Part shown: piece by piece, positions 1 through 64,000 of the stretch
How positions within the stretch are numbered: position 1 is the stretch's first letter
Layout of the letters: the number at the start of each line of letters is the position of its first letter
From: an uncultured Gammaproteobacteria bacterium
GTDB taxonomy: Bacteria; Pseudomonadota; Gammaproteobacteria; Steroidobacterales; Rariloculaceae
Length of the DNA stretch: 64,000 nucleotides
NCBI GenBank assembly: GCA_963702105.1
Contig: OY969712.1
Span: forward strand, 4,232,388 to 4,296,387
Direction of reading: 5' to 3'
Notes under the pieces: model-generated
Seen by the model: the letters and a program-made list of their open reading frames with translations, nothing else
Database searches by the model: none
What the model was told of the DNA's origin: nothing
Position numbers and translations under genes: made by a program

Positions 1-890
1 TCCATGTCGCTGTAGGCGAGCGTCTGGCTCAGGGGGCCCCTGCCGAGGTCGGCAGAGAGGCGGTAAGTCGTCTGCCGCGAGGTGCCGACGCAGTCGAAGG
101 TGGTCGGATAGCCGCAACCGTCGAACTGGCTGCGCGCGTCCACGCTGCGGGCGACGAGCTGCAGGCGCGCGCCGGGCGCGACGTTCCAGCCGAGCTTCGC
201 GTGCAGCGTCCGGTTGCGGTAGCCGTCGCGGTCCTGCAGCACGGTGTCCGCCGTCTCGCTGTTGAAGCCGCCGGAGGCGATCTCCGTGGCCGAGAGAAAG
301 TAGTCGCCGGTCCCGCCGCCGCCCGCGACATCGGCTTCGACTCTGCGAGTGCCGTAGGTGCCGGTCTCGACGCCGAGCCGCCCCGTCGGGGGACCCTCCC
401 CGCGCCGCGTCATGATATTGACGACGCCGCCTGCGTCCGCGCCGTAGATGAACCCCTGCGGCCCTCTGAGAATCTCGACGCGCTCGAGATCGCCCGTCGC
501 GAGCAGGTGGTCGAAGCTCGGGCCGGCCTGAGGCGTCGTCGGGTCGGCGATCTTCACGCCGTCCACGAGCACGAGCGTTCGGTAACCCTCCTCGCCCCGG
601 ATCCGCAGCGTCGTGTTCTTGCCGAGCCCCCCCGAATCGGTGACGGCGACGCCGGGCTCGGTCCGCAGTACGTCGGCCAGGGAGGCGTAGCCGCGCAGCC
701 GGATCTCGTCTCCGGGGACGACGGAGACGTCCGTGCCGACCTCCCGGATCGGCGTCGGCAAGCGGCCCGAGGTCACGACGATCTCGTCGAGCGGCGTGCC
801 CGCGCGGGCGCCGGCGGCCCCGAGCGCACAGAGCATGCAGGCGGCACCGGCCGCAACGCGGAAGGCGGTGGGCGAACCCGAAAAGCGCAT
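1..890 (-). CDS. TonB-dependent outer-membrane receptor, N-terminal part (gene continues past the left edge)
   Basis: Absent from the ORF track because it is open at the window edge. My minus-strand translation from the ATG (complement of 888-890) reads MRFSGSPTAFRVAAGAACMLCALGAAGARAGTPLDEIVVTSGRLPTPIREVGTDVSVV...NTTLRIRGEEGYRTLVLVDGVKIADPT...LERVEILRGPQGFIYGADAGGVVNIMT. This gives a signal peptide, a TonB-box-like DEIVVTS and typical plug-domain motifs. Confidence 0.8.
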   Translation of the reverse strand, partial: MRFSGSPTAFRVAAGAACMLCALGAAGARAGTPLDEIVVTSGRLPTPIREVGTDVSVVPGDEIRLRGYASLADVLRTEPGVAVTDSGGLGKNTTLRIRGEEGYRTLVLVDGVKIADPTTPQAGPSFDHLLATGDLERVEILRGPQGFIYGADAGGVVNIMTRRGEGPPTGRLGVETGTYGTRRVEADVAGGGGTGDYFLSATEIASGGFNSETADTVLQDRDGYRNRTLHAKLGWNVAPGARLQLVARSVDARSQFDGCGYPTTFDCVGTSRQTTYRLSADLGRGPLSQTLAYSDM

Positions 891-1079
891 GAGGTCCCTC
901 TTCCTGGCGACGCGCGGGATGCTGAACGCCGCGCCGGATGCTAAGGGCTCGGGCCGCGCGGCGCCACTCCGCGCCGGCGTCCGTACCGCTCAGGACGGTC
1001 GCGCGGCGGCCAGCCTCTTCCCGCGGGCGCGCGTTCCGGAGATACTCTGATGAAAAGAACGTCGGGGGAGGACGGTCTC

Positions 1080-1895
1080 ATGCGCGCGAACACGCGTCGA
1101 TTCATCGTCGTAACCGTCCCGGCGGCGCTCGGGCTCGCGTCGCTTGCCCGGCCGGCGCTCGCCGAGTCGCCGCACCCGAGCTTCGAAGGCGTCTGGAGCG
1201 GCGTCTTCACGACGCAGGACAACGACTACTGGCAGGTCGAGGACTTCAGTTGCTTCGCGGGCTGCACGGCGAAGTCCTATGCGTACATGAAGAGCCTGCT
1301 AGACGATCCGGCCAACGACTCGAAATCGGTCGAGCAGCTGCAGGGCAAAGCCTACGCCTCGATGCGTACCGAGCTCGCGCAGAAATCGACCCCGGCGGGG
1401 GTCGCGCTGCAGTCGAAGAGCCAACCGGACAACGATCCGACGCTGCACTGTCAGCCCTACTCGCTCGTGCGCGAGGCCGTCGATCCGCTGCCGATCATGA
1501 TCAGCGCGGAGGGCCGCAACCTCGTGATCCGTTACGAGGAGTGGAACGAGCAGCGCACGATTCACATGGATGGCGCCCCGCCGCCCGCGGGCCTCGAGCC
1601 GACGCCTCTCGGCTACTCCGTCGGCCGCTACGACGGCGACGCGCTCGTGATCGACACCACGGCGCTCACGCCGGACATCTACTTCAGCTTTCTCTCCGGC
1701 GGCGGTTACAGCGGCAGCGCGACGGTCCACGAACGGTACACGATACACGACGCGCCGAAGCGTCTCGTGCTCGAGATCACGGTCGAGGACCCGGTCACGC
1801 TCAAGGAACCCTTCGTCCTGCAGAAGACCTGGCTTTCGACGCCCAACGTCAGGCTCGTCGAGGACCGCTGCAAGGACGTGCCCGGAGTGCCCTGA
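1080..1895 (+). CDS. secreted hypothetical protein (no family recognised)
   Basis: Track ORF 1050..1895. I prefer the ATG at 1080, preceded by GGGGGAGGA. N-terminus MRANTRRFIVVTVPAALGLASLARPALA looks like a signal peptide. Non-biased composition. Its stop overlaps the next start (TGATG). Confidence 0.6.
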   Translation: MRANTRRFIVVTVPAALGLASLARPALAESPHPSFEGVWSGVFTTQDNDYWQVEDFSCFAGCTAKSYAYMKSLLDDPANDSKSVEQLQGKAYASMRTELAQKSTPAGVALQSKSQPDNDPTLHCQPYSLVREAVDPLPIMISAEGRNLVIRYEEWNEQRTIHMDGAPPPAGLEPTPLGYSVGRYDGDALVIDTTALTPDIYFSFLSGGGYSGSATVHERYTIHDAPKRLVLEITVEDPVTLKEPFVLQKTWLSTPNVRLVEDRCKDVPGVP

Positions 1896-2362
1896 TGCCG
1901 CAACGAACGAGGATTCGAACCATGAGATCAACAGCCTTCGGCTTCGTGCTCGCGGCCGGCGCCCTGCTCGGCGTCCCCGCAGCGCACGCTCACCATTCCG
2001 CCGCCGTCCTGTATCAGCTCGACAAGCAGGTCACCATCGAGGGCGTCGTCACGCGCTTCACCCTCGGCAATCCGCATGCGCGGCTCTATCTGGACGTCAA
2101 AGGCGCCGACGGCCAGCACGAGGCCTGGATGGCCGAAGGCGGCTCGCGCACGGTGCTGATCAGCAAGGGCTGGACGGAAGACGAGGTCCACGCCGGCGAC
2201 GTCGTCAAGGTCATCGGCAACCCTTCGCGCGACGGCTCGAAGATCATCCACTGGCAGACGCTCGTGCTGCCCGACGGCCGCAAGCTCTGGGGCGAGGACC
2301 TGAACCCGAAGAAGCTCGAGGCGCTGCGCGAGAAGCGCAACCGCGAGCGCGAGACGAAGTAG
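1895..2362 (+). CDS. small secreted protein, DUF6152-like (His-His-Ser right after the signal peptide)
   Basis: Only the C-terminal 156 codons of track ORF 938..2362 are credible. Sequence is ...MRSTAFGFVLAAGALLGVPAAHA|HHSAAVLYQLDKQVTIEGVVTRFTLGNPHARLYL. The alternative start is 1922. Family assignment is from memory of the AHHS...NPH pattern. Confidence 0.6.
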   Translation: MPQRTRIRTMRSTAFGFVLAAGALLGVPAAHAHHSAAVLYQLDKQVTIEGVVTRFTLGNPHARLYLDVKGADGQHEAWMAEGGSRTVLISKGWTEDEVHAGDVVKVIGNPSRDGSKIIHWQTLVLPDGRKLWGEDLNPKKLEALREKRNRERETK

Positions 2363-2419
2363 CTCCGGCCCGCAAGGTTCACGGACGGGCTCTAACGCCG
2401 GCGGTCGCCGGACTGTGCC

Positions 2420-3649
2420 TCAAGCCGACGCCCGCGCCGGATCCCCCGCCCCGGTGCGCTCCGAGTAGAAGTTCCCCGACGGCACCTTCACGAGCGCCGC
2501 GCTCTCCTCGTGCACGACGTTCATTGGGTCCCCGCCCTGCTGGACGATCTCGATCTGGCGCCGCAGCACGCGGCGCTGCATCGTGATGCCGCGGTCGCTC
2601 GTGCGCAGGTGCTCCTCCGAGTGCAGGGAGATAGGGCCCTGGCCCGCCTGCGCCTCGTAGTCGCCCGGCGTGCGTTGATGCTCCTCCTCGGTCATCTCAC
2701 CCCAGAGTTTCCCGCCGAGCCGGATTCCGTCGAACTGCACGCCCTTTGGCAGGCGCATCGCGAAGGCCTGGCGATAGTGACTGTCGTCCACGGGGACGAC
2801 CCACGAGATCATCGACGACTTGCCGGCTTTGAGGCCGATGTCGGGCACGCTCATGATATTCGGCACTATCCAGGACGAGATGCGGTCCACCTTGCGGCCG
2901 TCGTCGAGCTCGCGCACGGCCGAGTAGCAGACGCCGTAGTCGCTGTGAAAGAACCGGACCTCGGGCAGCAGCGAGAACTCGGCGGCGAACTGCGGGCCCG
3001 TGAGCGTCGAGTGCAGGACGTGGACGTGCCAAGGGTCCATGACGTTGTCGTTCATCTGCAACCAGCTGTAGGGCACCACGTCGAGGCTCGCGTCGCCCGT
3101 CGAGCCGAAACCGCCGACGTCGACCCAGATGCGCTCTTCGGGGCCGAGCGCCTCGAGGTTGTCGTAGCGCGGCAGCACGGGCCGCCGCTCGGGCGGGCCG
3201 AGATAGGCAAAGACGAGGCCGTAGCGCTCCTCGACGGGGTACCACGGCTGGCGCACGCTCTCGAGGTCGCGGCCGCCGTCAGGCTCGCAGGGCTGCTCGA
3301 GACAGCGGCCCTCGGCGTCGAAGAGCCAGCCGTGGTAGCAGCAGCGGATGCCGCGGTCCTCGACCTTGCCGTAGAAGAGAGAGGTACCGCGGTGCATGCA
3401 GCGCGGATATAAGAGCCCGGCGCGGCCCGCCTTGTCGCGAAACAGCACGAGCTCCTCGCCGAGCAGCCTGACGCGTTTCGGCAGATCGCCGACCTCGGAG
3501 GCGACCGCGACGGGATGCCAATATCTGCGCAGCAGCTCTCCCATGGGCGTACCCGGGCCGACGGCCGTCAGATACTCGTCCGGATGCTGGCGGGGGCGCC
3601 CGTAGGCATTTCCGTCCTTCGACGCTTTGCGCCATTCGCTATCGCTCAT
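2420..3649 (-). CDS. Rieske [2Fe-2S] aromatic-ring-hydroxylating oxygenase, alpha subunit-like
   Basis: Rieske motif CMHRGTSL...x...CCYHGW. Start moved to the internal ATG (MSDSEWRK) preceded by GGGGAGAG. Confidence 0.85.
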   Translation of the reverse strand: MSDSEWRKASKDGNAYGRPRQHPDEYLTAVGPGTPMGELLRRYWHPVAVASEVGDLPKRVRLLGEELVLFRDKAGRAGLLYPRCMHRGTSLFYGKVEDRGIRCCYHGWLFDAEGRCLEQPCEPDGGRDLESVRQPWYPVEERYGLVFAYLGPPERRPVLPRYDNLEALGPEERIWVDVGGFGSTGDASLDVVPYSWLQMNDNVMDPWHVHVLHSTLTGPQFAAEFSLLPEVRFFHSDYGVCYSAVRELDDGRKVDRISSWIVPNIMSVPDIGLKAGKSSMISWVVPVDDSHYRQAFAMRLPKGVQFDGIRLGGKLWGEMTEEEHQRTPGDYEAQAGQGPISLHSEEHLRTSDRGITMQRRVLRRQIEIVQQGGDPMNVVHEESAALVKVPSGNFYSERTGAGDPARASA

Positions 3650-3962
3650 CGTCACTCTCCCCTGGTCGTCGTCTTCTGCACGCAAGGCCTCCGCGCCGGG
3701 ACGCGGGGGCGCCGCTCTCGAGTTTAGCCCACTCCGCCGCGGAGACGGAGCCTCGGCCGCGCCGACGAATCTGCACGACAGTCTTTGGAAGGCGCTCCAA
3801 TTCTTTCAGTGCGTGCCTTCGGGCCGCGCGCGAGCCGAGCGCACCCGCGCGCCCGCGCCCCGAAGGCCGTGGCACAGCTATTGCACCCGCCCTGCCGAAG
3901 CGGCCGAGCCAGCAGGCTCACGAATATCTTGAGGGACGAGACACAACGCAGGAGGTGCGGCG

Positions 3963-5234
3963 ATGGCCTTCAACCCGCTCGAAGAGACCGGCATTCCCAT
4001 CGAAGAACAGTTTCGTAACTGGCGCGAGCTCAACGTCGAGCCGTACAAGAAGGATCAGGTGCATCCCTACACGCGCACGCGCGCGATCCTCATGAACGGC
4101 ATCGAAGTCGAGGCCGCCATGTTCTCGCATCAGATGGCGCGCAACACGCTCGACTCCGAGGTCAAGAAGGAGCTCGCGATGATGCGCCGCGTGGAGCAGC
4201 AGCAGCAGAAGGCCGTCAACTGGCTGATCCCGGGGGACGAGACGACGATCGAGGTGACGCTCGGCTACGAGCAGGTCGCCGTCGATCTCACGGCTTGGCT
4301 CGCGCGGCACGAGCCGGACCCCTACCTCAAGCAGGTCTACGACTTTGCGCTGCTCGAGGACTTCGACCACCTGTACCGTTACGCGAACCTCTACCAGCTC
4401 CTCGACGGCAAACGGGCCGAGCGCGTCTGCAGCGATCTGACCGAGATCATGCCGGGGCGGCCTACGATCTTCGAGCATCGTAATCCGCGCGACGAGATCC
4501 GGCGGCCCATGACGGCGCTGGCGGCGGCGCCGCAGTCGATCCTCAACGCGCTGACGATCGTCTCGGGCGAGCAGCAGACGATGAACTTCTATATGAACGT
4601 CGGCAACCGCTATCAGGAGCCCATCGCGCGCGCGACGTATGCCGAGATCGGCGAGATCGAGGAACAGCACGTGAGCCATTACGAGTCGATCCTGGACCCC
4701 GCAGCGAGCTGGTTCGAGAACCTGGTCATGCACCAATGGAACGAGTGCTGGCTGTATTGGTCGTTCATGCAGGACGAGCCCGACGCGCACGCCCGCCAGA
4801 TCTACGAGCTCCATCTGAACATGGAGCTCGAGCATCTGCGCATCGCATGCAAGCTCATGCGCGAGGTCGAGAAGCGCGATCCCGAATCCATCCTGCCGCA
4901 GCCGGCCTTCGAGCGCCCGATGACCTTCGAATCGAACAAGGCCTATCTGCGCGAGATCCTGCGCGCGCAGGAAGACCTCACGGCGAAGAACTCGGACTTC
5001 GTGCCCGTCTCGACGCTCCCCGAGGACGACCGCTACTTCGAGTTCCAGCGCCGCGTCAACGGCGATTGGGTTCCGACCGAGGAGGTCATTCGCGAGAACG
5101 TGCGAAAGAACGGCCAGGAGTACCGGCTCGAGACCGAGGGGCCGCATCCGGTACCCGGCCTGCGCATCGACGCCGACCGCGCGGGCGAGACCACCGAATA
5201 CGCGCGCCGCGTTACGCGGTCCGCCGCAGCCTGA
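3963..5234 (+). CDS. ferritin-like (putative di-iron) superfamily protein, uncharacterised
   Basis: AGGAGG RBS. Repeated E...ExxH-type helices (GEIEEQHVSHYE, NMELEHLRIA, EDFDHLYRY). No closer family recognised. Confidence 0.6.
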   Translation: MAFNPLEETGIPIEEQFRNWRELNVEPYKKDQVHPYTRTRAILMNGIEVEAAMFSHQMARNTLDSEVKKELAMMRRVEQQQQKAVNWLIPGDETTIEVTLGYEQVAVDLTAWLARHEPDPYLKQVYDFALLEDFDHLYRYANLYQLLDGKRAERVCSDLTEIMPGRPTIFEHRNPRDEIRRPMTALAAAPQSILNALTIVSGEQQTMNFYMNVGNRYQEPIARATYAEIGEIEEQHVSHYESILDPAASWFENLVMHQWNECWLYWSFMQDEPDAHARQIYELHLNMELEHLRIACKLMREVEKRDPESILPQPAFERPMTFESNKAYLREILRAQEDLTAKNSDFVPVSTLPEDDRYFEFQRRVNGDWVPTEEVIRENVRKNGQEYRLETEGPHPVPGLRIDADRAGETTEYARRVTRSAAA

Positions 5235-5252
5235 CGGAAGGGGAGGAGCGCC

Positions 5253-6332
5253 ATGCGAATGAGACTACTCGTCGCCGACCGCGACACAGGCGAGCCCGTG
5301 TCATTGGGCGCCGCCCTCGGCGCCGGCAAGAAGGTCGGCCCCGAGGCCACGGCCTTCCTGACCGACGACCACCGCACCGTGCTCGGCTGGTTCGACTGGT
5401 ACGAGCACGCGAACGACCCCGGCACGCGCAGGGAGATCGCAACGCGCGTCTGCGCGGCGCTGCGCGCGCATATGGCCGGCGAGGAAGACTATCTATACCC
5501 GGCCTGCGAGCGGCACATCGGGCGCGCCGGCCTCGTCGACCGGGTGCGCGACGAGCACGCCGAAGCCAAACGGCTCATGGACCAGATCGAGCGCGGCCAG
5601 AGCGCCGACGGCCCGCACCCCGAGCTCGTACGCCGCCTGCGCCGCGAGATCGAAGCCCACGTAGAGGAGGAGGAAACCGATCTGTTCGCGGCCGCCCGGG
5701 CCAGCGGCATGGACCTTTACGCAATCGGCCGCGCCGTCGCCGCGCGGCGCGTCGACTACCTGTTCGAGCGCGCCGGCCGCACGGACGGACGGCTCAAGGA
5801 GATTCCTACCATGGACGCCATTTCCCAGGACGAAGCGCGCCGCTTCTTCGTTACGAACCTCAAGAACATTCATGCCGCGGCCCGAGACGGGCGGGACATG
5901 GCCGCCGCGCAGATCGAGCGACTCGAGCAGTATCCGGACCTGAAGCACAAGCTCGAGTCCCACGTTCACGAGAAAGAAGCACAGCTCGAGCGCATCGAGA
6001 CGATTCTCGACAAATACGACGAGAAGCCGTCCACGCTGAAGGACACGGCGATGTCGCTCTCGGCGGCCGTCGCCGGCTTGGCGACGATGCCGGCCGACGA
6101 CGAGATCCTCAAGAACAGCCTCACGATGCTCGCGCTCGCGACGTACGAGGCGGCCTCGTACGAGACGCTGATCCTGCTCGGCGAGGCGGCCGGCGACGTC
6201 GAATCGCTGCCGGCCCTTCAGCAGTGCGTCAGCGAAGAGCGCGGGCTCAAGACGTTCATCGAGGAACATCTGCGCCCGACGGGCATGCGCTTTCTGCAGC
6301 TGCGGAGCCAGGGCGCTCAGGCCGGTCATTAG
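5253..6332 (+). CDS. fusion protein: N-terminal hemerythrin (HHE cation-binding) domain plus C-terminal DUF892/YciE-like ferritin-like domain
   Basis: N-terminal TDDHRTVLGWF...HMAGEEDYLYP...DEHAEAK...IEAHVEEEETDLF. C-terminal FFVTNLKNIHAAARDG...LESHVHEKEAQLERIETIL...YEAASYETL. GGAGGAG RBS. Confidence 0.7.
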   Translation: MRMRLLVADRDTGEPVSLGAALGAGKKVGPEATAFLTDDHRTVLGWFDWYEHANDPGTRREIATRVCAALRAHMAGEEDYLYPACERHIGRAGLVDRVRDEHAEAKRLMDQIERGQSADGPHPELVRRLRREIEAHVEEEETDLFAAARASGMDLYAIGRAVAARRVDYLFERAGRTDGRLKEIPTMDAISQDEARRFFVTNLKNIHAAARDGRDMAAAQIERLEQYPDLKHKLESHVHEKEAQLERIETILDKYDEKPSTLKDTAMSLSAAVAGLATMPADDEILKNSLTMLALATYEAASYETLILLGEAAGDVESLPALQQCVSEERGLKTFIEEHLRPTGMRFLQLRSQGAQAGH

Positions 6333-6368
6333 CGGCCGTTACCGGCCATGTCCAAAAGGAGATACACC

Positions 6369-6995
6369 ATGAGCACCAAGCTCCATCGCTTACCGCTCGC
6401 AGCCGCCGTCGGCGCGCTGCTCGCCGTACCTGCGTTCGCGCAGCAGACGCAGCAGCAAGGGTCGCAGCAGGCCGAGACCGCGCAGCAATCACAGCGGCAG
6501 AACCCGCAGAGCGAACAGTTTATAAAGACCGCTGTCCAGGACGACATCGCGGAGATCCGCATCGGCCAGCTCGCCGAGAAGAAGGGCACGACGCAGACGC
6601 TCAAGAACCTCGGTCAGACGCTCGCCATGGACCACACGAAGGCGCTGGCGAAGACGCTGACGCTCGCTTCGAACATGAACATCGTGCCGCCGCTCGACTC
6701 TACGCAGCAGGCGCAGCAGGAGATCCACAAGCTGCAGCTCATGTCCGGCAAGACCTTCGACCAGGCGCTCGTGAAGTACGTCACGCAGTCGCATCAGAAG
6801 GCCATCGACAAGTTCAGCGAGGCCGCTCAGACCGCCGCCAACAACAAGGTCCAGCAGCTGGCTCAGAACGAGCTGCCGACGCTGAAGAAGCACCTGAACA
6901 TGGCGCAGCAGGCCCATCAGGACCTGCAGGCCAGCGCGGCGCAGAAGCTCAGCAAGAACCTGCCGCTCGACGCGCAGAATCAGGAGCAGCAATAG
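6369..6995 (+). CDS. DUF4142 domain-containing secreted protein
   Basis: Start taken at the second ATG (AAAGGAGA RBS). Signal peptide MSTKLHRLPLAAAVGALLAVPAFA. Core FIKTAVQDDIAEIRIGQLA...LAMDHTKA...FDQALVKYVTQSHQKAI. Q-rich termini. Confidence 0.75.
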   Translation: MSTKLHRLPLAAAVGALLAVPAFAQQTQQQGSQQAETAQQSQRQNPQSEQFIKTAVQDDIAEIRIGQLAEKKGTTQTLKNLGQTLAMDHTKALAKTLTLASNMNIVPPLDSTQQAQQEIHKLQLMSGKTFDQALVKYVTQSHQKAIDKFSEAAQTAANNKVQQLAQNELPTLKKHLNMAQQAHQDLQASAAQKLSKNLPLDAQNQEQQ

Positions 6996-7058
6996 CAGTA
7001 GCGGTAGCGGTAGGAGCACGGCAGCAGCCAGCAGCAGCGGAGCTGCTGCACGCGACGA

Positions 7059-7085
7059 GGGCGGCGGCCGCAAGGCCGCCCGCCC
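7059..7085. terminator. GC-rich hairpin between convergent genes (possible bidirectional terminator)
   Basis: GGGCGGCGGCC-GCAA-GGCCGCCCGCCC with one bulge. A second perfect 8-bp hairpin GCAGCAGC-GGA-GCTGCTGC lies at 7031-7049. There is no U-tract, so an intrinsic-terminator function is uncertain. Confidence 0.3.
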
Positions 7086-7157
7086 GCGCGCGGCGGCCCG
7101 CCCTCGCGCGGGGCCGTGCCCCCCTCGCGCGGGCAGGAACGTCAGCGCTGACCGCCG

Positions 7158-7721
7158 TCAGTGCCGCGCATACCAGTCGCGGTCGCTCTGGCTGAAGTAG
7201 TCGTCGTCCCGACGGTAACGGCGGGCGTCGCGCTTCGTGATCGGCACCTGCAGAGCGAGGTTGCCGCGCTTCCTGCCGTGCAGCAGGTCGATGCGGTTCC
7301 ACGGTATCGCGAGATCGGTGCCGCCGAAGATCCAGACGCCGCCGATGTGCGTGACGACGGCGACGAGCTGCCCCTGCCGATCCAGCATCAGGTTCTCGAC
7401 CTTGCCGATGGGCTTGCCGTGCGGATCGCCCACCGTGGCCGCGAGCAGGTCCTTGGCCGTGACGCCCTTGTAGAGCTGCTTGTAGCTCCAGTCCTCGAGC
7501 GGCACGACCTGCGCCCGCGCCCCGGCGCTCGCACCTGCGCCGGACGGCCCCCCGGCGGCTCGTTTCGCGAGCCGAGCCGATGCCGCGGAAGCCGAATTGC
7601 CGCGGCCGTGCGCCACCGCCTGCGCCTGCGCCGGGGCCGTGCCGGCCCAGGCGAGAAAGAATACGGCCGCCCCGGCCGCGATGTGCACACCCCGCTCGGG
7701 GGCTCGCCTGGCGTTTCTCAT
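7158..7721 (-). CDS. PRC-barrel domain-containing secreted protein
   Basis: Start moved to the internal ATG at 7721 (GGAGGGAG RBS). Signal-like MRNARRAPERGVHIAAGAAVFFLAWAGTAPAQA. PRC-barrel-like GKPIGKVENLMLDRQGQLVAVVTHIGGVWIFGGTDLAIPW. Confidence 0.7.
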   Translation of the reverse strand: MRNARRAPERGVHIAAGAAVFFLAWAGTAPAQAQAVAHGRGNSASAASARLAKRAAGGPSGAGASAGARAQVVPLEDWSYKQLYKGVTAKDLLAATVGDPHGKPIGKVENLMLDRQGQLVAVVTHIGGVWIFGGTDLAIPWNRIDLLHGRKRGNLALQVPITKRDARRYRRDDDYFSQSDRDWYARH

Positions 7722-7834
7722 GCTCTCCCTCCTTGAGGCTAACCTGCCGTTATTTCTGCAAATACGGTGCCGGCAAGAGCGGAAGGGAGAAGGGCCGCGC
7801 ACAGTACGAAGACCGTGCGCGGCCCGGAGGGCGG

Positions 7835-10800
7835 TCAGCGCCGGCGGAAACCTGCGCCGAGGCCGCCCCCGAGGCGGCGCCCCTCGCGGCCGCGCAGCGC
7901 CGCGAGCAGCAGCAAGGCACCGAGGCCGCCGAGACCGAAACCGCCACCGCCGCCACCGCCGCCCGAGGAAGGCGGCGGATTCGGCGATGACCCGCCACCG
8001 CTGGCCGCGGCGACCGTGACGGTGAACTTCTGCGTGGCCGTGGCGCCGGAGCCGTCCGTCGCGGTGATCTGCACCTGCGAATCACCGGCCGCCGTCGGCG
8101 TCCCGGATAAGGTCGCCGTGCCGTCGCCGTTGTCCACGAGCTGCAGGCCCGCGGGCAGGCCGGAGGCCGAGAACGCGATCGTATCGCCCGCGTCCGGATC
8201 CGTCGCCTTCACCGTGTAACTCACGGGCGTGCCGACCGTCGGCGCCGTGATGTCCGCGCCGGGCGTGCTCGTGAAACTCGGCGGTTGGTCGCCGCCCGCG
8301 GCCGCCGCAACGCTGATCGTGAAGTTCTGCGTCGCCGTTGCGCCCGCGCCGTCCGTCGCCGTGAGCGCCACGTCGACGTCGCCGGCGGCTTCGGGCGTGC
8401 CGGCCAGCGTCGCGGTTCCGTCACCGTTGTCCGTGAGCGTAAGCCACGCCGGCAGCCCAGCGGCCGAGAGCGCGATCGTGTCGCCTTGGTCGGGATCCGC
8501 GGCCGTTACGGAATAGCTGTACGGCGTACCGGCAGTGGCATCCGTCACCGGCGTGCTCGTAAAGCTCGGGGGCTGATTGTTCCCCGTTCCACCCGCTGCG
8601 GCCACCGTGATCGTGAACGTCTGGGACGCCGTGGCGCCGGCCGCGTCGGCGACCTGAAGCTCGACGTTCGCATCGCCCACGTCATCCGCCGTTGGAGTCC
8701 CGGTCAGCGTCCCCGTGCCGTCGGCGTTGTCCGTGAACTTCAACCACGCTGGCAACGTCGGCGCCGTCAGCGTCAACATGTCCCCGGTATCGGGGTCGGA
8801 GGCCTGCACCTGGTAGCTGTAGGCAGCGTCCTGCGTGGCATCGGTCACGGGCGTGCTCGTGAAGCTCGGCGCCTGATTGCTGCCGCCGCCCGCGGCCGCG
8901 GCGACGCTGATCGTGAACGTCTGCGCGGCCGTCGCGCCTGCGGCGTCCGTGGCCGTGAGCTGCACGGCAACGTCGCCCACGTCGTCCGCGGTCGGCGTTC
9001 CCGTGAGCGTGCCCGTGCCGCCGCCGTTGTCCGTGAACTGCAGCCAGGCCGGCAGCCCCTGGGCGGTCAGGGTGATCGTATCGCCCTCGTTCGGATCCGC
9101 CGCCGTCACGGAATATGTGTACACGGCACCCGCCGTCGCGGCCGTGACCGGTGTGCTCGTGAAACTCGGCGGCGCGTTGCCCTCCGCGACCGTGATCGTG
9201 AAGTCCTGCGTCGCCGTCTCGCCGACCGAGTCCGTGACGACGAGCTCGACGGGCTGAGCGCCCACGTCGGTGGACTGTGGCGTGCCGGTCAGCGTTCCGG
9301 TCCCGTCGCCGTTGTCCGCGAAGACGAGCCATACCGGCAGCGTCGGCGCCGACAGGGTCAGCGTGTCGCCCGCATCCGGGTCCGCCGCCGCGATGTTGTA
9401 GGTGTAAGCGGCGTTTGCGGCGGCGCTCGTCGGCGGCGTGCTCGTGAAGCTCGGCGCCATATCCGAGTTCGACGTCGTGATCGTGAACGTTTGCTTCGTC
9501 GTGTGTGTGCCGTCGCTCGCATCGATCTCGACGGCGCTCGCACCCTCGGCGCTCGCCGGTGGGGTCCCGGTCAGCTTCGCCGTGCCGTCGCCGTTGTCCG
9601 CCAACGCGAGCCAGGCGGGCGCGTTCGGCGCCGTGAGCGTGAGCGTGTCGCCATTGGGATCCGTGGCCGTCACGTCGTACTCGTAGGCGGTGCCCACCGT
9701 CGCGTCCGTCACCGGTGTGCTCGTAAACGTTGGGGAGTCCTGCGTGAGCGTCAGCGTGTCGATCGCGAGCGCCGGCGCGCCCGTCGTCGCCTCGGGCGAG
9801 AGCGACTTGAACTGGGCGCGCCACCTCACGTCCTGCCCCTGCATGGAAGCCGGAATCGCGAGCGGCGTCCCGTTCGGCACGATGTGCAGCCAGTTCGTTC
9901 CGCCGTTGCTCGTGACCCAGAAATCGGCGTTGTTGTGGAGGCCGAGTGTCGCGGGATCGATCGTCATCGCGATCGACGCCACGGGACTTGCCGGCGTCGC
10001 AACCGTCTGCGACTGCGCCTTCGCGTGAAGCTGCACGGCTGCGGCGGAGTCGCTCGCGACGCCGGCATTGAGGTAGACGCGGTCCACGAAAGGATGTGCG
10101 TGATCGGCCGCGTCGCGGTCCTCATTGCCGACGACGAGATCGATCTTTCCGTCGCCGTTGAGGTCGCCCGCCGCGATGTAGTTCGTAATGTCCTTCTCCT
10201 GGCCGAGCTCGACGTTCGTGAACGTCTGCCCCGTGCCGTCATTGAGAAGGATTCGATTCGTGTAACGCGGATTCGTGGCCGCGTCGGCCAATCCGGCCGT
10301 CGAAAGAATGATGTCGATGTAACCGTCGTTGTTGACGTCGGCGACGGCAACCCTGTGGACGTTGGCCGGGTCGCCCGGCGTGGTCACCGCGATGCCCGTG
10401 ACCTGACCGAAGGGGTCGGCCGGGTTCGTCGTGTTCAGATACACCTTCACGGGCTGGTCCGCGTTGAAGTTGCCGACGACGATGTCCAGGAAGCCGTCCC
10501 CGTTTAAATCCGCGAGCGCGCCGGACTGGGAGTTGTCGGCCGCGCTACCGAGGTTGTGACACGCGAAGTGCCCGGCCCCGTCGTTGAGACAATAGCGATT
10601 GACCTCGTTCTCGTTCATGAACGCGAGATCTATGGAGCCATCGTTATTGAGATCGCCGGCCAGGACCTCCTGGCTGTTGCCGAAGTCGATGCGCTGGCCG
10701 CTGACGCCGCCGCTGCCGAAGGGCGCGGCCGGGTCCCCGGTGTTGAGATAGGCGAGGTCGGCCCACTTGTCGTTGTTGGCCGTGACGACGTTGAGATGGC

Positions 10801-11449
10801 CGTCGCCGTTGATGTCGGCGAGAACGATCGAGTCCGTCGCCGGCGCCTGGGACGTAATGTCCGACTCCCGGTACGTAACGCCGTCACCCGAGTTCAGATA
10901 CAGATGCGGCGGCTGATTCAGATTGCCGGCGACCACGTCCAGGAAGCCGTCCCCGTTCACGTCGCCCACGGCTATGCTGCGCGTATTGGCGTTGCTCGAC
11001 CCGAGTGACGAGATGTTCGGGAAGTTACCCATGCCGTCGTTGAGGTAAATGACGTTGACGCCGTCCGTGCCGGCCACGATGTCCGGCGAGCCGTCGCCGT
11101 TCATGTCGGCAATCGCGAGACCCCGCGTCGTCTGCACGGCGCCCGGAAGATCGGTCCCGGTGCTGGTCGGCCCGAAGGGGTCCGTCAGCGGCGTCGCGGT
11201 CGGCATCGTGAGCATGCCGGCCGTGGTGGCGCCCCAGTCGGCCGTCGTGTTGGCCGCATCGCTCAGCGACGCCCCGTCGAACGTTTCCTGAAATGGAAGA
11301 CCGGTCGTCGCCGCGTAAAGGGCGGCCGCCGAAAGTGTCGCCGCGACCGCAGCCACGACCAGACGCACGCCGCGGCCGCGCGGGCCGGCGGCCCTTTTCA
11401 CTTCCTTCCGTTGGCTGTAAGGCTCCTCGAACAATGCCTTTCGGTTCAT
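7835..11449 (-). CDS. large surface/secreted protein: 7 FG-GAP/VCBS (integrin-alpha-like) repeats, 6 Ig-like (dystroglycan/cadherin-type) repeats and a C-terminal Gly-rich/TM/Arg sorting-signal-like tail
   Basis: ATG at 11449 follows AGGTGGAG. FG-GAP loops are DMNGDGSPDIVAG, DVNGDGFLDVVAG, DINGDGHLNVVTA, DLNNDGSIDLAF, DLNGDGFLDIVVG, DVNNDGYIDIILS and DLNGDGKIDLVVG. There are six ~97-aa repeats of the form PSFTSTPVTDAT..Y.Y.V.A.DPD.GDT..L.A..LPAWL...DNGDGT..L.GTP. The tail is GGGGGGGGFGLGGLGALLLLAALRGR. Confidence 0.85.
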   Translation of the reverse strand: MNRKALFEEPYSQRKEVKRAAGPRGRGVRLVVAAVAATLSAAALYAATTGLPFQETFDGASLSDAANTTADWGATTAGMLTMPTATPLTDPFGPTSTGTDLPGAVQTTRGLAIADMNGDGSPDIVAGTDGVNVIYLNDGMGNFPNISSLGSSNANTRSIAVGDVNGDGFLDVVAGNLNQPPHLYLNSGDGVTYRESDITSQAPATDSIVLADINGDGHLNVVTANNDKWADLAYLNTGDPAAPFGSGGVSGQRIDFGNSQEVLAGDLNNDGSIDLAFMNENEVNRYCLNDGAGHFACHNLGSAADNSQSGALADLNGDGFLDIVVGNFNADQPVKVYLNTTNPADPFGQVTGIAVTTPGDPANVHRVAVADVNNDGYIDIILSTAGLADAATNPRYTNRILLNDGTGQTFTNVELGQEKDITNYIAAGDLNGDGKIDLVVGNEDRDAADHAHPFVDRVYLNAGVASDSAAAVQLHAKAQSQTVATPASPVASIAMTIDPATLGLHNNADFWVTSNGGTNWLHIVPNGTPLAIPASMQGQDVRWRAQFKSLSPEATTGAPALAIDTLTLTQDSPTFTSTPVTDATVGTAYEYDVTATDPNGDTLTLTAPNAPAWLALADNGDGTAKLTGTPPASAEGASAVEIDASDGTHTTKQTFTITTSNSDMAPSFTSTPPTSAAANAAYTYNIAAADPDAGDTLTLSAPTLPVWLVFADNGDGTGTLTGTPQSTDVGAQPVELVVTDSVGETATQDFTITVAEGNAPPSFTSTPVTAATAGAVYTYSVTAADPNEGDTITLTAQGLPAWLQFTDNGGGTGTLTGTPTADDVGDVAVQLTATDAAGATAAQTFTISVAAAAGGGSNQAPSFTSTPVTDATQDAAYSYQVQASDPDTGDMLTLTAPTLPAWLKFTDNADGTGTLTGTPTADDVGDANVELQVADAAGATASQTFTITVAAAGGTGNNQPPSFTSTPVTDATAGTPYSYSVTAADPDQGDTIALSAAGLPAWLTLTDNGDGTATLAGTPEAAGDVDVALTATDGAGATATQNFTISVAAAAGGDQPPSFTSTPGADITAPTVGTPVSYTVKATDPDAGDTIAFSASGLPAGLQLVDNGDGTATLSGTPTAAGDSQVQITATDGSGATATQKFTVTVAAASGGGSSPNPPPSSGGGGGGGGFGLGGLGALLLLAALRGREGRRLGGGLGAGFRRR
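7965..9720. repeat. six in-frame ~290-bp tandem coding repeats (Ig-like modules) inside the surface-protein gene
   Basis: The repeated peptide units listed above are visible in the track protein. Boundaries are estimated from residue counts. Confidence 0.75.
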
Positions 11450-11479
11450 CTGATTCTTCTCCACCTAGGACTTTTTCTT

Positions 11480-11513
11480 TGCGTGCCGGCAACGGCTGCG
11501 TGCCGGCAACGGC
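11480..11513. promoter_or_regulatory. perfect 17-bp tandem direct repeat (TGCGTGCCGGCAACGGC x2) in the leader of the surface-protein gene
   Basis: Read directly from the sequence, 31-64 nt upstream of the ATG at 11449. It is a candidate protein-binding site, but the function is unknown. Confidence 0.4.
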
Positions 11514-11611
11514 GAGTCGGGGACGCAGTCGAGCGCGTCATCGTCTGGTGGCCCCTGAATCGCGGTGACAATGGCTGTAGTCGTTGTGTTTGCCGTAACA
11601 GGAGGCCGCGA

Positions 11612-11627
11612 TGCAGGTTCTATGCCA
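11612..11627 (-). promoter_or_regulatory. sigma-54-like promoter element (TGGCAT-N5-CTGCA on the minus strand)
   Basis: The minus strand reads TGGCATAGAACCTGCA. GG and GC have the spacing of the -24/-12 consensus TGGCAC-N5-TTGCW. It lies ~165 nt upstream of the surface-protein ATG. This is a single-motif match only. Confidence 0.25.
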
Positions 11628-12012
11628 CGGCATGGAGCGGCACGAACGACCGCGTGCGGGGTTGAAATCGTTCCGGTATTTGCAACGTCCCTTTGATTTC
11701 GCGAAACGTCGCTGCGGCGTGCGCGGGCGGCATCCCGGCGTGGCCCGAGGCGGCGGCGGAGGCACTCCGCCGCGCGGCCGGGCGGGGCTCCGCTCGCGGC
11801 CCTCGGAGGGGCCTGCACGAAATCGCTTGGTAAAGCAAGCGGCTTCTGCTATCGTAGCGCCAGCCTAGAGCACGGTTCGGTCGGTGCTCGGCTTCTCGCG
11901 GTAACCCCAGTACTCGGCTAGCCTCGATAGTTCATCACATCAAACCAAAGGCTTTGCCTGGACCGAGCTCGGCATCGACCGAGCGGGCGCCGCCTGGAGC
12001 AATCGTCCCATC

Positions 12013-13332
12013 ATGTCTTTCGAAAGTCTCGGCCTCTCGGCCGAGTTAGTCCGCGGTGTCCGCGATAAGGGCTACCGCGAGCCCACCCCTGTGCAAGCCC
12101 AGGCCATCCCATTGATTCTCGAAGGCCGCGACCTGCTGGCCCGTGCCCAGACCGGCACCGGCAAAACGGCCGGCTTTACGCTGCCGATGCTGCAGCGGCT
12201 GGCGGCGGCGCAGCCGACGCGCAAACGCGCCCTCCGCGCTTTGATCCTGACGCCGACGCGCGAGCTCGCCGCGCAGGTGGCGCAAAGCGTCGCCGATTAC
12301 GGCGCACATCTTCCGCTTCGCTGCGCGACGTTGATCGGCGGCGTGAACATCCGCCCGCAGACAGCCGCGCTCGCGAAGGGCGTGGACATCGTCGTCGCAA
12401 CGCCCGGGCGATTGCTCGATCACCTCGGGCAAGGCAACATCGATCTCGGCCGCGTCGAGCTCCTCGTGCTCGACGAAGCCGATCGCATGCTCGACATGGG
12501 GTTCATTCACGACATCCGGCGCGTGCTTTCCGCCCTGCCGCGTGCCAAGCAGAGCCTGCTGTTCTCGGCGACCTTCACGCCCGAGATCCGCAAGCTCGCC
12601 GAGGGACTGCTCCGCACGCCCGCCGAGGTCGCAGTCGCGCCGCACAACGCGCCGGCCGAGCGCGTCGAGCATCGCGTTCATCCGGTTTCCCAGCATCGCA
12701 AGCGCGAGCTGCTCTCGCATCTGATCAGGTCGGGTGGCTGGGATCGCGTGCTCGTATTCACGCGCACGAAGCATGGCGCGAACCGGCTCGCGGGGCTGCT
12801 CGGCCGCGACGGGCTCGCGGCGGCGGCCATTCACGGCAACAAGAGCCAGTCGGCCCGCACGCGGGCCCTCGCGGACTTCAAGTCCGGCTCGGTGCGCGTG
12901 CTCGTCGCGACCGATATCGCCGCTCGCGGTCTCGATATCGTGGACCTCCCGCACGTCGTCAATTTCGAGCTGCCGAACGTTCCGGCCGACTACGTGCACC
13001 GCATCGGGCGGACCGGCCGCGCGGGGCGCGCCGGCCACGCGGTCTCGCTCGTGAGCGCCGAGGAAAAGGGCCTTTTGGCGGACATCGAATCGCTGCTGCG
13101 CCAGCCGCTCGCGCGCACGGTCGTCCCGGGCTTCGAGCCGGATGCGCAGGAACGGGCCGCGCCGGCCGGCGAGCGCGGCGAGCGGCGCGGCGGGCCGGCA
13201 CGGGGACCACGCAGCGACGGCGATGCCAGGGCGCCCGCCCGTCCAGGCAACGGCAGCGGCCGTGGGAAGCGCGGGGCGAGGCACGGAGGGGCCGGGCGCG
13301 GCCCAAGACAGGTGGCGCCCGAGCGCCATTGA
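12013..13332 (+). CDS. rhlE: ATP-dependent DEAD-box RNA helicase RhlE
   Basis: Motifs [19 protein letters not shown] (LVLDEADRM), SAT and [12 protein letters not shown]-rich C-terminal tail. Confidence 0.9.
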
Positions 13333-13450
13333 GAACGAGAGATCTCAGCGGCCGGCGCGGTGCCGGCGGCGAGACGGCGGGGCTTCTTTGTGATTTGGCC
13401 GCCCTGCCGCTACGGTTACGACAAATCACTTTTTCCGAGAACTGAACTAT

Positions 13451-13711
13451 ATGAACATCTATGTTGGGAACCTCGCTTACGGCGTGACGGAGGAACAGCT
13501 GCGTGGCGCCTTCGTCAAATTCGGCAACGTCACCCGCGTCAACGTCATCATCGATCGGGAGACGGGCCGCTCAAAGGGCTTCGGCTTCGTCGAAATGCCG
13601 GACGATTCCGCTGCCCACGCTGCGATCAAGGGCCTGAACGGCGTCGAGCTCGAAGGCCGCAGCTTGAAGGTCAGCGAGGCCCGTCCTCAGGAGCGTCGCC
13701 CGCGCTTCTAG
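13451..13711 (+). CDS. RNA-binding protein with a single RRM domain (Rbp-type)
   Basis: RNP-2 IYVGNL and RNP-1 KGFGFVEM. 86 aa. Confidence 0.9.
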   Translation: MNIYVGNLAYGVTEEQLRGAFVKFGNVTRVNVIIDRETGRSKGFGFVEMPDDSAAHAAIKGLNGVELEGRSLKVSEARPQERRPRF

Positions 13712-13725
13712 CCCTTCCGCCGGCC

Positions 13726-13756
13726 GGCCGCGGGCGCCTGCCGGGCGCCCGCGGCC
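13726..13756 (+). terminator. perfect 13-bp GC stem-loop downstream of the RRM gene
   Basis: GGCCGCGGGCGCC-tgccg-GGCGCCCGCGGCC, 15 nt after the stop codon. There is no clear U-tract, so it may be a terminator or an RNA-stability element. Confidence 0.4.
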
Positions 13757-13775
13757 GACTTCTCGGAGAGCTGAC

Positions 13776-15545
13776 TTGGGAGTGAACGCTTGGCTCACGA
13801 TGGGGATCGTGGGCCTCATGGTCGTTTTGCTGATCGGCACGCGTATCGCGGCCGATCTGTTGCTCGTCGCTGCGCTGACCGTCCTGATCCTCGCCAAGGT
13901 GATCTCGCCGGCCGACGCGCTCGCCGGACTCGGCAACCCCGGCCTCGCGACCGTCGCCGTCCTTTACGTCGTCGTGGCCGGCCTCGTCGACACCGGCGCC
14001 GTTCACGCCGTCGGGGCGCGCCTCCTCGGGCGCCCGAAATCCGTCTCCTCGGCGCTGCTGCGCCTCATGCTGCCCGTTACGGCCGTCAGCGCCTTTCTCA
14101 ACAATACGCCCGTCGTCGCCATGCTCGTGCCCGTCGTCGAGGACTGGGCCAAACGCTCGCGCATCTCGGTCTCGAAGCTCATGATCCCGCTGAGCTATGC
14201 GGCGATTCTCGGCGGCACCTGCACCTTGATCGGCACGAGCACGAACATCATCGTCAACGGCCTCGTGCAGCAGCGGACGAACCTCGATCCCATAGGCTTT
14301 TTCGCGATCGGCGCGCTGGGCCTGCCGACCGCCGTCGTCGGCGTGCTCTTCGTGCTCGCGGCGCACCGCTGGCTGCTGCCCGAGCGGCGCCCGCCGCTGC
14401 GTGATTCGGGCGAGGGGCGCGAGTACACGATGGAGATGCTGCTCGAGGAGACGAGCCCGATGATCGGCAAGAGCGTCGAGCAGGCCGGTCTGCGGCATCT
14501 GCCGGGCGCCTTCCTCGCCGAGATCGAGCGCGCCGACACCGTGCTTCCGGCCGTCGGGCCGGCCGAGGTCCTGCGGGCCGGAGACCGTCTCATGTTCGTC
14601 GGCGTCGTCGACTCGGTCGTCGACCTGCTGCGCATGCGCGGCCTCGTTCCCGCGCCCGAACAGCTGTTCAAGCTTTCGGCGCCGCGGCCCGAACGGCGCG
14701 TCGTCGAAGTGGTCGTCTCCGCGAGCTGCCCGCTCGTCGGCCGCACGGTCCGCGAGGGCCGGTTCCGCTCGCGTTACGACGCCGTCGTCATCGCGGCGGC
14801 CCGCAACGGCCGGCGGCTGCGTGGCAAGATCGGCGACATCGAGCTGCAGGTCGGGGACACGCTGCTGCTCGAGACGCGCCCGTCCTTCCCGACCCAACAG
14901 CGCAACTCGCGCGATTTCCTGCTCGTCAGCGAAGTGCAGAACGCCGCGCTGCCGCGCCACGACCGCGCCTGGCTAGCGGGGCTTATTCTCGCCGTCATGG
15001 TCGCCCTCGCCGCAACCGGCGCGCTCTCGATGTTCGAGGCTGCGCTCGTCGCCGCCGGCCTCATGCTCGCGACGCGCTGCACCACCGCGAGCGCCGCACG
15101 GGCGAGCATCGACTGGTCCGTCCTCATCGTCATCGGCGCCGCGCTCGGCATCGGCCGCGCGCTCGAAGCCAGCGGCGCGGCCCACGCCGTCGCCTCGGCC
15201 TCGATCGGCGCACTCGGCGGCAGCCCGTGGCTCGCACTGCTCGCGGTCTACATCGTCACGAGCGCATTCACGGCGCTGCTCACGAACAACGCCGCGGCCG
15301 TCATCGTATTCCCGATCGCGCAGGCCACCGCTCAATCCCTGGGCGTGAGCCTGTGGCCCTTCGTCTTCGTCATCATGATGGCGGCCTCGGCCAGCTTCGC
15401 GACCCCGATCGGGTATCAAACGAACCTCATGGTCTACGGACCCGGCGGGTATCGCTTCTCGGACTACGTGAGGTTCGGCTTGCCGCTCAACGTGCTGCTC
15501 GGAGCGATCGCCGTGTTGCTTGCGCCGGTGATCTGGCCGTTCTGA
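13776..15545 (+). CDS. SLC13/DASS-family permease with two central TrkA-C domains
   Basis: Many TM segments flank a cytoplasmic region (..GKSVEQAGLRHLPGAFLAEIER.. and ..GRTVREGRFRSRYDAVVIAAAR..) typical of TrkA-C pairs. The start is uncertain (TTG 13776, GTG 13782 or ATG 13800). Confidence 0.85.
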   Translation: MGVNAWLTMGIVGLMVVLLIGTRIAADLLLVAALTVLILAKVISPADALAGLGNPGLATVAVLYVVVAGLVDTGAVHAVGARLLGRPKSVSSALLRLMLPVTAVSAFLNNTPVVAMLVPVVEDWAKRSRISVSKLMIPLSYAAILGGTCTLIGTSTNIIVNGLVQQRTNLDPIGFFAIGALGLPTAVVGVLFVLAAHRWLLPERRPPLRDSGEGREYTMEMLLEETSPMIGKSVEQAGLRHLPGAFLAEIERADTVLPAVGPAEVLRAGDRLMFVGVVDSVVDLLRMRGLVPAPEQLFKLSAPRPERRVVEVVVSASCPLVGRTVREGRFRSRYDAVVIAAARNGRRLRGKIGDIELQVGDTLLLETRPSFPTQQRNSRDFLLVSEVQNAALPRHDRAWLAGLILAVMVALAATGALSMFEAALVAAGLMLATRCTTASAARASIDWSVLIVIGAALGIGRALEASGAAHAVASASIGALGGSPWLALLAVYIVTSAFTALLTNNAAAVIVFPIAQATAQSLGVSLWPFVFVIMMAASASFATPIGYQTNLMVYGPGGYRFSDYVRFGLPLNVLLGAIAVLLAPVIWPF

Positions 15546-15584
15546 ACGCGCTATGCCGTCGGCCGCACGATTCATGAACGGGTC

Positions 15585-15716
15585 GGCCGCACTCATGGAC
15601 GCCGTCGGCCGCACTCATGGACGCCGTCGGCCGCACTCATGGACGCCGTCGGCCGCACTCATGGACGCCGTCGGCCGCACTCATGGACGCCGTCGGCCGC
15701 ACTCATGGACGCCGTC
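15585..15716. repeat. 22-bp tandem repeat x6 (GGCCGCACTCATGGACGCCGTC)
   Basis: Perfect head-to-tail copies with no spacers. They are flanked on both sides by the related box GCCGTCGGCCGCACGATTCATGAACGGGTCGG (15555-15586 and 15711-15742). Confidence 0.9.
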
Positions 15717-15720
15717 GGCC

Positions 15721-15905
15721 GCACGATTCATGAACGGGTCGGGCGCCGCGGTTGGGGCGGAGGTTCGTGCATGAGGCCGCTGTCGGGACCGGCGTGAATC
15801 CGTCCCTGGAGCCTTCGTGCGCGCCATCCCTGGCGCTCACGATCCCGACAGCGGCCTCATGCACGAACCTCCTCTTCGACGTGGGCGGCCGTTCATGAAT
15901 CGTGC
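15721..15905. repeat. full-length nested-palindrome element (MITE/REP-like), copy 1
   Basis: 17-bp terminal inverted repeats GCACGATTCATGAACGG / CCGTTCATGAATCGTGC. Inner arms GGAGGTTCGTGCATGAGGCCGCTGTCGGGA / TCCCGACAGCGGCCTCATGCACGAACCTCC (15759-15872). Conserved core GCGCCATCCCTGGCGC plus CCGTGAATCCGTCCCTGG. Confidence 0.8.
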
Positions 15906-15979
15906 TGAATCCGCGCGGGGAACTCGCTCGAGCAAAGACGCCAGGTTCCTGCGCTCGTCGGAGCTCACGACGATCACAG

Positions 15980-16070
15980 CCGTCTCAGACCGACGTCTCG
16001 GGGCGGAGGTCTCGGCCCGAACTACCAACGTCTCGCGGCGAACGTCTCGGCGCCAACCACCGACGTCTCA
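15980..16070. repeat. degenerate ~35-bp units, inverted relative to the 16187-16404 array
   Basis: Units such as CCGACGTCTCGGGGCGGAGGTCTCGGCCCGAACTA contain GTCTCGGC and GGGCGGAGG. These are the reverse complements of GCCGAGAC and CCYCCGCCC in the right-hand array. Confidence 0.5.
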
Positions 16071-16192
16071 GGGCGGAGGGCTCGGCACAAGGGCGGTTTC
16101 GGGACGCTGAGCGCCAGGGATGGCGCTCAGCGAGCGCCCAGGGACGGGTTCACGGCGGTCCCGAAACCGCCCTTGTGCCGAGCCCTCCGCCC
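16071..16192. repeat. REP-like palindromic element, core copy 2
   Basis: Arms GGGCGGAGGGCTCGGCACAAGGGCGGTTTCGGGA / TCCCGAAACCGCCCTTGTGCCGAGCCCTCCGCCC. Core GCGCCAGGGATGGCGC ... CCAGGGACGGGTTCACGGCGGTCCCGA. Confidence 0.8.
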
Positions 16193-16404
16193 ACCCCACC
16201 GACGTATCGGCGCGGAGACCTCCGCCCAACCCACCGACGTGTCAGCGCGGAGACCTCCGCCCACCCCACCGACGTGTCAGCGCCGAGACCCCCGCCCACC
16301 CCACCGACGTGTCAGCGCCGAGACCCCCGCCCACCCCACCGACGTGTCAGCGCCGAGACCCCCGCCCACCCCACCGACGTGTCAGCGCCGAGACCCCCGC
16401 CCCA
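16187..16404. repeat. 35-bp tandem repeat, ~6.2 copies (CCGCCCACCCCACCGACGTGTCAGCGCCGAGACCC)
   Basis: Period 35 checked at 16191/16226/16261/16296/16331. The last four units are identical. The array abuts the stop codon of the minus-strand gene at 16406. Confidence 0.9.
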
Positions 16405-16405
16405 C

Positions 16406-16912
16406 TCAGAGCTTCCGCGAGTCGTAAGCCCAGTGCAGCAGCGCCTGCCGTTGCCGCCGGCGGCAGTCCAGGTCGCCGCGTTCGCAGTGCTTGCGGATCT
16501 GCGCCGCATGACGGCGCACCGCGCGCCAGCGCTTGACCTGGCGCGCATCGTCGTCGCAGCGTCTGCCGAGGTAATAGCGGCAGTACCACTGGAACCAGCC
16601 GCGCGGGTCCTCGTGGTAGATCCAGCCCTTGCGGCGCCACTCCGCGAGCGGTTGCGAGGCATTGACGCCGAAATAGTTGAGTTCCGGGTTGCGTCGTTCC
16701 GGCGAGAGCTTGGCGCCCGCGAACCACTCTCTCGGGAACTCTTCGCGGCAGTCGGTCAAGTACTTGCCGCCGAAGACGCCGAGCTCGAGCATTTCGGAGG
16801 GCGTCAGCTCCGGCGCGAAATAGGGGTCGAAGTCGCTGCCCGGCGCGACCGTGCGAAAGTAGACATAGCCCGACTGCATGCGGTCGTTCACGACGATTCT
16901 TCGAGGCTTCAC
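16406..16912 (-). CDS. conserved-looking hypothetical protein, Trp/Cys-rich (no family recognised)
   Basis: Track ORF 16406..16972. I prefer the GTG at 16912, which overlaps the upstream GNAT stop as GTGA. The alternative is the ATG at 16879. Non-biased sequence: ...GVFGGKYLTDCREEFPREWF...NYFGVNASQPLAEWRRKGWIYHEDPRGWFQWYCRYYLGRRCDDDARQVKRW... Confidence 0.6.
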   Translation of the reverse strand: MKPRRIVVNDRMQSGYVYFRTVAPGSDFDPYFAPELTPSEMLELGVFGGKYLTDCREEFPREWFAGAKLSPERRNPELNYFGVNASQPLAEWRRKGWIYHEDPRGWFQWYCRYYLGRRCDDDARQVKRWRAVRRHAAQIRKHCERGDLDCRRRQRQALLHWAYDSRKL

Positions 16913-17514
16913 GGCGGCCTGCGCTCCAAGGAGATTCGGCGAGACGCCGCTCCTTCGGGGGACGGCAGCCACCAGTCGGTCAGCGTCCAGCCGGCGTTCT
17001 CGAGCCAGGCGGCGCCCGGCGGCGGGCGGCGCGGCCGGCCCTTCGCGAAGCCGAGCCGGGCGAGGAGTCGGGCGATCCTCTCGTTCTGTGTCACGGAGAC
17101 GCAGCGCACCTCGGCGAGGCCGAGCGATCGGAAGCCGAAGTCGAGAAGCAGGCGCGAGGCTTCCGCCGCGAGGCCGCGGCCCCAGCGTTCGGGCGCGAGC
17201 TCGATGCCGAACTCGGCGTAGCCCTGCGGCAGGCGCCCCGCGAACAGCCCGCAGCAGCCGATGAGCCGCGCGGGCTCGCGGTCGGGATCCCCCTCGAGGA
17301 TCGCGAGCTCGTAATTGCGGCGCGGCCGCTCGGCGGCCCAGGCGATGAACCGTTCGAGCAGCCGGGCCGAAGCCCCCGGTGCGCCGGCGTCGGCCGCATA
17401 GAACGCGAGACAGCGCGGGTCGCTGCGGTAGCGGGCGAAAGCGGGGCCATCGGCCGGCACGAAATCCCGAAGGAGGACGCGCGCCCCCGCGAGCTCGAGA
17501 CTATCGCCGCGCAT
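16909..17514 (-). CDS. GNAT-family N-acetyltransferase (RimJ/RimL-like)
   Basis: Only the last 201 codons of track ORF 16909..18654 are credible: MRGDSLELAGARVLLRDFVPADGPAFARY...ELAILEG...GYAEFGIELAPERWGRGLAAEASRLLLDFGF..LGLAEVRCVSVTQNERIARLLARLGF. Confidence 0.8.
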   Translation of the reverse strand: MRGDSLELAGARVLLRDFVPADGPAFARYRSDPRCLAFYAADAGAPGASARLLERFIAWAAERPRRNYELAILEGDPDREPARLIGCCGLFAGRLPQGYAEFGIELAPERWGRGLAAEASRLLLDFGFRSLGLAEVRCVSVTQNERIARLLARLGFAKGRPRRPPPGAAWLENAGWTLTDWWLPSPEGAASRRISLERRPP

Positions 17515-17588
17515 GAGGGCAATCGGTTGCCCGCGGCGTCCCCTTGGCCGCCGCCTCGCCGCCGTCGAACCCGAAAGCGGCGGAGTCT

Positions 17589-18119
17589 TCATGTATTCGG
17601 AGCCGCCCCGGGCGCTGCGCCGAGCAGCCGTTCGTAAACGGCGAGGTCGCCGGCCGAGAAGCAGCAGAACAATACGGTCGCGAGCGAGCTCGCCCGCGCC
17701 GCGAAGTCCCGGACGGCCCGAATCGCGACGGGTGCCGCGAGCTCGATGGGGTAGCCATAGACCCCGGTGCTGATCGAGGGAAAGGCTACCGATGTCACGG
17801 CGTGCTCGGCTGCAAGCTCGAGGGCGCGCCGATAGCAGGCGTAGAGCAGGTCGGGCTCGCCCCGGCGACCGCCGTGCCAGACGGGACCGACCGCGTGGAT
17901 CACGAATCGCGCCTTGAGCCGGAAGCCCGGCGAGATGCGCGCGTCGCCCGGGTCGCACGGCCCCAGGCTCCGGCACGCTTCGAGCAGCGCCGGCCCCGCC
18001 GCCCTGTGAATGGCGCCGTCCACACCTCCGCCGCCGAGCAGGGAAGAGTTCGCGGCGTTGACGATGGCCTCGACGTCGAGCGTCGTGATGTCCGCGCGGA
18101 CCGCCTGCAGGCTCAGCAT
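17589..18119 (-). CDS. macro-domain protein (O-acetyl-ADP-ribose deacetylase / ADP-ribose-binding, YmdB-like)
   Basis: Start at the internal ATG ([42 protein letters not shown]...[12 protein letters not shown]). These are canonical macro-domain motifs. Confidence 0.9.
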
Positions 18120-18661
18120 CTGCGGGCGCTCCGTGCTCGCCACAGCTCCGAACGAAGCGCCCAGCGCTCGTGGTCGCGCCACCGACCCGCAATCTTGAGG
18201 TAGTTCGGCGAGTACCCTTCGAGCTCGAACCCCAAGCTGCGCACGAGTGCGATCGACCGGGCATTGCCGGGCTGGATGTTGGCCTCGAGCCGGTGGAGCC
18301 GGAGCATTCCGAAGGCCCGGCGAATGACGGCCGCGACGCCCGCGCGCATATGGCCCCGTCCGGCAAGCGGCACGAGCGCGTAGTAGCCGAGATAAGCCGA
18401 CCGGAAAGCACCGCGCACGATTTCGCTGACGTTGACGACGCCCGCGAGATCCCCGCTGCCGGTGCAGACGAGGTAGCTGAGCTGCGAGGGCGTGTCGGCG
18501 TGCGCGACGAAGGCTTCGAACTGCTCGCGCGTGGAGGGCGCCCTGACCCAGCGCCCGTGCAAGGCTCGGCTGCGCCGCACCGCGGCCAGAAACGCCTCGG
18601 CGCGCGCGAGCGACGGCCGCTCGAGCCGAACGCCTGCTCTCGACCGCGCGGCAACCGCCAC
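18113..18661 (-). CDS. GNAT-family N-acetyltransferase (RimJ/RimL-like)
   Basis: GTG start. ...[87 protein letters not shown]. Confidence 0.8.
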
Positions 18662-18786
18662 GGCGCCCTTCAGACCTCGATGAGCATGCTTCGCACGAAG
18701 TGTTGCCCGTACCGGCGCCGCGCCAGCGCGCGACGCTCCGATAGTATCATCCGGAACGACGCGAACGGCGACGGGAGGACGGGCGG

Positions 18787-19707
18787 ATGGCTCAGCGTAT
18801 CGGCTTTATCGGTCTCGGCGTCATGGGCACGCCCATGGCCGGCCACCTCTCGAGGGCGGGCTACGAGCTCGTCGTCTACGACATCGATGCCGAGAAAGTC
18901 CGGCGGCTCGCGGCACACGACCGCGTCGAGGCGGCCGGGAGCCCGCGTGAGGTCGCGGCCCGCAGTGCCGTCGTCATCACCATGCTGCCGTCCGGCGAAT
19001 ACGTACGCGCCGTCGCGCTCGGCACCGACGGCCTCATCGAAGGCTTCGAAGGCGGCGAGCTGCTGCTCGACACCTCGTCCTCCGAGCCCTGGTACACGGC
19101 GGAGACTGCGGCGGCGCTGGCCGAGCGCGGCGTGGACACCGTCGATGCGCCTGTCTCGGGCGCCGAGTGGGGCGCGAAGGCCGCGGAGCTCGTTTTCATG
19201 GTCGGCGGCAAGGCCGAATCCGTTGAGCGTGCACGGCCGCTGCTCGAAGTCATGGGCAAGCGCATCTTTCATCTCGGCCGCCTCGGCGCGGGCCATGCCA
19301 TGAAGTCGATCAACAACACAATCACCGCCATGACCCTGCTCGCGACGTCGGAGGGCCTTGCGCTCGGCACGAAGCTCGGCCTCGATCCGAACGTCATGAC
19401 CGATGTGCTCAACGTCTCGACCGGCATGTCCTGGGTCAGCCAGACGCACATCAAGCAGCGCATCACGAATCGCGCATTCGACGATCCGTTCAAGCTCGAG
19501 CTCATGGTCAAGGACGTCCGCATTGCGCTCGAGCTCGCGGCGCAACAGTCCGTGCCGCTGCCGTTCAGCGCGCTGGGGCGCGAGCTCTGGCAATCGGCAT
19601 CGGACGCGGCCGGGGCCGGCGCGAGCGTCAGCGACCTCGTGCGCGCCGTCGAGGCGCGGACCGGTGTCGAGATCCGGCCTGCCCCCGAACCCGAAGCTGC
19701 GCCTTAG
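18787..19707 (+). CDS. NAD(P)-dependent oxidoreductase, 3-hydroxyisobutyrate/6-phosphogluconate dehydrogenase-like
   Basis: N-terminal Rossmann motif IGFIGLGVMGTPMAGHL. Family-typical length (306 aa). Confidence 0.85.
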   Translation: MAQRIGFIGLGVMGTPMAGHLSRAGYELVVYDIDAEKVRRLAAHDRVEAAGSPREVAARSAVVITMLPSGEYVRAVALGTDGLIEGFEGGELLLDTSSSEPWYTAETAAALAERGVDTVDAPVSGAEWGAKAAELVFMVGGKAESVERARPLLEVMGKRIFHLGRLGAGHAMKSINNTITAMTLLATSEGLALGTKLGLDPNVMTDVLNVSTGMSWVSQTHIKQRITNRAFDDPFKLELMVKDVRIALELAAQQSVPLPFSALGRELWQSASDAAGAGASVSDLVRAVEARTGVEIRPAPEPEAAP

Positions 19708-19720
19708 CCGGCCTTGCGGC

Positions 19721-20746
19721 TCAGCCGACCTTCTCGACGCGGTGCGAGCCCGCGCTCTTCACGACGGCCTCGGTCACGGCCGCGCCGTGCACCATTTCCT
19801 CGAGCGGGATCGGGAACGGCTCGACACCCTGTGCGGCCAGCGCGAACGACTCGAGCGCGGCGCGCGTCACGTCGCACTTCTCCGCCTGCCACGTCTCGGC
19901 CGGCCCTTGTATCGGCTTGAAGGTGCAGGTGCCGAACAGCCGGGTGCGCCGCTCCTCTGACGACGCGCCCGCGACGTGCGTCATGCCTTCGAGCCGCACG
20001 TAGCCCTTCGAGCCGTAGACCTGGAAGCTGAAGCCGCCGCCCGTCGCCGTCATCGTGGCGAGATAGCCGGACATGCCTTCCTTCATGCGGAACAGGATCG
20101 AAGTCGTGTCGTCGGCGTCTATCGTGACGACGCGCCGGAAGCTCTGGCAGTAGACCTCGTCGATGGGGCCGCAAAGATCGATCATGCCGTCGATCGCGTG
20201 CACGCCCATCGGCGTCAGGCCGCCGCAAGGGGTCTCCTCCTTATCCGCGCGCCACTGCTCGGCCTTGAGGAACAGCGCGTTCGGAAACGTCATCGTGGCC
20301 TCGACGTGCAGGACCACGCCGAGGTCGCCGGACTCGATGCGCTCGCGCAGCTTCGTCATCTCCGGATGCCAGCGGCGGTTGTAGCCGAGACCCAAGGTCA
20401 CGCCGGCACGGCGGACGGCTTCGGCGGCTTCCTCGGCGCCGGCCTTCGTGAGCGCGAGGGGCTTCTCGCAGAACACGTGCTTGCCGTGCTCGGCCGCGGC
20501 GACGACCTGCTCCACGTGCTTCGAGTGCGGCGTCGCGAGCACGACCGCGTCGATATTCGGGTCCGCGAGCAGGCTCTCGTAGCTGTCGTGCAGCGTGAGC
20601 TCCTGCTCGGCGGCGAACGCCTTCGAGCCCTCGCTGGCCGTACGCGTCGCGCCTGCGACGAACCGGATCTTGTCGCTCTGGCCGGCCACGGCCTCCACGA
20701 GCGTCTTGCCCCACCAGCCGAGTCCGACGATTCCTGCGTTGATCAC
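19721..20746 (-). CDS. Gfo/Idh/MocA-family oxidoreductase
   Basis: MINAGIVGLGWWGKT...ATPHSKHVEQVVAAAEHGKHVFCEKPLA. Confidence 0.85.
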   Translation of the reverse strand: MINAGIVGLGWWGKTLVEAVAGQSDKIRFVAGATRTASEGSKAFAAEQELTLHDSYESLLADPNIDAVVLATPHSKHVEQVVAAAEHGKHVFCEKPLALTKAGAEEAAEAVRRAGVTLGLGYNRRWHPEMTKLRERIESGDLGVVLHVEATMTFPNALFLKAEQWRADKEETPCGGLTPMGVHAIDGMIDLCGPIDEVYCQSFRRVVTIDADDTTSILFRMKEGMSGYLATMTATGGGFSFQVYGSKGYVRLEGMTHVAGASSEERRTRLFGTCTFKPIQGPAETWQAEKCDVTRAALESFALAAQGVEPFPIPLEEMVHGAAVTEAVVKSAGSHRVEKVG

Positions 20747-20770
20747 GTCGCAATCCTCCCGTTCAGTCTT

Positions 20771-21646
20771 TTACTCGAGCCCGCTGGCCCGCGCCTGGTC
20801 GCGCGCCATGACGGCCCAGTCGAGATCGCTCTCGCCGTGCGCGACGGCGCCGAGCAGGCGGTCGCGATAGACGTTGCAGCTCGGCAGCGGCACGCCCGCG
20901 GCCTGGCCCGCGGCGAGCGCGAGCGTCGCATCCTTGAGCCCGAGCGAGGTCGTGAAGCCGACCTGATCGTAAGCCTGCCGGGCGATGATGCCGCCGTAGA
21001 CCTTGTACGCCGGGGCAGCGAACAGGCCGTCCGTCAGCACCTCGTTGAAGACGCCCGGGTCCACCCCGAACTTGCGCGTCAATGCAAAACCCTCGCCCAT
21101 GGCCTCGATGGCGCAGCCTAGCACCATGTTGTTCGCGAGCTTCACGGCCGCTGCGCCCGCCGGATTCGTGCCCGCGTTGAACGTGCGGCGGCCGACGACA
21201 TCGAAGAGCGGCTGGAGCTTCGCGATCGCGTCCGGCGGACCCGCGGGCACGATGCCGAGCTGGCCCGCGGCCGCGGCGTCGGGCCGGCCGAGCACGGGCG
21301 TCGCGACGAGCACCTGGCCGGCCTCGGCGTGGATCTTGTCGAGTTCACTAAGCGCGGCCACGCTGTGCGTGCCCATGGGCACGTGGATCGCGCCCTTGGC
21401 GAGCGCGTCCCGCAGGCCGCCGTGCACGACCTCGAACAGCGCCTTGTCGTCGGTCAGCATCGTGAACACCGCCTCGCGGCCGGCGCAGGCCTCGGCGACC
21501 GAGCCCGCGACCTTGGCCCCGCGCTTTTCGAGCTCCGCGGCCTTCTCGCGCGTGCGGTTGTAGACGACGAGGTCGTGGCCTGCGTCGAGCAGGCGCCCCG
21601 AGATGGCCTGGCCCATGCGGCCGAGGCCGATGAATCCTATTTTCAT
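20771..21646 (-). CDS. NAD(P)-dependent oxidoreductase, HIBADH-like
   Basis: MKIGFIGLGRMGQAISGRLL... 291 aa. Confidence 0.85.
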   Translation of the reverse strand: MKIGFIGLGRMGQAISGRLLDAGHDLVVYNRTREKAAELEKRGAKVAGSVAEACAGREAVFTMLTDDKALFEVVHGGLRDALAKGAIHVPMGTHSVAALSELDKIHAEAGQVLVATPVLGRPDAAAAGQLGIVPAGPPDAIAKLQPLFDVVGRRTFNAGTNPAGAAAVKLANNMVLGCAIEAMGEGFALTRKFGVDPGVFNEVLTDGLFAAPAYKVYGGIIARQAYDQVGFTTSLGLKDATLALAAGQAAGVPLPSCNVYRDRLLGAVAHGESDLDWAVMARDQARASGLE

Positions 21647-21728
21647 TCTTCCGCTCCCTGATTCGTTGCAGTGCCCGCGCCGCAGCGGCCCGGCCCGCGT
21701 CCCGGCGCGGGCCGCAAGCGCGGCCCGC

Positions 21729-22931
21729 TCAGCCGCCGAGCAGCTGGTCGCGCACCCACTCGAGCTCGCGCGTCACGTAGTCGACGATGTCGCCGGTCTT
21801 GAGGTGGTCCGGCAGCACGTCCCACGTATACGTCTCGATTTCGAGCTGCGGCGAGAGCTTGTTCTCCCGATGGAATTTGAGCGCGTCCTCGATCGCGAAG
21901 CGCGTGGTCTTGAACGCGCCGAGATCGTCGAGGAAGACCGGCACGTGAAAGTGCGTGCGCCATTCGCGCGGGCCCTTATCCCGCTCCCAGGCCTCGAACG
22001 CGTCCTCGAGATTCAGGAACCGCGTGAGCTGCCCGTTGCGCCGCTCGACGGTCTGCGTGAGATACACCGTATCCGCGAACTCGCGCATGGCGTCCACCGT
22101 CTCCTGGGTGACGCTCGGCACGCGCACGGCCGCGGCCTCCTGCAGCTTGAAGACCGGGATGCCGTTGTCGGCCAGCGCGCGCAGCGAGGCGCCGACGTCC
22201 TCGAACTCGACGGCCTGATGGCAGATGTCGTAGACCATGCCGAGGTGATCGCGCAGCGCGTCGTGGGCAGCCGCGCGCGAGAGCCCGGTCTGCTCGGCCA
22301 ACGAGGCCGCCGCGCTGTCGGCATAGAGATGGTTGTTGAAGTAGTCGATGGCCTCCTCGGTCGTCTCGAGGAAGCAGTACGGCTCGGGCTCGAGCGCGAG
22401 GCGCACCTTGCGGCCCGTGCGCTGCTCCAGCTTCACGAGGTGGGCCACGGTGCGCAGGACCTGGCGCGTGTAGGCCGCGACCACGTCGGGGCCCGTCACG
22501 CGCGGCTTGAAGCCCAGAGGCGGGCTCTGGATCGTCGGGTCCACGCTCGCGGGGGCGACCTCGGCCAGGATGTCCGCGACCTGCATCGTGTAGACGGCGC
22601 GTTCGTCGCTGCGCCAGTCGGGCTCGTACACCTGCTCCTTGACGAGCGTGTTCTTGAACGGGCCGTACGGGAACGCGTTGACCGTATAGAGATACATATC
22701 GTGCTCGTCCAAGAAGGACTTGAGCTTCCGGCGCTCGTTCGCGTCGGCCGTCAGCGCCTTGGCGGAAGCGGCGGAGATGCGCAGGGAGACGCCGAACGGA
22801 TCGTTCGGGCATACGCGTTCCTTCACCTTGGGCACGTAGCGATTGAGGCTGTCCCAGATCTCGGGCCAGGTGTCGCCCGGATGCACGAGTGTCGAGTAAG
22901 TCAAGTGACCTAAGCCGCGGCCCAAATCCAT
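21729..22931 (-). CDS. xylose-isomerase-like TIM-barrel protein (sugar-phosphate isomerase/epimerase family; possibly EboE-like)
   Basis: 400 aa. N-terminus LTYSTLVHPGDTWPEIW..PFGVSLRISAASA resembles, from memory, the ~400-aa EboE-type TIM-barrel proteins. No other ebo genes are adjacent. Confidence 0.6.
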   Translation of the reverse strand: MDLGRGLGHLTYSTLVHPGDTWPEIWDSLNRYVPKVKERVCPNDPFGVSLRISAASAKALTADANERRKLKSFLDEHDMYLYTVNAFPYGPFKNTLVKEQVYEPDWRSDERAVYTMQVADILAEVAPASVDPTIQSPPLGFKPRVTGPDVVAAYTRQVLRTVAHLVKLEQRTGRKVRLALEPEPYCFLETTEEAIDYFNNHLYADSAAASLAEQTGLSRAAAHDALRDHLGMVYDICHQAVEFEDVGASLRALADNGIPVFKLQEAAAVRVPSVTQETVDAMREFADTVYLTQTVERRNGQLTRFLNLEDAFEAWERDKGPREWRTHFHVPVFLDDLGAFKTTRFAIEDALKFHRENKLSPQLEIETYTWDVLPDHLKTGDIVDYVTRELEWVRDQLLGG

Positions 22932-23098
22932 GTCGATCTCCTAGTATTGAGCGCCCTTCGAACGCACTCGGCGATGCTCGTTGCGGGGGGCGTCTCCGCG
23001 CCGGCGAACCGGCAGCGCCGGCCAGGCCGGGTTGTGGGTGAGCGCTTTCTACAATATCGTATCCGACTCTGCAATCAAATTTCCGGAGTAGAACAATA

Positions 23099-24277
23099 AT
23101 GTTGCGCGCCACCGCCGACATCATCCTGCCGACGACCGTGACGGGCTCGCTGCCGAGGCCGAGCTGGTATACGGACAACATGGGGCAACGGACTTTCCTT
23201 CAGGCCATGGTCGAGACGCGTTTCCGCGAGCAGTACGACGACGCCCTCTCGGTGTACCTGACCCAGCAGTCCGTCGCGGGGCTGGACATCTTCACCGACG
23301 GCGACGCCCGCTTCAACGCCGACATCGGCGGCCAGAGCTGGACCAGCTACCCGGCCTACCACATGGCCGGCTTCGACCGCGACCCCAAGGCCGCCCCCGT
23401 CGGCGGCGGCGGCATCGCCTTCCCGCGCGGCCACATCCTGCACGACTACATCGAGGCCAGGATCATGCCGAGCATCGTCGGCCCCGTCGGGCGCGGCAAC
23501 ATGCAGTATGCGGCCATGTGGAAAGCCGCCCAACGCCTCTCTCACAAGCCCGTGAAGTTCGGCACCGTCACCCCCGAGCTCGTCGCCTTCGCCGTCCAGG
23601 ACCGCTACTACAAGGACGTGCGCGAGCGCATCTGGGCCATCAGCGAGGCGTTCAACGAGGAGCTGCACGAGCTCGCCGACGCCGGCTGCCCCGTGATCCA
23701 GATGGAGGAGCCGCAGGTGCACCTGTTGGCCGCGCGCGGCATCGTGGACGAGAAGATCAACCCCGAGTTCATGCTCGAGGTGTTCAACAACACCGTGCGG
23801 GGCCTGCGCGCGAAGACCGAGGTCTGGTGCCACACGTGCTGGGGCAATCCTTCCCAGCAGAGGATGTTCGCCGAGGTCCAGACCTACAAGCCCGCGCTCG
23901 AGATCCTGAACCGCGTGGACGCGGACGTGATCACGTTCGAGTCGGTGAGCTCCGGCGGCATGGACCTTGCGGCCATCGGCGAGCACATCACGGACATGAA
24001 GGTCGCGATCGGCGTCATCGACCACCACTCGCTGCAGATCGAGCGCAAGGAGGAGGTCGCCGGCCACATCCGCCGGGCGCTCGAGAGCATCCCGGCCGAG
24101 CGGCTCGTCGTCTCCTCGGACTGCGGCATGGGCCGGGAGGGCATGAGCCGGCGCCACGCGTTCTACAAGATGGGCGCGCTCGTGCAGGGCACGAACATCG
24201 TGCGCAAGGAGCTCGGCGTCCCCGAGGCCGAGTGCCTGCTGGCCGACTCGCGCTACTCGCTGGTCCCAGGCGCGTAA
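23099..24277 (+). CDS. cobalamin-independent methionine synthase (MetE C-terminal domain)-like protein
   Basis: LPTTVTGSLPRPSWY..., CPVIQMEEP, HTCWGN, SSDCGM. This is the MetE/UROD-fold zinc-site pattern (H-x-C ... C). Confidence 0.8.
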   Translation: MLRATADIILPTTVTGSLPRPSWYTDNMGQRTFLQAMVETRFREQYDDALSVYLTQQSVAGLDIFTDGDARFNADIGGQSWTSYPAYHMAGFDRDPKAAPVGGGGIAFPRGHILHDYIEARIMPSIVGPVGRGNMQYAAMWKAAQRLSHKPVKFGTVTPELVAFAVQDRYYKDVRERIWAISEAFNEELHELADAGCPVIQMEEPQVHLLAARGIVDEKINPEFMLEVFNNTVRGLRAKTEVWCHTCWGNPSQQRMFAEVQTYKPALEILNRVDADVITFESVSSGGMDLAAIGEHITDMKVAIGVIDHHSLQIERKEEVAGHIRRALESIPAERLVVSSDCGMGREGMSRRHAFYKMGALVQGTNIVRKELGVPEAECLLADSRYSLVPGA

Positions 24278-24474
24278 AATCCGTCGCGCTACCGGTCGGC
24301 CGCAGGCTTCATGAACGGTTTGGGCGACGGTGGCGAGGAGGAGGCTCCTCGCGGTTCGCTGACCGACGCACGCTGATCCGCACGGTGGCGTCCGGTCCGC
24401 GCTCTTCACCATCCGGGTGCGATGACCGCGGATCGGGCCGTCTTCGAAGACCGCGACAGCTGCAGAACGTCTGC

Positions 24475-24596
24475 GGGCGGAGGCGTCGGCGGAAGGGCGG
24501 TGTCGGGATCGTAAGCGCCAGGGATGGCGCTTACGAAGCGTACACGGACGTATTCACAGCGGTCCCGACACCGCCCTTCCGCCGACGCCTCCGCCC
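24475..24596. repeat. REP-like palindromic element, core copy 3
   Basis: Arms GGGCGGAGGCGTCGGCGGAAGGGCGGTGTCGGGA / TCCCGACACCGCCCTTCCGCCGACGCCTCCGCCC. Core GCGCCAGGGATGGCGC. A lone TTCATGAACGG box lies at ~24309-24322. Confidence 0.8.
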
Positions 24597-24645
24597 ACCA
24601 CCACCTATGCGTCCGAAGCGGTCTTAAGCCGGCCGGCAGCCCGCG

Positions 24646-25635
24646 TCAGATGCGGATCACCAGCTTCCCGAAGTGCTTCGCTTCCTTCATGTAAGGAAAC
24701 GCCTCCGGCGCCTCGTCGAAGTCGAACACGCGGTCGATGACCGGCTTGATGCCGTTGACCTCGATGGCCCGGTTCAGCCCCTCGAACAAGTGCCGGCCGC
24801 CGACGAAAATGCCCCTCAGCGTCGCGCCCTTGAACATCAGGGGGTGGGGGCTGAGGTCGCCCTCGGGGCGCGTAATGACGCCGATCAGGGCGATCTCGCC
24901 GCCGAAGCCGACGGCTTGATACGAGTGCGGCAGCGTACCCGGTCCGCCGAGCTCGACGACCTTGTCGGCGCCGCGGCCGCCCGTGAGCGCGAGCGCCTGC
25001 TTCTCCCAGTCCGGGTACTGCTTGTAGTTGATCGTCTCATCGGCTCCGAGCGCCTTCGCGCGTTCGAGCTTCTCGTCGCTCGAGGACGTGATGATGACGC
25101 GCGCGCCGGCCGCCTTGGCGAGCTGCAGGGCCAGGATCGAGACGCCGCCCGTGCCGAGGGTCAGCACCGTCTCTCCGGGCCGCAGCACGCGGCCCTCCGT
25201 CAGGGCGTTCCAGGCCGTGACGCCGGCGCACGGCAGCGCAGCGGCCTCCTCGAACGAGAGGTGCCCCGGGATGGGCAGCAGCCCGTCGGCCGCGAACACG
25301 GCGTACTCGGTCAGCGTGCCGTCGAGCGGCGAGCCGAGCGGCGCAGGGGGATGCCCTTGAGTGAAGGTCGCCACGACGCGGTCCCCGGGCTTGAACGCCG
25401 TCACTCCCTCACCGACGGCCTCGACCTCGCCCGCACCGTCGGAGAGCGGGATCGTGTCGCGCGTCAGCGGGCCCGCGAAGTACTTGCCGCGGATGATCGC
25501 GATGTCGCGGTAATTCAGCGACGCGGCGCGCATGCGGACGAGCACCTGTCCCGGACCCGCGGAAGGCTCCGGTCTTTCGACCCGCTGCAACCCGTCGAAA
25601 CCCGCGCTGCCCTTCCGAATCTCGTATGCCTTCAT
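24646..25635 (-). CDS. zinc-type alcohol dehydrogenase-like / quinone oxidoreductase (MDR family)
   Basis: MKAYEIRK...VLVRMRAASLNYRD...GETVLTLGTGGVSILALQLAKAAGARVI. Confidence 0.85.
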   Translation of the reverse strand: MKAYEIRKGSAGFDGLQRVERPEPSAGPGQVLVRMRAASLNYRDIAIIRGKYFAGPLTRDTIPLSDGAGEVEAVGEGVTAFKPGDRVVATFTQGHPPAPLGSPLDGTLTEYAVFAADGLLPIPGHLSFEEAAALPCAGVTAWNALTEGRVLRPGETVLTLGTGGVSILALQLAKAAGARVIITSSSDEKLERAKALGADETINYKQYPDWEKQALALTGGRGADKVVELGGPGTLPHSYQAVGFGGEIALIGVITRPEGDLSPHPLMFKGATLRGIFVGGRHLFEGLNRAIEVNGIKPVIDRVFDFDEAPEAFPYMKEAKHFGKLVIRI

Positions 25636-25711
25636 GACGCCGCCCCTGCCGAAATCGATCAGGAACTTTAACGGGAAGGGCGTCCTCGCGACAAATCCCC
25701 GCGCCTTCGCT

Positions 25712-26566
25712 TCAAGCGTCGGCCAGGCCGAGGAACCGGCGCACGCGCGCCGCGATCTCGTCCTGCGCGCCCTCGAGGTGAAGATGATGACGGCCCGGCA
25801 AGCGCACGGTTTCGATTTCGCGGAACCAGGTCAGGGCCTCGCGGTAGAGGGGCAGTTCCGCGAACGGACTGTGCTCGGCCAGGATCATGAGGACGGGCGC
25901 CGAGATCCGTTGCACGAAGGCCATGATCTGCTCCGCCGTCGCACGCTCCGACCTCGCCTTGAGGCGCTGATCGACGTGCCAGCGGAAGCCGCCCTCCGCC
26001 TCGACGAGCGAGCGCCGAGCGAGAATCTCAGCAGCCTCCGTCGTCACGGGCGTGAAGCCGTTGGCGCGTTCGGCGATGGCCGTCGCGCGCGTCGCGAACA
26101 GGCGGCCCTGGCGGCCGGCCAGCGCGCGCCGTTCGCCGATCGCGCGCGCGAGCGCTTCCGGCGCGTCGGCGGGCGCGTCGACGAGCGGAATGCCGCCCTC
26201 GATGAGCACGAGCCGGCCGACACGCTCGGGGAAGGCTCCGGCCAACATGGTCGCGACGGCGGCTCCGCGCGAATGGGCCACGACGCTGAACGAGGACCAT
26301 TCGAGCGCATCGGCGACGTCGAGCAGGTCGGCCACGTCCTGCCCGAGCGAGTAGCCTGCGTCGGGCGAGCGAAAGCCGCTGCGCCCATGTCCCGCGGCGT
26401 CCACGGCGACGACGCGGCAGCCCGTCAAGAGCGGCGCGAGCAGGTCGAAGCTGCCGGCGTTGTCGAGCCAGCCGTGGGCCGCGAGCACGGGCAGACCGTC
26501 CACGGGGCCCCACTCCTGGGCGGCCAGCGAGAGTCCTGGCAAATCGAAACGTCTTTCGGTGGGCAT
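25712..26566 (-). CDS. alpha/beta-fold hydrolase
   Basis: HGWLDNAGSF, nucleophile elbow VAHSRGA, C-terminal ...GRHHLHLE. Confidence 0.8.
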   Translation of the reverse strand: MPTERRFDLPGLSLAAQEWGPVDGLPVLAAHGWLDNAGSFDLLAPLLTGCRVVAVDAAGHGRSGFRSPDAGYSLGQDVADLLDVADALEWSSFSVVAHSRGAAVATMLAGAFPERVGRLVLIEGGIPLVDAPADAPEALARAIGERRALAGRQGRLFATRATAIAERANGFTPVTTEAAEILARRSLVEAEGGFRWHVDQRLKARSERATAEQIMAFVQRISAPVLMILAEHSPFAELPLYREALTWFREIETVRLPGRHHLHLEGAQDEIAARVRRFLGLADA

Positions 26567-26616
26567 GACTCGGCGCCGGCGTCGTCGGGGAACGGCAATG
26601 GTAGCGGGTCGGCCCC

Positions 26617-26642
26617 AAAAAGGGGGCAGAGCCCTTTTTTTT
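26617..26642. terminator. A-tract/hairpin/T-tract element (bidirectional intrinsic-terminator-like), copy 1
   Basis: AAAAAGGGGGCAGAGCCCTTTTTTTT. Confidence 0.5.
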
Positions 26643-26684
26643 GAGCGGCCGCGACGGCGACGGATCGAGCGCTCGCCGCGCGCG

Positions 26685-26708
26685 AAAAAAGGGCTCTGAC
26701 CCCTTTTT
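26685..26708. terminator. A-tract/hairpin/T-tract element, copy 2 (inverted copy of 26617-26642), overlapping the stop of the MFP gene
   Basis: AAAAAAGGGCTCTGACCCCTTTTT. Its reverse complement differs from copy 1 by about one base. Confidence 0.5.
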
Positions 26709-28312
26709 CAGCGCCGGTTCGCGCCGAACGGGCTCGAGGAGAAGCGCCGAGAAATGAACTGCTGCAGCTGCGCCTGCTGCTCCCAAAGGCTCGAGCTCGG
26801 CAGGAGCAGCACGCGGTCCTCGGGCCCGAGGCCCGAGACGACCTCGCTGTATTCGAGGTCGGTCAAGCCCGTGTGCACGCGGGTCGGCGCGGGCTTGTTA
26901 TCGCGCAGCGCGATGACCCAGTAGTCGCCGCCGAATTGATACTCCGAGACGGAGGCCTCGCTGCTGCGGCCCCGCGAATCACCCTCGCCGCCGGTCGCAC
27001 CCGGCGGGCGGAACCCGCCCCCGCCCGGGGGCCCGCCGCCGGGAAAGCCGCCGCCCGGACCCCCGCCGCCGGAAGATCCGCCCGGCCGGCCGCCGCCGCC
27101 CTGCCCCCCGAACGCCTGGCTCATGACGCGCCGCATGAGCTGGCGGTCCTCGTCCGAGATCTGGCCGCCGGACCGCGCCTTCGCCATGAGCTCCTTGACG
27201 TGGTCGCCGTCGACGCCGGGCGGCAGCTGGACCGTGCGGCCCCGGATCGTGATCGTCGCGCCGCCGGACTGGTCGCCCTTGCCGTCCGCGGAGGCCATGC
27301 GGACGCTCTTCGGGCCGCCATCGAGGGCCGCCCGCAGCGCGGCCTCGGGCATGCCGAGCATGGCCGCCGTGTCGGGAATGTCGCTCATGGCGCGCAGCGC
27401 GGCCGTCGGCACGGCGAGCACGTTGTCGCGCTTGGCGATCTGGATGCTGACCTCGCAGTTCATGCCGGGCTTCAGCAGCCCCTGGTGATTGTCGAGCCGG
27501 ATCAGCACGGGAAACATCGTGACGTTCTGGTCGACGGTCGCCTGGGGCTCGATCTTGAGCACCTCGCCCTTGAACGGCTGATTCGGATAGGCCGCGACCG
27601 TGACCTTGGTCTCCATGCCGGCGCGGATCTTACCGATATCCGTTTCGTCCACGAGCGTGCGGACCTGCACCGTATTGAGATCCGCCATCTTGAGCAGCAC
27701 GGTGCCGCCGCCCACGTCCAGCGTCGGCGAGGAGATGACGGCGCCGGGCTGGGCCGTCCGCTCGATGATCGTGCCCGTGCTCGGCGCCCGGACCTCGGTG
27801 TCGCCCAACGAAATGCGCGAGTTCTCGAGGTCCACCTGCGCGCTCACGACCTTGGCCTTCGCATTGGCCAGGTTGAGCTGCGCCTGCTCGAGGTCGGACT
27901 GGGTCAGGGTGCCGGACTTGAACAGCGTCTGGGTCCGCTTCATGGCCGTTTCGGCGATCTGTTCCGTCGCCTTGGCAGCCTCGAGCGCGGCCTGGGCCTC
28001 GTCCACCTTGTTGTGCGCGGTCCGCTTGTCGATCTCGACGAGCAACGTGCCGGCCTTGACGACATCGCCCGTCTCGGCGTGCACGGCCAGGATCTCGCCC
28101 GAGGCCTTCGATTTGACCTCGACCGTCGTCACGGGCTCGATGACGCCCGCCGCGTCTACGCTGACCTCGATATTGCGCTTCTCTACGGGCGCGGAGTCGT
28201 AGACGGGAACCACCGACTTCTGCTTCGGCGACCCGCAGCCGGCGAGCATCAGCACCGCGGCGACCGCTAGCGACCGGCGCGCGAAGCGCTCCAGAACAGC
28301 TTCCGAGATCAT
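26708..28312 (-). CDS. efflux-transporter periplasmic adaptor (HlyD/MacA-type membrane-fusion lipoprotein) with a Gly-rich insertion
   Basis: Lipobox LMLAGC. Coiled-coil hairpin region (EAQAALEAAKA...LEQAQLNLANAKAKVVSAQVDLENSR). Beta-barrel segments. Low-complexity GGQGGGGRPGGSSGGGGPGGGFPGGGPPGGGGF. Confidence 0.85.
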   Translation of the reverse strand: MISEAVLERFARRSLAVAAVLMLAGCGSPKQKSVVPVYDSAPVEKRNIEVSVDAAGVIEPVTTVEVKSKASGEILAVHAETGDVVKAGTLLVEIDKRTAHNKVDEAQAALEAAKATEQIAETAMKRTQTLFKSGTLTQSDLEQAQLNLANAKAKVVSAQVDLENSRISLGDTEVRAPSTGTIIERTAQPGAVISSPTLDVGGGTVLLKMADLNTVQVRTLVDETDIGKIRAGMETKVTVAAYPNQPFKGEVLKIEPQATVDQNVTMFPVLIRLDNHQGLLKPGMNCEVSIQIAKRDNVLAVPTAALRAMSDIPDTAAMLGMPEAALRAALDGGPKSVRMASADGKGDQSGGATITIRGRTVQLPPGVDGDHVKELMAKARSGGQISDEDRQLMRRVMSQAFGGQGGGGRPGGSSGGGGPGGGFPGGGPPGGGGFRPPGATGGEGDSRGRSSEASVSEYQFGGDYWVIALRDNKPAPTRVHTGLTDLEYSEVVSGLGPEDRVLLLPSSSLWEQQAQLQQFISRRFSSSPFGANRR

Positions 28313-29053
28313 CTAGTGCCTCACCTTCTGCTGATTTGCGTAATCCTGTGCGATCTCGCCGTCGCGAAGAACGATGATGCGATCCGCATGATTCGCAATG
28401 TCGGATTCGTGCGTCACGAGGACGATGGTGTTGCCGGCCGAATGCAGGTCGTCGAACAAGGACATGATCTCCGTGCTCGTCGCCGAGTCGAGATTGCCCG
28501 TCGGCTCATCCGCGAGCAGGATGCTCGGATCCGTGACGAGCGCACGCGCTATCGCGACGCGCTGCCGCTGGCCGCCGCTCATCTCGCTCGGCCGGTGCCC
28601 GAGGCGCTCGCCGAGACCGACGAGCTCGAGGGCCTTGCGCGCGCGCTGCGCGCGGTCCTTGCGACCGACGCCTGCGTAGATCAGCGGCAGCTCGACGTTG
28701 TGCAGCGCGTTCGCGCGCGGCAACAGATTGAACGTCTGGAACACGAAGCCCACGTCCTTGTTGCGCACGCGGGCGAGCTCGCGATCTCCCATATCCGAAA
28801 CGAGCTTACCGTTGAGCCAGTATTCGCCGTCGTCCGGAGTATCGAGACACCCGATCAGGTTCATGAGCGTGGACTTTCCAGAGCCCGACGGCCCCATGAT
28901 GGCCACGTACTCGCCGCGCTCGATCGTGACGTCCACGCCGCGCAGCGCATGGATCAGCTCGCCGCCCATGTGGTAGCGGCGCTGGAGATTGTGCGTCTGA
29001 ATAATAGCCGCCGGTTTCGGCGCTTCCATTATTTCCGCTGCTCGCTGCTCCAC
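28313..29053 (-). CDS. ABC transporter ATP-binding protein (MacB/LolD-type ATPase only)
   Basis: Walker [10 protein letters not shown], signature MSGGQRQRV, Walker B ILLADEPT. Its stop TAG directly abuts the ATG of the adaptor gene. Confidence 0.9.
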
Positions 29054-29226
29054 GGCATGTCCTCGCGAAGACTCGCATTATTGCATTCGCTTCGGCGTGC
29101 GCATGCTACCGCGGCTTCGATTTGCGCGGAGTAAAGGATTCTTAAGTCCTTGAAGCGGATGAGGTCTCGGGAGCGGACGAGGCCTCCGGCCGAACCACGT
29201 CTCGGGGCGGACGCGGCGCGCGGCGC

Positions 29227-29892
29227 TCAGCGGCCCAAATGGGAGCGCAGGAACGCCAGGGAGCGCTCGAAGGCGGCGTCGGCGTCGCGCGGACTGAAGC
29301 TCGCGCGGTCCTCGCAGTTGAACCCGTGGCCGGCGCCGGCATAGACGTGAACGATGCCGTCGGGATTGGCCTCGCGGATCTTTTCGATGTCGGCCGCGGG
29401 GATGGACTGATCCTGGTCCCCGAAGTGGTACATGACCGGGCAACGAGGGTGCTTGTCCAGCATGCGCGCGATGCCGCTGCCGTAGTAGGCCACGCCGGCC
29501 GAGACGGGCACCTCGGCCGCGGCGACGTGCACGACCGTGCCGCCCCAGCAGTAGCCGACGAGCCCCACGTCCAGCGAATCGTCCATCGCGTCCACGGCGG
29601 CGCGCACGTCGGCCAGCGCGGCCGGCCACTCGAGCTTGCGCATGGTTTCGAGGCCGGCCTGAAAATCCGAGTAATCGAGCACGACTCCGCGCTCCACCCG
29701 GTCGAACATCGCGGGCGCGATCGTCTCGAAACCCGCTGCCGCGAACCGGTCCACGACACGCTTGATGTGCGGCGTGAGGCCGAATATCTCCTGGATCACG
29801 ACGAGGCCGCCCCGCGGCTCTCTGAGCGGCTTCGCCGTATACGCGTCAAACTCGTGCCCGTCTTCGGCTCGAAGCCGAATCATCTCTCCCAT
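29227..29892 (-). CDS. dienelactone hydrolase-family protein
   Basis: GLVVIQEIFG...VGYCWGG (nucleophile Cys motif)...GAGHGF. Confidence 0.85.
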   Translation of the reverse strand: MGEMIRLRAEDGHEFDAYTAKPLREPRGGLVVIQEIFGLTPHIKRVVDRFAAAGFETIAPAMFDRVERGVVLDYSDFQAGLETMRKLEWPAALADVRAAVDAMDDSLDVGLVGYCWGGTVVHVAAAEVPVSAGVAYYGSGIARMLDKHPRCPVMYHFGDQDQSIPAADIEKIREANPDGIVHVYAGAGHGFNCEDRASFSPRDADAAFERSLAFLRSHLGR

Positions 29893-29912
29893 TCGATCGA
29901 CCTTTGGTGTTC

Positions 29913-32900
29913 CTAAAGCTTCGATTGGCTGAGCTGCCGATAGTATTCGGCGACCGCGTCCTCGTAACCCTTCTCGATCTTGACGGGAGGTTCGGTCCTG
30001 ACGGCGTCCGATTCGTCGCTGCCGCCCGCCGATTTGTCGAGCTTCAGCTCGAGCTGATCGACCTCGTTCGCGAGCGTCTGAAAGTCCTGCGCAATGGCGT
30101 CCGGGTTCCCGGTACCCGCGAGTGCGGCTCTGAGCTTCTCGCCAAGAGCCTGCACGGCACGCAGCTCCTCGTCGCTGAGCCCCTGCGCGCGCAGCTTCGA
30201 GCCGAGATTCAGCAGATCGTTGCCAGCCGTCTGCAGCCGATCCCGGGCCTGCGCGATCGTCTGGGGATCCCAGCGGAACGACGGGTCGTAGGGGCCCCAG
30301 ACACGGTCCGTGTTCGGGTTGTAGTAGCCGCCGCCGCCGTTGTTGTAGCCGCCGCCGGCATAGTTGCCGCCCGCGGCCCCGCCGCCCCCGCGCTGACCCG
30401 AGGCCTGCTGCCCGCCCTGCTGACCGCCGGCCTGCTGAGCCTGCTGACCCTGCTGACCGGGCTGGCCGTTGGCCGCCTGGAGATTCTGCTGGCTCTGCTG
30501 GTTCTGCTGGCCGGGCTGCGTGCCGGGCTGCTGGGGGTTGCCCGGCTGCAGCGCGCTGCCCGGCTGCCCGTTCGCGGCCTGCTGCCGGTTCTGCCCTGCG
30601 CCGGGCGCGCCGTTCGGGCGCGCCTGACCGCCCGCGCCGCGGTTCTTGAGGTCGTTCATCTCGCGGCGCAGCGCCTGCAGCTGCGCGACGAGCTGCTGGT
30701 TCGGGTCGGCCGTCGGCCGGTCGCCCTTCTCGGCCTCGCTGCTCGCGAGCGCGAGCGCGTCCTTCGTATCCTGCTCGAGGTCCCTGAGCGCCTGGGTCGT
30801 GACCGCGTCGGTCGCGGCGACTTCGGTCGCGTACCCTTCGCGGATGCCCTCCGCCGCGGTCGTGAGCCGTGCTTCGGCCTGCGACTGCTGGAGCTTCGTC
30901 AGCGACTTATCGAGCTGCTTCGCCGCGCCCGGGGTCTGACCACGGAACTGCTGCGAGACCTGCTCGATGTCCTTCTCGAGCGCCTGCAGATCCTTGCCGA
31001 GCGCGTCCTTGCGGTCGCCGAACTCGGCCGACTGGCGATCGTCGAGATCGCTGCGGAAGCGGTCGCCGCCGCTCGATTTCCGCAGCGCGGCCTGCAGCTG
31101 CTCGGCCAACTGCCGTTGACGTGCGTAAAGCTCGCTCGAGCGGTCCGCGAGGTCCGAGAACGCCTTCGAGGCGTCGGCCTGGCGTTGGGCCGTCATCTGC
31201 TGGAGCGCCTGCTGGAGCTGCCGGCGGGCCTGCTCGATCGCGCGCCGCGCCTGCTCGGGGTCCACGTTCTGACCCGCGGCGCTCGCGCGGTCCATGGCCT
31301 GCAGCGCGGCGTCGAGCTGCTGTATGGCCTGCTGCGTGGCAGAGTTGCCGGCCGCCTGACCGCCGGCCTGCGCCTGCTGCTGGCCCGGCTGCCCCGGCTG
31401 TCCGGTCTGCCCGGGCTGTCCCGACTGCTGCTGAGACTGGCCCTGCTGACCCTGCTGGCCCTGCTGACCCTGCTGGCCCTGCTGACCCTGCTGGCCCTGC
31501 TGACCCTGCTGACCCTGCTGACCCGGCTGATTCGCGGCCAACTGCTGCCGCTGGAGCTGCTCGAGCTGGCGCTTGAGCTCCTCGGTCTGCCGCCGCAGCG
31601 ACTCCTGCTGCCAACGGTCGCGCTCGGTCAGCTGCTGCCGGTTCGCCGCGAGCTGCGCAAGGCTCTCCTGCCGGCGCGCGAGCTCCTGAAGCTTGCGGAT
31701 CGCATCGTCTACGCCCTGCTGCTGCTGCTGCTCGAACGAGACCGGCTTCTCCGTTTCGTACTGGTTCTTCTCCAGGTCCATCTCGAGCTCGAAGAGCTCG
31801 CTGAGGTCCCGCCCCGCGAGGCCGCCGCCCCCGCCGCCGCCGTTACGCTGGAACGAGACCTGGATGTCCGTGAACAGCGATTCGGCGTGGATCAGGTGCT
31901 GGAGCGCTTCCTGCTCGGGCGTCACGGCGTCCGAAAGCTTCACGTCTCCGAGCCGCTCGGCCGCAGGCTTCATCGAGTCGGACGCCTGCTCGAGGCTCTT
32001 GACGAACTCGGCGATGCGCGGGTCCCGGTCCGTGAGCTCGCGGGCCTTCGTGCGCGAGGCGAGCGTCTGCGCCTCGTCCGAGAGCGTGCGCTGCATCTCG
32101 GACAGCATCTTCGAGTTGTCCTCGATCTGCTGTTTGTCGAGGAAGCTCGAGCCCTGGTCTTCGCGCTGGCGGATCAGGTTCCAGGTCGCGACGAGGATTT
32201 CCTTCTGCCGGCGCGAGATCTCATCCTGCCGCTGGCCGCCGCCGCCGCCCCCGCCGCCGGCTTGGCTCGACTGCGTGTAGGAACGGTCGAAGGGCTCGAC
32301 CTGAATGAAGTAAAGGTCGGTCTGGACCGTGTGGTCGCGATCCTTGGCGACGGCGTAATAAGAGATCAAGTCGCCCGGCTCGAGCTTACCGGCCGCGCGC
32401 GCAATCGCCGCCTGCGCGTCCCCAGCCGGCGCAGGGCCGCCGGCCTCCGGGGCCGACTCCCCGCTCGGGGCCTGCCGCTGCCGGAACAGATCGAGCGGCG
32501 AGGGCGCGGGCCCCGCGGGACCCGCGCCGCCGGCCGTCGTCGCGGCGCCCGTCACGGCCTTGCGCAGATCCTCGAGGTAGAGCGTCTTCTCGTCCTCCGC
32601 GTGCGTGCTCCCGGCATCCAGGGCCGCCGTGTGCCACTCGCCGCCGTTGATCGAGTAGTGCAGCTCGACCTGATTGAGGCCGAAATCGTCGCTGGCCTCG
32701 ACGTCGAGGGGCACTTCCTCGATTCGGCTCGCGCGGTAGTCGCGGCCGGGCTTGACGAGCTTGATGACGGGCTTGTTGTCCGGCACGACCGAGATGAAGT
32801 AGTCGTCGGTCAGCTTAACCTTGTCCTTGTCGAACAGCGTCGAGACGTAATACTGGCCTTCCTTGTCCACGTCGATCGTGGCTTTGCTCACGTTGCCGCT

Positions 32901-33917
32901 CGTCTGCATCTCGATGGGCTTGCCGTTCGCGACGAGCTGTGCGTGATCGAGCGGCTTGTCGGTCTGCACCTCGAGCTCGACCTGCGTGCCGGCGACGGCG
33001 CGGATGTCCCCGCCGGGGTCCTCCGTGTGCGTCTGCAGGTGGCTCCAGTCGGGATAGTGGTACGTGAGCTTGAGATCCTTGATGCGCGGCAGGTCCACGA
33101 CGTTGACGGCGTAGTTCGGGCTCTTGATGCTCGCGGCCGTGACGTAATAGCGCAGCGGCTCGCGCACCGCGTAGAACGTGAACCCGAACCCGTCGCCTTT
33201 GCGCGTCATATCGGCGCTCTGCCAGCCCTGGCCCGACTCGAACTGGGCGAAGACCTGCATCTTGACGGGCGCGAAGCCCTCCGCGTGCGCGTCGATGACG
33301 AGGTCCCCGCCGCGGCGCAGCGTCTGATCGCCGGGCTGAACCTGGATGTGCTGGGGAGGCAGCGTGTTATTGAGGAACCATCCGGCCCACAGATGGCGGA
33401 TGCCGTAGCGCCAGTTCGGCGGCCCGAAGGCGGCGAGCCCGATGAGCGCGCCGAGGCCGACGACGGCGAGTGCCCCGGGCACGGAGATCTGCCAGGACGG
33501 GACCTTGACGGCGGCCGGAATCCGGCGCGCGAACCGGAGCGCGTCCTCGGCCAGCAGGCCCAGGAACGGCGAGCGCCGCTCCGCGGGCGCTTGGGCGAGG
33601 CCGTCGTAAGTCTCGAGCCGGCCGTCGAAATCCGGTGCGCGCCGCTCGATGTCGGGAATGCCGCGGCTGCGCTTGAGCCGGCGCAGCGGCATTGCGACAA
33701 GCGCCGCGATGACGGCGCCGAGCGCGAGCGCGAGCAGCAGCCGCATCCCGAGCACGAAGCCCGGATCGAAGGCCCTGCGCATGCCGAAAAAGACCGCGAC
33801 CACCGTGATAACGAACGCCGCCGCCGCGGCAAGGGCCGTCCCGCGCGCGACGATGACCCCGGAAAGCCGTCCACGAAACTCGCTGAGATAGGCCTCGAGC
33901 TCTTTCTGTGCGGACAT
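29913..33917 (-). CDS. giant membrane protein of the MoxR/VWA cluster: 3 N-terminal TM segments, Ig-like beta-rich region, ~600-aa Q/G-rich coiled-coil/low-complexity region and a structured C-terminus
   Basis: AAGGAA RBS. TM segments ALAAAAAFVITVVAVFFG, LLLALALGAVIAALVAM and GALAVVGLGALIGLAAF. Beta-rich DLPRIKDLKLTYHYPDW...VELHYSINGGEWH. Coiled-coil heptads and a (QQG)n tract. The architecture recalls DUF4175/TIGR02302-type proteins (from memory, unverified). The equally long plus-strand ORF 29904..33932 is L/R/A-biased and was rejected. Confidence 0.75.
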   Translation of the reverse strand: MSAQKELEAYLSEFRGRLSGVIVARGTALAAAAAFVITVVAVFFGMRRAFDPGFVLGMRLLLALALGAVIAALVAMPLRRLKRSRGIPDIERRAPDFDGRLETYDGLAQAPAERRSPFLGLLAEDALRFARRIPAAVKVPSWQISVPGALAVVGLGALIGLAAFGPPNWRYGIRHLWAGWFLNNTLPPQHIQVQPGDQTLRRGGDLVIDAHAEGFAPVKMQVFAQFESGQGWQSADMTRKGDGFGFTFYAVREPLRYYVTAASIKSPNYAVNVVDLPRIKDLKLTYHYPDWSHLQTHTEDPGGDIRAVAGTQVELEVQTDKPLDHAQLVANGKPIEMQTSGNVSKATIDVDKEGQYYVSTLFDKDKVKLTDDYFISVVPDNKPVIKLVKPGRDYRASRIEEVPLDVEASDDFGLNQVELHYSINGGEWHTAALDAGSTHAEDEKTLYLEDLRKAVTGAATTAGGAGPAGPAPSPLDLFRQRQAPSGESAPEAGGPAPAGDAQAAIARAAGKLEPGDLISYYAVAKDRDHTVQTDLYFIQVEPFDRSYTQSSQAGGGGGGGGQRQDEISRRQKEILVATWNLIRQREDQGSSFLDKQQIEDNSKMLSEMQRTLSDEAQTLASRTKARELTDRDPRIAEFVKSLEQASDSMKPAAERLGDVKLSDAVTPEQEALQHLIHAESLFTDIQVSFQRNGGGGGGGLAGRDLSELFELEMDLEKNQYETEKPVSFEQQQQQGVDDAIRKLQELARRQESLAQLAANRQQLTERDRWQQESLRRQTEELKRQLEQLQRQQLAANQPGQQGQQGQQGQQGQQGQQGQQGQQGQQGQSQQQSGQPGQTGQPGQPGQQQAQAGGQAAGNSATQQAIQQLDAALQAMDRASAAGQNVDPEQARRAIEQARRQLQQALQQMTAQRQADASKAFSDLADRSSELYARQRQLAEQLQAALRKSSGGDRFRSDLDDRQSAEFGDRKDALGKDLQALEKDIEQVSQQFRGQTPGAAKQLDKSLTKLQQSQAEARLTTAAEGIREGYATEVAATDAVTTQALRDLEQDTKDALALASSEAEKGDRPTADPNQQLVAQLQALRREMNDLKNRGAGGQARPNGAPGAGQNRQQAANGQPGSALQPGNPQQPGTQPGQQNQQSQQNLQAANGQPGQQGQQAQQAGGQQGGQQASGQRGGGGAAGGNYAGGGYNNGGGGYYNPNTDRVWGPYDPSFRWDPQTIAQARDRLQTAGNDLLNLGSKLRAQGLSDEELRAVQALGEKLRAALAGTGNPDAIAQDFQTLANEVDQLELKLDKSAGGSDESDAVRTEPPVKIEKGYEDAVAEYYRQLSQSKL
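31441..31530. repeat. 9-bp tandem repeat (CCCTGCTGR) x ~9-10 encoding (QQG)n in the giant gene
   Basis: Read directly. The protein shows QQGQQGQQGQQGQQGQQGQQGQQGQ. Confidence 0.85.
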
Positions 33918-33928
33918 ATCGCTGTTCC

Positions 33929-35917
33929 TTAGGCGATGCCTCTGCGTACCCTAAGATGCCAGTTTCCCACCCAGGATTCCACGACGAGCACCGCGACGAG
34001 CAGGCCCAGCAGCCAGGGCGCCAGTGACGTCAGCGTGCGCTCGGGCTCCGGCGCCCCGCCGGCCGGCTCCGCCGGCTTGGCTTCGGAGCCGAGGGCCTGC
34101 CAGCGCTCGATCGTCGCCGCGTCCATGGCCGCGAGATCCGATTCGGCGGGCAGGGGGTTCACGGCCACGAGCTCGCTGCGCCCGCCGCCGTCCCCCTCGT
34201 AGAACCCGACGGCGTCCACGAGCACCTCGTCCGTGCCGCCGCCGAGGCCGAGCGCCTTGTGGCCCTCGGGGTCGAAGATTTGCCCGGCCTTGAGCCCCAT
34301 GCCCTGCACCGACAGCGTGCTGCCGAGCTCGGCCTGGTTGCTGAAGCCGGCGTTGCCGAGCAGCTGGTTCGCGAGCCCCGCCATGAACGGCACGAAGACG
34401 GGCTGCACGGGCAGGTCGTTCCAGGTCCGGTCCAGTGTGGAGGCGAACAGCAGCACGCGGCCGGCGCCGAGGCGGCGCTCGATGAGCAGCGGCGAGCCGT
34501 TCTCGAGCGCGACGAGCACGCGGTCGCCCTGGGCCGGCGTCAGGCCCACGTAGCGGGTGAACCGGGCCGTGCGCAGCTCGTCGAGGCCCTGCAGCGCCGG
34601 GTGGGACAGATCCGCGTAGCCGACCGAGGTCGTCTCGGCCCCGCGCAGCGAATCGGCACCGCGAATCGCCTCGCCGGTGATCGGGATCGCCGTGAGGCTC
34701 TCGGCCCGGGGCCCGAGCGCGAGCAGCAGCGCGCCGCCCGACTGGACATAATCCTTAAGGCTTGCGGCCTCGTCCGGCCCGAGGGTGCCGGCGTCCGTCA
34801 CGACGACGAAGCTCGAATCCGCCGGCTTCGCGTCGGCGAGCTTGCCCGCCGGCACCGTCTTCGTGTCGATGGCGAGCGTGGACAGCGTCTTCAGCGCAGA
34901 GCGCACGTAAAGGTCGTCCCGGCCATGGCCGCCGCTGCCCGAGACGACGAGCACCGAGCGCGGCTCGGGGCGTTTGAGCGCGAGGAAACGCCGGTCGTCG
35001 AGCGCGAGGCCGTCGCCGGGCGAAAGCACGGCGGTCACGCGGTTACCGCCCGCGGCGAGATCGAGCGGATCGAACTTCACGATGGCGTGGCCGCCGGCCG
35101 CGAGCTCCACGCTGCGCTCGGCGACCTGCTTGCCATTGAGCTCGATGGCCAGCGTCTTCGTCGCCGCCGCGGGCGCGTAGCTGCGCACATAGACCTCGAG
35201 CGCGCCCGTGACGGTGGACCCCGTGAAGCTCTCGATGGCCCAGTTCGCCGCCTCCCCGCTCGCAACGTCGTGAATGCGGATGGCAGCGGGCTCGCGCGGG
35301 GCGAGCTCTGCGAAGCGGCTCGGCATCGCAGACTTCTGCGCGTCCGTGACGAGGTCGAGCACGATGGGCAGATCGACGCCGCGCACTACGCCGTCGAGCG
35401 CGTGCATGAGCCGGCCGTAGTCCACGCGAAAGACGCCGGGCCGAAGCGTCGCGATCCCGGCCCTGAGCTTCGCGGCGTCGGCCGTCGGCCGGGTGACGAT
35501 CTGCGGCACGCGGCCCGCCGCGACGACTTCGGCCTGATCGTTCGCACCGAGGCCCCCCACCACGGCTTGCGCCTCGCGCACGGCCCGCTGCCAGCGGTCG
35601 CCGTAGCCCATCGATTCGGACGTATCCATGACGATCACGTGCAGCCTTGCCTCCTTGCCTGCGCCCGTGCCCGGGAGGTGCAGCCACGCCGGCTGTGCGA
35701 ACGCGAGCGCGAGCAGCACGAGCGCGCCGATGCGCAGCGCCAGTAGAGCCAAGTACTGCAATTTCTTGGCCAACACGCGCCGCGGCTCCCCGGCCTCGAG
35801 GAACATGAGCGAGGCGAAGGTCTGGCGGTTCGGGTTCTCCGCCGACAGGCGGTGCAGCCAGAGGGGCAGCGCGATGGCCGCGAAACCGGCCAGAAAAGCG
35901 GGCGCGAGCAGCGTCAT
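33929..35917 (-). CDS. BatA_N (aerotolerance-regulator N-terminal double-TM) plus VWA-domain membrane protein
   Basis: N-terminus MTLLAPAFLAGFAAIALPLWLHRLSAENPNRQTFASLMFLE, then a second TM. VWA MIDAS HVIVMDTSESMGYGDRW. C-terminal TM LAPWLLGLLVAVLVVESW. Confidence 0.8.
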   Translation of the reverse strand: MTLLAPAFLAGFAAIALPLWLHRLSAENPNRQTFASLMFLEAGEPRRVLAKKLQYLALLALRIGALVLLALAFAQPAWLHLPGTGAGKEARLHVIVMDTSESMGYGDRWQRAVREAQAVVGGLGANDQAEVVAAGRVPQIVTRPTADAAKLRAGIATLRPGVFRVDYGRLMHALDGVVRGVDLPIVLDLVTDAQKSAMPSRFAELAPREPAAIRIHDVASGEAANWAIESFTGSTVTGALEVYVRSYAPAAATKTLAIELNGKQVAERSVELAAGGHAIVKFDPLDLAAGGNRVTAVLSPGDGLALDDRRFLALKRPEPRSVLVVSGSGGHGRDDLYVRSALKTLSTLAIDTKTVPAGKLADAKPADSSFVVVTDAGTLGPDEAASLKDYVQSGGALLLALGPRAESLTAIPITGEAIRGADSLRGAETTSVGYADLSHPALQGLDELRTARFTRYVGLTPAQGDRVLVALENGSPLLIERRLGAGRVLLFASTLDRTWNDLPVQPVFVPFMAGLANQLLGNAGFSNQAELGSTLSVQGMGLKAGQIFDPEGHKALGLGGGTDEVLVDAVGFYEGDGGGRSELVAVNPLPAESDLAAMDAATIERWQALGSEAKPAEPAGGAPEPERTLTSLAPWLLGLLVAVLVVESWVGNWHLRVRRGIA

Positions 35918-35918
35918 G

Positions 35919-36823
35919 TCATCCTCGCCGCTGTCTGAACAGCAGATACTCCCTGAGTGCCGAATCGAGCGGCGCCGATATGTCGATGAGCTTGTAGTCG
36001 GCGTTGGCCCCGAGCGCGGCCTTGTGCAGCGCGTCGATGTGGGCGCGGATGCGCTCGCGGTAGCGCGAGCGCATGAACAGCGGCGAAACCTCCATCGTCT
36101 CGCCGGTCTCCACGTCCTCGAACAGCGCCGACTCCTTGAGGTCCGGCTCGAGCTCCTGCTTGTCCAAAAGCTGGAACAGGACGACGTCCTGGCCCTGGTA
36201 GGCCAGGGGCCGCACGCCCTTGATCAGCGCTTCGGGGTCGCAGTAGAAGTCCGAGATCACGGCGACGAGCCCGCGCCCTTTCTGAAACTCGCGGAAGCGC
36301 TCGAACGGCACCTTGAGATTCGTACCGGCGCCGGGCACCGCGTGGTCGATGGCATGCAGCACGGCATGCAGCTGGCCCTGGCGCGTCGAGGGCGGCCGAT
36401 GCTCGCGCACCTCCTCGTCGAAGACGATGAGCCCGATCGCGTCGTGCTGCTTGGAAGCGAGGTAGACGAGCGTCGCGGCCAGATACTTCGCGTACTGGAG
36501 CTTCGTGACGGCGCCCGACCCGAAATTCATCGACGCGCTCACGTCGAGCAGCACGACGAGGTGCGTGTTCGTCTCGCCGATGTAGCGCTTGATGTAGGTG
36601 CGTTCCGTGCGCGCGTAGACGTTCCAGTCCACGAAGCGCGGATCGTCGCCCTCCGAGTACGCGCGGTACTCGGCGAACTCCTGACTGAAGCCGAAAAACG
36701 GCGAGCGGTGCAGCCCCGTGAGGAAACCCTCGACGACCGTGCGCGCCACGAGGTCGAGGTTCGAGAGCCTGCCCAGCACTTCGGGCTTGAGCAGGTGCAG
36801 CGGGGCGCGCGGCTCGGGCGTGC

Positions 36824-36827
<4 letters not shown>
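35919..36827 (-). CDS. DUF58 domain-containing protein (VWA-like; MoxR partner)
   Basis: GLHRSPFFGFSQEFAEYRAYSEGDDPRFVDWNVYART...VVLLDVSASM. Its ATG overlaps the MoxR stop (ATGA). Confidence 0.9.
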
Positions 36828-37856
<1,029 letters not shown>

Positions 37857-37867
<11 letters not shown>

Positions 37868-40121
37868 GTACCATCTCCAATAGTAATTGCTGGGCGTCGC
37901 GATACTCCGGCGCGATTTCCAGAGCATACAACAACTGCTTTCGGCCCTGGTCCTGGTCGCCGAGCCCGAGGTAGGCCCGGGCCAACCGGTAATGCATCGA
38001 GGCCTGATCCTGCGGCTCCATGGCCGCGTAGGCCTGGTACTCCGCCAGCGCCTCCTTGGGCCGCTTCGCGTCGAGCAGCCAGTCGCCGAGGTCGGCGTGC
38101 AGCTTCTCGTCGAGCGGCGCGACCAGCAGCAGCGCCTGCATCGTCGCAATGGCGGCGTCCGCGTGGCCCGCCGCGTGCTGCAGGTCGGCGAGCTTGCGCA
38201 GCGCATCCGGATTGTAGCCCCCGAGCTTCAGATACTCCTCGAGCGCCGCTTCGGCCTGCCCCTCGTGCCCGAGCTCATCGTCGGCGCGCGCCTCGATGAG
38301 GTACCCGCTGCCCTCGTCTACATAGGCCGGAAACAGCTTCACGACCTCCTCGGCCTTCTCGCGCGCGTGCGCCCAATCCTTCTTCGCGTAAGCCTGATTC
38401 GCGGCCGCGAGGGCCTTCTTCCAGGCGTCGTAGTGCTCGAGCACGGCTCCGAACTGGTCCTGGACGTACTGGGCGAAGGCCTCGTCGAAGTCCCCGGCCG
38501 AGAGCCCGAGCGCCTGCTTGATCGCCGCCGCAGTGTCGGCCCCGCCGGTGTAGGCCTCGAGCATCGCATTGATGCCGTGCTGGCCCCAGCGCCCGTGGAT
38601 GTACTCGCAGATGAGGCCGGCCTGCATATAGGACACGATGACCTGGGCGTTGTACGTCGGGCGGATGAAACCCTGGTCGAGATCGGCTACGGGCAGCAGC
38701 TTATTGGCCTTCAAGGCCTCGAACCAATCCGGCGGCAGATGCCGGCCCTTGAGCGGTCCCGTGCTCCACTCCTCGTAGACGGAGACGCCCTCGCTGAACC
38801 AGCGCGGCACGAGGTGATTGGTCTTCTCGAGCGTGAACACGTGAGCCATCTCGTGCCAGAGCGTCGTGCCCCAGTGGAACTCGCCTTTCGGGCGGCCCGA
38901 TGGGCTGTCCATGGCCACGAGGTAGCCGAAAGTCACGCCGAGCAGGCCGATGCCGGGCAGCCCCGAGGTGCGCACGGCGAAGTCGTCGTGATTCGGATAC
39001 AGCTCGACGACGACGGGGTTCTTGAGATCGAAGTCGAAGAGTTTCGTGTAATCGGTGACGGCTTCGCGCGCCAGATCGAGCACGTAAGGCTCGAGCACGG
39101 GGGCCTCCTTCTTCTGCAGGCGCGTGATGATGGCCGGCCCAACCTGCCCCGGCTTCGGCTCGGTGCGCGTCACCTCGAAATTGTCGAAGCTGTCGATGAG
39201 GCGCAGCGTGTTGACCGTCTCCGGGCTGTACGGGTCGCCGCCGTACGCGAGCGCGAGCTGCTTCTGCGCCTCGTCCACGCGATTTTCCCGCAGCAGGTTC
39301 ACGCCGAGCTCGGCGTGGGCCGAGTACAGATCCGGCTGCAGCGCCACGGCCTTCTCCAGCAGGGCGATGGCCTCCCGGTAACGGCGCGTAATCACGTAGA
39401 AATGGGCCTGGGTCTCGTAGACCTGACCGTAATGCGGATCGTAGTCGAGCGCCTTCTGCGTCCACGGGCTCGGCTGCACGTCCTTGAGCAGGTCCTCGGA
39501 CGCGAGCAGCGCATCCACCTCGAGCGGGGGCAGCTTGTCCTTCTCGACGGCTGCCAGGGCCTTTTTCAGCGAGGCGTCGGCGCGCGCGAGATTGCCCTCC
39601 TCGAGATCCATGCGCGCGACGAGCAGCAACGCGGGCACGTTGTCGGGCTCGGCGCCGAGCACCTCCTTGACCCACTCGCGGGCCTTGCCCTCGTAGCGGT
39701 CGGCCGAGACCGAAGCGAGGCCGAGCTTGGCCGGAACGTTGTCCGGATCGATCTTCAACGCCTCGAGGAACAGCTTCACGGCCTCGTCGGCCTGATGCGT
39801 GTCGAGAAAGAGCTGGCCCCAGCGCACGCGCACGGCCGGGTCCTTCTCGTACTGCTTGAGCGCCGTCTGGAAATGGGCGTTCGCGCTCTTGAAGTCGCGC
39901 AGCGCCCGCGCGGCCTCCGCCAGCACGCGCTCGTCGGCGCTCTGATCGAGGAGCCCGCGATAGCAGGCGTTGGCCTCGGCGTCCTCGCCGCGATAGCGCA
40001 GCCCGTCGCAGGCTTTGAGCTCGGCGGGCCGGTCCTTGCCGTATTCGATTTGAAAGGCGTGCGCGGAGGCCGCCGCGAGGAAGCCGGCCAGCAGGCCGAG
40101 GCTGCGGAAGCGCGCGCTCAC
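37857..40121 (-). CDS. secreted TPR-repeat protein with an embedded HEXXH zinc-metallopeptidase-like domain
   Basis: GTG start overlaps the upstream stop (GTGA). Signal peptide MSARFRSLGLLAGFLAAASAHA. TPR-like helices on both sides of ...GEFHWGTTLWHEMAHVFTLEKTNHLVPRWFSEGVSVYEE (gluzincin-like HEXXH ... E). Confidence 0.75.
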
Positions 40122-41287
40122 GGGGACCGGTCCGCGCCGGAGGGCGGATTCGTTTCGGCGGGCGGGCTCGTGTCAGTAGTCGGGCTCGTGTCAGTAGTCG
40201 GGCTCGTGTCAGTAGTCGGGCTCGCCTTGGTTCCCAGCGCATCGCCGTCCGGGGAAATCTGCTTTTGCGCGTCCGCCGCCGCTGCATCGCCTGTGGGCCC
40301 CGCCGACGCGCCGGCGCCCTCCGCTGCCTTGCCGCCCTTGCCCTGGGCCGCGTCGATCTTCTGCTGCACCTTGGCAAGATTCACGAGCAGCGCCTGCAGC
40401 TGGTCGAGGTAATCCGCCTGCTGCAGCGTATCCTTGCGCTGGCGCAAAGCCTCGATGCGGCCTTCGATGTCGCCGAGCTGCGAATACAGCGCCGCGACCT
40501 CCGGAGTCCGCGTGCCGAGCTCGGTCAGGCGGGCGGCCATAAAGTGCGGGGCTTCCTTGCCCTCGAGCTGCGGATGCTCGGTCGCGAGCGTGCCCTCGCT
40601 CTTGTAACTGTCGGCCACCTGCCGCGAAGCGTAGTCGAAGGCCTCCTTGGCCGTGACGACGCCGTCCTTGTTCGTGTCCGCCTCCTTGCTCGAGAGCGCC
40701 GCGGCCCACTGCGTGCCGAAGCGCGTGGCGTTGCGCTCGGCGCCGCTGCGCGTCGCCGTGATCACGGTCCTGCCGTCCGCCGACCACTTCTTGAGCACGG
40801 CTCCGCTCGCGCTCGTCGCATCCACGACGAGCTGGGACCGCGCGGGCAGCGCGGCCAGCCACTTGGCGAGCTCGTCGCCGTCCACGTCCGGGCCCGGGAT
40901 GTTGAACTTGTAGTGCTCGCCGTCGTAGCTGCCGTGGCCGATCAGGATCACCACTGCGCTGTCGCTCTCCTTGAGCTTGCCCGCCATCTCGCGGAAGGCC
41001 TTCTCCATGGAGGCGCGCGAGACGGCCGAGCCCGTCAGCAGCTTCACGCGCGACTGGTCACCGACCGTGCGCCGCGCGGCCGCGGCCAGCGACTTCGCGT
41101 CGGCGACGAACTGCTTTTCGTAGTCCGGCTGGCCCCCGAGACCCGAGACGATGAGGTAGTACGGCTCCGCGAATGCGGCGGGTGCGGCCAGCGCCGCGGA
41201 AAACGCCGCGAGGGCGGCGAGCCCCAATCGGCGGCGCGCGCGCGGCTTTTCCGAGACTCGGCTCGCGAACGTCATCGGTTCCATCAT
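40118..41287 (-). CDS. secreted protein: caspase/legumain (C13/C14)-fold-like domain lacking the canonical Cys, EF-hand loop, coiled coil and (TTDTSP)3 tail
   Basis: Start at the ATG at 41287, overlapping the upstream stop (ATGA). Signal peptide ...RRLGLAALAAFSAALAAPAAFA. VVILIGHGSYDGEHYKF (His-Gly) and LVVDATSASGA where DxCxSG is expected. DTNKDGVVTAKE matches the 12-residue EF-hand loop. The fold assignment is my judgement, not a search result. Confidence 0.6.
   Translation of the reverse strand: MMEPMTFASRVSEKPRARRRLGLAALAAFSAALAAPAAFAEPYYLIVSGLGGQPDYEKQFVADAKSLAAAARRTVGDQSRVKLLTGSAVSRASMEKAFREMAGKLKESDSAVVILIGHGSYDGEHYKFNIPGPDVDGDELAKWLAALPARSQLVVDATSASGAVLKKWSADGRTVITATRSGAERNATRFGTQWAAALSSKEADTNKDGVVTAKEAFDYASRQVADSYKSEGTLATEHPQLEGKEAPHFMAARLTELGTRTPEVAALYSQLGDIEGRIEALRQRKDTLQQADYLDQLQALLVNLAKVQQKIDAAQGKGGKAAEGAGASAGPTGDAAAADAQKQISPDGDALGTKASPTTDTSPTTDTSPTTDTSPPAETNPPSGADRSP
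40164..40217. repeat. 18-bp tandem repeat x3 encoding (TTDTSP)3
   Basis: GGGCTCGTGTCAGTAGTC x3 read directly. A partial fourth unit follows. Confidence 0.85.
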
Positions 41288-43527
41288 AGACGACCCCATC
41301 TGAGGCGCAGCAGCCATTCCGCGCCCTTGAGCACCAGCAGCAGCAGAAACGCGGCCGGCGCGTTCCACAGCTCCAGCACCTGCCGCTCGACGACGCCCGC
41401 GTCCGAGAACCTTACGGCGTCCGGCAGCTTGCCGAGATCGGCCAAAGCGAAGTAGCGGCCGCCCGTCGCCGCCGCGAGGCGCTCGAGCAGCGGCCGATTC
41501 TGCTCGACGTGGAAATGCTCGGCCACGTTGTCCTCGCGGCGCACGGCCGCTTCGGCCGTGCCGAGCGCCTTGCCGCCCGCCTCCGCCGTCACGTCGAAGC
41601 GGTAGGCACCGGGCGCTTCGGCCTCGAAGGTCGCGCGGTAGATGCCGGGCTCGCCGGCGGCGGGCGTCATCTCGAGCGACGAGGGCCCCTTCGGGCCGTC
41701 GATACTGAGCGTGACCTTGGCGTCCGACGCCGGCTCGAAGTGCTCGTCGCGCACTTCTGCGCGCAGCGCGACGCGCGTCTCATCCGGATAGAACGCATGA
41801 TCCGTCGTCAGCGTGACCGGCGCCGGCGCGCTTGCCGCGAGCGTCTGCAGCAGCTGCCGCCAGAACGTCTCGTGACGCTGGTCCTCGTGAGGCAGCTGCA
41901 TCTGCCAGCGCCACGTTCCGCCCGTGGCCAGGATGTATGCGTTGCCGAGACCGTAATGCTGCTCGACGAGCAGCGGCTCGCGCTTGCCCTCGAAGTCGGC
42001 GTCGAGCAGCGCAACGGCGCCGGGCTTGAGCTTGCCGAGATGCTGGAAATCGGCGATCTGCGGCATGCCTTCCCAGGCCTTGCGGTTCGCGTCGTCGCCC
42101 TCCGCGAGGCGCATGGTCGGCGAGCGCGCCCCGTCGTCCGTCAGCACGGCCTTCGCCGGCATGCGCACGAAGCTCGGGCCGTTGTCCACGTTCGGCAGCT
42201 GCGCCGGCAGCACGTCGGCCACGACCGTCGCACCCCAACCGCCGTCCGCGAGACCCCGGCGGCCGCCGAGCATGAGCAGAGTGCCACCCCGGCGGCTCAC
42301 GAAATCCTGAATCATCTGCTGCTGCTTCGCCGTGAGCGCAGCGGCCTCGTAGCTGCCGATGATCAGCGCGTCGTACTTGAACAGCGTCGCATCGTCGCTC
42401 GGGAAACCGTCCTTGAGCTCGTCGGGCGATTCGATGCCCTGGCGATAGAACTTGTTCGGCGTCGTGCGCAGCAGGCTCGCGAGCCGCACCGTAGACTTGT
42501 CCTCGACCGCGCGGCGCATGAATTTGTACTCCCACCGCGGCTCGCCCTCGATGTACAGGACGCTCCGATGCGCGTCGGGCACGACGAGCGGCCGCGGCAG
42601 GGTGTTGTTGATCGTATTGCGCTCGCCGGGCAGCGCCGCGAGCGTGAAGCGCAGATCCTTGAGACCCGCCTTCTTGATGTCGAGATCCACCGATCGGGTC
42701 GTGACGCCGGCCTCGTCCGGCAGCTGGATCGTCTTCGAGGCCAGTATCGCGTCGCCGTCGTAGACCTTGAGGTCGGCGCTGCCGCCGCGCGCGTGGCGGA
42801 TGCTGACCTGGGCGCTCATGGTCGTCCCGGGCAGCGCCTGTTCGGGCAGGTCCACATCCTCGAGTTCGAGATCCTCCGGCATCTTCTCGCGGCCGACGCC
42901 GACGGTATCGACTGGCACGCCGAAACTCGCGATCTCCGCGATCCTGGCGGCGTCGAGCGAGCCCGAATTGTCCTCCCCGTCGCTGACGAGCACGATCGCG
43001 CCGAGCGCGCCGGAGCGCGCGCCGCGCAGCACGGAGAGGAGCGCATCGCCGATGTGCGTCTGCGGCCCCGGCGCGGGCACCTTGGCCAGCGAGGGCAGTT
43101 CGACGGCGTCGTTCGCGAACCCGTAGAGATCCACCTGGAACTGGCGCTGCAGCGCGGGCAGCGCCGAGGCGCCGAGCGCCTGAGTGGCCTGCTGCAGGCG
43201 CGACTCCTTGCCTTCGCCGTAAGTCATGCTGGCCGACGTATCGAGCACGACGGCGACCGAGTTCTGCTTGGGCTTCAGGGTCTGGCTCAGCAGCGCCGGC
43301 CGCCAGAGCAGAAACAGCGCGAGCACGAGCACGGCCGCCTCGAGCACACCGAGCGCCGCGACCTTTGCGGGCGCGAGCCCCTGGTGCGTGCGCGCAAGGC
43401 TTACGCCGACCCCGGCGGCCGCGGCGACGCCGAGCAGCGCGAGCAGCCAGACCGGCCAGCCGCTCGCGAACACGAAGTGCGAGCGCGCGAAGGTCTCTGG
43501 GGAATACTTGAAGAACAGGTCGAACAC
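41284..43527 (-). CDS. membrane protein: N-terminal 2 TM, VWA domain, GATase1-like (DUF1355-type) domain, Ig-like region and C-terminal TM
   Basis: GTG start with AAGGA RBS. VAVVLDTSASMTYGEG (MIDAS). SVLYIEGEPRWEYKFMRRAV and ALIIGSYEAAALTAKQQQMIQDFVSRRGGTLLMLGG (class-I glutamine-amidotransferase-like fold, from memory of DUF1355). C-terminal APAAFLLLLVLKGAEWLL. Confidence 0.8.
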   Translation of the reverse strand: MFDLFFKYSPETFARSHFVFASGWPVWLLALLGVAAAAGVGVSLARTHQGLAPAKVAALGVLEAAVLVLALFLLWRPALLSQTLKPKQNSVAVVLDTSASMTYGEGKESRLQQATQALGASALPALQRQFQVDLYGFANDAVELPSLAKVPAPGPQTHIGDALLSVLRGARSGALGAIVLVSDGEDNSGSLDAARIAEIASFGVPVDTVGVGREKMPEDLELEDVDLPEQALPGTTMSAQVSIRHARGGSADLKVYDGDAILASKTIQLPDEAGVTTRSVDLDIKKAGLKDLRFTLAALPGERNTINNTLPRPLVVPDAHRSVLYIEGEPRWEYKFMRRAVEDKSTVRLASLLRTTPNKFYRQGIESPDELKDGFPSDDATLFKYDALIIGSYEAAALTAKQQQMIQDFVSRRGGTLLMLGGRRGLADGGWGATVVADVLPAQLPNVDNGPSFVRMPAKAVLTDDGARSPTMRLAEGDDANRKAWEGMPQIADFQHLGKLKPGAVALLDADFEGKREPLLVEQHYGLGNAYILATGGTWRWQMQLPHEDQRHETFWRQLLQTLAASAPAPVTLTTDHAFYPDETRVALRAEVRDEHFEPASDAKVTLSIDGPKGPSSLEMTPAAGEPGIYRATFEAEAPGAYRFDVTAEAGGKALGTAEAAVRREDNVAEHFHVEQNRPLLERLAAATGGRYFALADLGKLPDAVRFSDAGVVERQVLELWNAPAAFLLLLVLKGAEWLLRLRWGRL

Positions 43528-43613
43528 GGACAGTCCTTGGATGGGAAGGGGGACCTTACGCCGGAGCTTACCCTCGCCGTGCCGTCCCGCCTAGTCCGCG
43601 AAGGGCCGGTTTC

Positions 43614-43642
43614 GCGACAGTCTCGCGGCGTGCGGCTATTAT
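43614..43642 (+). promoter_or_regulatory. sigma-70-like promoter candidate (GCGACA-N17-TATTAT)
   Basis: The only AT-rich hexamer in the divergent intergenic region. It lies 33 nt upstream of the GTG at 43675. Confidence 0.25.
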
Positions 43643-43674
43643 CAATTACCCCCGCGCCAGCGAAGGCGGACGAC

Positions 43675-43899
43675 GTGACGCTCGAGGAAAAGAAGGCGGT
43701 TGTCGGCGATTTTCTACGACGCTGCAACGCCTACGCTGAAGAAAAGTTGACGCAGTATGCCCGCGAGCTCGAAAGCGCGGCCGGACCGGGGGCCGAGGAG
43801 CTGCGCAGTAAGCTGCGGGACTGGTCGGCGTACCGGAGGTTCAACGAGCACGCGCTGACGGAGCTCGAGGGCGAGACGCTCGATCGGTGGTTTTCCTGA
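43675..43899 (+). CDS. small hypothetical protein (74 aa), helical, divergent from the MoxR/VWA operon
   Basis: Tail of track ORF 41509..43899. GTG start preceded by AAGGCGGA. VTLEEKKAVVGDFLRRCNAYAEEKLTQYARELESAAGPGAEELRSKLRDWSAYRRFNEHALTELEGETLDRWFS has normal, non-GC-biased composition. Confidence 0.4.
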   Translation: MTLEEKKAVVGDFLRRCNAYAEEKLTQYARELESAAGPGAEELRSKLRDWSAYRRFNEHALTELEGETLDRWFS

Positions 43900-43902
43900 C
43901 GT

Positions 43903-43915
43903 CCCCCCCCCCCCC
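43903..43915. repeat. homopolymeric C tract (~13 C)
   Basis: Counted by eye: GT CCCCCCCC CCCCC GCG. It starts 4 nt after the small-ORF stop and ends ~46 nt upstream of the ATG at 43961. Confidence 0.85.
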
Positions 43916-43960
43916 GCGATTCGGGCACGCCGCTTGCACGGTTTCCCCGGAGGGCGGAAC

Positions 43961-44827
43961 ATGTCCCGGGGCCGCGGCGGCAGGAAGGCGCGGGCGGACA
44001 CCGCGAATGCCGCGAGCGGGCGAGGACCGATGAGCGAAATCGACAAGGGCAGGTGGCTGGCCAGAACCCTCTACGGAGCGGCCGCGGCCATGATCGTCGT
44101 CGCCGCCGTCGCCGCTTCCGGAGACGAGGCCGATCCGGCCCAGGCCGAGTGGCCCACCTCGGAATTCCATTTCGTGCGGCTGCACTACGACGATTCGTCG
44201 TACTGGGGCGGCTACGGCGGGCGTTGGGGCGGACACTGGCTCGTGGACACTCCCGCGGCCGAGTATCACTTCGCGCATAACATTCCGCGCCTCACGAACG
44301 TCAACGTCGACCCCGAGGAGCGGCGCTTCAGGGCCAGCGACGAAGCCCTGTTCAACTACCCCTTCCTGTACGCCGTCGAGGTCGGACACTGGTCCCTCGA
44401 CGATCAGGAGGCGGCGCACCTGCGCGAGTACCTGCTGCGGGGCGGCTTCCTCATGGTGGACGATTTCCACGGCCCGCAGGAATGGCAGGTCTTCATGGAA
44501 ACCATGACGCGCGTCTTTCCCGACCGCCCCGTCGTCGACGTCCCCGAAAGCGATCCGATCTTTCATACGGTCTACAATCTCGACAAGAGCGTACAGGTGC
44601 CCGGCATCCGGCCGCTGCTCATGGGCGTCACTTACGAGTACGGCGGCAAGGTGCCCCACTGGCGCGGCATCTACGACGACGACGGGCGGCTCATGGTGCT
44701 CATCGACCACAACATGGACCTCGGCGACTCCTGGGAGCTCGCGGACAAGTCTTACTATCCCGAGCACTACTCGGCGCTCGGCTTCCGCTTCGCCGTGAAC
44801 TACGTCATTTATTCAATGACGCATTGA
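43961..44827 (+). CDS. DUF4159 domain-containing protein
   Basis: ATG at 43961 follows GGAGGG. The alternative ATG is at 44030. FHFVRLHYDD...WLVDTPAAEYHFAHNIPRLTNVNV...EALFNYPFLYAVEVGHWSLDDQEAAHLREYLLRGGFLMVDDFHG...DPIFHTVYNLD matches my memory of the DUF4159 pattern. Confidence 0.75.
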   Translation: MSRGRGGRKARADTANAASGRGPMSEIDKGRWLARTLYGAAAAMIVVAAVAASGDEADPAQAEWPTSEFHFVRLHYDDSSYWGGYGGRWGGHWLVDTPAAEYHFAHNIPRLTNVNVDPEERRFRASDEALFNYPFLYAVEVGHWSLDDQEAAHLREYLLRGGFLMVDDFHGPQEWQVFMETMTRVFPDRPVVDVPESDPIFHTVYNLDKSVQVPGIRPLLMGVTYEYGGKVPHWRGIYDDDGRLMVLIDHNMDLGDSWELADKSYYPEHYSALGFRFAVNYVIYSMTH

Positions 44828-44844
44828 CCAGACCTGAGGACCGA

Positions 44845-46551
44845 ATGCAGGACAAGCAGACCTCCGCCGCAGAGGCGCTGCTGCGCGCGCTGAAGCGCCG
44901 CGGCGTCGATCACGTCTTCGCGAACGCCGGCACGGACTTCGCCCCGATCATCGAGGCGCTCGTGAAGGTCGGCGGAGAACTCGAGGCCGTGCCGCGCTTC
45001 GTAACCGTCCCGCACGAGAACCTGGCCGTGGCGATGGCGCACGGCTACTACCTGGTCCGCGGCCGACCGGCCGCCGTCATGGTCCACGTGACCGTCGGCA
45101 CGGGCAACACGGTCTGCGCCCTCATGAACGCCTATCGCGACAACGTGCCCCTCGTGCTCATGGCCGGACGCACGCCGCACACGGAGCGCGGCCACATCGC
45201 TTCGCGCTCCGCGCCGATTCACTGGGGCCAGGAGAACTTCGACCAGGCCGGCATCGTGCGCGAATACACGAAGTGGGACTACGAGCTGCGTTCGGGCCAG
45301 TCGGTGGACGACATCGTCGCGCGCGCGCTCGAGGTCGCCCTGGCCGAGCCGCGCGGCCCCGTCTACCTCACGCTGCCGCGCGAGGTGCTGGCCGACCCGG
45401 TCCGCGGCGTCTCGGCGGGCCTCGGCGCCTCGACGGGCGTCGTGGCCGATCCGCAGCCGAGCGCGAGCCACATCGAGGCGCTGGCAGAATGGGTCGCGGC
45501 CGCCGAGCGGCCCATGATCGTGACGACCCATCTGGGCCGCGACGTCGCCGCCGTGGCCGCGTTGGCCGAGCTCGCGGAGGCATTCTCGATCCCCGTCGTG
45601 CAGGCCGGGCCCACCGCCCTGAACCTGCCCGCCAGCCATCCCATGAACGTCTGGGGCGGCGCGGGCTTACTGCCGAAAGCGGACCTGCTCATCGCCGTGG
45701 ACTCCGAGGTGCCATGGTTCCCGCGCGGCTTCGTCCCCGAGCGCGGGGTCAAGGTCGCGCACCTCGGCATCGACCCGCTCTGGACGCGCTATCCGATGCA
45801 CTCGTTCCCGTCCGACCTCGCGATCCCGGGCAACCCGCGCACGGCCCTGCGCCTGCTCGCGGGCGCCTTGGCCGAGCAGCGGCTCGATGCGGACAAGGTC
45901 GCCGAGCGGCGCGCGGCCGTGGAGCGCTACCGCGCCGAGCAGGCCGCCGCGAAGGAGGCCGCGCTCGCGACGAAGCGGCGGGCGAAGCCGCTGGCCTACG
46001 ACTACGTCGGCGCGTGCGTCGGCCGCGCGCTGCCGGCCGGCGGTCTCGTCGTGACCGAGCTCGGCGTCTCCGCCGAGCAGCTCGGCCTCGAGGAGCCCGG
46101 CAGCCTGCTCGGCGTCGGCATCGGCGGCGGCCTCGGTTTCGGCCTCGGCGCGGCGCTCGGCGCCAAGCTCGCTGCGCCCGAGCGCACGGTCGTCGCGACG
46201 GTCGGCGACGGCAGCTACATGTTCGGCAACCCGACACCCTTCCACCTCGTCTCGCGGGCGGCGGATCTGCCCGTGCTCGTCGTCGTCTGCAACAACGGGC
46301 GCTGGCAGGCCGTGGACTCCGCGACGCGCGTGGTCTACCCCTCGGGCCTCGCGGCCGCCGCGAAGCCCATGCCGCTCGTCGAGCTGCAGCCCTCGCCCGA
46401 GTTTACGAAGGTCGCCGAGGCCTCGGGCGCGTTCGCCCGTCGCATCGACGAGCCCGGCGAGCTGCCGGCGGCGCTCGAGGAGGCGCTGGAGGCCGTCCGC
46501 GGGGGGCGGCAGGCGTTGCTCGACGTCCGGATGGAACACGGCGAGCGCTGA
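44845..46551 (+). CDS. thiamine-pyrophosphate-requiring enzyme (acetolactate synthase large-subunit-like)
   Basis: Internal ATG (GAGGA RBS): MQDKQTSAAEALLRALKRRGVDHVFANAGTDFAPIIEAL...HENLAVAMAHGYY... C-terminal TPP-binding GDGSYMFGNP...NNG. Confidence 0.85.
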   Translation: MQDKQTSAAEALLRALKRRGVDHVFANAGTDFAPIIEALVKVGGELEAVPRFVTVPHENLAVAMAHGYYLVRGRPAAVMVHVTVGTGNTVCALMNAYRDNVPLVLMAGRTPHTERGHIASRSAPIHWGQENFDQAGIVREYTKWDYELRSGQSVDDIVARALEVALAEPRGPVYLTLPREVLADPVRGVSAGLGASTGVVADPQPSASHIEALAEWVAAAERPMIVTTHLGRDVAAVAALAELAEAFSIPVVQAGPTALNLPASHPMNVWGGAGLLPKADLLIAVDSEVPWFPRGFVPERGVKVAHLGIDPLWTRYPMHSFPSDLAIPGNPRTALRLLAGALAEQRLDADKVAERRAAVERYRAEQAAAKEAALATKRRAKPLAYDYVGACVGRALPAGGLVVTELGVSAEQLGLEEPGSLLGVGIGGGLGFGLGAALGAKLAAPERTVVATVGDGSYMFGNPTPFHLVSRAADLPVLVVVCNNGRWQAVDSATRVVYPSGLAAAAKPMPLVELQPSPEFTKVAEASGAFARRIDEPGELPAALEEALEAVRGGRQALLDVRMEHGER

Positions 46552-46795
46552 AGCCTCGGCGTTCAAGACAAGACGGCATCAGGCCGGTCCGGTACGCATG
46601 CACACCGGACCTGCAGCATTACGCTACATGGCTTCGATCCGAAGGCTCCATCTCGGACGTTGGCTGGAAGGTTGGTCGTTCCGCCTTCGTTCGACCGAGA
46701 ACCGAGCGCGCCGCTTAAGCACGGATCGCATCCGGCCGCTGCCAGGGTCGCTACGGGGACCCGAGCGAAGCCGACGCGCGCAAGGCCGCTGGTCC

Positions 46796-46909
46796 GGCGT
46801 GTTTGCCCATGAGGCGCCTGTCGGGACGCTGGGCGCCAGGGATGGCGCCCAGCGAGCCCCCAGGGACGGGTTTACGGCGGTCCCGACAGGCGCCTCATGG
46901 GCAAACACG
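46796..46909. repeat. REP-like palindromic element, core copy 4
   Basis: Arms GCGTGTTTGCCCATGAGGCGCCTGTCGGGA / TCCCGACAGGCGCCTCATGGGCAAACACGC. Core GGCGCCAGGGATGGCGCC ... CCAGGGACGGGTTTACGGCGGTCCCGAC. Confidence 0.8.
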
Positions 46910-46934
46910 CCGGCCCCATCAGGTCGGGTCTTCG

Positions 46935-47597
46935 TCAGCGGAGGCCGAAGAGCGACCGCGCGCGTTCCAGCCGCTCCGGCGTGCCGACGTCGATCCAGGG
47001 GCCGTCGTAGCGGACGCCGCGCAGCGTGCCGCGCGCGATGGCCGCGTCGAGGATGGGCTTGAGCGGCTGCGGGCCGGGGGTGCGGCCTGCGAAGAGCGCG
47101 GGATGCAGCAGCGCGTTGCCGCCGTAGGTCAGCTTCGGCGGCGAGTCGCGGACCCGGCCGTCGGCGTCGAGGCCGAAGTCGCCGGCCGGGTTGTGCTCCG
47201 GGTTCGGGACGAGAAGCAGCGCGCCTTCGGCGCCGTCGAGCCGGAGCGCCGCGGGATCGAAGGCCGTCAGCACGTCGGCGTTGACGACGAGGAACGGGGC
47301 CGGGCCGAGACTCGTCAGTGCACGCAGGATGCCGCCGCCGGTTTCGAGCGGCGACTCGCCCTCCTCGCTGTAGACGACGCCGAGTCCCCAGCGGGCGCCG
47401 TCGCCGACGGCCGCGCGTATCAGATCGCCGCGGCGCGCGACGTTGACGACGACCTCGCGCACGCCGGCGCGGGCCAGCCGGGCGAGCTGGTGGGCGATGA
47501 GCGGCTCGCCGCCGACTTCGAGCAACGGCTTCGGCAGCGCCGCGGTCAGGGCGCCCATGCGGGTGCCGAGACCGGCCGCGAGCACGATCGCTTTCAT
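46935..47597 (-). CDS. murU: nucleotidyltransferase, MurU-like (N-acetylmuramate alpha-1-phosphate uridylyltransferase family)
   Basis: MKAIVLAAGLGTRMGALTAALPKPLLEVGGEPLIAHQL...ETGGGI...VNADV. Divergent from lptD, as in pseudomonads (from memory). Confidence 0.65.
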   Translation of the reverse strand: MKAIVLAAGLGTRMGALTAALPKPLLEVGGEPLIAHQLARLARAGVREVVVNVARRGDLIRAAVGDGARWGLGVVYSEEGESPLETGGGILRALTSLGPAPFLVVNADVLTAFDPAALRLDGAEGALLLVPNPEHNPAGDFGLDADGRVRDSPPKLTYGGNALLHPALFAGRTPGPQPLKPILDAAIARGTLRGVRYDGPWIDVGTPERLERARSLFGLR

Positions 47598-47664
47598 CCG
47601 GACAAGTCGTTGAAGGCCAATAGGAACTATGCCATTGTAGCCGCCTTTATGCGGCCCGTGCCCA

Positions 47665-50073
47665 GTGTCCTTCCCCCGAGACCCCCTGCGTAAATCGCGC
47701 CGGCCGGCCTTCGGCCGCGCCCTGCCACTGCCGCTGTACCTTCTGGCCGTTTCGCCGGCCCTGGCTCAGCAGTCGTGCCCCGTGGCTCCGGACCCCATTA
47801 CGCGGACGGCGAACGACCTGCTCGCGGCCGAGGCGTCACTCGGCCTCGATGCGACGCTCGCGCCGATCGTGCCCGGCACCCAGCAGCCGAGCGGGGCGCC
47901 GGTGCCGCCCTCCGGCGGGGCGTCTTCTGCTGCCCACCCGGCCGCGGTCGCCACGGGGGGCGCCCCCGCGCCGCCCAAGAAGGGGCTGCTCGGGAACGAC
48001 GCGAGCGACGAGCCTTTCGAAATCGAGGCGGGCGAGCTCGAGGCCGGCACGGCCACGGGTGCGATCTTCTCGCACAAGGTGGAGATCAAGCACGGCGATC
48101 AGGTGCTCGAGGGCCAGCGCGCGATTCTCGATCGCCCGGCTCAACGCGTGCAGGTCACGGGCACGGTGACGTACAAGGATCCCGAGCTCACGATCTTCGG
48201 CCAGGACGCGAACTTCGACACGGCGAATCGCCGCATCTCCTTCGGCCAGGCCGGCTTCGAGATCCCGTCGCGCCCCGCGCGCGGCTCGGCCGAACGCATC
48301 GTGATCGGCGCGGACAACAGAATGAGCTTGTCCACTGTTCGTTTCACGACGTGCCCCGCGGACGCGACGGCTTGGCAGCTGCAGGCGCAGAGCCTGGTGC
48401 TCGACGTTGACCGCGGCTTCGGCACCGCGCGCGGCGTCAAGCTCGAGTTCAAGGGCGTGCCGATCTTCTACGCGCCGTTCTTCACTTTCCCGATCAGCTC
48501 GAAGCGCAAGAGCGGCTTCCTGACACCGAGCTTCGGTCAGCGCGACCGCACGGGCCTCGACATCTCGGTGCCCTATTACCTTAACCTCAAGCCGAATCTC
48601 GACATGACGCTCGAGCCGCACTACCTCAGCAAGCGCGGCCTCGAGGTCGACACGCAGGTGCGGTACCTGTTGCCGCGCAGCGCCGGCGAGTTCGACATGA
48701 GCTATCTGCCGCGCGATCAGGTCACGAACACCGAGCGCCGCTATCTGAATCTGCAGCATCGAACGGAGTTCGGCGAGGGCTGGGGCGTCGAGGCCGGCAT
48801 CCAGCAGGTTTCGGACGACGCCTACTTCGAGGATCTGGGCTCGAGTCTCAGCGTCACGAGCCAGCTGTATCTCGACCGTTACATCGACCTGACCTACGCG
48901 GCGCCTTTCTGGAGCGTGCGCTCGCGGCTGCAGGACTATCAGACGATCGACACGACGATCCCGGTTGCGGATCGCCCGTACGAGCAGCTCCCGCAGATCC
49001 TGTTCCAAGGCCGCTGGTACCAGGGACTGCTCGGCTTCGATTCCACCGCGGAGCTCGTGAACTTCGAGCGCGATGTCGGCACGACGGGCTGGCGGCTCGA
49101 TTCGACGCAGGAAGTCAGCGCGCGGTTCGCGCGCTCCGGCATGTACGTGACGCCGGCCGTCGCGCTGCGGCAGACAGACTACTGGCTCGGCAGCACGGCG
49201 GCCGGAGCCGACCAGACGCTCACGCGCACGCTGCCCGTCGCGAGCATCGACGCCGGCCTCAAGCTCGAGCGCGCCGCGCGCGGCGGACGCGCCTGGCTCG
49301 AGACGCTGGAGCCGCGCCTGCTCTACGTGCACGTGCCCTACGTGGATCAATCCGACCTGCCCCTCTTCGACACGATCGAGCCGGACTTCAACCTCGTGCA
49401 GCTGTTCAGGAAATACCAGTTCGTAGGCCCGGATCGAATCGCGAACACGGACCAGGTCAGCCTCGGCTTCACGGCGCGGCTCATCGACGAGGCGTCGGGC
49501 GAACAGCGTCTCGCGGCAACTTTGGGGCAGACCCGCTATCTAACGGACCAGAAAGTGACGCTGCCCGGCGCCGAGCCGCGGACGGCGAACGCGTCGGACT
49601 ATGTCGCGGAGATGTCGATCGGCATGCTCCGGACCTGGAACCTGGATTTCGGCTATCAGTGGAACAGCGAAACCAGCCGCACCGCGCGTACGGAGACGCG
49701 CTTCGAGTACCGGCCCGACGCAGACCGGTTGCTCGGTTTCGCCTATCGATATCGCCGCGGCGTGCTGCAGCAGGGCGACGTCTCGCTCGTGTGGCCGGCG
49801 ACCAAGAAGTGGCGCGTCATCGGCCTGTACAGCTACTCACTGCTCGAGAACAAACCGCTCGAGCGCTTTCTCGGCTGGGAATACGATGCCTGCTGCTGGC
49901 GCATGCGCGTCGTCGGCCGCAGCTACGTGGGGCATCGAACCGGCGAGACGTACAACGGCATTTCCGTGCAATTCGAGCTCAGCGGGTTCTCCCAAGGGGT
50001 CGCCTCGCCCGAGGAGCTCCTCGACCGTGGTATCGTGGGCTATGGCGGCCTGACCGGAGCTGAATCCCGATGA
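47665..50073 (+). CDS. lptD: LPS-assembly outer-membrane protein LptD
   Basis: 802 aa with a signal peptide. OstA-like N-terminal domain plus a large beta-barrel (..KRKSGFLTPSFG.., ..YLNLKPN.DMTLEPHYLSKRG..). Sits upstream of surA with an ATGA overlap. Confidence 0.9.
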   Translation: MSFPRDPLRKSRRPAFGRALPLPLYLLAVSPALAQQSCPVAPDPITRTANDLLAAEASLGLDATLAPIVPGTQQPSGAPVPPSGGASSAAHPAAVATGGAPAPPKKGLLGNDASDEPFEIEAGELEAGTATGAIFSHKVEIKHGDQVLEGQRAILDRPAQRVQVTGTVTYKDPELTIFGQDANFDTANRRISFGQAGFEIPSRPARGSAERIVIGADNRMSLSTVRFTTCPADATAWQLQAQSLVLDVDRGFGTARGVKLEFKGVPIFYAPFFTFPISSKRKSGFLTPSFGQRDRTGLDISVPYYLNLKPNLDMTLEPHYLSKRGLEVDTQVRYLLPRSAGEFDMSYLPRDQVTNTERRYLNLQHRTEFGEGWGVEAGIQQVSDDAYFEDLGSSLSVTSQLYLDRYIDLTYAAPFWSVRSRLQDYQTIDTTIPVADRPYEQLPQILFQGRWYQGLLGFDSTAELVNFERDVGTTGWRLDSTQEVSARFARSGMYVTPAVALRQTDYWLGSTAAGADQTLTRTLPVASIDAGLKLERAARGGRAWLETLEPRLLYVHVPYVDQSDLPLFDTIEPDFNLVQLFRKYQFVGPDRIANTDQVSLGFTARLIDEASGEQRLAATLGQTRYLTDQKVTLPGAEPRTANASDYVAEMSIGMLRTWNLDFGYQWNSETSRTARTETRFEYRPDADRLLGFAYRYRRGVLQQGDVSLVWPATKKWRVIGLYSYSLLENKPLERFLGWEYDACCWRMRVVGRSYVGHRTGETYNGISVQFELSGFSQGVASPEELLDRGIVGYGGLTGAESR

Positions 50074-51413
50074 CTCATCGACCTTTGCGCTATCTCCTCA
50101 TCGCCTGCGCTGCGCTCGCCGCCGTCCCCGGCCTCGTGGCGGCCCAGACGCGGGAGCTCGGCTCCGGCGGCGAGCTCCTGGACGGCATCGCGGCCGTCGT
50201 GGACGACGGCGTCGTGCTCAAGAGCGACCTCGAGCAGCGCATGGATCTCGTCACGCGCCAGCTCGAGCAGCAGCAGGTGCAGACGCCCGCGGACCAGCGC
50301 CGACCGCTGCCGCCGCGCAACGTCATCGAAAAGCAGGTGCTCGACCAGCTCGTCCTCAAGGAGGTGCAGCTCCAGCGCGCCAAGCGGCTCGGCATCACAG
50401 TCAGCGACCAGATGCTGAACCAGGCGCTCTCGGGCGTTGCCCAGAAGCTCGGCATCACGCTCGAGCAGCTGCCGCAGGCGCTCGCGCAGCAGGACATCAA
50501 CTACACGATGTATCGCGAGGACAGCCGCGACGACCTCATCGTGCAGCAGCTCCTGCAGCGCGACGTGTTGAGCCACATCACGGTGACGCCGCGCGAGCTG
50601 CAGCAGTGCCTCGACAAGCAGGCGGCCACGCAGGCCAGCGATCGCGACTACAACATCTCTCACATCCTCGTCGGCGTCTCGCCCTCGGCGAGCCAGCAGG
50701 AGATCGAGGCCGCCAAAAAGAAGATCGAGGAGGCCTACGCCAAGCTCAAAAGCGGTGAGGACTTCACACAGGTCGCCGTGACTTACTCGGACTCGGAGGA
50801 CGCGCTCAAGGGCGGCAGCCTCGGCTGGCGCAAGGGCTCGGAGCTGCCGACCGTGTTCGCCAACGTCGTTCCGAAGCTCAAGCCCGGCGGGTTTTCCGAG
50901 CCGATCCAGAGCGCGAGCGGCTTTCACATCGTCGAGCTCAACGACGTTCGCGGCGCGCAGCGCGTCGTCGAGGAGCAACTCCACGTGCGGCACATCCTGC
51001 TGAAGCCCAACGCGATTCAGGACGACGACGCCGTCAAGCAGCGTCTGCTCGGCATCCGCCAGCAGATCGAGAGCGGCCAGGACTTCGGGCCCATCGCGAA
51101 GGCCATCTCCGAAGATCCGGTCTCCGCGTCGGACGGCGGGGACCTCGGCTGGATCACGCTCGGCGGCGGCGAGTATCCGCCGGAGTTCGAGGACGCGCTC
51201 AAGAAGCTTCAGGTCGGCGTCCTGAGCGAGCCGTTCAAGACGCGCTACGGGTGGCACCTCGCCGAAGTCACGGCGAAGCGCAAGCACGACATGACGGACG
51301 AGCTCAAGAAGGAGCACTGTGCCGAGCAGGTCCGCAACAGTAAGGCCGAAGAGGAACGCGAGCTGTGGCTGCGCCGACTGCGCGACCAAGCCTACGTCGA
51401 CGAGCGCATGTAA
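50070..51413 (+). CDS. surA: periplasmic chaperone / peptidyl-prolyl isomerase SurA
   Basis: Signal peptide, SurA N-domain and two parvulin domains (..ISHILV.., ..SGFHIVEL.., ..VRHILL.., ..YGWHL..). Confidence 0.9.
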   Translation: MTHRPLRYLLIACAALAAVPGLVAAQTRELGSGGELLDGIAAVVDDGVVLKSDLEQRMDLVTRQLEQQQVQTPADQRRPLPPRNVIEKQVLDQLVLKEVQLQRAKRLGITVSDQMLNQALSGVAQKLGITLEQLPQALAQQDINYTMYREDSRDDLIVQQLLQRDVLSHITVTPRELQQCLDKQAATQASDRDYNISHILVGVSPSASQQEIEAAKKKIEEAYAKLKSGEDFTQVAVTYSDSEDALKGGSLGWRKGSELPTVFANVVPKLKPGGFSEPIQSASGFHIVELNDVRGAQRVVEEQLHVRHILLKPNAIQDDDAVKQRLLGIRQQIESGQDFGPIAKAISEDPVSASDGGDLGWITLGGGEYPPEFEDALKKLQVGVLSEPFKTRYGWHLAEVTAKRKHDMTDELKKEHCAEQVRNSKAEEERELWLRRLRDQAYVDERM

Positions 51414-52399
51414 CGCTGGCCCTGACCTCGGGCGAGCCCGCGGGAATCGGACCGGACATCTGCCTCATGCTCGCGCGCCGCGAGCGGCCGTTTGCGCTCG
51501 CCGTGCTAGGTGACCCCGACGTGCTCGCCGCCCGCGCGCGCCGGCTCGGCCTCGAGATCGAGCTGCGGGCCTGCGGCGACCCGGCCGCGCTCGAGGGGGC
51601 GGGGCGCGCCGGCGTGCTCGACGTGCTGCCCGTCTCGGCCCGAGCGCAGGTCGTTCCCGGGCGGCTCGACACTTCGAACGCGGCCTACGTGCTCGAGCTG
51701 CTGCGGACCGGCGCCGATCTGTGCGTGCGGGGCGCTTGCGATGCGCTCGTCACGGCACCCGTGCAAAAAAGCGTGATCACGCGCTCCGGCGTGCCGTTCT
51801 CCGGCCACACGGAGTTTCTGGCCGAGCTCACCGGCACGCCGCTGCCCGTCATGCTGCTCGCGGGGCCGCGGCTCAAGGTCGCGCTCGCGACGACGCATCT
51901 GCCGCTGCGCGCCGTCCCCGATACCCTGACGGCCGATCTCATCGAGCGCACCGTGCTCGTCGTCGAGCGGGATCTCGCCGAAAGGTTCGGCATCGCCCGG
52001 CCGCGCATCATGGTGCTCGGCCTGAACCCGCATGCGGGCGAGCAAGGCACGCTCGGCACCGAAGAGCGCGACGTCATCGAGCCCGCGCTGCACCGACTCG
52101 CCGCGCGCGGCAGCGCGGCCTTCGGCCCCGTCTCGGCCGACACGGCCTTCACGCCCGAGTCGCTCGCGCGGTGCGACGTCGTGCTCGCGATGTATCACGA
52201 TCAGGGCCTGCCCGTGCTCAAGGCCGCCTCGTTCGGCGAGGTCGTCAACGTCACGCTCGGCCTGCCCATCATCCGCACTTCCGTCGATCACGGTACGGCG
52301 CTCGAGCTCGCGGGCACGGGGCGCGCGCGGGCCGAGAGCCTGGCGGCAGCCGTCGAGCTGGCCCGCGCGCTTGCGGCGCAGGCGGCCGCGGCGCATTGA
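51365..52399 (+). CDS. pdxA: 4-hydroxythreonine-4-phosphate dehydrogenase PdxA
   Basis: LTSGEPAGIGPD, GHTEFL, GLNPHAGE, HDQGL, IRTSVDHGTA. The start is uncertain: the track start overlaps surA by 49 nt. Confidence 0.9.
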   Translation: MAAPTARPSLRRRAHVTLALTSGEPAGIGPDICLMLARRERPFALAVLGDPDVLAARARRLGLEIELRACGDPAALEGAGRAGVLDVLPVSARAQVVPGRLDTSNAAYVLELLRTGADLCVRGACDALVTAPVQKSVITRSGVPFSGHTEFLAELTGTPLPVMLLAGPRLKVALATTHLPLRAVPDTLTADLIERTVLVVERDLAERFGIARPRIMVLGLNPHAGEQGTLGTEERDVIEPALHRLAARGSAAFGPVSADTAFTPESLARCDVVLAMYHDQGLPVLKAASFGEVVNVTLGLPIIRTSVDHGTALELAGTGRARAESLAAAVELARALAAQAAAAH

Positions 52400-53259
52400 T
52401 GCACACGCGACGCGGCGCGCCCCGCAACGGCCGCCGCGCGGGCGCACGCGCAGCGGGCTTAGAGCGAGCTGCGCCGCGTCGCGTCCATGCCCGCAGGCGT
52501 CTCGGCCAGCACTTCCTTCACGATCCGGCCGTCATCGCACGCATCGTCGCGGCCATCGCTCCGCAGCACGACGACGCCATCGTCGAAATCGGCGGCGGCC
52601 TCGGTGCGCTCACGGGACCGCTGCTCGAGCGGGTCGCCGAGCTGCACGTCGTCGAGATCGACCCGCGCCTCGGGCCCGACCTCGAGCGCCGCGGCACCGA
52701 CGAGCACCGCCTGATACTGCATGCGGGCGACGCGCTCGAATTCGATTTCGCCGCGCTCGCCCGCGCTCCGCATTCGCTGCGCGTCGCCGGCAATCTGCCC
52801 TACAACATCTCGACGCCCCTGCTGTTCCATCTGCTCGCGAGCCGCGCCGCGATCCGCGACATGCACATCATGCTCCAGAAGGAAGTCGTGACGCGCATGA
52901 CCGCTTCGCCGGGCGGCAAGGACTACGGCCGACTCACGGTCATGCTCTCGCTGGCCGCCGACGTCGAGGCCTGCTTCGACATCGGCCCCGGCGCCTTCTC
53001 GCCGCCGCCTCGCGTCTGGTCCACGCTCGTGCGCGTCACGCCGCTCGCGGCACCGCGCTTCCAACTCGCCGACGAAGCGGCCTTCGCACGCCTCGTGGCG
53101 CAGCTCTTCTCGATGCGGCGCAAGACGCTCGCCCGCATCCTCAAGGGGCGGTTGAGCGCGGCCGAGATCGAGTCGCTGCAGCTCGATCCGCGCGCGCGGC
53201 CGGAGACGCTGGCGCCATCGGACCTTGCGCGGCTGGCGGAGGCTCTCGGGGGTCGGTAG
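52399..53259 (+). CDS. rsmA: 16S rRNA (adenine1518/1519-N6)-dimethyltransferase RsmA/KsgA
   Basis: The ATG overlaps the pdxA stop (TGATG). LGQHFLHD, VEIGGGLGALT, NLPYNISTP. Confidence 0.9.
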   Translation: MHTRRGAPRNGRRAGARAAGLERAAPRRVHARRRLGQHFLHDPAVIARIVAAIAPQHDDAIVEIGGGLGALTGPLLERVAELHVVEIDPRLGPDLERRGTDEHRLILHAGDALEFDFAALARAPHSLRVAGNLPYNISTPLLFHLLASRAAIRDMHIMLQKEVVTRMTASPGGKDYGRLTVMLSLAADVEACFDIGPGAFSPPPRVWSTLVRVTPLAAPRFQLADEAAFARLVAQLFSMRRKTLARILKGRLSAAEIESLQLDPRARPETLAPSDLARLAEALGGR

Positions 53260-53300
53260 CGCGCGCGCCATCGGCTAAGGGCGCCCAGACGCCGTAGCGG

Positions 53301-53420
53301 GGCGGAGGCATCGGCTGAGGGCGGTGTCGGGACCGCCAAAATACCCATCCATGGGGGCTGCGTTGCGCGCCATCCCTGGCGCGCACGCTCCCGACACCGC
53401 CCTCAGCCGATACCTCCGCC
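53301..53420. repeat. REP-like palindromic element, core copy 5 (opposite orientation)
   Basis: Arms GGCGGAGGCATCGGCTGAGGGCGGTGTCGGGA / TCCCGACACCGCCCTCAGCCGATACCTCCGCC. Core GCGCGCCATCCCTGGCGCGC. Confidence 0.8.
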
Positions 53421-53566
53421 GGGACGCCGACTTGGCCATAGCGAAGTCCGAAGACGGCACTGATCGATCGCATCCGAACTCCGCAGGGACGCAAGTACCG
53501 AACGCCTCTGCCAGCGAGCGCAGGGACTGCCGTCTTCAAACCCACCAATTTCCTCGCGGGGTGGCA

Positions 53567-53749
53567 GCAGGATTCATGAACGGCCATCAACGTCGCAGAG
53601 GAGGCTCGTGCAGACAGGCGCTTTCGGGGCCGTGCGCGCCAGGGAGGGCGCGCCCGGAGCCTCCAGGGATGGATTCACGGCGTCCCCGAAAGCGCCTGTC
53701 TGCACGAGCCTCCGGCTGCCACCACCATTGATCCGTTCATGAATCCTGC
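53567..53749. repeat. full-length nested-palindrome element (MITE/REP-like), copy 6
   Basis: 17-bp terminal inverted repeats GCAGGATTCATGAACGG / CCGTTCATGAATCCTGC. Inner arms GGAGGCTCGTGCAGACAGGCGCTTTCGGGG / CCCCGAAAGCGCCTGTCTGCACGAGCCTCC. Core GCGCGCCAGGGAGGGCGCGC ... CCAGGGATGGATTCACGGCG. Confidence 0.8.
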
Positions 53750-53780
53750 GGACTCACCGGTAGACCCGTAGACTAGCCCG

Positions 53781-54608
53781 ATGACCCTCTACGCCATCGG
53801 CGACATCCAAGGCTGCTACGGCCCCTTCGCCACACTGCTCGACCGCCTCGACTTCGATCCGTCGCGCGACCGCCTCTGGCTCGTCGGCGACCTCGTGAAT
53901 CGCGGACCGGACTCGCTCGCCGTGCTGCGCCGTGTCGCGGAGCTCGGCTCGAGCGTCGTGACCGTGCTCGGCAATCACGATCTGCACCTGCTCGCGGCGG
54001 CGGCCGGCCTGCGCCGTCCTTCGGCCGCCGACACGCTCGACCAGGTCCTGGCCGCGCCCGATTCCGAGGAGCTGCTCGATTGGCTGCGCCGCCGCCCGCT
54101 TCTGCACTACGACCGCGAGCACCGCCGCGCCCTCGTGCACGCCGGCATCCCGCCCGAGTGGGACATCGAGGCCGCCCTGCGGCACGCAGCCGAGGTCGAG
54201 GGTCTGCTGCGCGGCCCGCATTGGCGATACGGGCTCGAGGTCATGTACGGCAACGATCCGCCGAAGTGGACTCAGGATCTCGAGTATGCGGCGCGGGTGC
54301 GCTATACGATCAACGCCCTGACGCGTATGCGCTTCTGCGATGCGAGCGGTGGGCTCGATCTCGAGCGGTCCGGCCCGCCCGGCACCCAGCCCCCGGGGCT
54401 CGTGCCCTGGTACGACGCGCCTGGCCGACGGACGACGACGACTCATATCGTATTCGGGCATTGGTCGGCGCTCGGGTTCATGCGCCGCGTGGACGTGACG
54501 GCGCTCGATAGCGGCTGCGTCTGGGGCGGCATGCTCACGGCCGTCGCGCTCGACGGCGACCTCGAGCCGACTGCGATCGCCTGCGCGCAGGCGGCACCGC
54601 GCGGCTGA
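53781..54608 (+). CDS. apaH: bis(5'-nucleosyl)-tetraphosphatase (symmetrical) ApaH
   Basis: MTLYAIGDIQGC, GDLVNRGP, GNHD, GHW. Confidence 0.9.
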   Translation: MTLYAIGDIQGCYGPFATLLDRLDFDPSRDRLWLVGDLVNRGPDSLAVLRRVAELGSSVVTVLGNHDLHLLAAAAGLRRPSAADTLDQVLAAPDSEELLDWLRRRPLLHYDREHRRALVHAGIPPEWDIEAALRHAAEVEGLLRGPHWRYGLEVMYGNDPPKWTQDLEYAARVRYTINALTRMRFCDASGGLDLERSGPPGTQPPGLVPWYDAPGRRTTTTHIVFGHWSALGFMRRVDVTALDSGCVWGGMLTAVALDGDLEPTAIACAQAAPRG

Positions 54609-54704
54609 CCTGCGAGCGGCCGCCCGGACGCCGCACGCCGGGCCGCGCCCAGCCGCGCCGGCCGCCGAGACGCGGCATAATGGCGCCGCTTGCGGAGACC
54701 CATC

Positions 54705-55217
54705 ATGACGATCATGAAGCCGTTCAACCTGCTCGACTGGATCGAACGCCACCGCCCGGAGCTGCGCCCGCCCGTCTGCAACAAGCAGCTCTACGAGGGC
54801 GAGGACTTCATCGTTCAGGTCGTCGGCGGACCGAACTCGCGCACGGACTACCATCACGACGAGGGACCCGAGCTGTTCTACCAGCTCGAGGGCGACATGC
54901 TGCTGAAGACCGTGCAGGACGGCGGCTTCGTCGACGTCCCGATCCGCGAGGGCGAGATGTTCCTGCTGCCGCCCCGCGTGCCGCACTCGCCTCAGCGCTT
55001 TGCGAATACCGTAGGCCTCGTCGTAGAGCGCCGGCGCGGCCCCGAGGAGCTCGACGGCTTCATGTGGTTCTGCGAGCGCTGCGGCGCGAAGCTGCACGAG
55101 GAATTCCTGCACGTCTCCGACATCGTCAAGGACCTGCCGCCGGTCTTCGCACGCTTCCATGCGAACGAGGACGCGCGCACCTGCAAGCGCTGCGGCTGGA
55201 TCATGCCGCCCGCATGA
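54705..55217 (+). CDS. nbaC: 3-hydroxyanthranilate 3,4-dioxygenase
   Basis: ATG after GGAGA. Cupin core DYHHDEGPELFYQLEGDM...EGEMFLLPPRVPHSPQR. C-terminal CERCG...CKRCG site. Confidence 0.9.
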   Translation: MTIMKPFNLLDWIERHRPELRPPVCNKQLYEGEDFIVQVVGGPNSRTDYHHDEGPELFYQLEGDMLLKTVQDGGFVDVPIREGEMFLLPPRVPHSPQRFANTVGLVVERRRGPEELDGFMWFCERCGAKLHEEFLHVSDIVKDLPPVFARFHANEDARTCKRCGWIMPPA

Positions 55218-56506
55218 GCCCGTCCGCGGCGCCGCCGCCCGTGCCTTTCGGTCCCGGCAGGGAACAGGCGGAAGCGCTCGACGCGGCCGACCCACTCGCG
55301 CCGTTCCGGCAGGCCTTCGAGCTGCCGCGGCAGGGCGACCGGCCGCTGACCTACCTATCCGGGCATTCGCTCGGGCCGCTGCCGCACGCTGCGCGCAGGG
55401 CCGTCGAGGCGGAGCTCAGGCGCTGGTCCGAGTGCGCGGTCGAAGGGCATTTCGAGCTCGAAGGCTGGCTGCGTTATCACGAGCGCTTCGCGGCACCGCT
55501 CGCGCGGCTCGTCGGCGCTGGCCCGGACGAGGTCGTCGCGATGAACACGCTGACGGTCAACCTCCACCTGCTGCTTGCGAGCTTCTACGAGCCGACGCCC
55601 GAGCGCCACAAGATCCTCATCGAGCGCGACGCGTTTCCGTCCGACCGCTTCGCGGTCCGCTCCCAGATCTCCTGGCACGGCTTCGACCCGGCGGGCTCGC
55701 TGCTCGAGCTGAACCCCGCGCCCGGGAGTCTCACGCTCGATCTCGGTCGCCTCGGGGAGATTCTCGAGGCCGAGGGCGAGCGGATCGCGCTCGTGCTGCT
55801 CCCGGGCGTGCAGTATCTGAGCGGCCAGGCGCTCGACATCGCGGCAGCCGTGCGCCTCGCGGCGCGCCACGGGTGCCGGATCGGGTTCGATCTCGCGCAC
55901 GCCATCGGCAATGTGCCGCTCGCGCTCTCGGCCGCCGGCGCCGATTTCGCGGTCTGGTGCAGCTACAAGTACCTCAACGCCGGCCCGGGCGCCGTCGGCG
56001 GCTGCTTCGTGCACCGCCGCTGGTTCGACGCGGGCCTGCCGCGCCTCGAGGGCTGGTGGGGCACTCGCGAGGCCCGCCGCTTCGACGCGGCCGCAGCGTT
56101 CGCGCCGATGCCGGGCGCCGCCGCCTGGCAGCTCAGTAACCCGCCCATCCTCTCGCTGGCGCCGCTTGCGGCCTCGCTCGCGATCTTCGACGACGCGGGC
56201 CTCGAGGCCCTGCGCGCCAAGTCGGAGCGTCTCACGGGTTATCTGGAATACCTGCTGTGCACGCGCCTCGGCGACCGGGCACGGCTGCTGACGCCGAGCG
56301 CCCCGACGGCGCGCGGCTGCCAGCTCTCGCTCGAGCTCGATCTCGCGCCCGAGGCGGCCGCGGCCGTGCCGGCCGGCCTGCGCGAGGCCGGAGTCGTTGC
56401 CGACTGGCGGCCGCCGGCCGTCCTGCGGCTCGCGCCCGCCCCGCTCTACAACCGCTTCGTGGACGTCTTCGACGCAGTCGCCGCGCTGGCGAAGGCCCTG
56501 CCGTGA
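55214..56506 (+). CDS. kynU: kynureninase
   Basis: The ATG overlaps the upstream stop (ATGA). ...YLSGHSLGP..., AVWCSYKYLNAGPGAVGG (PLP-Lys motif). Confidence 0.9.
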   Translation: MSPSAAPPPVPFGPGREQAEALDAADPLAPFRQAFELPRQGDRPLTYLSGHSLGPLPHAARRAVEAELRRWSECAVEGHFELEGWLRYHERFAAPLARLVGAGPDEVVAMNTLTVNLHLLLASFYEPTPERHKILIERDAFPSDRFAVRSQISWHGFDPAGSLLELNPAPGSLTLDLGRLGEILEAEGERIALVLLPGVQYLSGQALDIAAAVRLAARHGCRIGFDLAHAIGNVPLALSAAGADFAVWCSYKYLNAGPGAVGGCFVHRRWFDAGLPRLEGWWGTREARRFDAAAAFAPMPGAAAWQLSNPPILSLAPLAASLAIFDDAGLEALRAKSERLTGYLEYLLCTRLGDRARLLTPSAPTARGCQLSLELDLAPEAAAAVPAGLREAGVVADWRPPAVLRLAPAPLYNRFVDVFDAVAALAKALP

Positions 56507-57861
56507 GCCACGCGGCTGGAGCGCCGACCGCGGTCGTCGGCGGCGGCCTCGCCGGCAGCCTGCTCGCCATCCTGCTTGCGCGGCGCGGCTTCGCGCCCGT
56601 CGTCGTCGAACGCGCGACGGAGGAAGAATCGCGCACTCCGGCCGGCGGCCGCTCGATCAATCTCGCGCTCGCGGCCCGCGGCATGGCCGCGCTGGAGCGC
56701 GCGGGCGTCCTCGCAGACGTGCTGCCGCTGCTTCTGCCCATGCGCGGGCGGCTCGTGCACACCGGGAACGCCGAGCGCTTCCTGCCGTACGGGCAGCGCC
56801 GCGGCGAGGAGATCTACTCCGTTTCCCGAGCCGATCTCAACGGCAGGCTGCAGACGGTCGCGCGCGAGCGCTTCGGCGTCGAATACCGCTATGGACACGC
56901 CTGCGTGGGCATCGACCCGGCCCGCGGCGCGCCCATCGTCGAGGCCGGCGGCGCGCGCTACGCGCTCGAAGCCGGTGTGGTGTTCGCGACCGACGGTGCG
57001 GGCTCCGAGGTGAGGCGCGCGCTCGCGGCGGCGGGGCGCGTGCGCGCGAGCGAGGAGTTGCTCGACCACGGCTATGTCGAGCTTACGATCCCGGCGAATC
57101 GTGCAGGCGGCTTCGCGCTTCGCCCCGACGGTCTGCACATCTGGCCGCGCGGCGGGTTCATGCTCATCGCGCTGCCGAATACCGATCGAAGCTTTACGGC
57201 CACGCTGTTCCTGCCGCTCGAGGGCGACCCGAGCTTTACGGCCCTGCGCGAGGCTGGCCGCGTCCGCACGTTCTTCGAGGCCGAGTTTCCCGATGCGCTC
57301 GCGTTGATCCCGAACCTCGAGGCGGAGCTCGCGGCCCGCGCGGTCGGTACGCTAGGCAGCGTTTACTGCGAACCCTGGAGCGCCGCCGGCAGCATCCTTC
57401 TGCTCGGCGATGCCGCCCACGCCATCGTGCCGTTTCACGGCCAGGGCATGAACGCGGCCTTCGAGGACTGCGCGGTGCTCGACGCCGCGATCGACCGCCT
57501 CGGCGGCGACTGGGCGGCCGTGCTGCGCGACTTCGAGCGCGGCCGCAAGGCCGACGCCGATGCGATCGCCGCGATGGCCCTCGAGAATTACCGCGAGATG
57601 CGCGACACGGTGCGAAGCCCGGACTTCGAGCTCCGGCGAGAGATTGCGTTCGAGCTCGAGCGGCGCCATCCCGACCGCTTCGTGCCGCGGTATTCCATGG
57701 TCATGTTCCACCCCGAGATCGCCTATGCGGAGGCGCGGCGGCGCGGCGCCGTGCAGGCCGAGATCCTGGCCGACCTCGCGGCCGGCAAACGTGCGCTCCA
57801 GCAAGTCGACTTCGAGCGCGGCGAGGCGCTCGTCTGCGAGCGGTTGGCGCCGATCGGCTGA
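56503..57861 (+). CDS. kmo: kynurenine 3-monooxygenase (FAD-dependent)
   Basis: The GTG overlaps the kynU stop (GTGA). VVGGGLAGSLLA, RSINLALAARG, LLGDAAHAIVPFHGQGMNAAFED. Confidence 0.9.
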   Translation: MSHAAGAPTAVVGGGLAGSLLAILLARRGFAPVVVERATEEESRTPAGGRSINLALAARGMAALERAGVLADVLPLLLPMRGRLVHTGNAERFLPYGQRRGEEIYSVSRADLNGRLQTVARERFGVEYRYGHACVGIDPARGAPIVEAGGARYALEAGVVFATDGAGSEVRRALAAAGRVRASEELLDHGYVELTIPANRAGGFALRPDGLHIWPRGGFMLIALPNTDRSFTATLFLPLEGDPSFTALREAGRVRTFFEAEFPDALALIPNLEAELAARAVGTLGSVYCEPWSAAGSILLLGDAAHAIVPFHGQGMNAAFEDCAVLDAAIDRLGGDWAAVLRDFERGRKADADAIAAMALENYREMRDTVRSPDFELRREIAFELERRHPDRFVPRYSMVMFHPEIAYAEARRRGAVQAEILADLAAGKRALQQVDFERGEALVCERLAPIG

Positions 57862-57916
57862 GCGTCGGCGCACCGTGCGCCTCAATGTATGAGAGATGTA
57901 AGGCGAGGCCTAACCG

Positions 57917-58528
57917 CTATTTCAACCCCAGTTTCCGGCCGGCGGCCAGGAGCTCGACAGCCTCGCGGATTCGCTTCTGCCTCGTTTCCTCCCGCTTCGC
58001 CGCTTGTATCCAGGCCACGAAGACCCTTCGGTAGGACGGAGCGAGGGCCTCGAAATGGCGCAACGCGGCCGGGTTCAGGTCGAGCGCTTCGCGAACGTAG
58101 ACGGGGACTTCCGCGGGCGCGCTCTTCGAGGGCGCATCGCCGCCGGGCGCGTCGCCGCTGCGGCCGGTCGGCGGCCGCTCGAGTCCCGAAGTCGCCAGCA
58201 ATCCCTGCGCCTGCAGCTTCGCATACCGCTTCCTGTTGAGCGCGGACCAGCGGCTGTCCTCGCGTCGCGGCGTGAATTTGCGGGCGTATCGCTCGTCGTC
58301 GAGGCGACGTATCAAGCTGTCGACCCAGCCGAAGCACAGGGCTTCCTCGACGGCCTCTTCGTATTCGATGCAGCTCACGCGAGTATGGCGCTTGTGGAAC
58401 ACGAGCCAGATCTCGGTTGCCGAGGAGCCATAGACCTCGAGCCAGCGGCGCCATTCTCGCCGCGTCCGCACGTCTAGGGTCTCGATTCCGGCCACTGCGT
58501 TACGCCTCCTCCGCGTCGCGACGACCAC
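57917..58528 (-). CDS. YdeI/OmpD-associated family protein
   Basis: ...REWRRWLEVYGSSATEIWLVFHKR...YEEAVEEALCFGWVDS...FTPRR..S.WS..N...AP..RRVFVAWIQAAKREETRQKRI. Family assignment is from memory. Confidence 0.7.
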   Translation of the reverse strand: MVVATRRRRNAVAGIETLDVRTRREWRRWLEVYGSSATEIWLVFHKRHTRVSCIEYEEAVEEALCFGWVDSLIRRLDDERYARKFTPRREDSRWSALNRKRYAKLQAQGLLATSGLERPPTGRSGDAPGGDAPSKSAPAEVPVYVREALDLNPAALRHFEALAPSYRRVFVAWIQAAKREETRQKRIREAVELLAAGRKLGLK

Positions 58529-58652
58529 GAGTCTCCCCGCGAACGTGCCTGCTTCGCGCGCCGGGTATTGTCGTACCTGACGGAGCGCGCTTCAAAAGAT
58601 TCGCGGCCGACCTGCCTGATCTCGCATCGCCGCGAGGTCCGCAACTTCGGGG

Positions 58653-61083
58653 CTACGATCCCGATAGCCAATCCATCTGCCGCTCGTCGCCGATGACGCG
58701 CTCGAAGTCTAGCCCCAGCGTCTGGAGCACGGGCTCGGCCACGGGCCGGATCTGCTTCTCGACGTAGTGCTCCCGGTCGAGCGGATGGCGCAGGTTGTCG
58801 AGCGGCTCGGCGCCGGCCGTCGTCATGATGTAGCTCACGAGCCGTCCCGCATCGTTGGACTTCCGCGCGGCGGCCACGTGAGGGGGTGTCGAGGCCGTGT
58901 ACGCCTCGGCATTTTTGCGCAGCTGCTTGCGGTACACGAGCGCTCCATCGAGCTCGCCCCGCCTGAGCCGCCGCACGACGCCCGCGAGATAGGCGTCGAC
59001 GGGTTGGCCGGCGAACAGTCTCGCATAGAGCTCCCGCTGCACGTCCTTGGCGAGCGCGGTCCAGTCGCGCCGTACGACCTCCATGCCGACGAACTCGACC
59101 CCGCCGCCGGCGAGCAGCCCCACATACCGCTTGCTCGCGCCGCGTGCGCTGTGGCGCGCATGGGGCAAAAACAGTTTGATGTAGAGCTTCTCGAATTCGA
59201 TCTCGAGCCGGCTCGCGACACGACAACGCTCCTCGAGATGGCGTGCGAGGGCGGCGTTGAGCGCCGCGGCGAGCTCGCGGGCCCGCGCATCGAGCGCATC
59301 GAGCGCATCGGGCGCATCGAGCGCATCGGGCGCATCGGGCGCATCGGGCGCATCGAGCGACGCGGGGGCGGCGCCGGCGATCGGCTCCGCCTGCGAGCCC
59401 TCGGCCGCCGCCTCGACGAACAGGCTGTCCGTGTCGCCGTAAAGCACGCGAAACCCCGCCGCCTCGAACCACCGCTTGGCCCACAGCAGCAGCTCCCGGC
59501 CCGTGCCCGTGATCGCGTTCGCGAGCGCCGGATTGTAGAACCGGCAGGCCGGCGTGCCGAGCACGCCGTAGAACGAGTTCATGAGGATCTTGACCGCATG
59601 CGCGGCGACCGCGTCGCCGCGGCGCTTCGCCGCCTCGCGCTGCGGAAAGAGCTCGTCGAGAAGCCCCGGCAGGATCCCGGGCGCGCGCCGGAAGGCGGCG
59701 GCCGGCGTGCGTATGAGATCGTCCGCCGGCGAGGGCTCGGCGACGAACGTCAACGGATCGATGTTGAAGCTGCGGATGATGCTCGGATACAGGCTCTTGA
59801 AGTCGAACACCCAGACCGCGGCGTGAAGGCCGGGCGCGGGTTCGAGCACGTGTCCGCCCTGTTGCGCGGCGTGCACGCGGGCGTCGTCGCCGCGAACCGT
59901 CGGCGCCACGAGGCCGCGCCGCTCGAGCTCGGCCAAATACAGGAAATCGAACGACGCGATGCTGGCGGCCACGCGGTCGGGGGTCATTCCCGTAAGGCGA
60001 CTGCGGGCGAACGCGAGGCGCACGAGATCGAGGCGCTCGACGATCTCGAAGGCGAGGCGGGCGTCCGTGCGGGCGTAGCGGGCGAACGCGGCGAGATCGT
60101 GGCGATAGTCGTGCAGGATCTCCGCCGCGCGCTCCCGGACGTCCCCGTGCAGCGCCTTACCCTCGCCGAGCACTGCCCGCGCCACGGCATCGAGCGAGTA
60201 GTCCTCCATGCGCACGAAGGCACCGCGCAGCAAATTGATCCCGTCCAGCACGAGCCGGCCCGGGAGGCTGGCCTGGCCGCTGCCGAACCAGCCTTCGGCC
60301 TTGCGCAAGCGCAGCCGGCCCGGTCCGCGGCCGAGCGCGAGGGGATGCTGCACGCGCGCCGCGATCCGCTGCAGCACCGTCAGATCGAAGTCGATGGTGT
60401 TCCAGCCCGTCAGGAACGTCGGGATCGAGCTCGGCCACGCGGACGCAGAACGCTTCGGGGGCCTCGCGCTCGTCGGCGCAGCGCGTCGCGCGCTCGGGCA
60501 TGGCGCGCTCCGAGCCGTCGACGACGAGCACCTCGTCGCTGCCGAGGCCGTAAAGAGACACGGCAAGCAGGCGCCGAGCCTTCGGATCGGTTTCGATGTC
60601 GAACGACAGTATGCGGGGTTCGATCTCGACGGCCGCGGGCGCGATCTTCGCGTCCTCGAACACGAGGGAAACGCCGCGCCCCGGCCGTCCGGCTCCCTCG
60701 ATTTCGCAGCCGCCCTTGACGCCGCGCTCCATGAGGTAGCGGACGGCGAAGCGCACGTCCGCTTCGAAGGTCTCGATGCCCGCGGCGTGCAGCCGCTCTC
60801 TGATCGCCGGAACGTCCTGCGGCGTCTCCGTCTCGATCCTGCAGACGGTGGCGCCCGCGAACGTCCGGCGGTCGTCCGGCTCGAGAACGCCGAGCCCGAG
60901 CGCCTTCGCCTTCGGCGCAGCGGCCGCCAGGACGAAAAAGAGAGGGCGCTGACGCGTGTCGCGAAAGAGAAACGTGCGCCCGTCTTCGAGGCGGCCGTAG
61001 AGATGGATGACGGGCACGCGCCTCCCGCCTGCTCCGGCTTCGATGCGATAGCTGGCCTGCAGAATGAAGCCGCGGACGTTCAT
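58653..61083 (-). pseudogene. polB: family-B DNA polymerase (Pol II, polB) split by a single-nucleotide frameshift at ~60414
   Basis: Track ORF 60157..61083 carries the N-terminal and exonuclease part (ExoI LSFDIETD) up to ...VAELDPDV. Track ORF 58653..60566, in another frame, resumes at LTGWNTIDFDL. It then has motif A DFKSLYPSII, motif B KILMNSFYG and motif C YGDTDS. The total span is 2431 nt = 3n+1. Removing one C from GTT-C-CTG gives DPDVLTGWN, compared with E. coli Pol II DPDVIIGWN (from memory). Confidence 0.8.
59287..59358. repeat. 9-bp tandem repeat x8 (GCATCGRGC) inside polB encoding (DA[PL])8
   Basis: Read directly. The protein shows LDAPDAPDAPDALDAPDALDALDA just after motif C. Confidence 0.85.
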
Positions 61084-61131
61084 TGCTCGATTGTGCCCGA
61101 GCCGAGCTTCGCGGGGGGCCCGCGCGAGGGG

Positions 61132-61926
61132 TCAGACCGCGATAGGGGCCTTGATCGAGGGATGTGCGCGGTAGCCGACGATCTCGAAGTCTTCGAAGCG
61201 GTAGTCGAAGATCGAAGCGGGCCGGCGCTTGATCTCGAGCCGCGGCAGCGGGAACGGCTCGCGCGAGAGCTGTTCGCGGGCCTGCTCGAGATGGTTGGAA
61301 TACAGATGGCAGTCGCCGCCCGTCCAGACGAAATCCCCGGGCAGAAGATCCGTCTGTTGCGCCACCATGTGCGTGAGCAGCGCGTAAGAGGCGATGTTGA
61401 ACGGCACGCCGAGGAAGACGTCGGCGCTGCGCTGGTAGAGCTGGCAGGAGAGGCGGCCGCCGGCCACGTAGAACTGGAACAGCGCATGGCAAGGCGAAAG
61501 CGCCATGCGTTCGAGCTCGCCGACGTTCCAGGCGCTGACGATGATGCGCCTCGAGTCCGGATCCTTGCGGATCGAGTCCACGGCGCGCTGGATCTGGTCG
61601 ACGCGGCGGCCGTCGGCCGTGCGCCAGGCGCGCCATTGCGCCCCGTAGACCGGCCCGAGGTCGCCGTTCTCGTCGGCCCACTCGTCCCAGATCGTAACGC
61701 CGTGCTCGCGCAGGTAGCCGACGTTCGTGTCTCCCTGGAGGAACCACAGCAGCTCGTGAATGATCGAGCGCAGATGCAGCCTTTTAGTCGTGACAAGCGG
61801 GAAGCCCGCCGCGAGGTCGAAGCGCATCTGGTAGCCGAAGAGACTCAGCGTGCCGGTTCCGGTACGATCCTCCTTGCGCGCGCCGCGCTCGAGGACGGCC
61901 TCGAGCAGATCAAGATACGGTCGCAT
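61132..61926 (-). CDS. thyA: thymidylate synthase ThyA
   Basis: MRPYLDLL...[11 protein letters not shown]...[12 protein letters not shown]...[18 protein letters not shown]. 264 aa. Confidence 0.95.
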
Positions 61927-62716
61927 CCGCGCGCACCCTGCGATGAAGGCGGTAAGCCAATACCAGAAGCACGGCGCCCGTGACGATCATGGGCGCGGAC
62001 AGGATTTGGCCCATCGTGACCCAGCCGAAAGCGAGGTAGCCGTACTGCGGGTCCGGCACGCGGATGAACTCGACGGTAAAGCGAAAGATCCCGTAAAGCA
62101 GCAGGAACAAGCCCGAGACGGCCATGCGGGGGCGCGACTGCCGCGAGAACGCCCACAGCACCACGAACATGACGAGCCCCTCGAGGAACGCCTCGTAAAG
62201 CTGGCTGGGCTGGCGGGGGACGCCGTCCACCATGACGGCCCAGGGCGCATTGGGGCTCGTGACCTTGCCCCAGAGCTCGCCGTTGATGAAGTTGCCGACA
62301 CGCACGAGCCCGAGCCCGGGTGGAATCCAGGGCGCGATGAAATCCGTCATCGCGAAGAACGGTTGACCGATGTGCCGGCCGTAGAGCCACATGGCGAGCA
62401 GCACGCCCAACAATCCCCCGTGAAAGGACATGCCGCCCTGCCAGAGCATGAAAAGGCTCAACGGGTGCGCGATCAGGCCCGGCAGATCGTAAAACAGCAT
62501 GTAACCGATGCGGCCGCCGACGATGACGCCGAGCGCGCAATAAAAGACGAGATCGTCCACCTGGGCGCGCTTGATCGGGCTGTCGGGCCGGCCCGCGCGG
62601 GCCCGCGCCCCGAGCCAGCCGAGCCCGAAGCCGGCGAGGTACATGAGCCCGTACCAGTGAACCTGGAGCGGGCCAATGTGAAAAGCGATCGGATTGAAAT
62701 GGGGATATTGGATCAA
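61910..62716 (-). CDS. lgt: prolipoprotein diacylglyceryl transferase Lgt
   Basis: [17 protein letters not shown]...GGRIGY...GGMSFHGG. Overlaps thyA by 17 nt (classic lgt-thyA arrangement). Confidence 0.95.
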
Positions 62717-62840
62717 GTTAGTGGCCGCCGACGGGTTGGCGTGAATACGGCGCCTTGAGCAGGCCGTTAGTGTAAACGGGGCCGGCCGGGGGTGCCACCA
62801 CGAGGCCTCCCGTTGGGCCGGCGCTTGCTATAGTTGGGCC

Positions 62841-64000
62841 ATGACGAACCGTCTCGCGCACGAAACGAGCCCCTATCTGCGCCAGCACGCCGAGAACCCG
62901 GTCGACTGGTACCCCTGGGGCGAGGAGGCCCTCGCGCGCGCCCGCGCCGAGCACAAGCCCATCCTCCTTTCGATCGGCTACTCGGCCTGCCACTGGTGCC
63001 ATGTCATGGCCCACGAGTCGTTCGAGGACGCCGAGACGGCCGCGCTCATGAACCGGCTCTACGTCAACGTCAAGGTAGACCGCGAGGAGCGGCCCGACCT
63101 CGACCGCATCTATCAGACCGCGCATCAGCTGTATACCGGGCGCGGCGGCGGGTGGCCGTTGACCTGCTTTCTGACGCCGGAGGATCACGTGCCCGTCGTC
63201 GTCGGCACGTATTTCCCCAAGGAACCGCGCTTCGGGATGCCGCCTTTCAAGCAGGTGCTGACGCAGGTCGAAGCCTATTTTCGCCAGTATCCGGACGAGA
63301 TCGAGGCGCGGGGCGCCGCGCTCGTCGAGGCGCTCGGAAAGATCGAAACGCCGGCGCCGGCCGCCGGCGGCCCGCCGACGCGCGCGCCGATCGATCTCGC
63401 GCGCGAGCGGCTCGCTGCCGCCTTCGACCCAGAGAACGGCGGCTTCGGCGGCGCGCCGAAATTTCCGCGCGCGACGGCACTCGAGCTGCTGCTCGAGCAC
63501 ACCGCCTCCGAACCCGCGCCGCGCGACGCCGAGGCCACGGGCCGCATGGTGGCCGTGACGCTCGAACATATGGCCCTCGCCGGGCTCTACGACCAGCTCG
63601 GCGGCGGATTCTATCGCTACACGGTCGACGCAAGCTGGTCGATCCCGCACTTCGAGAAGATGCTCTACGACAACGCAGAGCTCCTGGCCCTCTACAGCGA
63701 CGCCTATGCCGCGACGGGCGAGCCGCTCTACGCGCGCATCGCGAGCGAGACCGCCGACTGGGTCATGCGCGACATGCAGGACGCGCGCGGCGGCTATTAC
63801 TCGACGATCGATGCGGACTCCGAAGGCGAGGAGGGCAAGTTCTACCTCTGGACTGCCGAGGAGCTCGACGAGCTGCTCGCGGAGCCCGAAGCCGGCCTCG
63901 CGAAACGGGTCTTCGGCCTCGACGGGCCGCCTAACTTCGAGCAGCGCGCGTGGCACCTGCACCGGCTCCGCACACCCGAGCAGGCGGCAGCCGACCTCGG
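62841..64000 (+). CDS. thioredoxin-domain (DUF255/YyaL-like) protein, N-terminal part (runs off the right edge)
   Basis: Absent from the ORF track (open at the edge). My translation from the ATG at 62841 reads [91 protein letters not shown]... Confidence 0.85.

Follow-up and report, generated by a model that had tools for sequence, protein, structure and literature searches.

The 64-kb stretch of DNA analysed here (the window) contains an 860-bp gap between two convergent genes, which holds two copies, A and B, of one hairpin-forming repeat family, arranged head-to-head at the convergent 3' ends of both genes. The region is probably a compound BIME-like cluster built from two members of a single lineage-specific family, with tandem arrays that arose from slippage or unequal exchange, and replication slippage at hairpin-forming REP/BIME-like elements is the most likely origin. 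The composition of the tandem arrays shows them to be end-modules of the two elements in multiplied form, not independent sequences. The sequence-only reading had described REP-like nested palindromes accompanied by two kinds of tandem array; this make-up is borne out, and all the features it listed were found again, to within about 10 nt.

Layout of the locus and its arrays

On the left, the gap is bounded by a gene for a CitMHS/SLC13-type transporter with TrkA-C domains (13776-15545, plus strand, stop codon at 15543-15545; Pfam CitMHS 3.6e-73, TrkA_C 7.7e-21), which shares 92% identity with its orthologue in L001, the closest species compared. On the right, a convergent gene (16406-16912, minus strand) encodes a 168-aa conserved protein of unknown function that is a 100% match to P0001 (168 aa), has at least 8000 homologues, and showed no match in Pfam, NCBIfam, PHROG or PDB. 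Exact-protein look-ups with the transporter, two starts of the neighbouring gene and P0001 found no other strain of the locus on record. That the region between the genes is itself gene-free, as had been claimed, was confirmed by GC content at the three codon positions, which was flat at about 0.7 for all internal ORFs, as compared to 0.69/0.48/0.91 for the transporter gene and 0.64/0.48/0.86 for the 168-aa gene. A proline-rich protein product was ruled out by this flat profile, and neither repeat period, 22 or 35, is divisible by 3. No canonical promoter or intrinsic terminator was found in the region.

Tandem Repeats Finder (TRF), which had been proposed as a check, reported three arrays covering both array types: 22 bp × 7.6 (15555-15724, score 292), 35 bp × 2.8 (15989-16086, 79% matches) and 35 bp × 6.5 (16177-16402, plus strand, score 389, 95% matches). 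Repeat matches numbered 6, where 0-0.4 were expected from shuffles, and the region folds with a z-score of -11.9.

Element A (15721-15905, minus strand) is a full type-1 member, scoring 136.6 bits against the covariance model and recovered as inverted repeats I2 and I5. It consists of a tail-side terminal inverted repeat (TIR; 15721-15737), a body (15752-15874) and a head-side TIR (15889-15905), and its palindrome has 52-nt arms that are 83% complementary (15740-15891). The TIR box GCACGATTCATGAACGG occurs directly at 15565 and 15721, and inverted at 15889. The first of these lies (at 15565-15581) within a 24-nt TIR-type unit, GTCGGCCGCACGATTCATGAACGG, at 15558-15581 on the plus strand, which has the same sequence as 15714-15737 and is an additional direct copy of the tail-side TIR of A. 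Between the two 24-nt stretches sit six 22-bp units, GTCGGCCGCACTCATGGACGCC (15582-15713, plus strand), which were 100% identical both by TRF and as repeat-family D2. The sequence-only reading took this unit for a variant of the TTCATGAA box, and rightly so: its core (CGTCCATGAGTGCGG on the minus strand) yields a 15-mer that in contigs L102 and L117 flanks family members as true inverted TIR pairs. The unit is a real alternative TIR allele within the family, and the 22-bp array is six copies of that allele on the tail side of A.

A unique intergenic spacer (15906-15965, unstranded), which aligns to L001 8005-8057, separates the heads of A and B. Element B (16071-16192, plus strand; 130.2 bits, inverted repeat I3) is a type-2 member lacking TIR boxes, with perfect 35-nt arms (16071-16105 and 16158-16192, 100% complementary) enclosing a conserved 52-nt core. 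It is flanked on both sides by the tail ACCCCACC and the 5' tag GACGTCTCA. On its head side lie three degenerate 35-bp units (15966-16070, plus strand; TRF and register listing), each composed of a tail-like CCAACCACC, the tag GACGTCTCA and an arm GGGCGGAGGTCTCGGC, and on its tail side lies the 35-bp × 6.5 array, with a unit made of arm (GCCGAGNCCYCCGCCC), tail (ACCCCACC), tag-like GACGTGTCA and GC. Unit 1 of this right-hand array is B's own arm, and the array ends 3 nt from the stop codon of the neighbouring gene. Its unit is unique within the window, its variants form an ordered gradient in the register listing, and its last four units are identical. Both 35-bp arrays are made up of copies of the outermost 16-nt arm of B, joined to its tail and 5' tag.

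The syntenic site in L001 holds an orthologue of A (L001 7818-8004), which differs from A at about 10 arm positions while the stems of both copies remain perfectly paired; the block 15711-15960 is 75% identical to L001. The L001 site has no 22-bp array, no B, no 35-bp arrays and no 168-aa gene. At the position of the 22-bp array it carries (GGCGT)5.6, a different microsatellite at the same TIR-adjacent spot. The right-hand array had been held to be young, and both its perfect units and its absence from this sister species agree with that. A mobile cassette of B together with the 168-aa gene was considered and rejected, as no family member lies close to the homologues of this gene in L077 and L138-L140.

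A family with a conserved three-way junction

Family members are nested palindromes of 123-190 nt, in which a long variable stem, P1 (30-35 bp), closes a conserved three-way junction of ~55 nt with two small hairpins, P2 and P3. The window holds six copies, all intergenic; one further copy was found in L001, one weak copy in L002, and about 65 in 60 Steroidobacteraceae-like metagenome contigs, where they adjoin stop codons. The P1 sequence differs between copies yet stays complementary: across 55 copies, 96.1% of stem cells were paired, compared with 73.7% in shuffles and 37-46% in slid controls, and both sides had changed in 35 of 44 pairs. G-U pairs account for only about 2% of stem cells, so the stems look like a DNA palindrome.

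Outer TIR boxes of 17-20 nt (..ATTCATGAACG..) are carried by some members, namely A, F, the L001 copy, and copies in L094, L102, L117, L095 and L137, and were absent from the window copies B, C, D and E. Inverted pairs of elements were head-to-head in 8/8 cases (about 5 independent loci), with spacers of 76-300 nt. The same intergenic sites, between imuB and dnaE2, at putA/DUF59 and at tfoX, are occupied across many related contigs, with compensated stems that differ. At orthologous sites, a flip of the core alone, with the arms left in place, could not be told apart from inversion or re-insertion of the whole element, as arm asymmetries travel with the core. The orientation of elements relative to the adjacent gene, scored in motif-anchored contexts after a GC3 gene caller had been set aside as noisy, showed a bias, not a rule.

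Arrays recur beside other members of the family. Locus L082 has a 27-bp × 4.5 array on one side of its element and a 25-bp × 6.4 array on the other, and in L095, L002, L094 and L102 arrays abut an element or its TIR. Overall, 11 of 80 arrays fall no more than 50 bp from an element, a zone that makes up only 3.5% of the sequence; this enrichment is confounded by intergenic location and by some redundant contigs.

The family is undescribed. Rfam 15 gave 0 matches in the window at gathering thresholds, and its E-value mode returned nothing beyond a 16-bit RsmW fragment and noise from long hairpins (miRNA-type) below threshold; no paper describing the family came up in a literature search that used the core sequence and Steroidobacter with REP. 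One chance-level match was found in a plasmid collection, and none among viral contigs. The locus itself is an ordinary bacterial repeat cluster of the 'junk/regulatory' type; what is new, and unusual in its build, is the family.

Origin of the arrays and rival readings

Slippage at these elements would proceed as follows. Replication would stall at stable hairpins or cruciforms, with about -90 to -109 kcal/mol for each element, the quasi-palindromic arm would provide short direct repeats, and arrays would then form by replication slippage or unequal exchange, as the anatomy of the locus suggests. The perfect complementarity of divergent stems may be kept by symmetrisation at the DNA level, through quasi-palindrome template switching or hairpin-templated repair, with a probable contribution from selection. 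The elements would be non-autonomous and REP/MITE-like, persisting at gene 3' ends and inside operons, while the arrays themselves may be neutral, fast-changing by-products. No transposase or other partner protein was identified for the family and no target-site duplication was evident around TIR-bearing copies, so that I can only infer mobility. If the elements have a host role, it most likely lies in RNA or DNA hairpins that affect 3'-end stability or read-through. The strong conservation of the core, and of the element where sites are orthologous, hints at a specific function for the host that the slippage explanation does not name.

The sequence-only reading had instead seen one imperfect palindrome of ~420 bp, with a decayed left array, a REP copy at its centre and an expanded, inverted right array, which would amount to a single giant hairpin or cruciform. 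The arms of B are indeed perfectly inverted, the 16-nt arm copies of the left array are complementary to those on the right (I6-I19), and both MFE and centroid folds pair some arm copies across B. The inverted symmetry about 16132, however, comprises only B's 35-nt arms and the short 16-nt arm copies, which are separated by linkers in direct orientation. The claimed inversion of the left units relative to the right ones holds for the 16-nt arm segment and fails for the 19-nt linker, which is direct, as follows from units built of arm, tail and tag. As whole units they are not simple inverted copies, since 22-25 of 35 positions match in direct register and 16-18 of 35 as the reverse complement, and local alignment of the flanks scored 56 over 83 nt in direct orientation (null 16.9 ± 2.9) against 30 over only 21 nt when inverted (null 14.1 ± 2.3). 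With an arm that is itself a quasi-palindrome (GCGGAG NN CTCSGC), the inverted signal rests on very few positions, and unit numbers are unequal (3 on the left, 6.5 on the right), making a giant palindrome very unlikely. The larger true symmetry is between A and B (108 nt, 75% complementary, centred at about 15974), which is explained by a head-to-head dimer of two family members. It is also improbable, if a little less so, that the arrays, or their lengths, were produced by the assembly of a metagenome-assembled genome. In favour of this, the window was taken from a 5.45-Mb contig of MAG type, assemblers easily make errors in perfect tandem repeats, and no second copy of the locus was found; yet neither the gradient of 35-bp variants nor the bracketing of the 22-bp array by identical 24-nt variants is made by collapse or expansion, and analogous arrays adjoin family members in independent assemblies. 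The arrays are extremely unlikely to be functional DNA sites of another type, whether iterons or an origin as in plasmids, CRISPR-like repeats or a coding gene with internal repeats. The units are identical copies of element ends, which argues against all of these. Six contiguous 22-bp direct repeats would be of a size similar to an iteron array, but neither a Rep, a Cas nor any other relevant gene is adjacent, GC content is about 70% throughout with no AT-rich stretch, and chromosomal synteny links the locus to a 4.4-Mb contig; contiguous units leave no unique spacers for a CRISPR, and the long ORFs running across the arrays have the flat codon-position GC and non-triplet periods noted above.

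A further reading concerns the loops of the core, both of which match CANGGANG, the CsrA/Rsm binding consensus, as C-A-N-G-G-A-N-G closed by a C-G pair. The family could accordingly be a functional RNA element with two CsrA/Rsm-binding hairpins, acting as sites in the extended 3' UTRs of the two convergent genes or collectively as a CsrA sponge, which is unlikely on balance. In P3, a loop that was left unconstrained by the search pattern, the A, G, G and A are conserved in 54-55 of 55 copies while the two N positions vary freely, and the commonest P3, UACAGGGAUGUA, fits both the CsrA SELEX consensus RUACARGGAUGU and the binding motifs CANGGANG / ANGGAN (PMC6849547, PMC3791407). The two sites are 24 nt apart, covariation supports the stems, GGA is retained in both loops of the divergent L002 copy, G-U pairs are somewhat commoner on the GGA strand than on the opposite one, and the weak RsmW match (16 bits) falls on the P2 hairpin of A. 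Strand usage points the other way: at co-directional sites, whose transcribed strand leaves no doubt, the GGA strand runs antisense to the operon in 15/18 imuB-dnaE2 loci and 10/12 tfoX loci, 25/30 in all, and the proximal element at gene 3' ends usually shows the complementary UCCCU loops. The stems, moreover, are almost without wobble pairing, and the search for promoter and terminator signals gave none that would serve an independent transcript. A tblastn search for csrA over 1.3 Mb of sequence gave no match, which says little about the lineage. A broader proposal, that the family is no passive REP-like DNA but a host-maintained structured element with invariant twin C-ANGGAN-G loops recognised by one specific dimeric protein, with CsrA/RsmA on antisense or read-through transcripts as the obvious candidate, and that the element makes arrays by its own end-specific nicking or replication instead of passive slippage, is distinctly unlikely. 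If it were true, hundreds of interspersed copies would constitute a distributed Csr sponge or regulon in Steroidobacteraceae, including one fixed between imuB and dnaE2 of the SOS mutagenesis operon, and a CsrA match that proved functional would give a lead to the Csr/Rsm antagonists or targets that are missing from this gammaproteobacterial branch.

Comparison with known systems

With slippage at BIME-like elements as the preferred explanation, the locus is a textbook-like case of interspersed palindromic elements seeding minisatellites, and a good candidate for a strain-typing marker in an abundant uncultured soil lineage. The family holds more interest than its locus here, being undescribed, widespread in soil Steroidobacteraceae and equipped with loops that fit the CsrA recognition motif. 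Its invariant three-way junction, combined with stems that diverge at a roughly neutral rate yet remain perfectly paired, offers a natural system for studying palindrome symmetrisation.

REP/BIME clusters of Enterobacteria and Pseudomonas, including the RAYT-mobilised REPIN doublets, share with this family a high copy number of intergenic palindromes, most of which follow a gene or separate two convergent or co-directional ones. Also shared are inverted dimers, which are frequent and have a spacer, mosaic clusters with variable numbers of palindromic units and linkers, and long persistence in a lineage (PMC2817692, PMC3116915, PMC3333891, PMC3733652). REP elements measure 20-40 nt, in contrast to 123-190 nt here, and do not have the conserved asymmetric three-way-junction core or the 30-35-bp stems that differ between copies. 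No GTAG tag was seen beside the stems in the flanks and alignments examined. While BIMEs alternate in orientation, the units within each array here share one orientation; the BIME features of the locus are its recurrent linkers and mosaic build and the alternating orientation of A and B, and variation in unit number was seen only as presence or absence of arrays relative to L001. Unlike REPINs, the family has no known RAYT gene, and no gene-sized interval enclosed by an element pair was present among the loci examined.

CGTC-tagged REPs, e.g., neisserial dRS3/NIME (Di Nocera et al., 2013; PMC3733652), have a similar layout, with an unpaired CGTC-like tag 5' of the stem (here ACGTC and CGGCGTC), a CCA/ACC-rich 3' tail, predominant head-to-head dimers, no dedicated transposase known and, in some cases, large clusters. 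Membership is not supported, as those elements have 8-9-bp stems and 4-5-nt loops (PMC3733652), compared with 30-35-bp stems and a 55-nt core here, and the CGTC-like tag, present in the copies of the window, is missing from more distant family copies. Bacterial MITEs (ERIC/IRU, Correia/NEMIS, RUP) are comparable in their length of 100-200 nt, TIRs in a subset, fold-back structure and position in or next to transcription units. MITEs, however, conserve their ends, whereas this family conserves its centre and varies its arms, and it differs further in showing no target-site duplication and having no autonomous IS relative known. Type-2 copies carry a CGTC-containing direct repeat after the tail (CCACCGACGTMTC in B) that is only suggestive as a target-site duplication, and no IS bounded by family TIRs was present in the 64-kb window.

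The arrays are head-to-tail repeats of 10-100 bp in non-coding DNA and in this respect are VNTRs, resembling mycobacterial MIRUs and other minisatellites with head-to-tail intergenic units of 20-50 bp, in which perfect units imply recent slippage. They differ from MIRU-type VNTRs in that their units are pieces of an interspersed palindromic element and in that array variation is known here only against L001. Lastly, CsrB/RsmY/RsmZ-type RNAs resemble the family in their ANGGAN hexaloops, which have a closing C-G pair and sit on GC-rich stems, and in a spacing that would let a single CsrA dimer span two sites. Unlike those RNAs, the family has no above-threshold Rfam match and only two sites per copy, and its copies are interspersed, numerous and usually antisense to neighbouring genes.

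Arrays and symmetry of the intergenic locus

Tandem Repeats Finder, run over 15000-17000, reported three arrays in the gap between the convergent transporter gene and the 168-aa gene: a 22-bp array (15555-15724, ×7.6, score 292), a left 35-bp array (15989-16086, ×2.8, 79% matches) and a right 35-bp array (16177-16402, ×6.5, 95% matches, score 389). In-register reading resolved the 22-bp array into six identical units (15582-15713), as the sequence-only reading had described, bracketed by two identical 24-nt variants (15558-15581 and 15714-15737) with the box GCACGATTCATGAACGG, a third copy of which lay in inverted orientation at 15889-15905. The 35-bp units could be dissected into a 16-nt arm and a 19-nt linker: the arms (left GGGCGGAGGTCTCGGC, right GCGGAGACCTCCGCCC) were complementary at 15/16 positions, and the linkers (left CCAACCACCGACGTCTCA, right CCAACCCACCGACGTGTCA) had the same orientation on both sides. 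Since the arm is itself quasi-palindromic (GCGGAG NN CTCSGC), its inversion between the two arrays is supported by few positions. The left units had been taken for inverted right units, yet whole units agreed better in direct register (22-25/35) than as reverse complements (16-18/35). Local alignment did recover an inverted relationship between the flanks (30 over 21 nt, null 14.1 ± 2.3), but the direct one was better (56 over 83 nt, null 16.9 ± 2.9).

The same gap holds two palindromes, A (15740-15891; 52-nt arms, 83% complementary) and B (16071-16192; 35-nt arms, 100% complementary), with six motif matches against 0-0.4 in shuffles, and the region folded 11.9 sd better than shuffles. Inverted 12-mers had three centres of symmetry, at 16132 (B), 15816 (A) and 15974 (A versus B); the genuine large-scale symmetry thus lies between A and B, and it replaces the single ~420-bp palindrome proposed before. 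The region is non-coding, in line with its earlier description as gene-free: all internal ORFs had a flat codon-position GC of ~0.7, compared with GC1/GC2/GC3 of 0.69/0.48/0.91 and 0.64/0.48/0.86 for the flanking genes, and neither array period, 22 or 35, is divisible by three. Neither a sigma-70-like promoter nor a T-tract terminator was found within it. Other tandem repeats in the window (31437-31530, 9 bp ×10.4; 59285-59359, 9 bp ×8.3; 40161-40224, 18 bp ×3.6) probably lie within coding sequence because their periods are multiples of three.

On the right, the 168-aa protein (16406-16912, -) has at least 8000 homologues, with ~72-83% identity among the matches listed, which include Pyrinomonadaceae, Sedimentisphaerales and Gammaproteobacteria; it had no match in Pfam, NCBIfam, PHROG or PDB, and its gene stands in unrelated contexts elsewhere. 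In the adjoining 581-aa ORF (16909-18654, -), GC1/2/3 is flat at 0.73/0.72/0.73 and the GNAT domain match is confined to residues 392-536; the ORF is probably over-extended, the true acetyltransferase gene being much shorter.

A family of nested-palindrome elements

The core motif GCGCCATCCCTGGCGC occurred six times in the 64-kb window. Besides A (15721-15905, -) and B (+), which stand head-to-head, the copies were C (24477-24599), D (46795-46917), E (53297-53419, -) and F (53598-53720). A subset of copies carries outer terminal inverted repeats (TIRs) of 17-20 nt (type 1, such as F, with boxes at 53567 and 53733); type 2 copies, such as E, do not. E and F form a second head-to-head dimer (53297-53749), without arrays, between plus-strand genes of which one ends at 53259 and the next starts at 53783. 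In the region of C (24302-24599), a single TIR box lies upstream, 170 nt from the stem, and the downstream side has none; the copy may be disrupted or composite.

Seven copies were used to build a covariance model, which, searched in related loci, matched one copy in the closest genome, a sister species (L001), and one diverged copy in a more distant genome (L002), with no copy in ~70 other loci with the same transporter gene. A 21-base core pattern, scanned against metagenome contigs, yielded ~65 elements on 60 contigs; the ImuB protein adjoining one of them had named relatives in Steroidobacteraceae only, and the closest relative of the window itself is an uncultured gammaproteobacterial MAG. 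Family sequences had no match in Rfam or in plasmid and viral collections, and a literature search found no published description.

The consensus over 55 copies comprised three helices: P1, a long stem closing with TCGGGA/TCCCGA; P2, CGTGCGCGCC-AGGGAY-GGCGCGCACG; and P3, GCC-TNC-AGGGAY-GN'A-TTCAC-GGC. Standard pairs filled 96.1% of pair cells in these copies, against 73.7% when shuffled and 37-46% with partners slid; both sides had changed in 35 of 44 pairs, and at the majority of P1 positions each of the four Watson-Crick pairs occurred. G-U pairs made up only ~2% of cells, a better fit to a palindrome symmetrised at the DNA level than to RNA under selection, and I infer that a DNA-level process keeps the stems symmetric. 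Quasi-palindrome template switching is an established mechanism for this. A and its L001 orthologue differed at ~10/33 arm positions with both stems still perfect, and the L001 arms were nearer to F than to A, which suggests conversion among copies or re-insertion.

All eight element pairs were head-to-head; with random orientations, the probability of this would be (1/4)^5, ~0.001, for the ~5 independent loci that I take them to represent. Elements often occupied the whole intergenic gap. In 18 Steroidobacteraceae-like contigs (among L078-L137; e.g. L101 7640-7780 and L121 3650-3790), an element fills the 130-150 nt that separate the imuB stop codon from the start of dnaE2; in 12 contigs one stands between a tfoX-like gene and a gene that ends in ..FRNISED, and a third site lies between putA and a DUF59 gene. 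The imuB-dnaE2 element is a fixed insertion inside an SOS mutagenesis operon, where it cannot be a strong terminator. Orientation at one site varied (15 vs 3 at imuB-dnaE2, 10 vs 2 at tfoX), so function cannot be strictly orientation-dependent.

Origin and age of the arrays

Judged by their composition, the tandem arrays are multiplied end-modules of the elements. The 22-bp unit has a 15-mer core, CGTCCATGAGTGCGG, that is not identical to A's own TIR; in other members this 15-mer is a genuine TIR, and inverted pairs of it surround elements in two metagenome contigs (L102 and L117). The 35-bp unit consists of B's outer arm and tail (ACCCCACC) plus a tag (GACGTCTCA); tail and tag lie on both sides of B as a 13-nt direct repeat, CCACCGACGT(C/A)TC, and the type 2 copies C and E have tag, arm, tail and second tag in the same order, but without arrays. 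The anatomy of B recurs with other units in L082 (13471-13875), where an element has a 27-bp ×4.5 array (CCACGCCCGACCAGCACGCCGTCAAAC) on its head side and a 25-bp ×6.4 small-hairpin array (GGCGCCAACCGAAGGGCGCC) on its tail side, and in L095 (67-158), where the same 27-bp unit lies beside an element. In L002 (3027-3153), the diverged copy is immediately followed by a 33-bp ×3.8 array whose unit is a different REP-like hairpin (GCGACTAGAAAGTCGCTCCCACAG), and arrays adjoin a TIR in L094 and L102. Overall, 11/80 arrays lay within 50 bp of an element, a zone holding 3.5% of sequence, an excess inflated by intergenic location and redundant contigs.

Synteny with L001 extended on both sides of the locus, and the A orthologue was present there. 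L001 lacked the 22-bp array and had a (GGCGT)5.6 microsatellite (L001 7782-7809) at the same TIR-adjacent spot, making this a repeat hot-spot shared by both species, with unrelated units. It also lacked B, both 35-bp arrays and the 168-aa gene, with 15961-16964 replaced by an unrelated 165 nt. Together with the perfect units and a gradient of variants running away from B, the missing arrays indicate recent expansion, as had been suspected for the right array.

Possible roles and relation to known repeats

The locus is probably a REP/BIME-like cluster in which hairpin-forming elements would make their own terminal modules prone to slippage, giving tandem arrays. The arrays themselves would be neutral and hypervariable, and the elements, if of any use, would act as 3'-end or intra-operon hairpins. 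The loops offer another reading, as candidate CsrA/Rsm recognition sites (consensus RUACARGGAUGU / CANGGANG / ANGGAN; PMC6849547, PMC3791407). Both core loops read C-A-N-G-G-A-N-G (e.g. 16106-16157, +, and 15791-15839, -) and match CANGGANG; in P3, which the core search pattern left unconstrained, the loop A, G, G and A were kept in 54-55 of 55 copies with only the two N positions varying, and the commonest form, UACAGGGAUGUA, fits the consensus. However, the GGA strand was antisense in 25/30 unambiguous sites, which argues against a role in mRNA, and recognition by CsrA/Rsm is considered unlikely.

Compared with the closest known kinds, namely REP/BIME/REPIN, CGTC-tagged REPs, hairpin MITEs and VNTRs, the family differed from each on size, core, absence of a GTAG tag or absence of a target-site duplication, and was therefore placed as a variant of the interspersed-palindrome kind; it appears to be a previously undescribed one. 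It shares with the CGTC-tagged REPs their arrangement as head-to-head dimers (PMC3733652).

Follow-up and report, generated by a model that had tools for sequence, protein, structure and literature searches.

A family of hairpin repeats that is real, unnamed and restricted to a lineage was found in the window, a term used here for the whole 64-kb stretch of DNA analysed, which holds six copies of about 120 bases each, all of them intergenic. The family itself, its structure and covariation, its distribution, the polymorphism of its sites, its orientation rules and the concerted change of its arms were all observed directly. Most copies belong to composites of ~480 bp, and a comparison of the window genome with the related MAG MFD02416 shows gain, loss or exchange of copies. 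A rough probability of about 0.6 is given both to the reading of these sequences as a lineage-specific family of non-autonomous palindromic intergenic repeats, similar in general kind to REP/REPIN, ERIC and MITE sequences, and to their spread at the DNA level with templated copying of the arms.

The six copies placed on the window by the preliminary description were confirmed by reading the sequence and by a covariance model, which was built from 41 aligned copies (the window's six among them) on a hand-drawn structure in which an outer helix (P1) encloses the hairpins P2 and P3, of which P3 has a bulge. Run with its filters off, the model gave exactly six matches in the 64 kb, at 96-105 bits; the opposite strands scored about 30 bits. 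The motif of the first hairpin, GCGCCAGGGATGGCGC, has five exact copies and one with a single mismatch, where 0.42 would be expected, and a count of six was reached in none of 100 shuffles. BLAST linked all six copies to one another and in both orientations, and a repeat search returned the same six as the longest inverted repeats of the window. The window hairpins measure 114-126 nt, with nearly perfect arms of 29-37 bp; each folds into a long outer stem bearing a three-way junction, with predicted energies of -93 to -113 kcal/mol (z = -10 to -15). The arms had been described as almost self-complementary, and the inverted-repeat search agreed, giving 94-100% complementarity over 33-37 nt in five copies; the value for copy A (52-nt arms, 83%) is lower because its alignment overruns towards the terminal inverted repeats (TIRs). 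No named family had been recognised either, and this also stands: Rfam returned zero matches at gathering score in the window, with only sub-threshold, generic long-hairpin microRNA-precursor models at E <= 10, the core string was absent from published papers in a full-text search, and BLAST of copy A against a plasmid collection gave no match. An assembly artefact was ruled out, the family being present in MAGs from several independent projects and assemblers.

The conserved module of the family is a tip of ~55-70 nt, an asymmetric three-way junction, carried on arms of ~30-37 bp. On the strand that reads 5'-arm-GTCGGGAC-P2-P3-GTCCCGAC-arm'-3', hereafter the model sense, the tip is closed by a helix of GTCGGGAC with GTCCCGAC. 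P2 is a 10-bp hairpin in which the five loop-proximal pairs are invariant and the five loop-distal pairs variable, four of the latter covarying, and P3 is a 3+3-bp hairpin with a UUCAC-type bulge. The loops of both hairpins carry the conserved motif CANGGANG, set in the context C-A-N-G-G-A-N-G in 59/60 P2 and 58/60 P3 hairpins, and the two GGA motifs are spaced 23-25 nt apart. A structured element had been proposed, and the alignment bears this out: 95.4% of cells were paired, double changes were found in 21 of the 34 pairs, and the observed covariation was unmatched in 500 shuffles by all five measures (0/500), while controls in which the partner was slid by 1-3 columns were paired to only 34-46%. 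The covariation of arms and helices holds with more copies aligned and is found in all four helices; the invariant columns are those of the tip, and the outer arm columns vary. Of the four core subtypes, I is that of copies B and D, II that of C, III that of E, and IV, the TIR type, that of A and F. The core string first given as common to all copies is indeed the core of the family, but its second half deviates in C and E (ACACGGACGTATTCACAGCGG and CCATGGATGGGTATTTTGGCGG). Outside the hairpin, a [C/G]TCTTC (GTCTTC) box is found 20-80 nt to the 5' side, its peak 20-nt bin containing 16 where 0.7 would be expected, and the 3' side bears a directional CCACC(N)CC tail in which C exceeds G in 49 of 57 copies.

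The position of the copies between genes, mostly at gene 3' ends, was upheld when the context was checked with Pfam-supported genes, and their occurrence in both orientations by the covariance-model matches, which lie on the minus strand for A and E and on the plus strand for B, C, D and F. Locus 1 lies between the convergent CitMHS (+) and a small ORF and GNAT (-). Here copy A (15721-15905, minus strand, subtype IV; hairpin 15757-15874, covariance-model match 15772-15859) is a TIR-type element whose left 17-bp TIR, GCACGATTCATGAACGG (15721-15737, plus strand), has an exact inverted partner at 15889-15905. A 22-bp tandem array of 7.6 units from the left-TIR region of this copy occupies 15555-15724 (plus strand), with a solo third TIR at its start (15565-15581). 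The spacer of this first composite (15906-16070) is homologous to the spacers of other composites and leads to copy B (16071-16192, plus strand, subtype I; match 16088-16175), which has no TIRs and has perfect arms of 35 bp. The spacer includes units of 35 bp (15989-16086), and copy B is followed on its 3' side by 6.5 tandem units of 35 bp (16177-16402, plus strand), each of which contains a shortened arm palindrome (GCGGAG..CTCCGC).

Locus 2, between the convergent Meth_synt_2 (+) and ADH (-), holds the TIR-less copy C (24473-24598, plus strand, subtype II; match 24492-24579), which has an orthologue in MAG MFD02416, together with the remnant of a decayed TIR-type partner (24298-24347, plus strand) that consists of a TIR-like GGCCGCAGGCTTCATGAACGG and then the start of an arm. 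Locus 3, between a TPP enzyme (+) and NTP_transferase (-), likewise convergent, holds copy D (plus strand, TIR-less, subtype I; match 46810-46897), whose arms are unique; the copy had been placed at 46796-46909 and is there, but its arms extend further, to 46791-46916. At locus 4 the genes are in tandem, ksgA (+) and then apaH (+). The TIR-less copy E (53298-53423, minus strand, subtype III; match 53316-53405) adjoins the ksgA stop codon, the spacer of the second composite (53424-53566) contains the inverted pair GAAGACGGCA...TGCCGTCTTC, and the TIR-type copy F (53567-53749, plus strand, subtype IV; hairpin 53600-53713, match 53613-53700, 17-bp TIRs at 53567-53583 and 53733-53749) lies directly upstream of apaH. 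The earlier count of three loci out of four between convergent genes is therefore right. Locus 4 as a gap between divergent genes was ruled out, as the minus-strand ORF at 52459-53271 has no Pfam match; the plus-strand frame opposite to it is KsgA, and the order surA-pdxA-ksgA-apaH is found in MAG MFD02416.

The basic unit exceeds the single hairpin: loci 1, 2 and 4 are or were composites of ~480 bp, in each of which a spacer joins a TIR-type copy to a TIR-less one. Paired copies lie 140-400 bp apart, and in all 16 pairs (16/16) the left one is on the minus and the right one on the plus strand, so that the P2 hairpins face each other. About ten pairs, at unrelated loci, are homologous over ~480 bp at 70-80% identity, a set to which both window pairs belong, mutually inverted; six further pairs have unrelated spacers and arms and still keep the -/+ arrangement. 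Locus 2 is a decayed composite whose partner is truncated differently in the MAG MFD02416 orthologue. The spacers usually bear an inverted pair CGAAGACGGC...GCCGTCTTCG; a small spacer ORF was rejected as a gene, there being no conservation of it among composites. The TIR-less copies B, E and C, together with many copies in the MAG, lie within or beside tandem units of 33-35 bp, each unit again containing a shortened arm palindrome.

Beyond the window, the core is repeated in a related genome and in other lineages. A scan of a species-representative genome collection with the pattern TCGGGA-N6-GCGCCAGGGATGGCGC gave 38 loci, 26 of them from a single MAG of an uncultured gammaproteobacterium (MFD02416.bin.1.279) and the others from Steroidobacteraceae, other gammaproteobacterial MAGs, a Porticoccaceae MAG and two Marinobacter species with one copy each. 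The window and MAG MFD02416 are 86-91% identical over syntenic stretches, which places the window in a species related to that MAG. The covariance model recognised ~50 copies in the pattern-scan loci, many of them without the search pattern, and four more matches in two MAG stretches reached through flanking proteins, one of these being a copy already known (L004). At least 40 full copies were counted in the ~250 kb sampled from MAG MFD02416, all but a few between called ORFs, and the few exceptions probably reflect the crude GC3-based gene caller. Zero copies were found by the model in 225 kb from more distant relatives, a set reached through the NTP_transferase protein at <=58% identity, which served as the negative control.

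Comparison of orthologous sites revealed turnover. At the site of copy D, MAG MFD02416 has 122 bp between the genes, in which the core is absent (23 bits) and an imperfect 66-nt palindrome, GGGGTCCGGCGGGTTTGCGCATGAGG-CG-CCTCGTGCACAAGCGCGCCGGACCCC, is homologous to the arms of D. The D arm nearest NTP_transferase matches this palindrome at 13/14 positions and the other arm at 10/15, although in the window the latter complements its partner perfectly; this unequal match favours an ancestral imperfect palindrome with one arm overwritten in the window lineage. At the site of copy B the same MAG lacks the core and the 3' arm; it has kept the TIR-type partner, then the spacer and a 5' arm (..GGCTTCAGGCTCGGCG) that runs straight into the CCACCG tail. 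In a more distant relative whose CitMHS protein is 82% identical only 24 bp separate the genes at this site. The missing cores at B and D may reflect either insertion in the window lineage or deletion in the MAG. The window copy beside ksgA, E, belongs to subtype III, its MAG MFD02416 orthologue to subtype I.

The arms differ in behaviour from the tip. Family hairpins have a median length of 120 nt, mostly 113-132 nt, and this is true also of those with unrelated arm sequences; arm mismatches number 0-5, mostly 0-2, and lie mainly at the outer end of the extension. In 61 copies, compared over their whole arms, Watson-Crick pairs made up 1850 of the 1983 positions, with 42 G.U and 14 A.C, and on the model-sense strand G.T mismatches outnumbered A.C (25-31 vs 6-12). 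Compensatory evolution of an RNA helix usually leaves more wobble pairs than these arms show. Certain arm sequences are common to subfamilies, and ~16 copies combine near-identical cores with arms that are unique within the ~650 kb compared; arms were therefore not inherited along with the core. The differences between arms had been ascribed to compensatory variation, but in view of these unique-arm copies and the few G.U pairs they are not simply the product of slow compensatory evolution from a common ancestor.

Concerted change was seen directly between the two genomes. In copy C, the window arms and the MAG MFD02416 arms differ at 4/33 positions, about the background divergence, with every change mirrored on the partner, and a central GT/AC dinucleotide is inverted in the MAG copy, a change typical of template switching. 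Those of copy A differ at ~9/30 positions, again all mirrored, and the MAG arms at this locus are identical to those of other copies in the same MAG, which indicates exchange between copies within the genome. Taken together, the Watson-Crick arms with few G.U pairs, their near-constant length and their concerted change point to templated copying at the DNA level rather than to selection on RNA. Template switching between the arms of inverted repeats is known to cause homogenisation, spacer inversion and arm growth (PMC8604942, PMC8794818, PMC13100816), and we infer that the footprints in the present arms may have arisen by such switching during replication. Two other origins for the arms were considered. 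Insertion of cores into a pool of pre-existing long palindromes is disfavoured, as the inverted-repeat search found no core-less long perfect palindromes in the window; capture of foreign DNA, in the manner of CRISPR spacers, was ruled out for the arms of D and A only, IMG/VR holding no exact match for these arms or for the core pattern.

According to the preferred reading, cores would be copied, lost or exchanged between sites at the DNA level, and an arm would be copied from the opposite arm by replication template switching or fold-back synthesis, which would keep the arms complementary whatever their sequence. Many copies are nested in a shell of 17-bp TIRs or in ~480-bp composites, and selection or the mechanism of insertion would restrict copies to gene ends and to one orientation. 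The copying mechanism, the moving agent and any role at the transcript level are what we infer from these patterns. The constant length of the arms is not accounted for by simple template switching. A further reading, to which a rather low probability is attached, takes the three-way-junction tip of ~55-70 nt as the real mobile module, one that builds its own stem. On or soon after its arrival, ~30-37 bp of flanking sequence would be copied in inverted form over a fairly fixed length by fold-back or template switch, giving a perfect, locus-specific palindrome of ~120-130 nt, and the CANGGANG loops would be recognised by the protein that does this, or by an RNA-binding protein, e.g. CsrA. If true, it would represent a mode of palindrome creation or of transposition undescribed for bacterial repeats.

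The orientation of the copies relative to genes is strongly biased. Among copies that follow a stop codon the model sense is antisense to that gene in ~38/42, a tally from the crude GC3-based gene caller corrected with Pfam-supported calls, and among single copies alone antisense prevails by 13 vs 3. In Marinobacter the copy has urtE on one side and an amidase-like gene on the other, both on the plus strand, and is antisense to both; the stems of the two Marinobacter species differ by compensated changes. It seems that the fold of one particular strand matters and that this is not the strand of the neighbouring mRNA. The conserved CANGGANG loops, the excess of G.T over A.C and the CCACC tail also suggest a strand-specific role, for which a purely selfish repeat would have no need.

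A role as terminator or mRNA stabiliser had been suggested for the repeats, but no canonical terminator or promoter signal was found to go with it, and it may be kept only as a suggestion. The promoter scan gave no sigma-70 consensus, and no hairpin with a U-tract was detected in loci 1 and 4 by a scan limited to simple stem-loops with loops of 3-8 nt; the window copies have CCACC-type C-rich sequence after the hairpin instead of a U-tract. Tracts of A and T flank the arms in two Steroidobacteraceae copies only (L014 and L021), which in this respect resemble bidirectional intrinsic terminators. The most likely function, put less firmly than the family assignment itself, would be that of a very stable hairpin that acts on transcripts at 3' ends as a barrier or insulator and also counters read-through from convergent genes. 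The model-sense hairpin with its C-rich tail might stop opposing transcripts before they enter the gene antisense; alternatively, the orientation bias may result from selection against sense-oriented AGGGA loops within mRNAs.

The same strand-specific features could also be read, at a low probability, as those of a functional RNA module, dispersed copies of which would be transcribed on their own or by convergent read-through and would titrate or recruit a CsrA-like loop-binding protein. The consensus for RsmE is A/UCANGGANGU/A. That for CsrA is RUACARGGAUGU, with the GGA in a hairpin loop (PMC7652899). The loops of the present family match this CsrA/RsmA-RsmE consensus, varying only where it permits, and the spacing of their GGA motifs would suit one CsrA dimer; the covarying P2 and P3 stems, the mismatch asymmetry on the model-sense strand, the C-rich tail with the conserved GTCTTC box and the conservation of the core as far as Marinobacter are all consistent with such a module. 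Set against these are the antisense orientation, by which the neighbouring mRNA bears UCCCU loops, the lack of a promoter consensus, the lack of any Csr/Rsm match in Rfam (RsmW scored 16.4 bits against a gathering score of 52), and the perfect 35-bp arms, which CsrA binding does not require and RNase III would cleave.

The 17-bp TIRs claimed for two copies are exact on A and F, where they are built around TTCATGAA, and are lacking from B, C, D and E. They raise the question of whether the family consists of classical MITEs, whose 183-185-bp TIR-bearing form would be moved by a DDE transposase with its gene elsewhere and whose TIR-less hairpins would be fragments left by decay or derived internally. 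MITEs typically have this size, the same TIR pairs recur ~165 bp apart in seven MAG-lineage loci, and another MAG has an independent TIR-type copy in the very intergenic region of D. Such an origin nevertheless appears unlikely. No direct target-site duplication flanks the TIR-type copies or the unique-arm hairpins (AGGCGCCT stands on both sides of the D core, but is itself palindromic and so ambiguous as a duplication), and conservation among copies does not stop at the right TIR but goes on into the spacer. TIR-less copies with unique arms outnumber the TIR type and have intact cores that are at least equally conserved, and in other lineages the same core is wrapped in a different outer inverted repeat (L011, L022). 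Furthermore, no IS with the TIR ends of A and F (GCAYGATTCATGAACGG) was found in the window, in the 647 kb compared or in the plasmid collection.

The suggestion that the repeats are non-autonomous mobile elements stands in part: the gain, loss and replacement of copies between relatives fit it, but no RAYT or transposase that would mobilise them was found. No transposase genes were seen among the window genes scanned or in the annotated MAG stretches, and when the 647 kb were searched by tblastn for E. coli RayT, at limited sensitivity and over a small part of the genomes, nothing scored below E = 2. In one MAG copy the P3 loop is interrupted by a 1.5-kb IS110-family element, a family for which REPs are known targets (PMC1525189, PMC11208160). 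Movement as single-stranded DNA by a single-copy HUH transposase (RAYT or IS200/IS605-like), which would recognise P2 and P3 on one strand as in REP/REPIN systems, would suit two similar same-strand hairpins with conserved loops and covarying stems like those of protein-recognition hairpins, the high extragenic copy number, doublets always in one inverted arrangement, the strand asymmetry of arm mismatches, the asymmetric gain or loss at locus B with one arm left, which recalls asymmetric REPIN excision products (PMC3116915), and the REP-like targeting by IS110, but it is very doubtful given a conserved tip and variable base opposite to the REPIN architecture, the absence of a GTAG-type flanking motif and of any RAYT homologue in the 647 kb, and an orientation that tracks the neighbouring gene and not a single replication direction.

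Intergenic palindromes in bacteria shape operon expression, genome rearrangement and IS targeting, and few families of them are understood. The present one comes from uncultured soil Gammaproteobacteria (Steroidobacteraceae-like) and is otherwise unannotated; the covariance model now enables its masking and annotation. Its combination of a conserved tip with perfect, locus-specific arms of near-constant length makes the origin and upkeep of long perfect stems testable through filled and empty sites in close relatives, and if the CsrA-type loops are functional, the elements may form a dispersed regulatory layer. The conserved branched tip with its CsrA-like loops, the perfect locus-specific arms of near-constant length, the strict orientation rules and the nested composites exceed what is usual for such repeats.

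Several known systems share some of these properties. Quasipalindrome correction (PMC8794818, PMC8604942, PMC13100816) accounts for the perfect arms, mirrored changes, small inversions and arm growth; it is a general mutational process and not an element, and leaves the tip, the spread and the near-constant arm length unexplained. The window copies lack the U-tract that follows the G+C-rich hairpin of an intrinsic terminator. The regulatory RNAs CsrB and RsmY/Z likewise present A(N)GGA in hairpin loops, and the two such loops of each element have a spacing suited to a dimer; they differ from the Csr/Rsm small RNAs in having only these two GGA loops per copy, with no promoter found and no Rfam match, and the motif strand is usually antisense to the adjacent gene, with the motifs held within a perfect 35-bp duplex.

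The MITEs of Neisseria (Correia/NEMIS) and ERIC of enterobacteria are also non-coding repeats of 120-185 bp, intergenic or at 3' ends, whose presence varies and which can form long hairpins in transcripts, and the TIR-type copies share TIRs with them. Among the window copies, however, only A and F carry TIRs, and most copies of the family do not; target-site duplications and a parent IS were not found, the conserved part is an asymmetric three-way junction and not the ends, and the arms are drawn from locus-specific sequence. REP/BIME sequences are imperfect palindromes of 20-40 nt with a GTAG-type flank, which the present elements of 114-140 nt, with their three-way-junction tip and no GTAG, do not resemble, although they too are present in many extragenic copies. 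REPINs belong to genomes with a cognate single-copy RAYT, a Y1/HUH transposase whose gene usually has REPINs beside it. A REPIN consists of two inverted REPs as conserved ends around a less conserved spacer, forming a hairpin overall (PMC3116915). The REPINs and REP/BIMEs of Pseudomonas fluorescens and E. coli (Bertels & Rainey 2011, PMC3116915) are like the new family in being extragenic hairpins of ~100-120 nt in tens to hundreds of copies, with compensatory changes in the hairpin, fixed inverted doublets, persistence within a lineage and targeting by the IS110 family. The new family differs from them in having no GTAG motif, in an orientation tied to the adjacent gene and in a reversed architecture, in which it is the tip that is conserved and the basal arms that vary.

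The conserved tip of the element family was found within more than one kind of outer sequence. Two gammaproteobacterial MAGs (isolates SAR87 and SAR67) carry the same core inside a different outer inverted repeat, GCACGCGACTACTGACCCGCCGCGCGCAG (L011:2400-2610 and L022:4735-4875), so nesting is recurrent, but the outer shell is lineage-specific. A Porticoccaceae MAG copy (L016:322-480) has an additional insert of about 90 nt in the P3 hairpin of the tip, and simple inspection did not reveal the closing helix. In another MAG copy the P3 loop is interrupted by a 1.5-kb insertion sequence of the IS110 family (L026:1181-2700; Pfam DEDD_Tnp_IS110 and Transposase_20), the junctions reading ..CCTCCATGGAT|IS|GGATTTACGGCGGTCCCGAC.., and no further copy of this insertion sequence was found elsewhere in the window and the fetched loci.

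Two Marinobacter species each have one copy at the locus recovered (L029:222-327 and L031:7732-7829), in an identical position between genes for a urea-transporter ATPase (urtE-like) and an amidase-like protein, identities assigned from ORF translations. The copies look as though they sit within one operon, and the differences between their stems are compensated changes.

The left TIR of the TIR-type copy A has a slippage hot spot at its outer edge. A 22-bp repeat of 7.6 units, derived from the TIR region, occupies 15555-15724 of the window, and the related genome MFD02416 has a (GGCGT)n microsatellite at the matching position (L041:11750-11790). On the minus strand at 16406-16972, between the repeat array of copy B and a GNAT gene, lies a protein-like ORF of 188 aa (..GWIYHEDPRGWFQWYCRYYLGRR..) that gave no Pfam match and has no counterpart in the orthologous region of MFD02416 (L041). 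A very long minus-strand ORF (1334 aa; 29913-33917), with a weak match to DUF4175, includes several tandem repeats that keep the reading frame, such as CTGACCCTG repeated 10 times at 31437-31530.

The motifs CGAAGACGGC and GCCGTCTTCG form an inverted pair that is repeated both in the spacers between paired copies (window 53421-53566, and spacers in L003, L007 and L023) and beside single copies (24430-24460 and 46925-46955); the pair may constitute an extra small hairpin or a protein-binding site. Another repeated hairpin, AAAAAGGGG(T/G)CAGAGCCCTTTTT, carries A and T tracts and is unrelated to the element family. Two mutually inverted copies occur in the window (26617-26708), and it is present again in MFD02416 (L041, about 19490-19520, and L023, in the spacer at 6792-6933). 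Its appearance is that of a bidirectional intrinsic terminator.

Copies with shorter arms were identified in two Steroidobacteraceae MAGs (L014:5825-5932 and L021:3207-3314), where the arms bear A5-7 on one flank and T5 on the other. With the tip of the element family at their centre, these copies resemble canonical bidirectional intrinsic terminators.

Follow-up and report, generated by a model that had tools for sequence, protein, structure and literature searches.

The window, by which we mean the whole stretch of 64,000 nucleotides that was analysed, derives from an uncultured high-G+C gammaproteobacterium and has a G+C content of 69.0%. Two sets of genes diverge at the locus described here. 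The minus strand carries a Bat-like/MoxR cluster, which begins with a VWA-type gene and also holds genes for a DUF4175-like giant protein, a BatA/VWA protein, a DUF58 protein, a MoxR AAA_3 ATPase, a TPR/Peptidase_MA_2 protein and one family-less protein. On the plus strand, a small ORF is followed by the genes for a DUF4159 protein, a thiamine-pyrophosphate enzyme, LptD, SurA and PdxA, and a run of C residues stands between the small ORF and the DUF4159 gene. The closest relative is the MAG MFD02416.bin.1.279 (L001/L003), whose DUF4159 protein is 88% identical to that of the window at the amino acid level. Further lineages follow with DUF4159 identities of 75% (L163), 72% (L164) and 69% (L165/166), and more distant relatives belong to the Steroidobacteraceae and the Woeseiaceae. 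The features considered are the following.

41284 to 43527, minus strand: VWA-type gene of 747 aa, first of the Bat-like/MoxR cluster (Pfam, weak sub-threshold VWA and GATase1-like matches)
43528 to 43674, no strand: divergent intergenic region between the VWA-type gene (minus) and the small ORF (plus), delimited by the gene boundaries and 82% identical to L001
43675 to 43899, plus strand: small ORF of 74 aa, GTG start at 43675, TGA ending at 43899, conserved in relatives and family-less
43900 to 43922, plus strand: hypervariable spacer from the small-ORF stop to the promoter-like block, holding the tract (alignment to L001)
43903 to 43915, plus strand: C13 homopolymer, G13 on the minus strand (direct reading of the window)
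43923 to 43963, plus strand: conserved promoter-like block, with GGGCACGccgcTTGCA at 43923-43938, 90% identical to L001
44030 to 44827, plus strand: DUF4159 gene of 265 aa with an ATG start (Pfam PF13709, E = 6.7e-45)

The VWA-type gene has its start codon at 43527, and its ortholog in L001 is collinear and 93% identical. The divergent region next to it contains a sigma-70-like site, GCGACA-17-TATTAT (43614-43642), which is a candidate promoter of the small ORF. An earlier note on this DNA had located the C tract inside the divergent control region of the MoxR/VWA cluster; the tract lies 225 nt beyond that region, past the small ORF. The small ORF itself is called as a gene of 74 aa in L001 and L163 and of 87 aa in L164 and L165/166, it is present in the gene listing of contig P0009, and tblastn finds it adjoining DUF4159 upstream in 10 distinct related loci, at identities down to 45%. 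Compared with L001, where nucleotide identity is 84%, 24 of the 35 differences fall at third codon positions. Given the gene calls in relatives, the tblastn matches and the third-position bias of the differences, the 74-aa ORF is a real gene that forms a conserved pair with DUF4159 and encodes an uncharacterised small-protein partner. Searches of Pfam and NCBIfam with the small ORF gave no significant match.

The DUF4159 gene was assigned its start by comparison with homologs. The ATG at 44030 is preceded by a GAGGA Shine-Dalgarno sequence and opens a signal-peptide-like N-terminus; the product is probably exported. The nearest homologs are 263-267 aa long and cover 92% of the 288-aa version that would begin at ATG 43961, and the comparison with L001 gives a single collinear tblastn match over residues 1-264. 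ATG 43961, which has GGAGG 7 nt upstream, was rejected as the start of DUF4159, since homologs have about 264 aa and the codon is out of frame in L001, L163 and L164 (in L001 through a 1-nt indel). By these alignments the conserved start is ATG 44030 and not ATG 43961. The distance of about 46 nt formerly given between the tract and the best start was thus right for ATG 43961, while the conserved start lies 114 nt beyond the tract end; the placement of the tract upstream of the DUF4159 gene holds in both cases. The ATG at 43961 is part of a conserved GAACATG (L001:7933, L163:1108, L164:5948, L165:2060). It opens an upstream ORF of 15-23 codons in L001, L163 and L164, the TGA of which overlaps the DUF4159 start as ATGA, and it is in frame with DUF4159 in the window and in L165. 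This arrangement could reflect translational coupling or a mere open frame in G+C-rich DNA; the upstream-ORF peptides show no conservation among the lineages. On what DUF4159 does, the literature offers nothing beyond the Pfam database paper, and the only solved relative, 4i66, is an uncharacterised protein. The MAG of L001 carries a second DUF4159 paralog (L002, contig range 2647751-2664554), 73% identical to the window protein, in an unrelated neighbourhood that has neither the small ORF nor the MoxR cluster and in which the gene adjoins a VirJ-domain gene.

The tract stands in the context TGA cgt CCCCCCCCCCCCC gcgatt, or more fully ...TTTTCC TGA CGT CCCCCCCCCCCCC GCGATTCGGGCACG..., where TGA (43897-43899) is the small-ORF stop. 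Three bases (CGT) separate the stop from the tract, which therefore opens at the fourth base after it, and positions 43903-43915 hold exactly 13 C residues, which confirms the run of about 13 C described earlier. A census of all homopolymers in the 64-kb window found this run to be the only one longer than 8 nt. After it come T8 (26635-26642) and C7 (627-633), and G runs reach 6 nt at most, which bears out the earlier remark that the 64 kb hold no comparable tract. By chance the window should contain 0.085 C or G runs of at least 13 nt if bases are independent and 0.002 if they follow a first-order Markov model; the observed decay of run lengths (a factor of 0.18 per added base) extrapolates to about 6e-5. 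In this respect the tract resembles the fim-type loci discussed below, in which a G/C homopolymer exceeds the length that composition predicts. We conclude that the C13 tract is confirmed as a genuine and statistically exceptional feature that did not arise as a chance run. Only weak inverted-repeat pairs, I1 and I12, 74% and 89% complementary, involve the tract.

The comparison with related loci placed the tract in a segment of its own. L001 is fully syntenic with the window, 11 of 11 genes in 16 kb giving single unbroken tblastn matches, which argues against a chimeric join at the tract and against indel noise at any detectable level in the window. Aligned with the window, L001 has a 13-nt gap precisely at the tract, and in the 23-nt spacer (43900-43922) that holds it only 3 of the 10 aligned bases (about 30%) are identical, against 84-90% in the flanks. 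Downstream, identity to L001 is 90% in the block 43923-43963, 85% in the leader 43964-44029 and 83% in the 5' end of DUF4159. The tract is absent from L001, L163, L164 and L165/166, although all of these keep the small ORF, the promoter-like block and DUF4159, so that five related lineages retain the three elements and none has the tract. The spacers of L163, L164 and L165/166 are unrelated in sequence and length, with C5 in L163 as their longest C run. Spacer length varies from about 9 to 47 nt and differs in every lineage, the distances between small ORF and promoter being 9, about 16, 23 and about 47 nt. In the 1.25 Mb of 162 related loci, C runs do not exceed 7 nt or G runs 9 nt, and none of these longest runs lies upstream of DUF4159. 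The examination of orthologous loci that had been proposed as a check thus found no tract in the five close lineages or in about 160 more distant loci and did not support the earlier interpretation, and no tract of differing length occupies the orthologous site in relatives, as it would in a fim-type locus. By these alignments, the tract is lineage-specific and lies within the only unconserved segment of the locus. Sequence from the same species was also sought: exact-protein look-ups found no entry for DUF4159 (with either start), the small ORF or MoxR, and scans of genomes and metagenomes returned nothing nearer than a DUF4159 homolog of 88% amino acid identity and a metagenome locus of 63%, respectively.

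Several sequencing platforms do not give reliable lengths for homopolymers of more than about 10 nt. The tract might accordingly be a product of sequencing or assembly, or a real tract with a miscalled length, through the poly-G/poly-C artefact of reads or the homopolymer error of long reads. Its exact coincidence with the indel relative to L001 would fit such an origin, as would the fact that the closest public relative is a MAG, so that the window may be a metagenome assembly too. However, synteny and 84-90% identity resume directly on each side of the tract, and the 11 unbroken genes of the 16-kb syntenic block point to a low indel error. A run of 13 nt is moreover shorter than the usual assembly k-mers, from which it would follow that reads with both unique flanks spanned the tract. 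Poly-G artefacts normally occur at contig ends, whereas about 20 kb separate the tract from the nearest window end, and long-read errors change the length of existing runs but do not create them. We therefore consider an artefact, in either form, very unlikely.

The block that follows the spacer can be read as a promoter in two ways. In a sigma-70-like reading, TTGCAC (43934-43939) and GAACAT (43957-43962) are separated by 17 nt; the hexamers are weak matches, but the geometry of TTGC, 17-18 nt and GAACAT is common to all five lineages (17 nt, and 18 in one case). Distant relatives (L004, L005, L012, L090, L101) have GTGACG, 16-17 nt and TAGCAT or TCGCAT, and in them the small-ORF stop codon and the -35-like hexamer overlap. 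On the sigma-70 reading, the conserved CATG with ATG 43961 in it would belong to the putative -10 element, which predicts a transcription start near 43969 and puts the tract at about -54 to -66. In a sigma-54-like reading, the site GGGCACGCCGCTTGCA at 43923-43938 (GGGCACG-CCGC-TTGCA) matches TGGCACG-N4-TTGCW at 15 of 16 positions, and its GG and GC elements are exactly 10 nt apart, the spacing expected of such a site, in the correct orientation upstream of a gene. This would put the tract at about -34 to -46. The distance from the tract end is 18 nt to the -35-like TTGCAC and 8 nt to the sigma-54-like GG element.

Several observations bear on the choice between these two readings. The exact motif GGCACGNNNNTTGC occurs only once in the 64 kb, both strands counted, at the site beside the tract, with 0.28 occurrences expected. 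The sigma-54-like motif, near-perfect in three lineages, persists in L164 and L165/166; in L001 it is degenerate, and L163 no longer has its GG. Among the 154 loci that have upstream sequence only 5 contain such a site with at most two mismatches. A six-frame translation of the window contains no enhancer-binding-protein signature (GAFTGA and related). The sigma-70-type architecture, by comparison, persists in distant relatives, and L163, without the -24 GG but with the -35/-10-like geometry, argues for a promoter of this type that has no obligatory activator. We thus think a sigma-70-type promoter more probable for DUF4159 than a sigma-54-type one. The contrast with known sigma-54 (-24/-12) promoters and their enhancer sites is of the same kind: the window bases also fit a sigma-70-type -35 element, with a conserved 17-nt spacing to GAACAT, and, with the -24 GG lost in L163, the motif degenerate in L001 and no activator-gene signature in the window, the site is only a candidate member of that class. 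On either reading the tract is outside the putative core promoter.

Two further promoter candidates were considered and set aside. An ancestral-type promoter in which the tract would be the spacer (C13 between CTGACG, at the stop codon, and GCGATT) was judged unlikely, as its -10 candidate is without the key A at position 2, its spacing is just 14 nt and the stop-codon context varies in the clade. An ECF-type reading of GGAAC found no conserved -10 at a fixed distance. Elsewhere in the window, a second sigma-54-like site, TGGCACAGCTATTGCA (3870-3885), lies 78 nt upstream of the ORF 3963-5234, which encodes 423 aa without a Pfam family and is followed by a hemerythrin/DUF892 gene.

The earlier proposal that changes in tract length may alter promoter spacing has its model in the fimbrial genes of Bordetella, where the tracts sit inside the promoter and one C more or less switches expression (PMC10172299). 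The tract of the window is like those of fim2, fim3 and fimX in having about 13 C residues, in belonging to a high-G+C proteobacterium and in preceding a gene whose product is exported or belongs to the envelope. The fim tract, however, stands between the BvgA site/-35 region and the -10, whereas that of the window lies wholly upstream of the -35-like or -24-like element. The predicted 17-nt spacing from -35 to -10 is wholly downstream of the tract, the length of which would therefore not set a critical spacing, and a mechanism of the fim type would not apply to a tract outside the -35/-10 interval. The two cases also differ among relatives, as sister species of Bordetella have the tracts too, in differing lengths, while the tract described here is missing from every relative. 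The bhuR gene of Bordetella is a nearer parallel than fim: its tract, 5 nt upstream of the -35 box, has been judged likely to affect transcription and is a candidate only (PMC1891110). The bhuR promoter was mapped experimentally and that of the window is predicted, and the gap to the -35 is 5 nt in bhuR compared with 18 nt to the -35-like hexamer in the window. Neisseria, Haemophilus and Campylobacter have contingency loci in which hypermutable G/C tracts of the same kind lie within genes and act by frameshifting; the tract of the window, in contrast, is outside conserved ORFs. An intragenic contingency locus is excluded by its position (43903-43915) past the small-ORF stop (43897-43899) and before the DUF4159 start (44030), and by the non-triplet indels relative to L001.

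A switch of another kind would act from outside the core promoter. Sigma-54 promoters depend on upstream-bound activators, and helical phase can matter for them. An activator might bind upstream, for instance an enhancer-binding protein at a site in the 3' end of the small ORF, and slippage in the tract could then alter the distance of this site from the DUF4159 core promoter, or their relative helical phase, so that the tract would be a functional phase- or rheostat-variable element and the exported DUF4159 protein would be expressed stochastically. Such an element would account for a C13 far beyond chance expectation, 8 nt upstream of the sigma-54-like GGGCACG-N4-TTGCA with its unique exact match, a site conserved in L164 and L165. 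The signal-peptide-like N-terminus of DUF4159 would place the gene in a class typical of contingency loci, and Bordetella provides precedents for promoter-proximal C tracts. Yet no relative has the tract, and it is outside the core spacer. The spacer lengths of the lineages (9, about 16, 23 and about 47 nt) do not differ from one another by whole turns of the helix, which argues against a phased upstream site. The promoter geometry that L163 keeps without the -24 GG favours the sigma-70 type, the window encodes no enhancer-binding-protein signature, and a second long tract is absent from the 64 kb. Weighing these points, we regard a phase- or rheostat-variable element as unlikely.

The tract was also considered at the level of RNA and translation. 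No conserved reading frame crosses it, as the 13-nt and 1-nt indels relative to L001 show. A poly-proline leader peptide (ORF 43887-44033, plus strand, SPPPPR across the tract, ATGA overlap with the DUF4159 start) was dismissed, being without a Shine-Dalgarno sequence and having its frame destroyed by the L001 indels. A structured RNA or riboswitch in the leader was likewise rejected: an Rfam search of the leader returned no family at E <= 1, and the fold was no better than that of shuffled sequence, with z = +2.25 for the window (less structured) and -0.31 for L001. No intrinsic terminator was found 3' of the small ORF, nor any terminator-like site in the leader, which makes read-through from the small-ORF promoter plausible.

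In such read-through RNA the poly-C could serve as a Rho-loading (rut-like) site that insulates DUF4159 from the small-ORF promoter, in which case DUF4159 would depend on a promoter of its own. Poly(C) is the classical strongest activator of Rho, the tract opens at the fourth base past the stop codon, a place at which ribosomes come off the RNA, and intrinsic termination, as noted, has no site there. The only 78-nt windows with more C than G between the small ORF and the first DUF4159 codons are those that contain the tract, with a C/G ratio of 1.24-1.35, compared with 0.57-0.76 on either side. This bias, however, is owed to the 13 C residues alone, and 13 nt is much shorter than a typical rut site of 70-80 nt. 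The spacers of relatives are G-rich or nearly absent at this place, so that the role is not conserved, and we consider insulation by Rho most improbable.

The account that we prefer, and hold to be probable if by no wide measure, is that the tract is a homopolymer prone to slippage that expanded recently in a spacer free of constraint, and that it affects DUF4159 expression in a graded way at most. The C13 would have arisen by expansion through replication slippage, or by a small insertion, in a spacer that varies freely and in this lineage only. C/G runs of such length undergo slipped-strand mispairing at high rates. Gain and loss of C residues by this route would be expected here from established knowledge, which makes a population heterogeneous in tract length probable. 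Because the tract is outside the conserved ORFs and outside the promoter core, a change in its length would neither shift a frame nor alter the core spacing. Its effect on DUF4159 transcription would be none, or a small graded change that might arise via contacts upstream of the promoter or via read-through transcripts from the small ORF; ON/OFF switching of DUF4159 would not be expected. Two points speak against such a neutral reading. Long C/G runs are strongly depleted in this DNA, so that the mere survival of a 13-mer could be a sign of selection for mutability, and the tract lies just 8-18 nt from the putative conserved promoter of a gene whose product is probably exported.

As to mutability in general, the earlier statement that long C/G tracts are prone to slippage agrees with established knowledge and with Bordetella pertussis, of which a single culture carries fim3 poly-C lengths from 11 to 16 (PMC10172299). 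Of the over-long homopolymer loci, 74% differ among three Bordetella species (PMC1891110). The tract described here is best filed as an unproven member of the over-long, presumably hypermutable intergenic homopolymers and not as a demonstrated phase-variation switch. The interpretation from which we started is in this way partly supported: the tract is real, beyond chance and upstream of DUF4159, but its location in the divergent region, the start at 43961 and the fim-type spacing were not borne out.

That the tract is a contingency element, a switch or rheostat possibly acting on a sigma-54-dependent promoter and tuning an exported DUF4159 protein in an uncultured, free-living gammaproteobacterium, seems to us decidedly unlikely, and its consequences may nevertheless be stated. 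If the tract varies and affects expression, it would constitute a homopolymer contingency locus in an environmental, non-pathogenic gammaproteobacterium, and a fitness trade-off in making the uncharacterised DUF4159 protein would be implied. Homopolymer phase variation would then extend beyond host-adapted pathogens, the switchable gene would adjoin the MoxR/VWA (Bat-like) envelope gene cluster, and a first regulatory handle on DUF4159 would be available. At present the main value of the case is cautionary, in that a homopolymer may be conspicuous and close to a gene start without being a switch. The ortholog comparison in addition yielded annotation, namely a corrected DUF4159 start, a conserved small-ORF partner and a conserved internal promoter block.

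Repeats of other kinds are found elsewhere in the window. A stretch of about 860 nt (15545-16406), apparently intergenic on ORF inspection alone, holds dense tandem arrays with units of 22 nt (7.6 copies, 15555-15724), 35 nt (2.8 copies, 15989-16086) and 35 nt (6.5 copies, 16177-16402), together with two long hairpin-forming inverted repeats at about 15750-15880 and 16085-16180. Shorter tandem repeats have periods of 9 nt (10.4 copies, 31437-31530, within the span of the DUF4175-like giant ORF), 9 nt (8.3 copies, 59285-59359) and 18 nt (3.6 copies with 97% identity, 40161-40224). The last of these lies near the 3' end of the family-less gene, the product of which stops aligning with L001 there. 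With periods that are multiples of three, these three repeats possibly encode length-variable protein segments.
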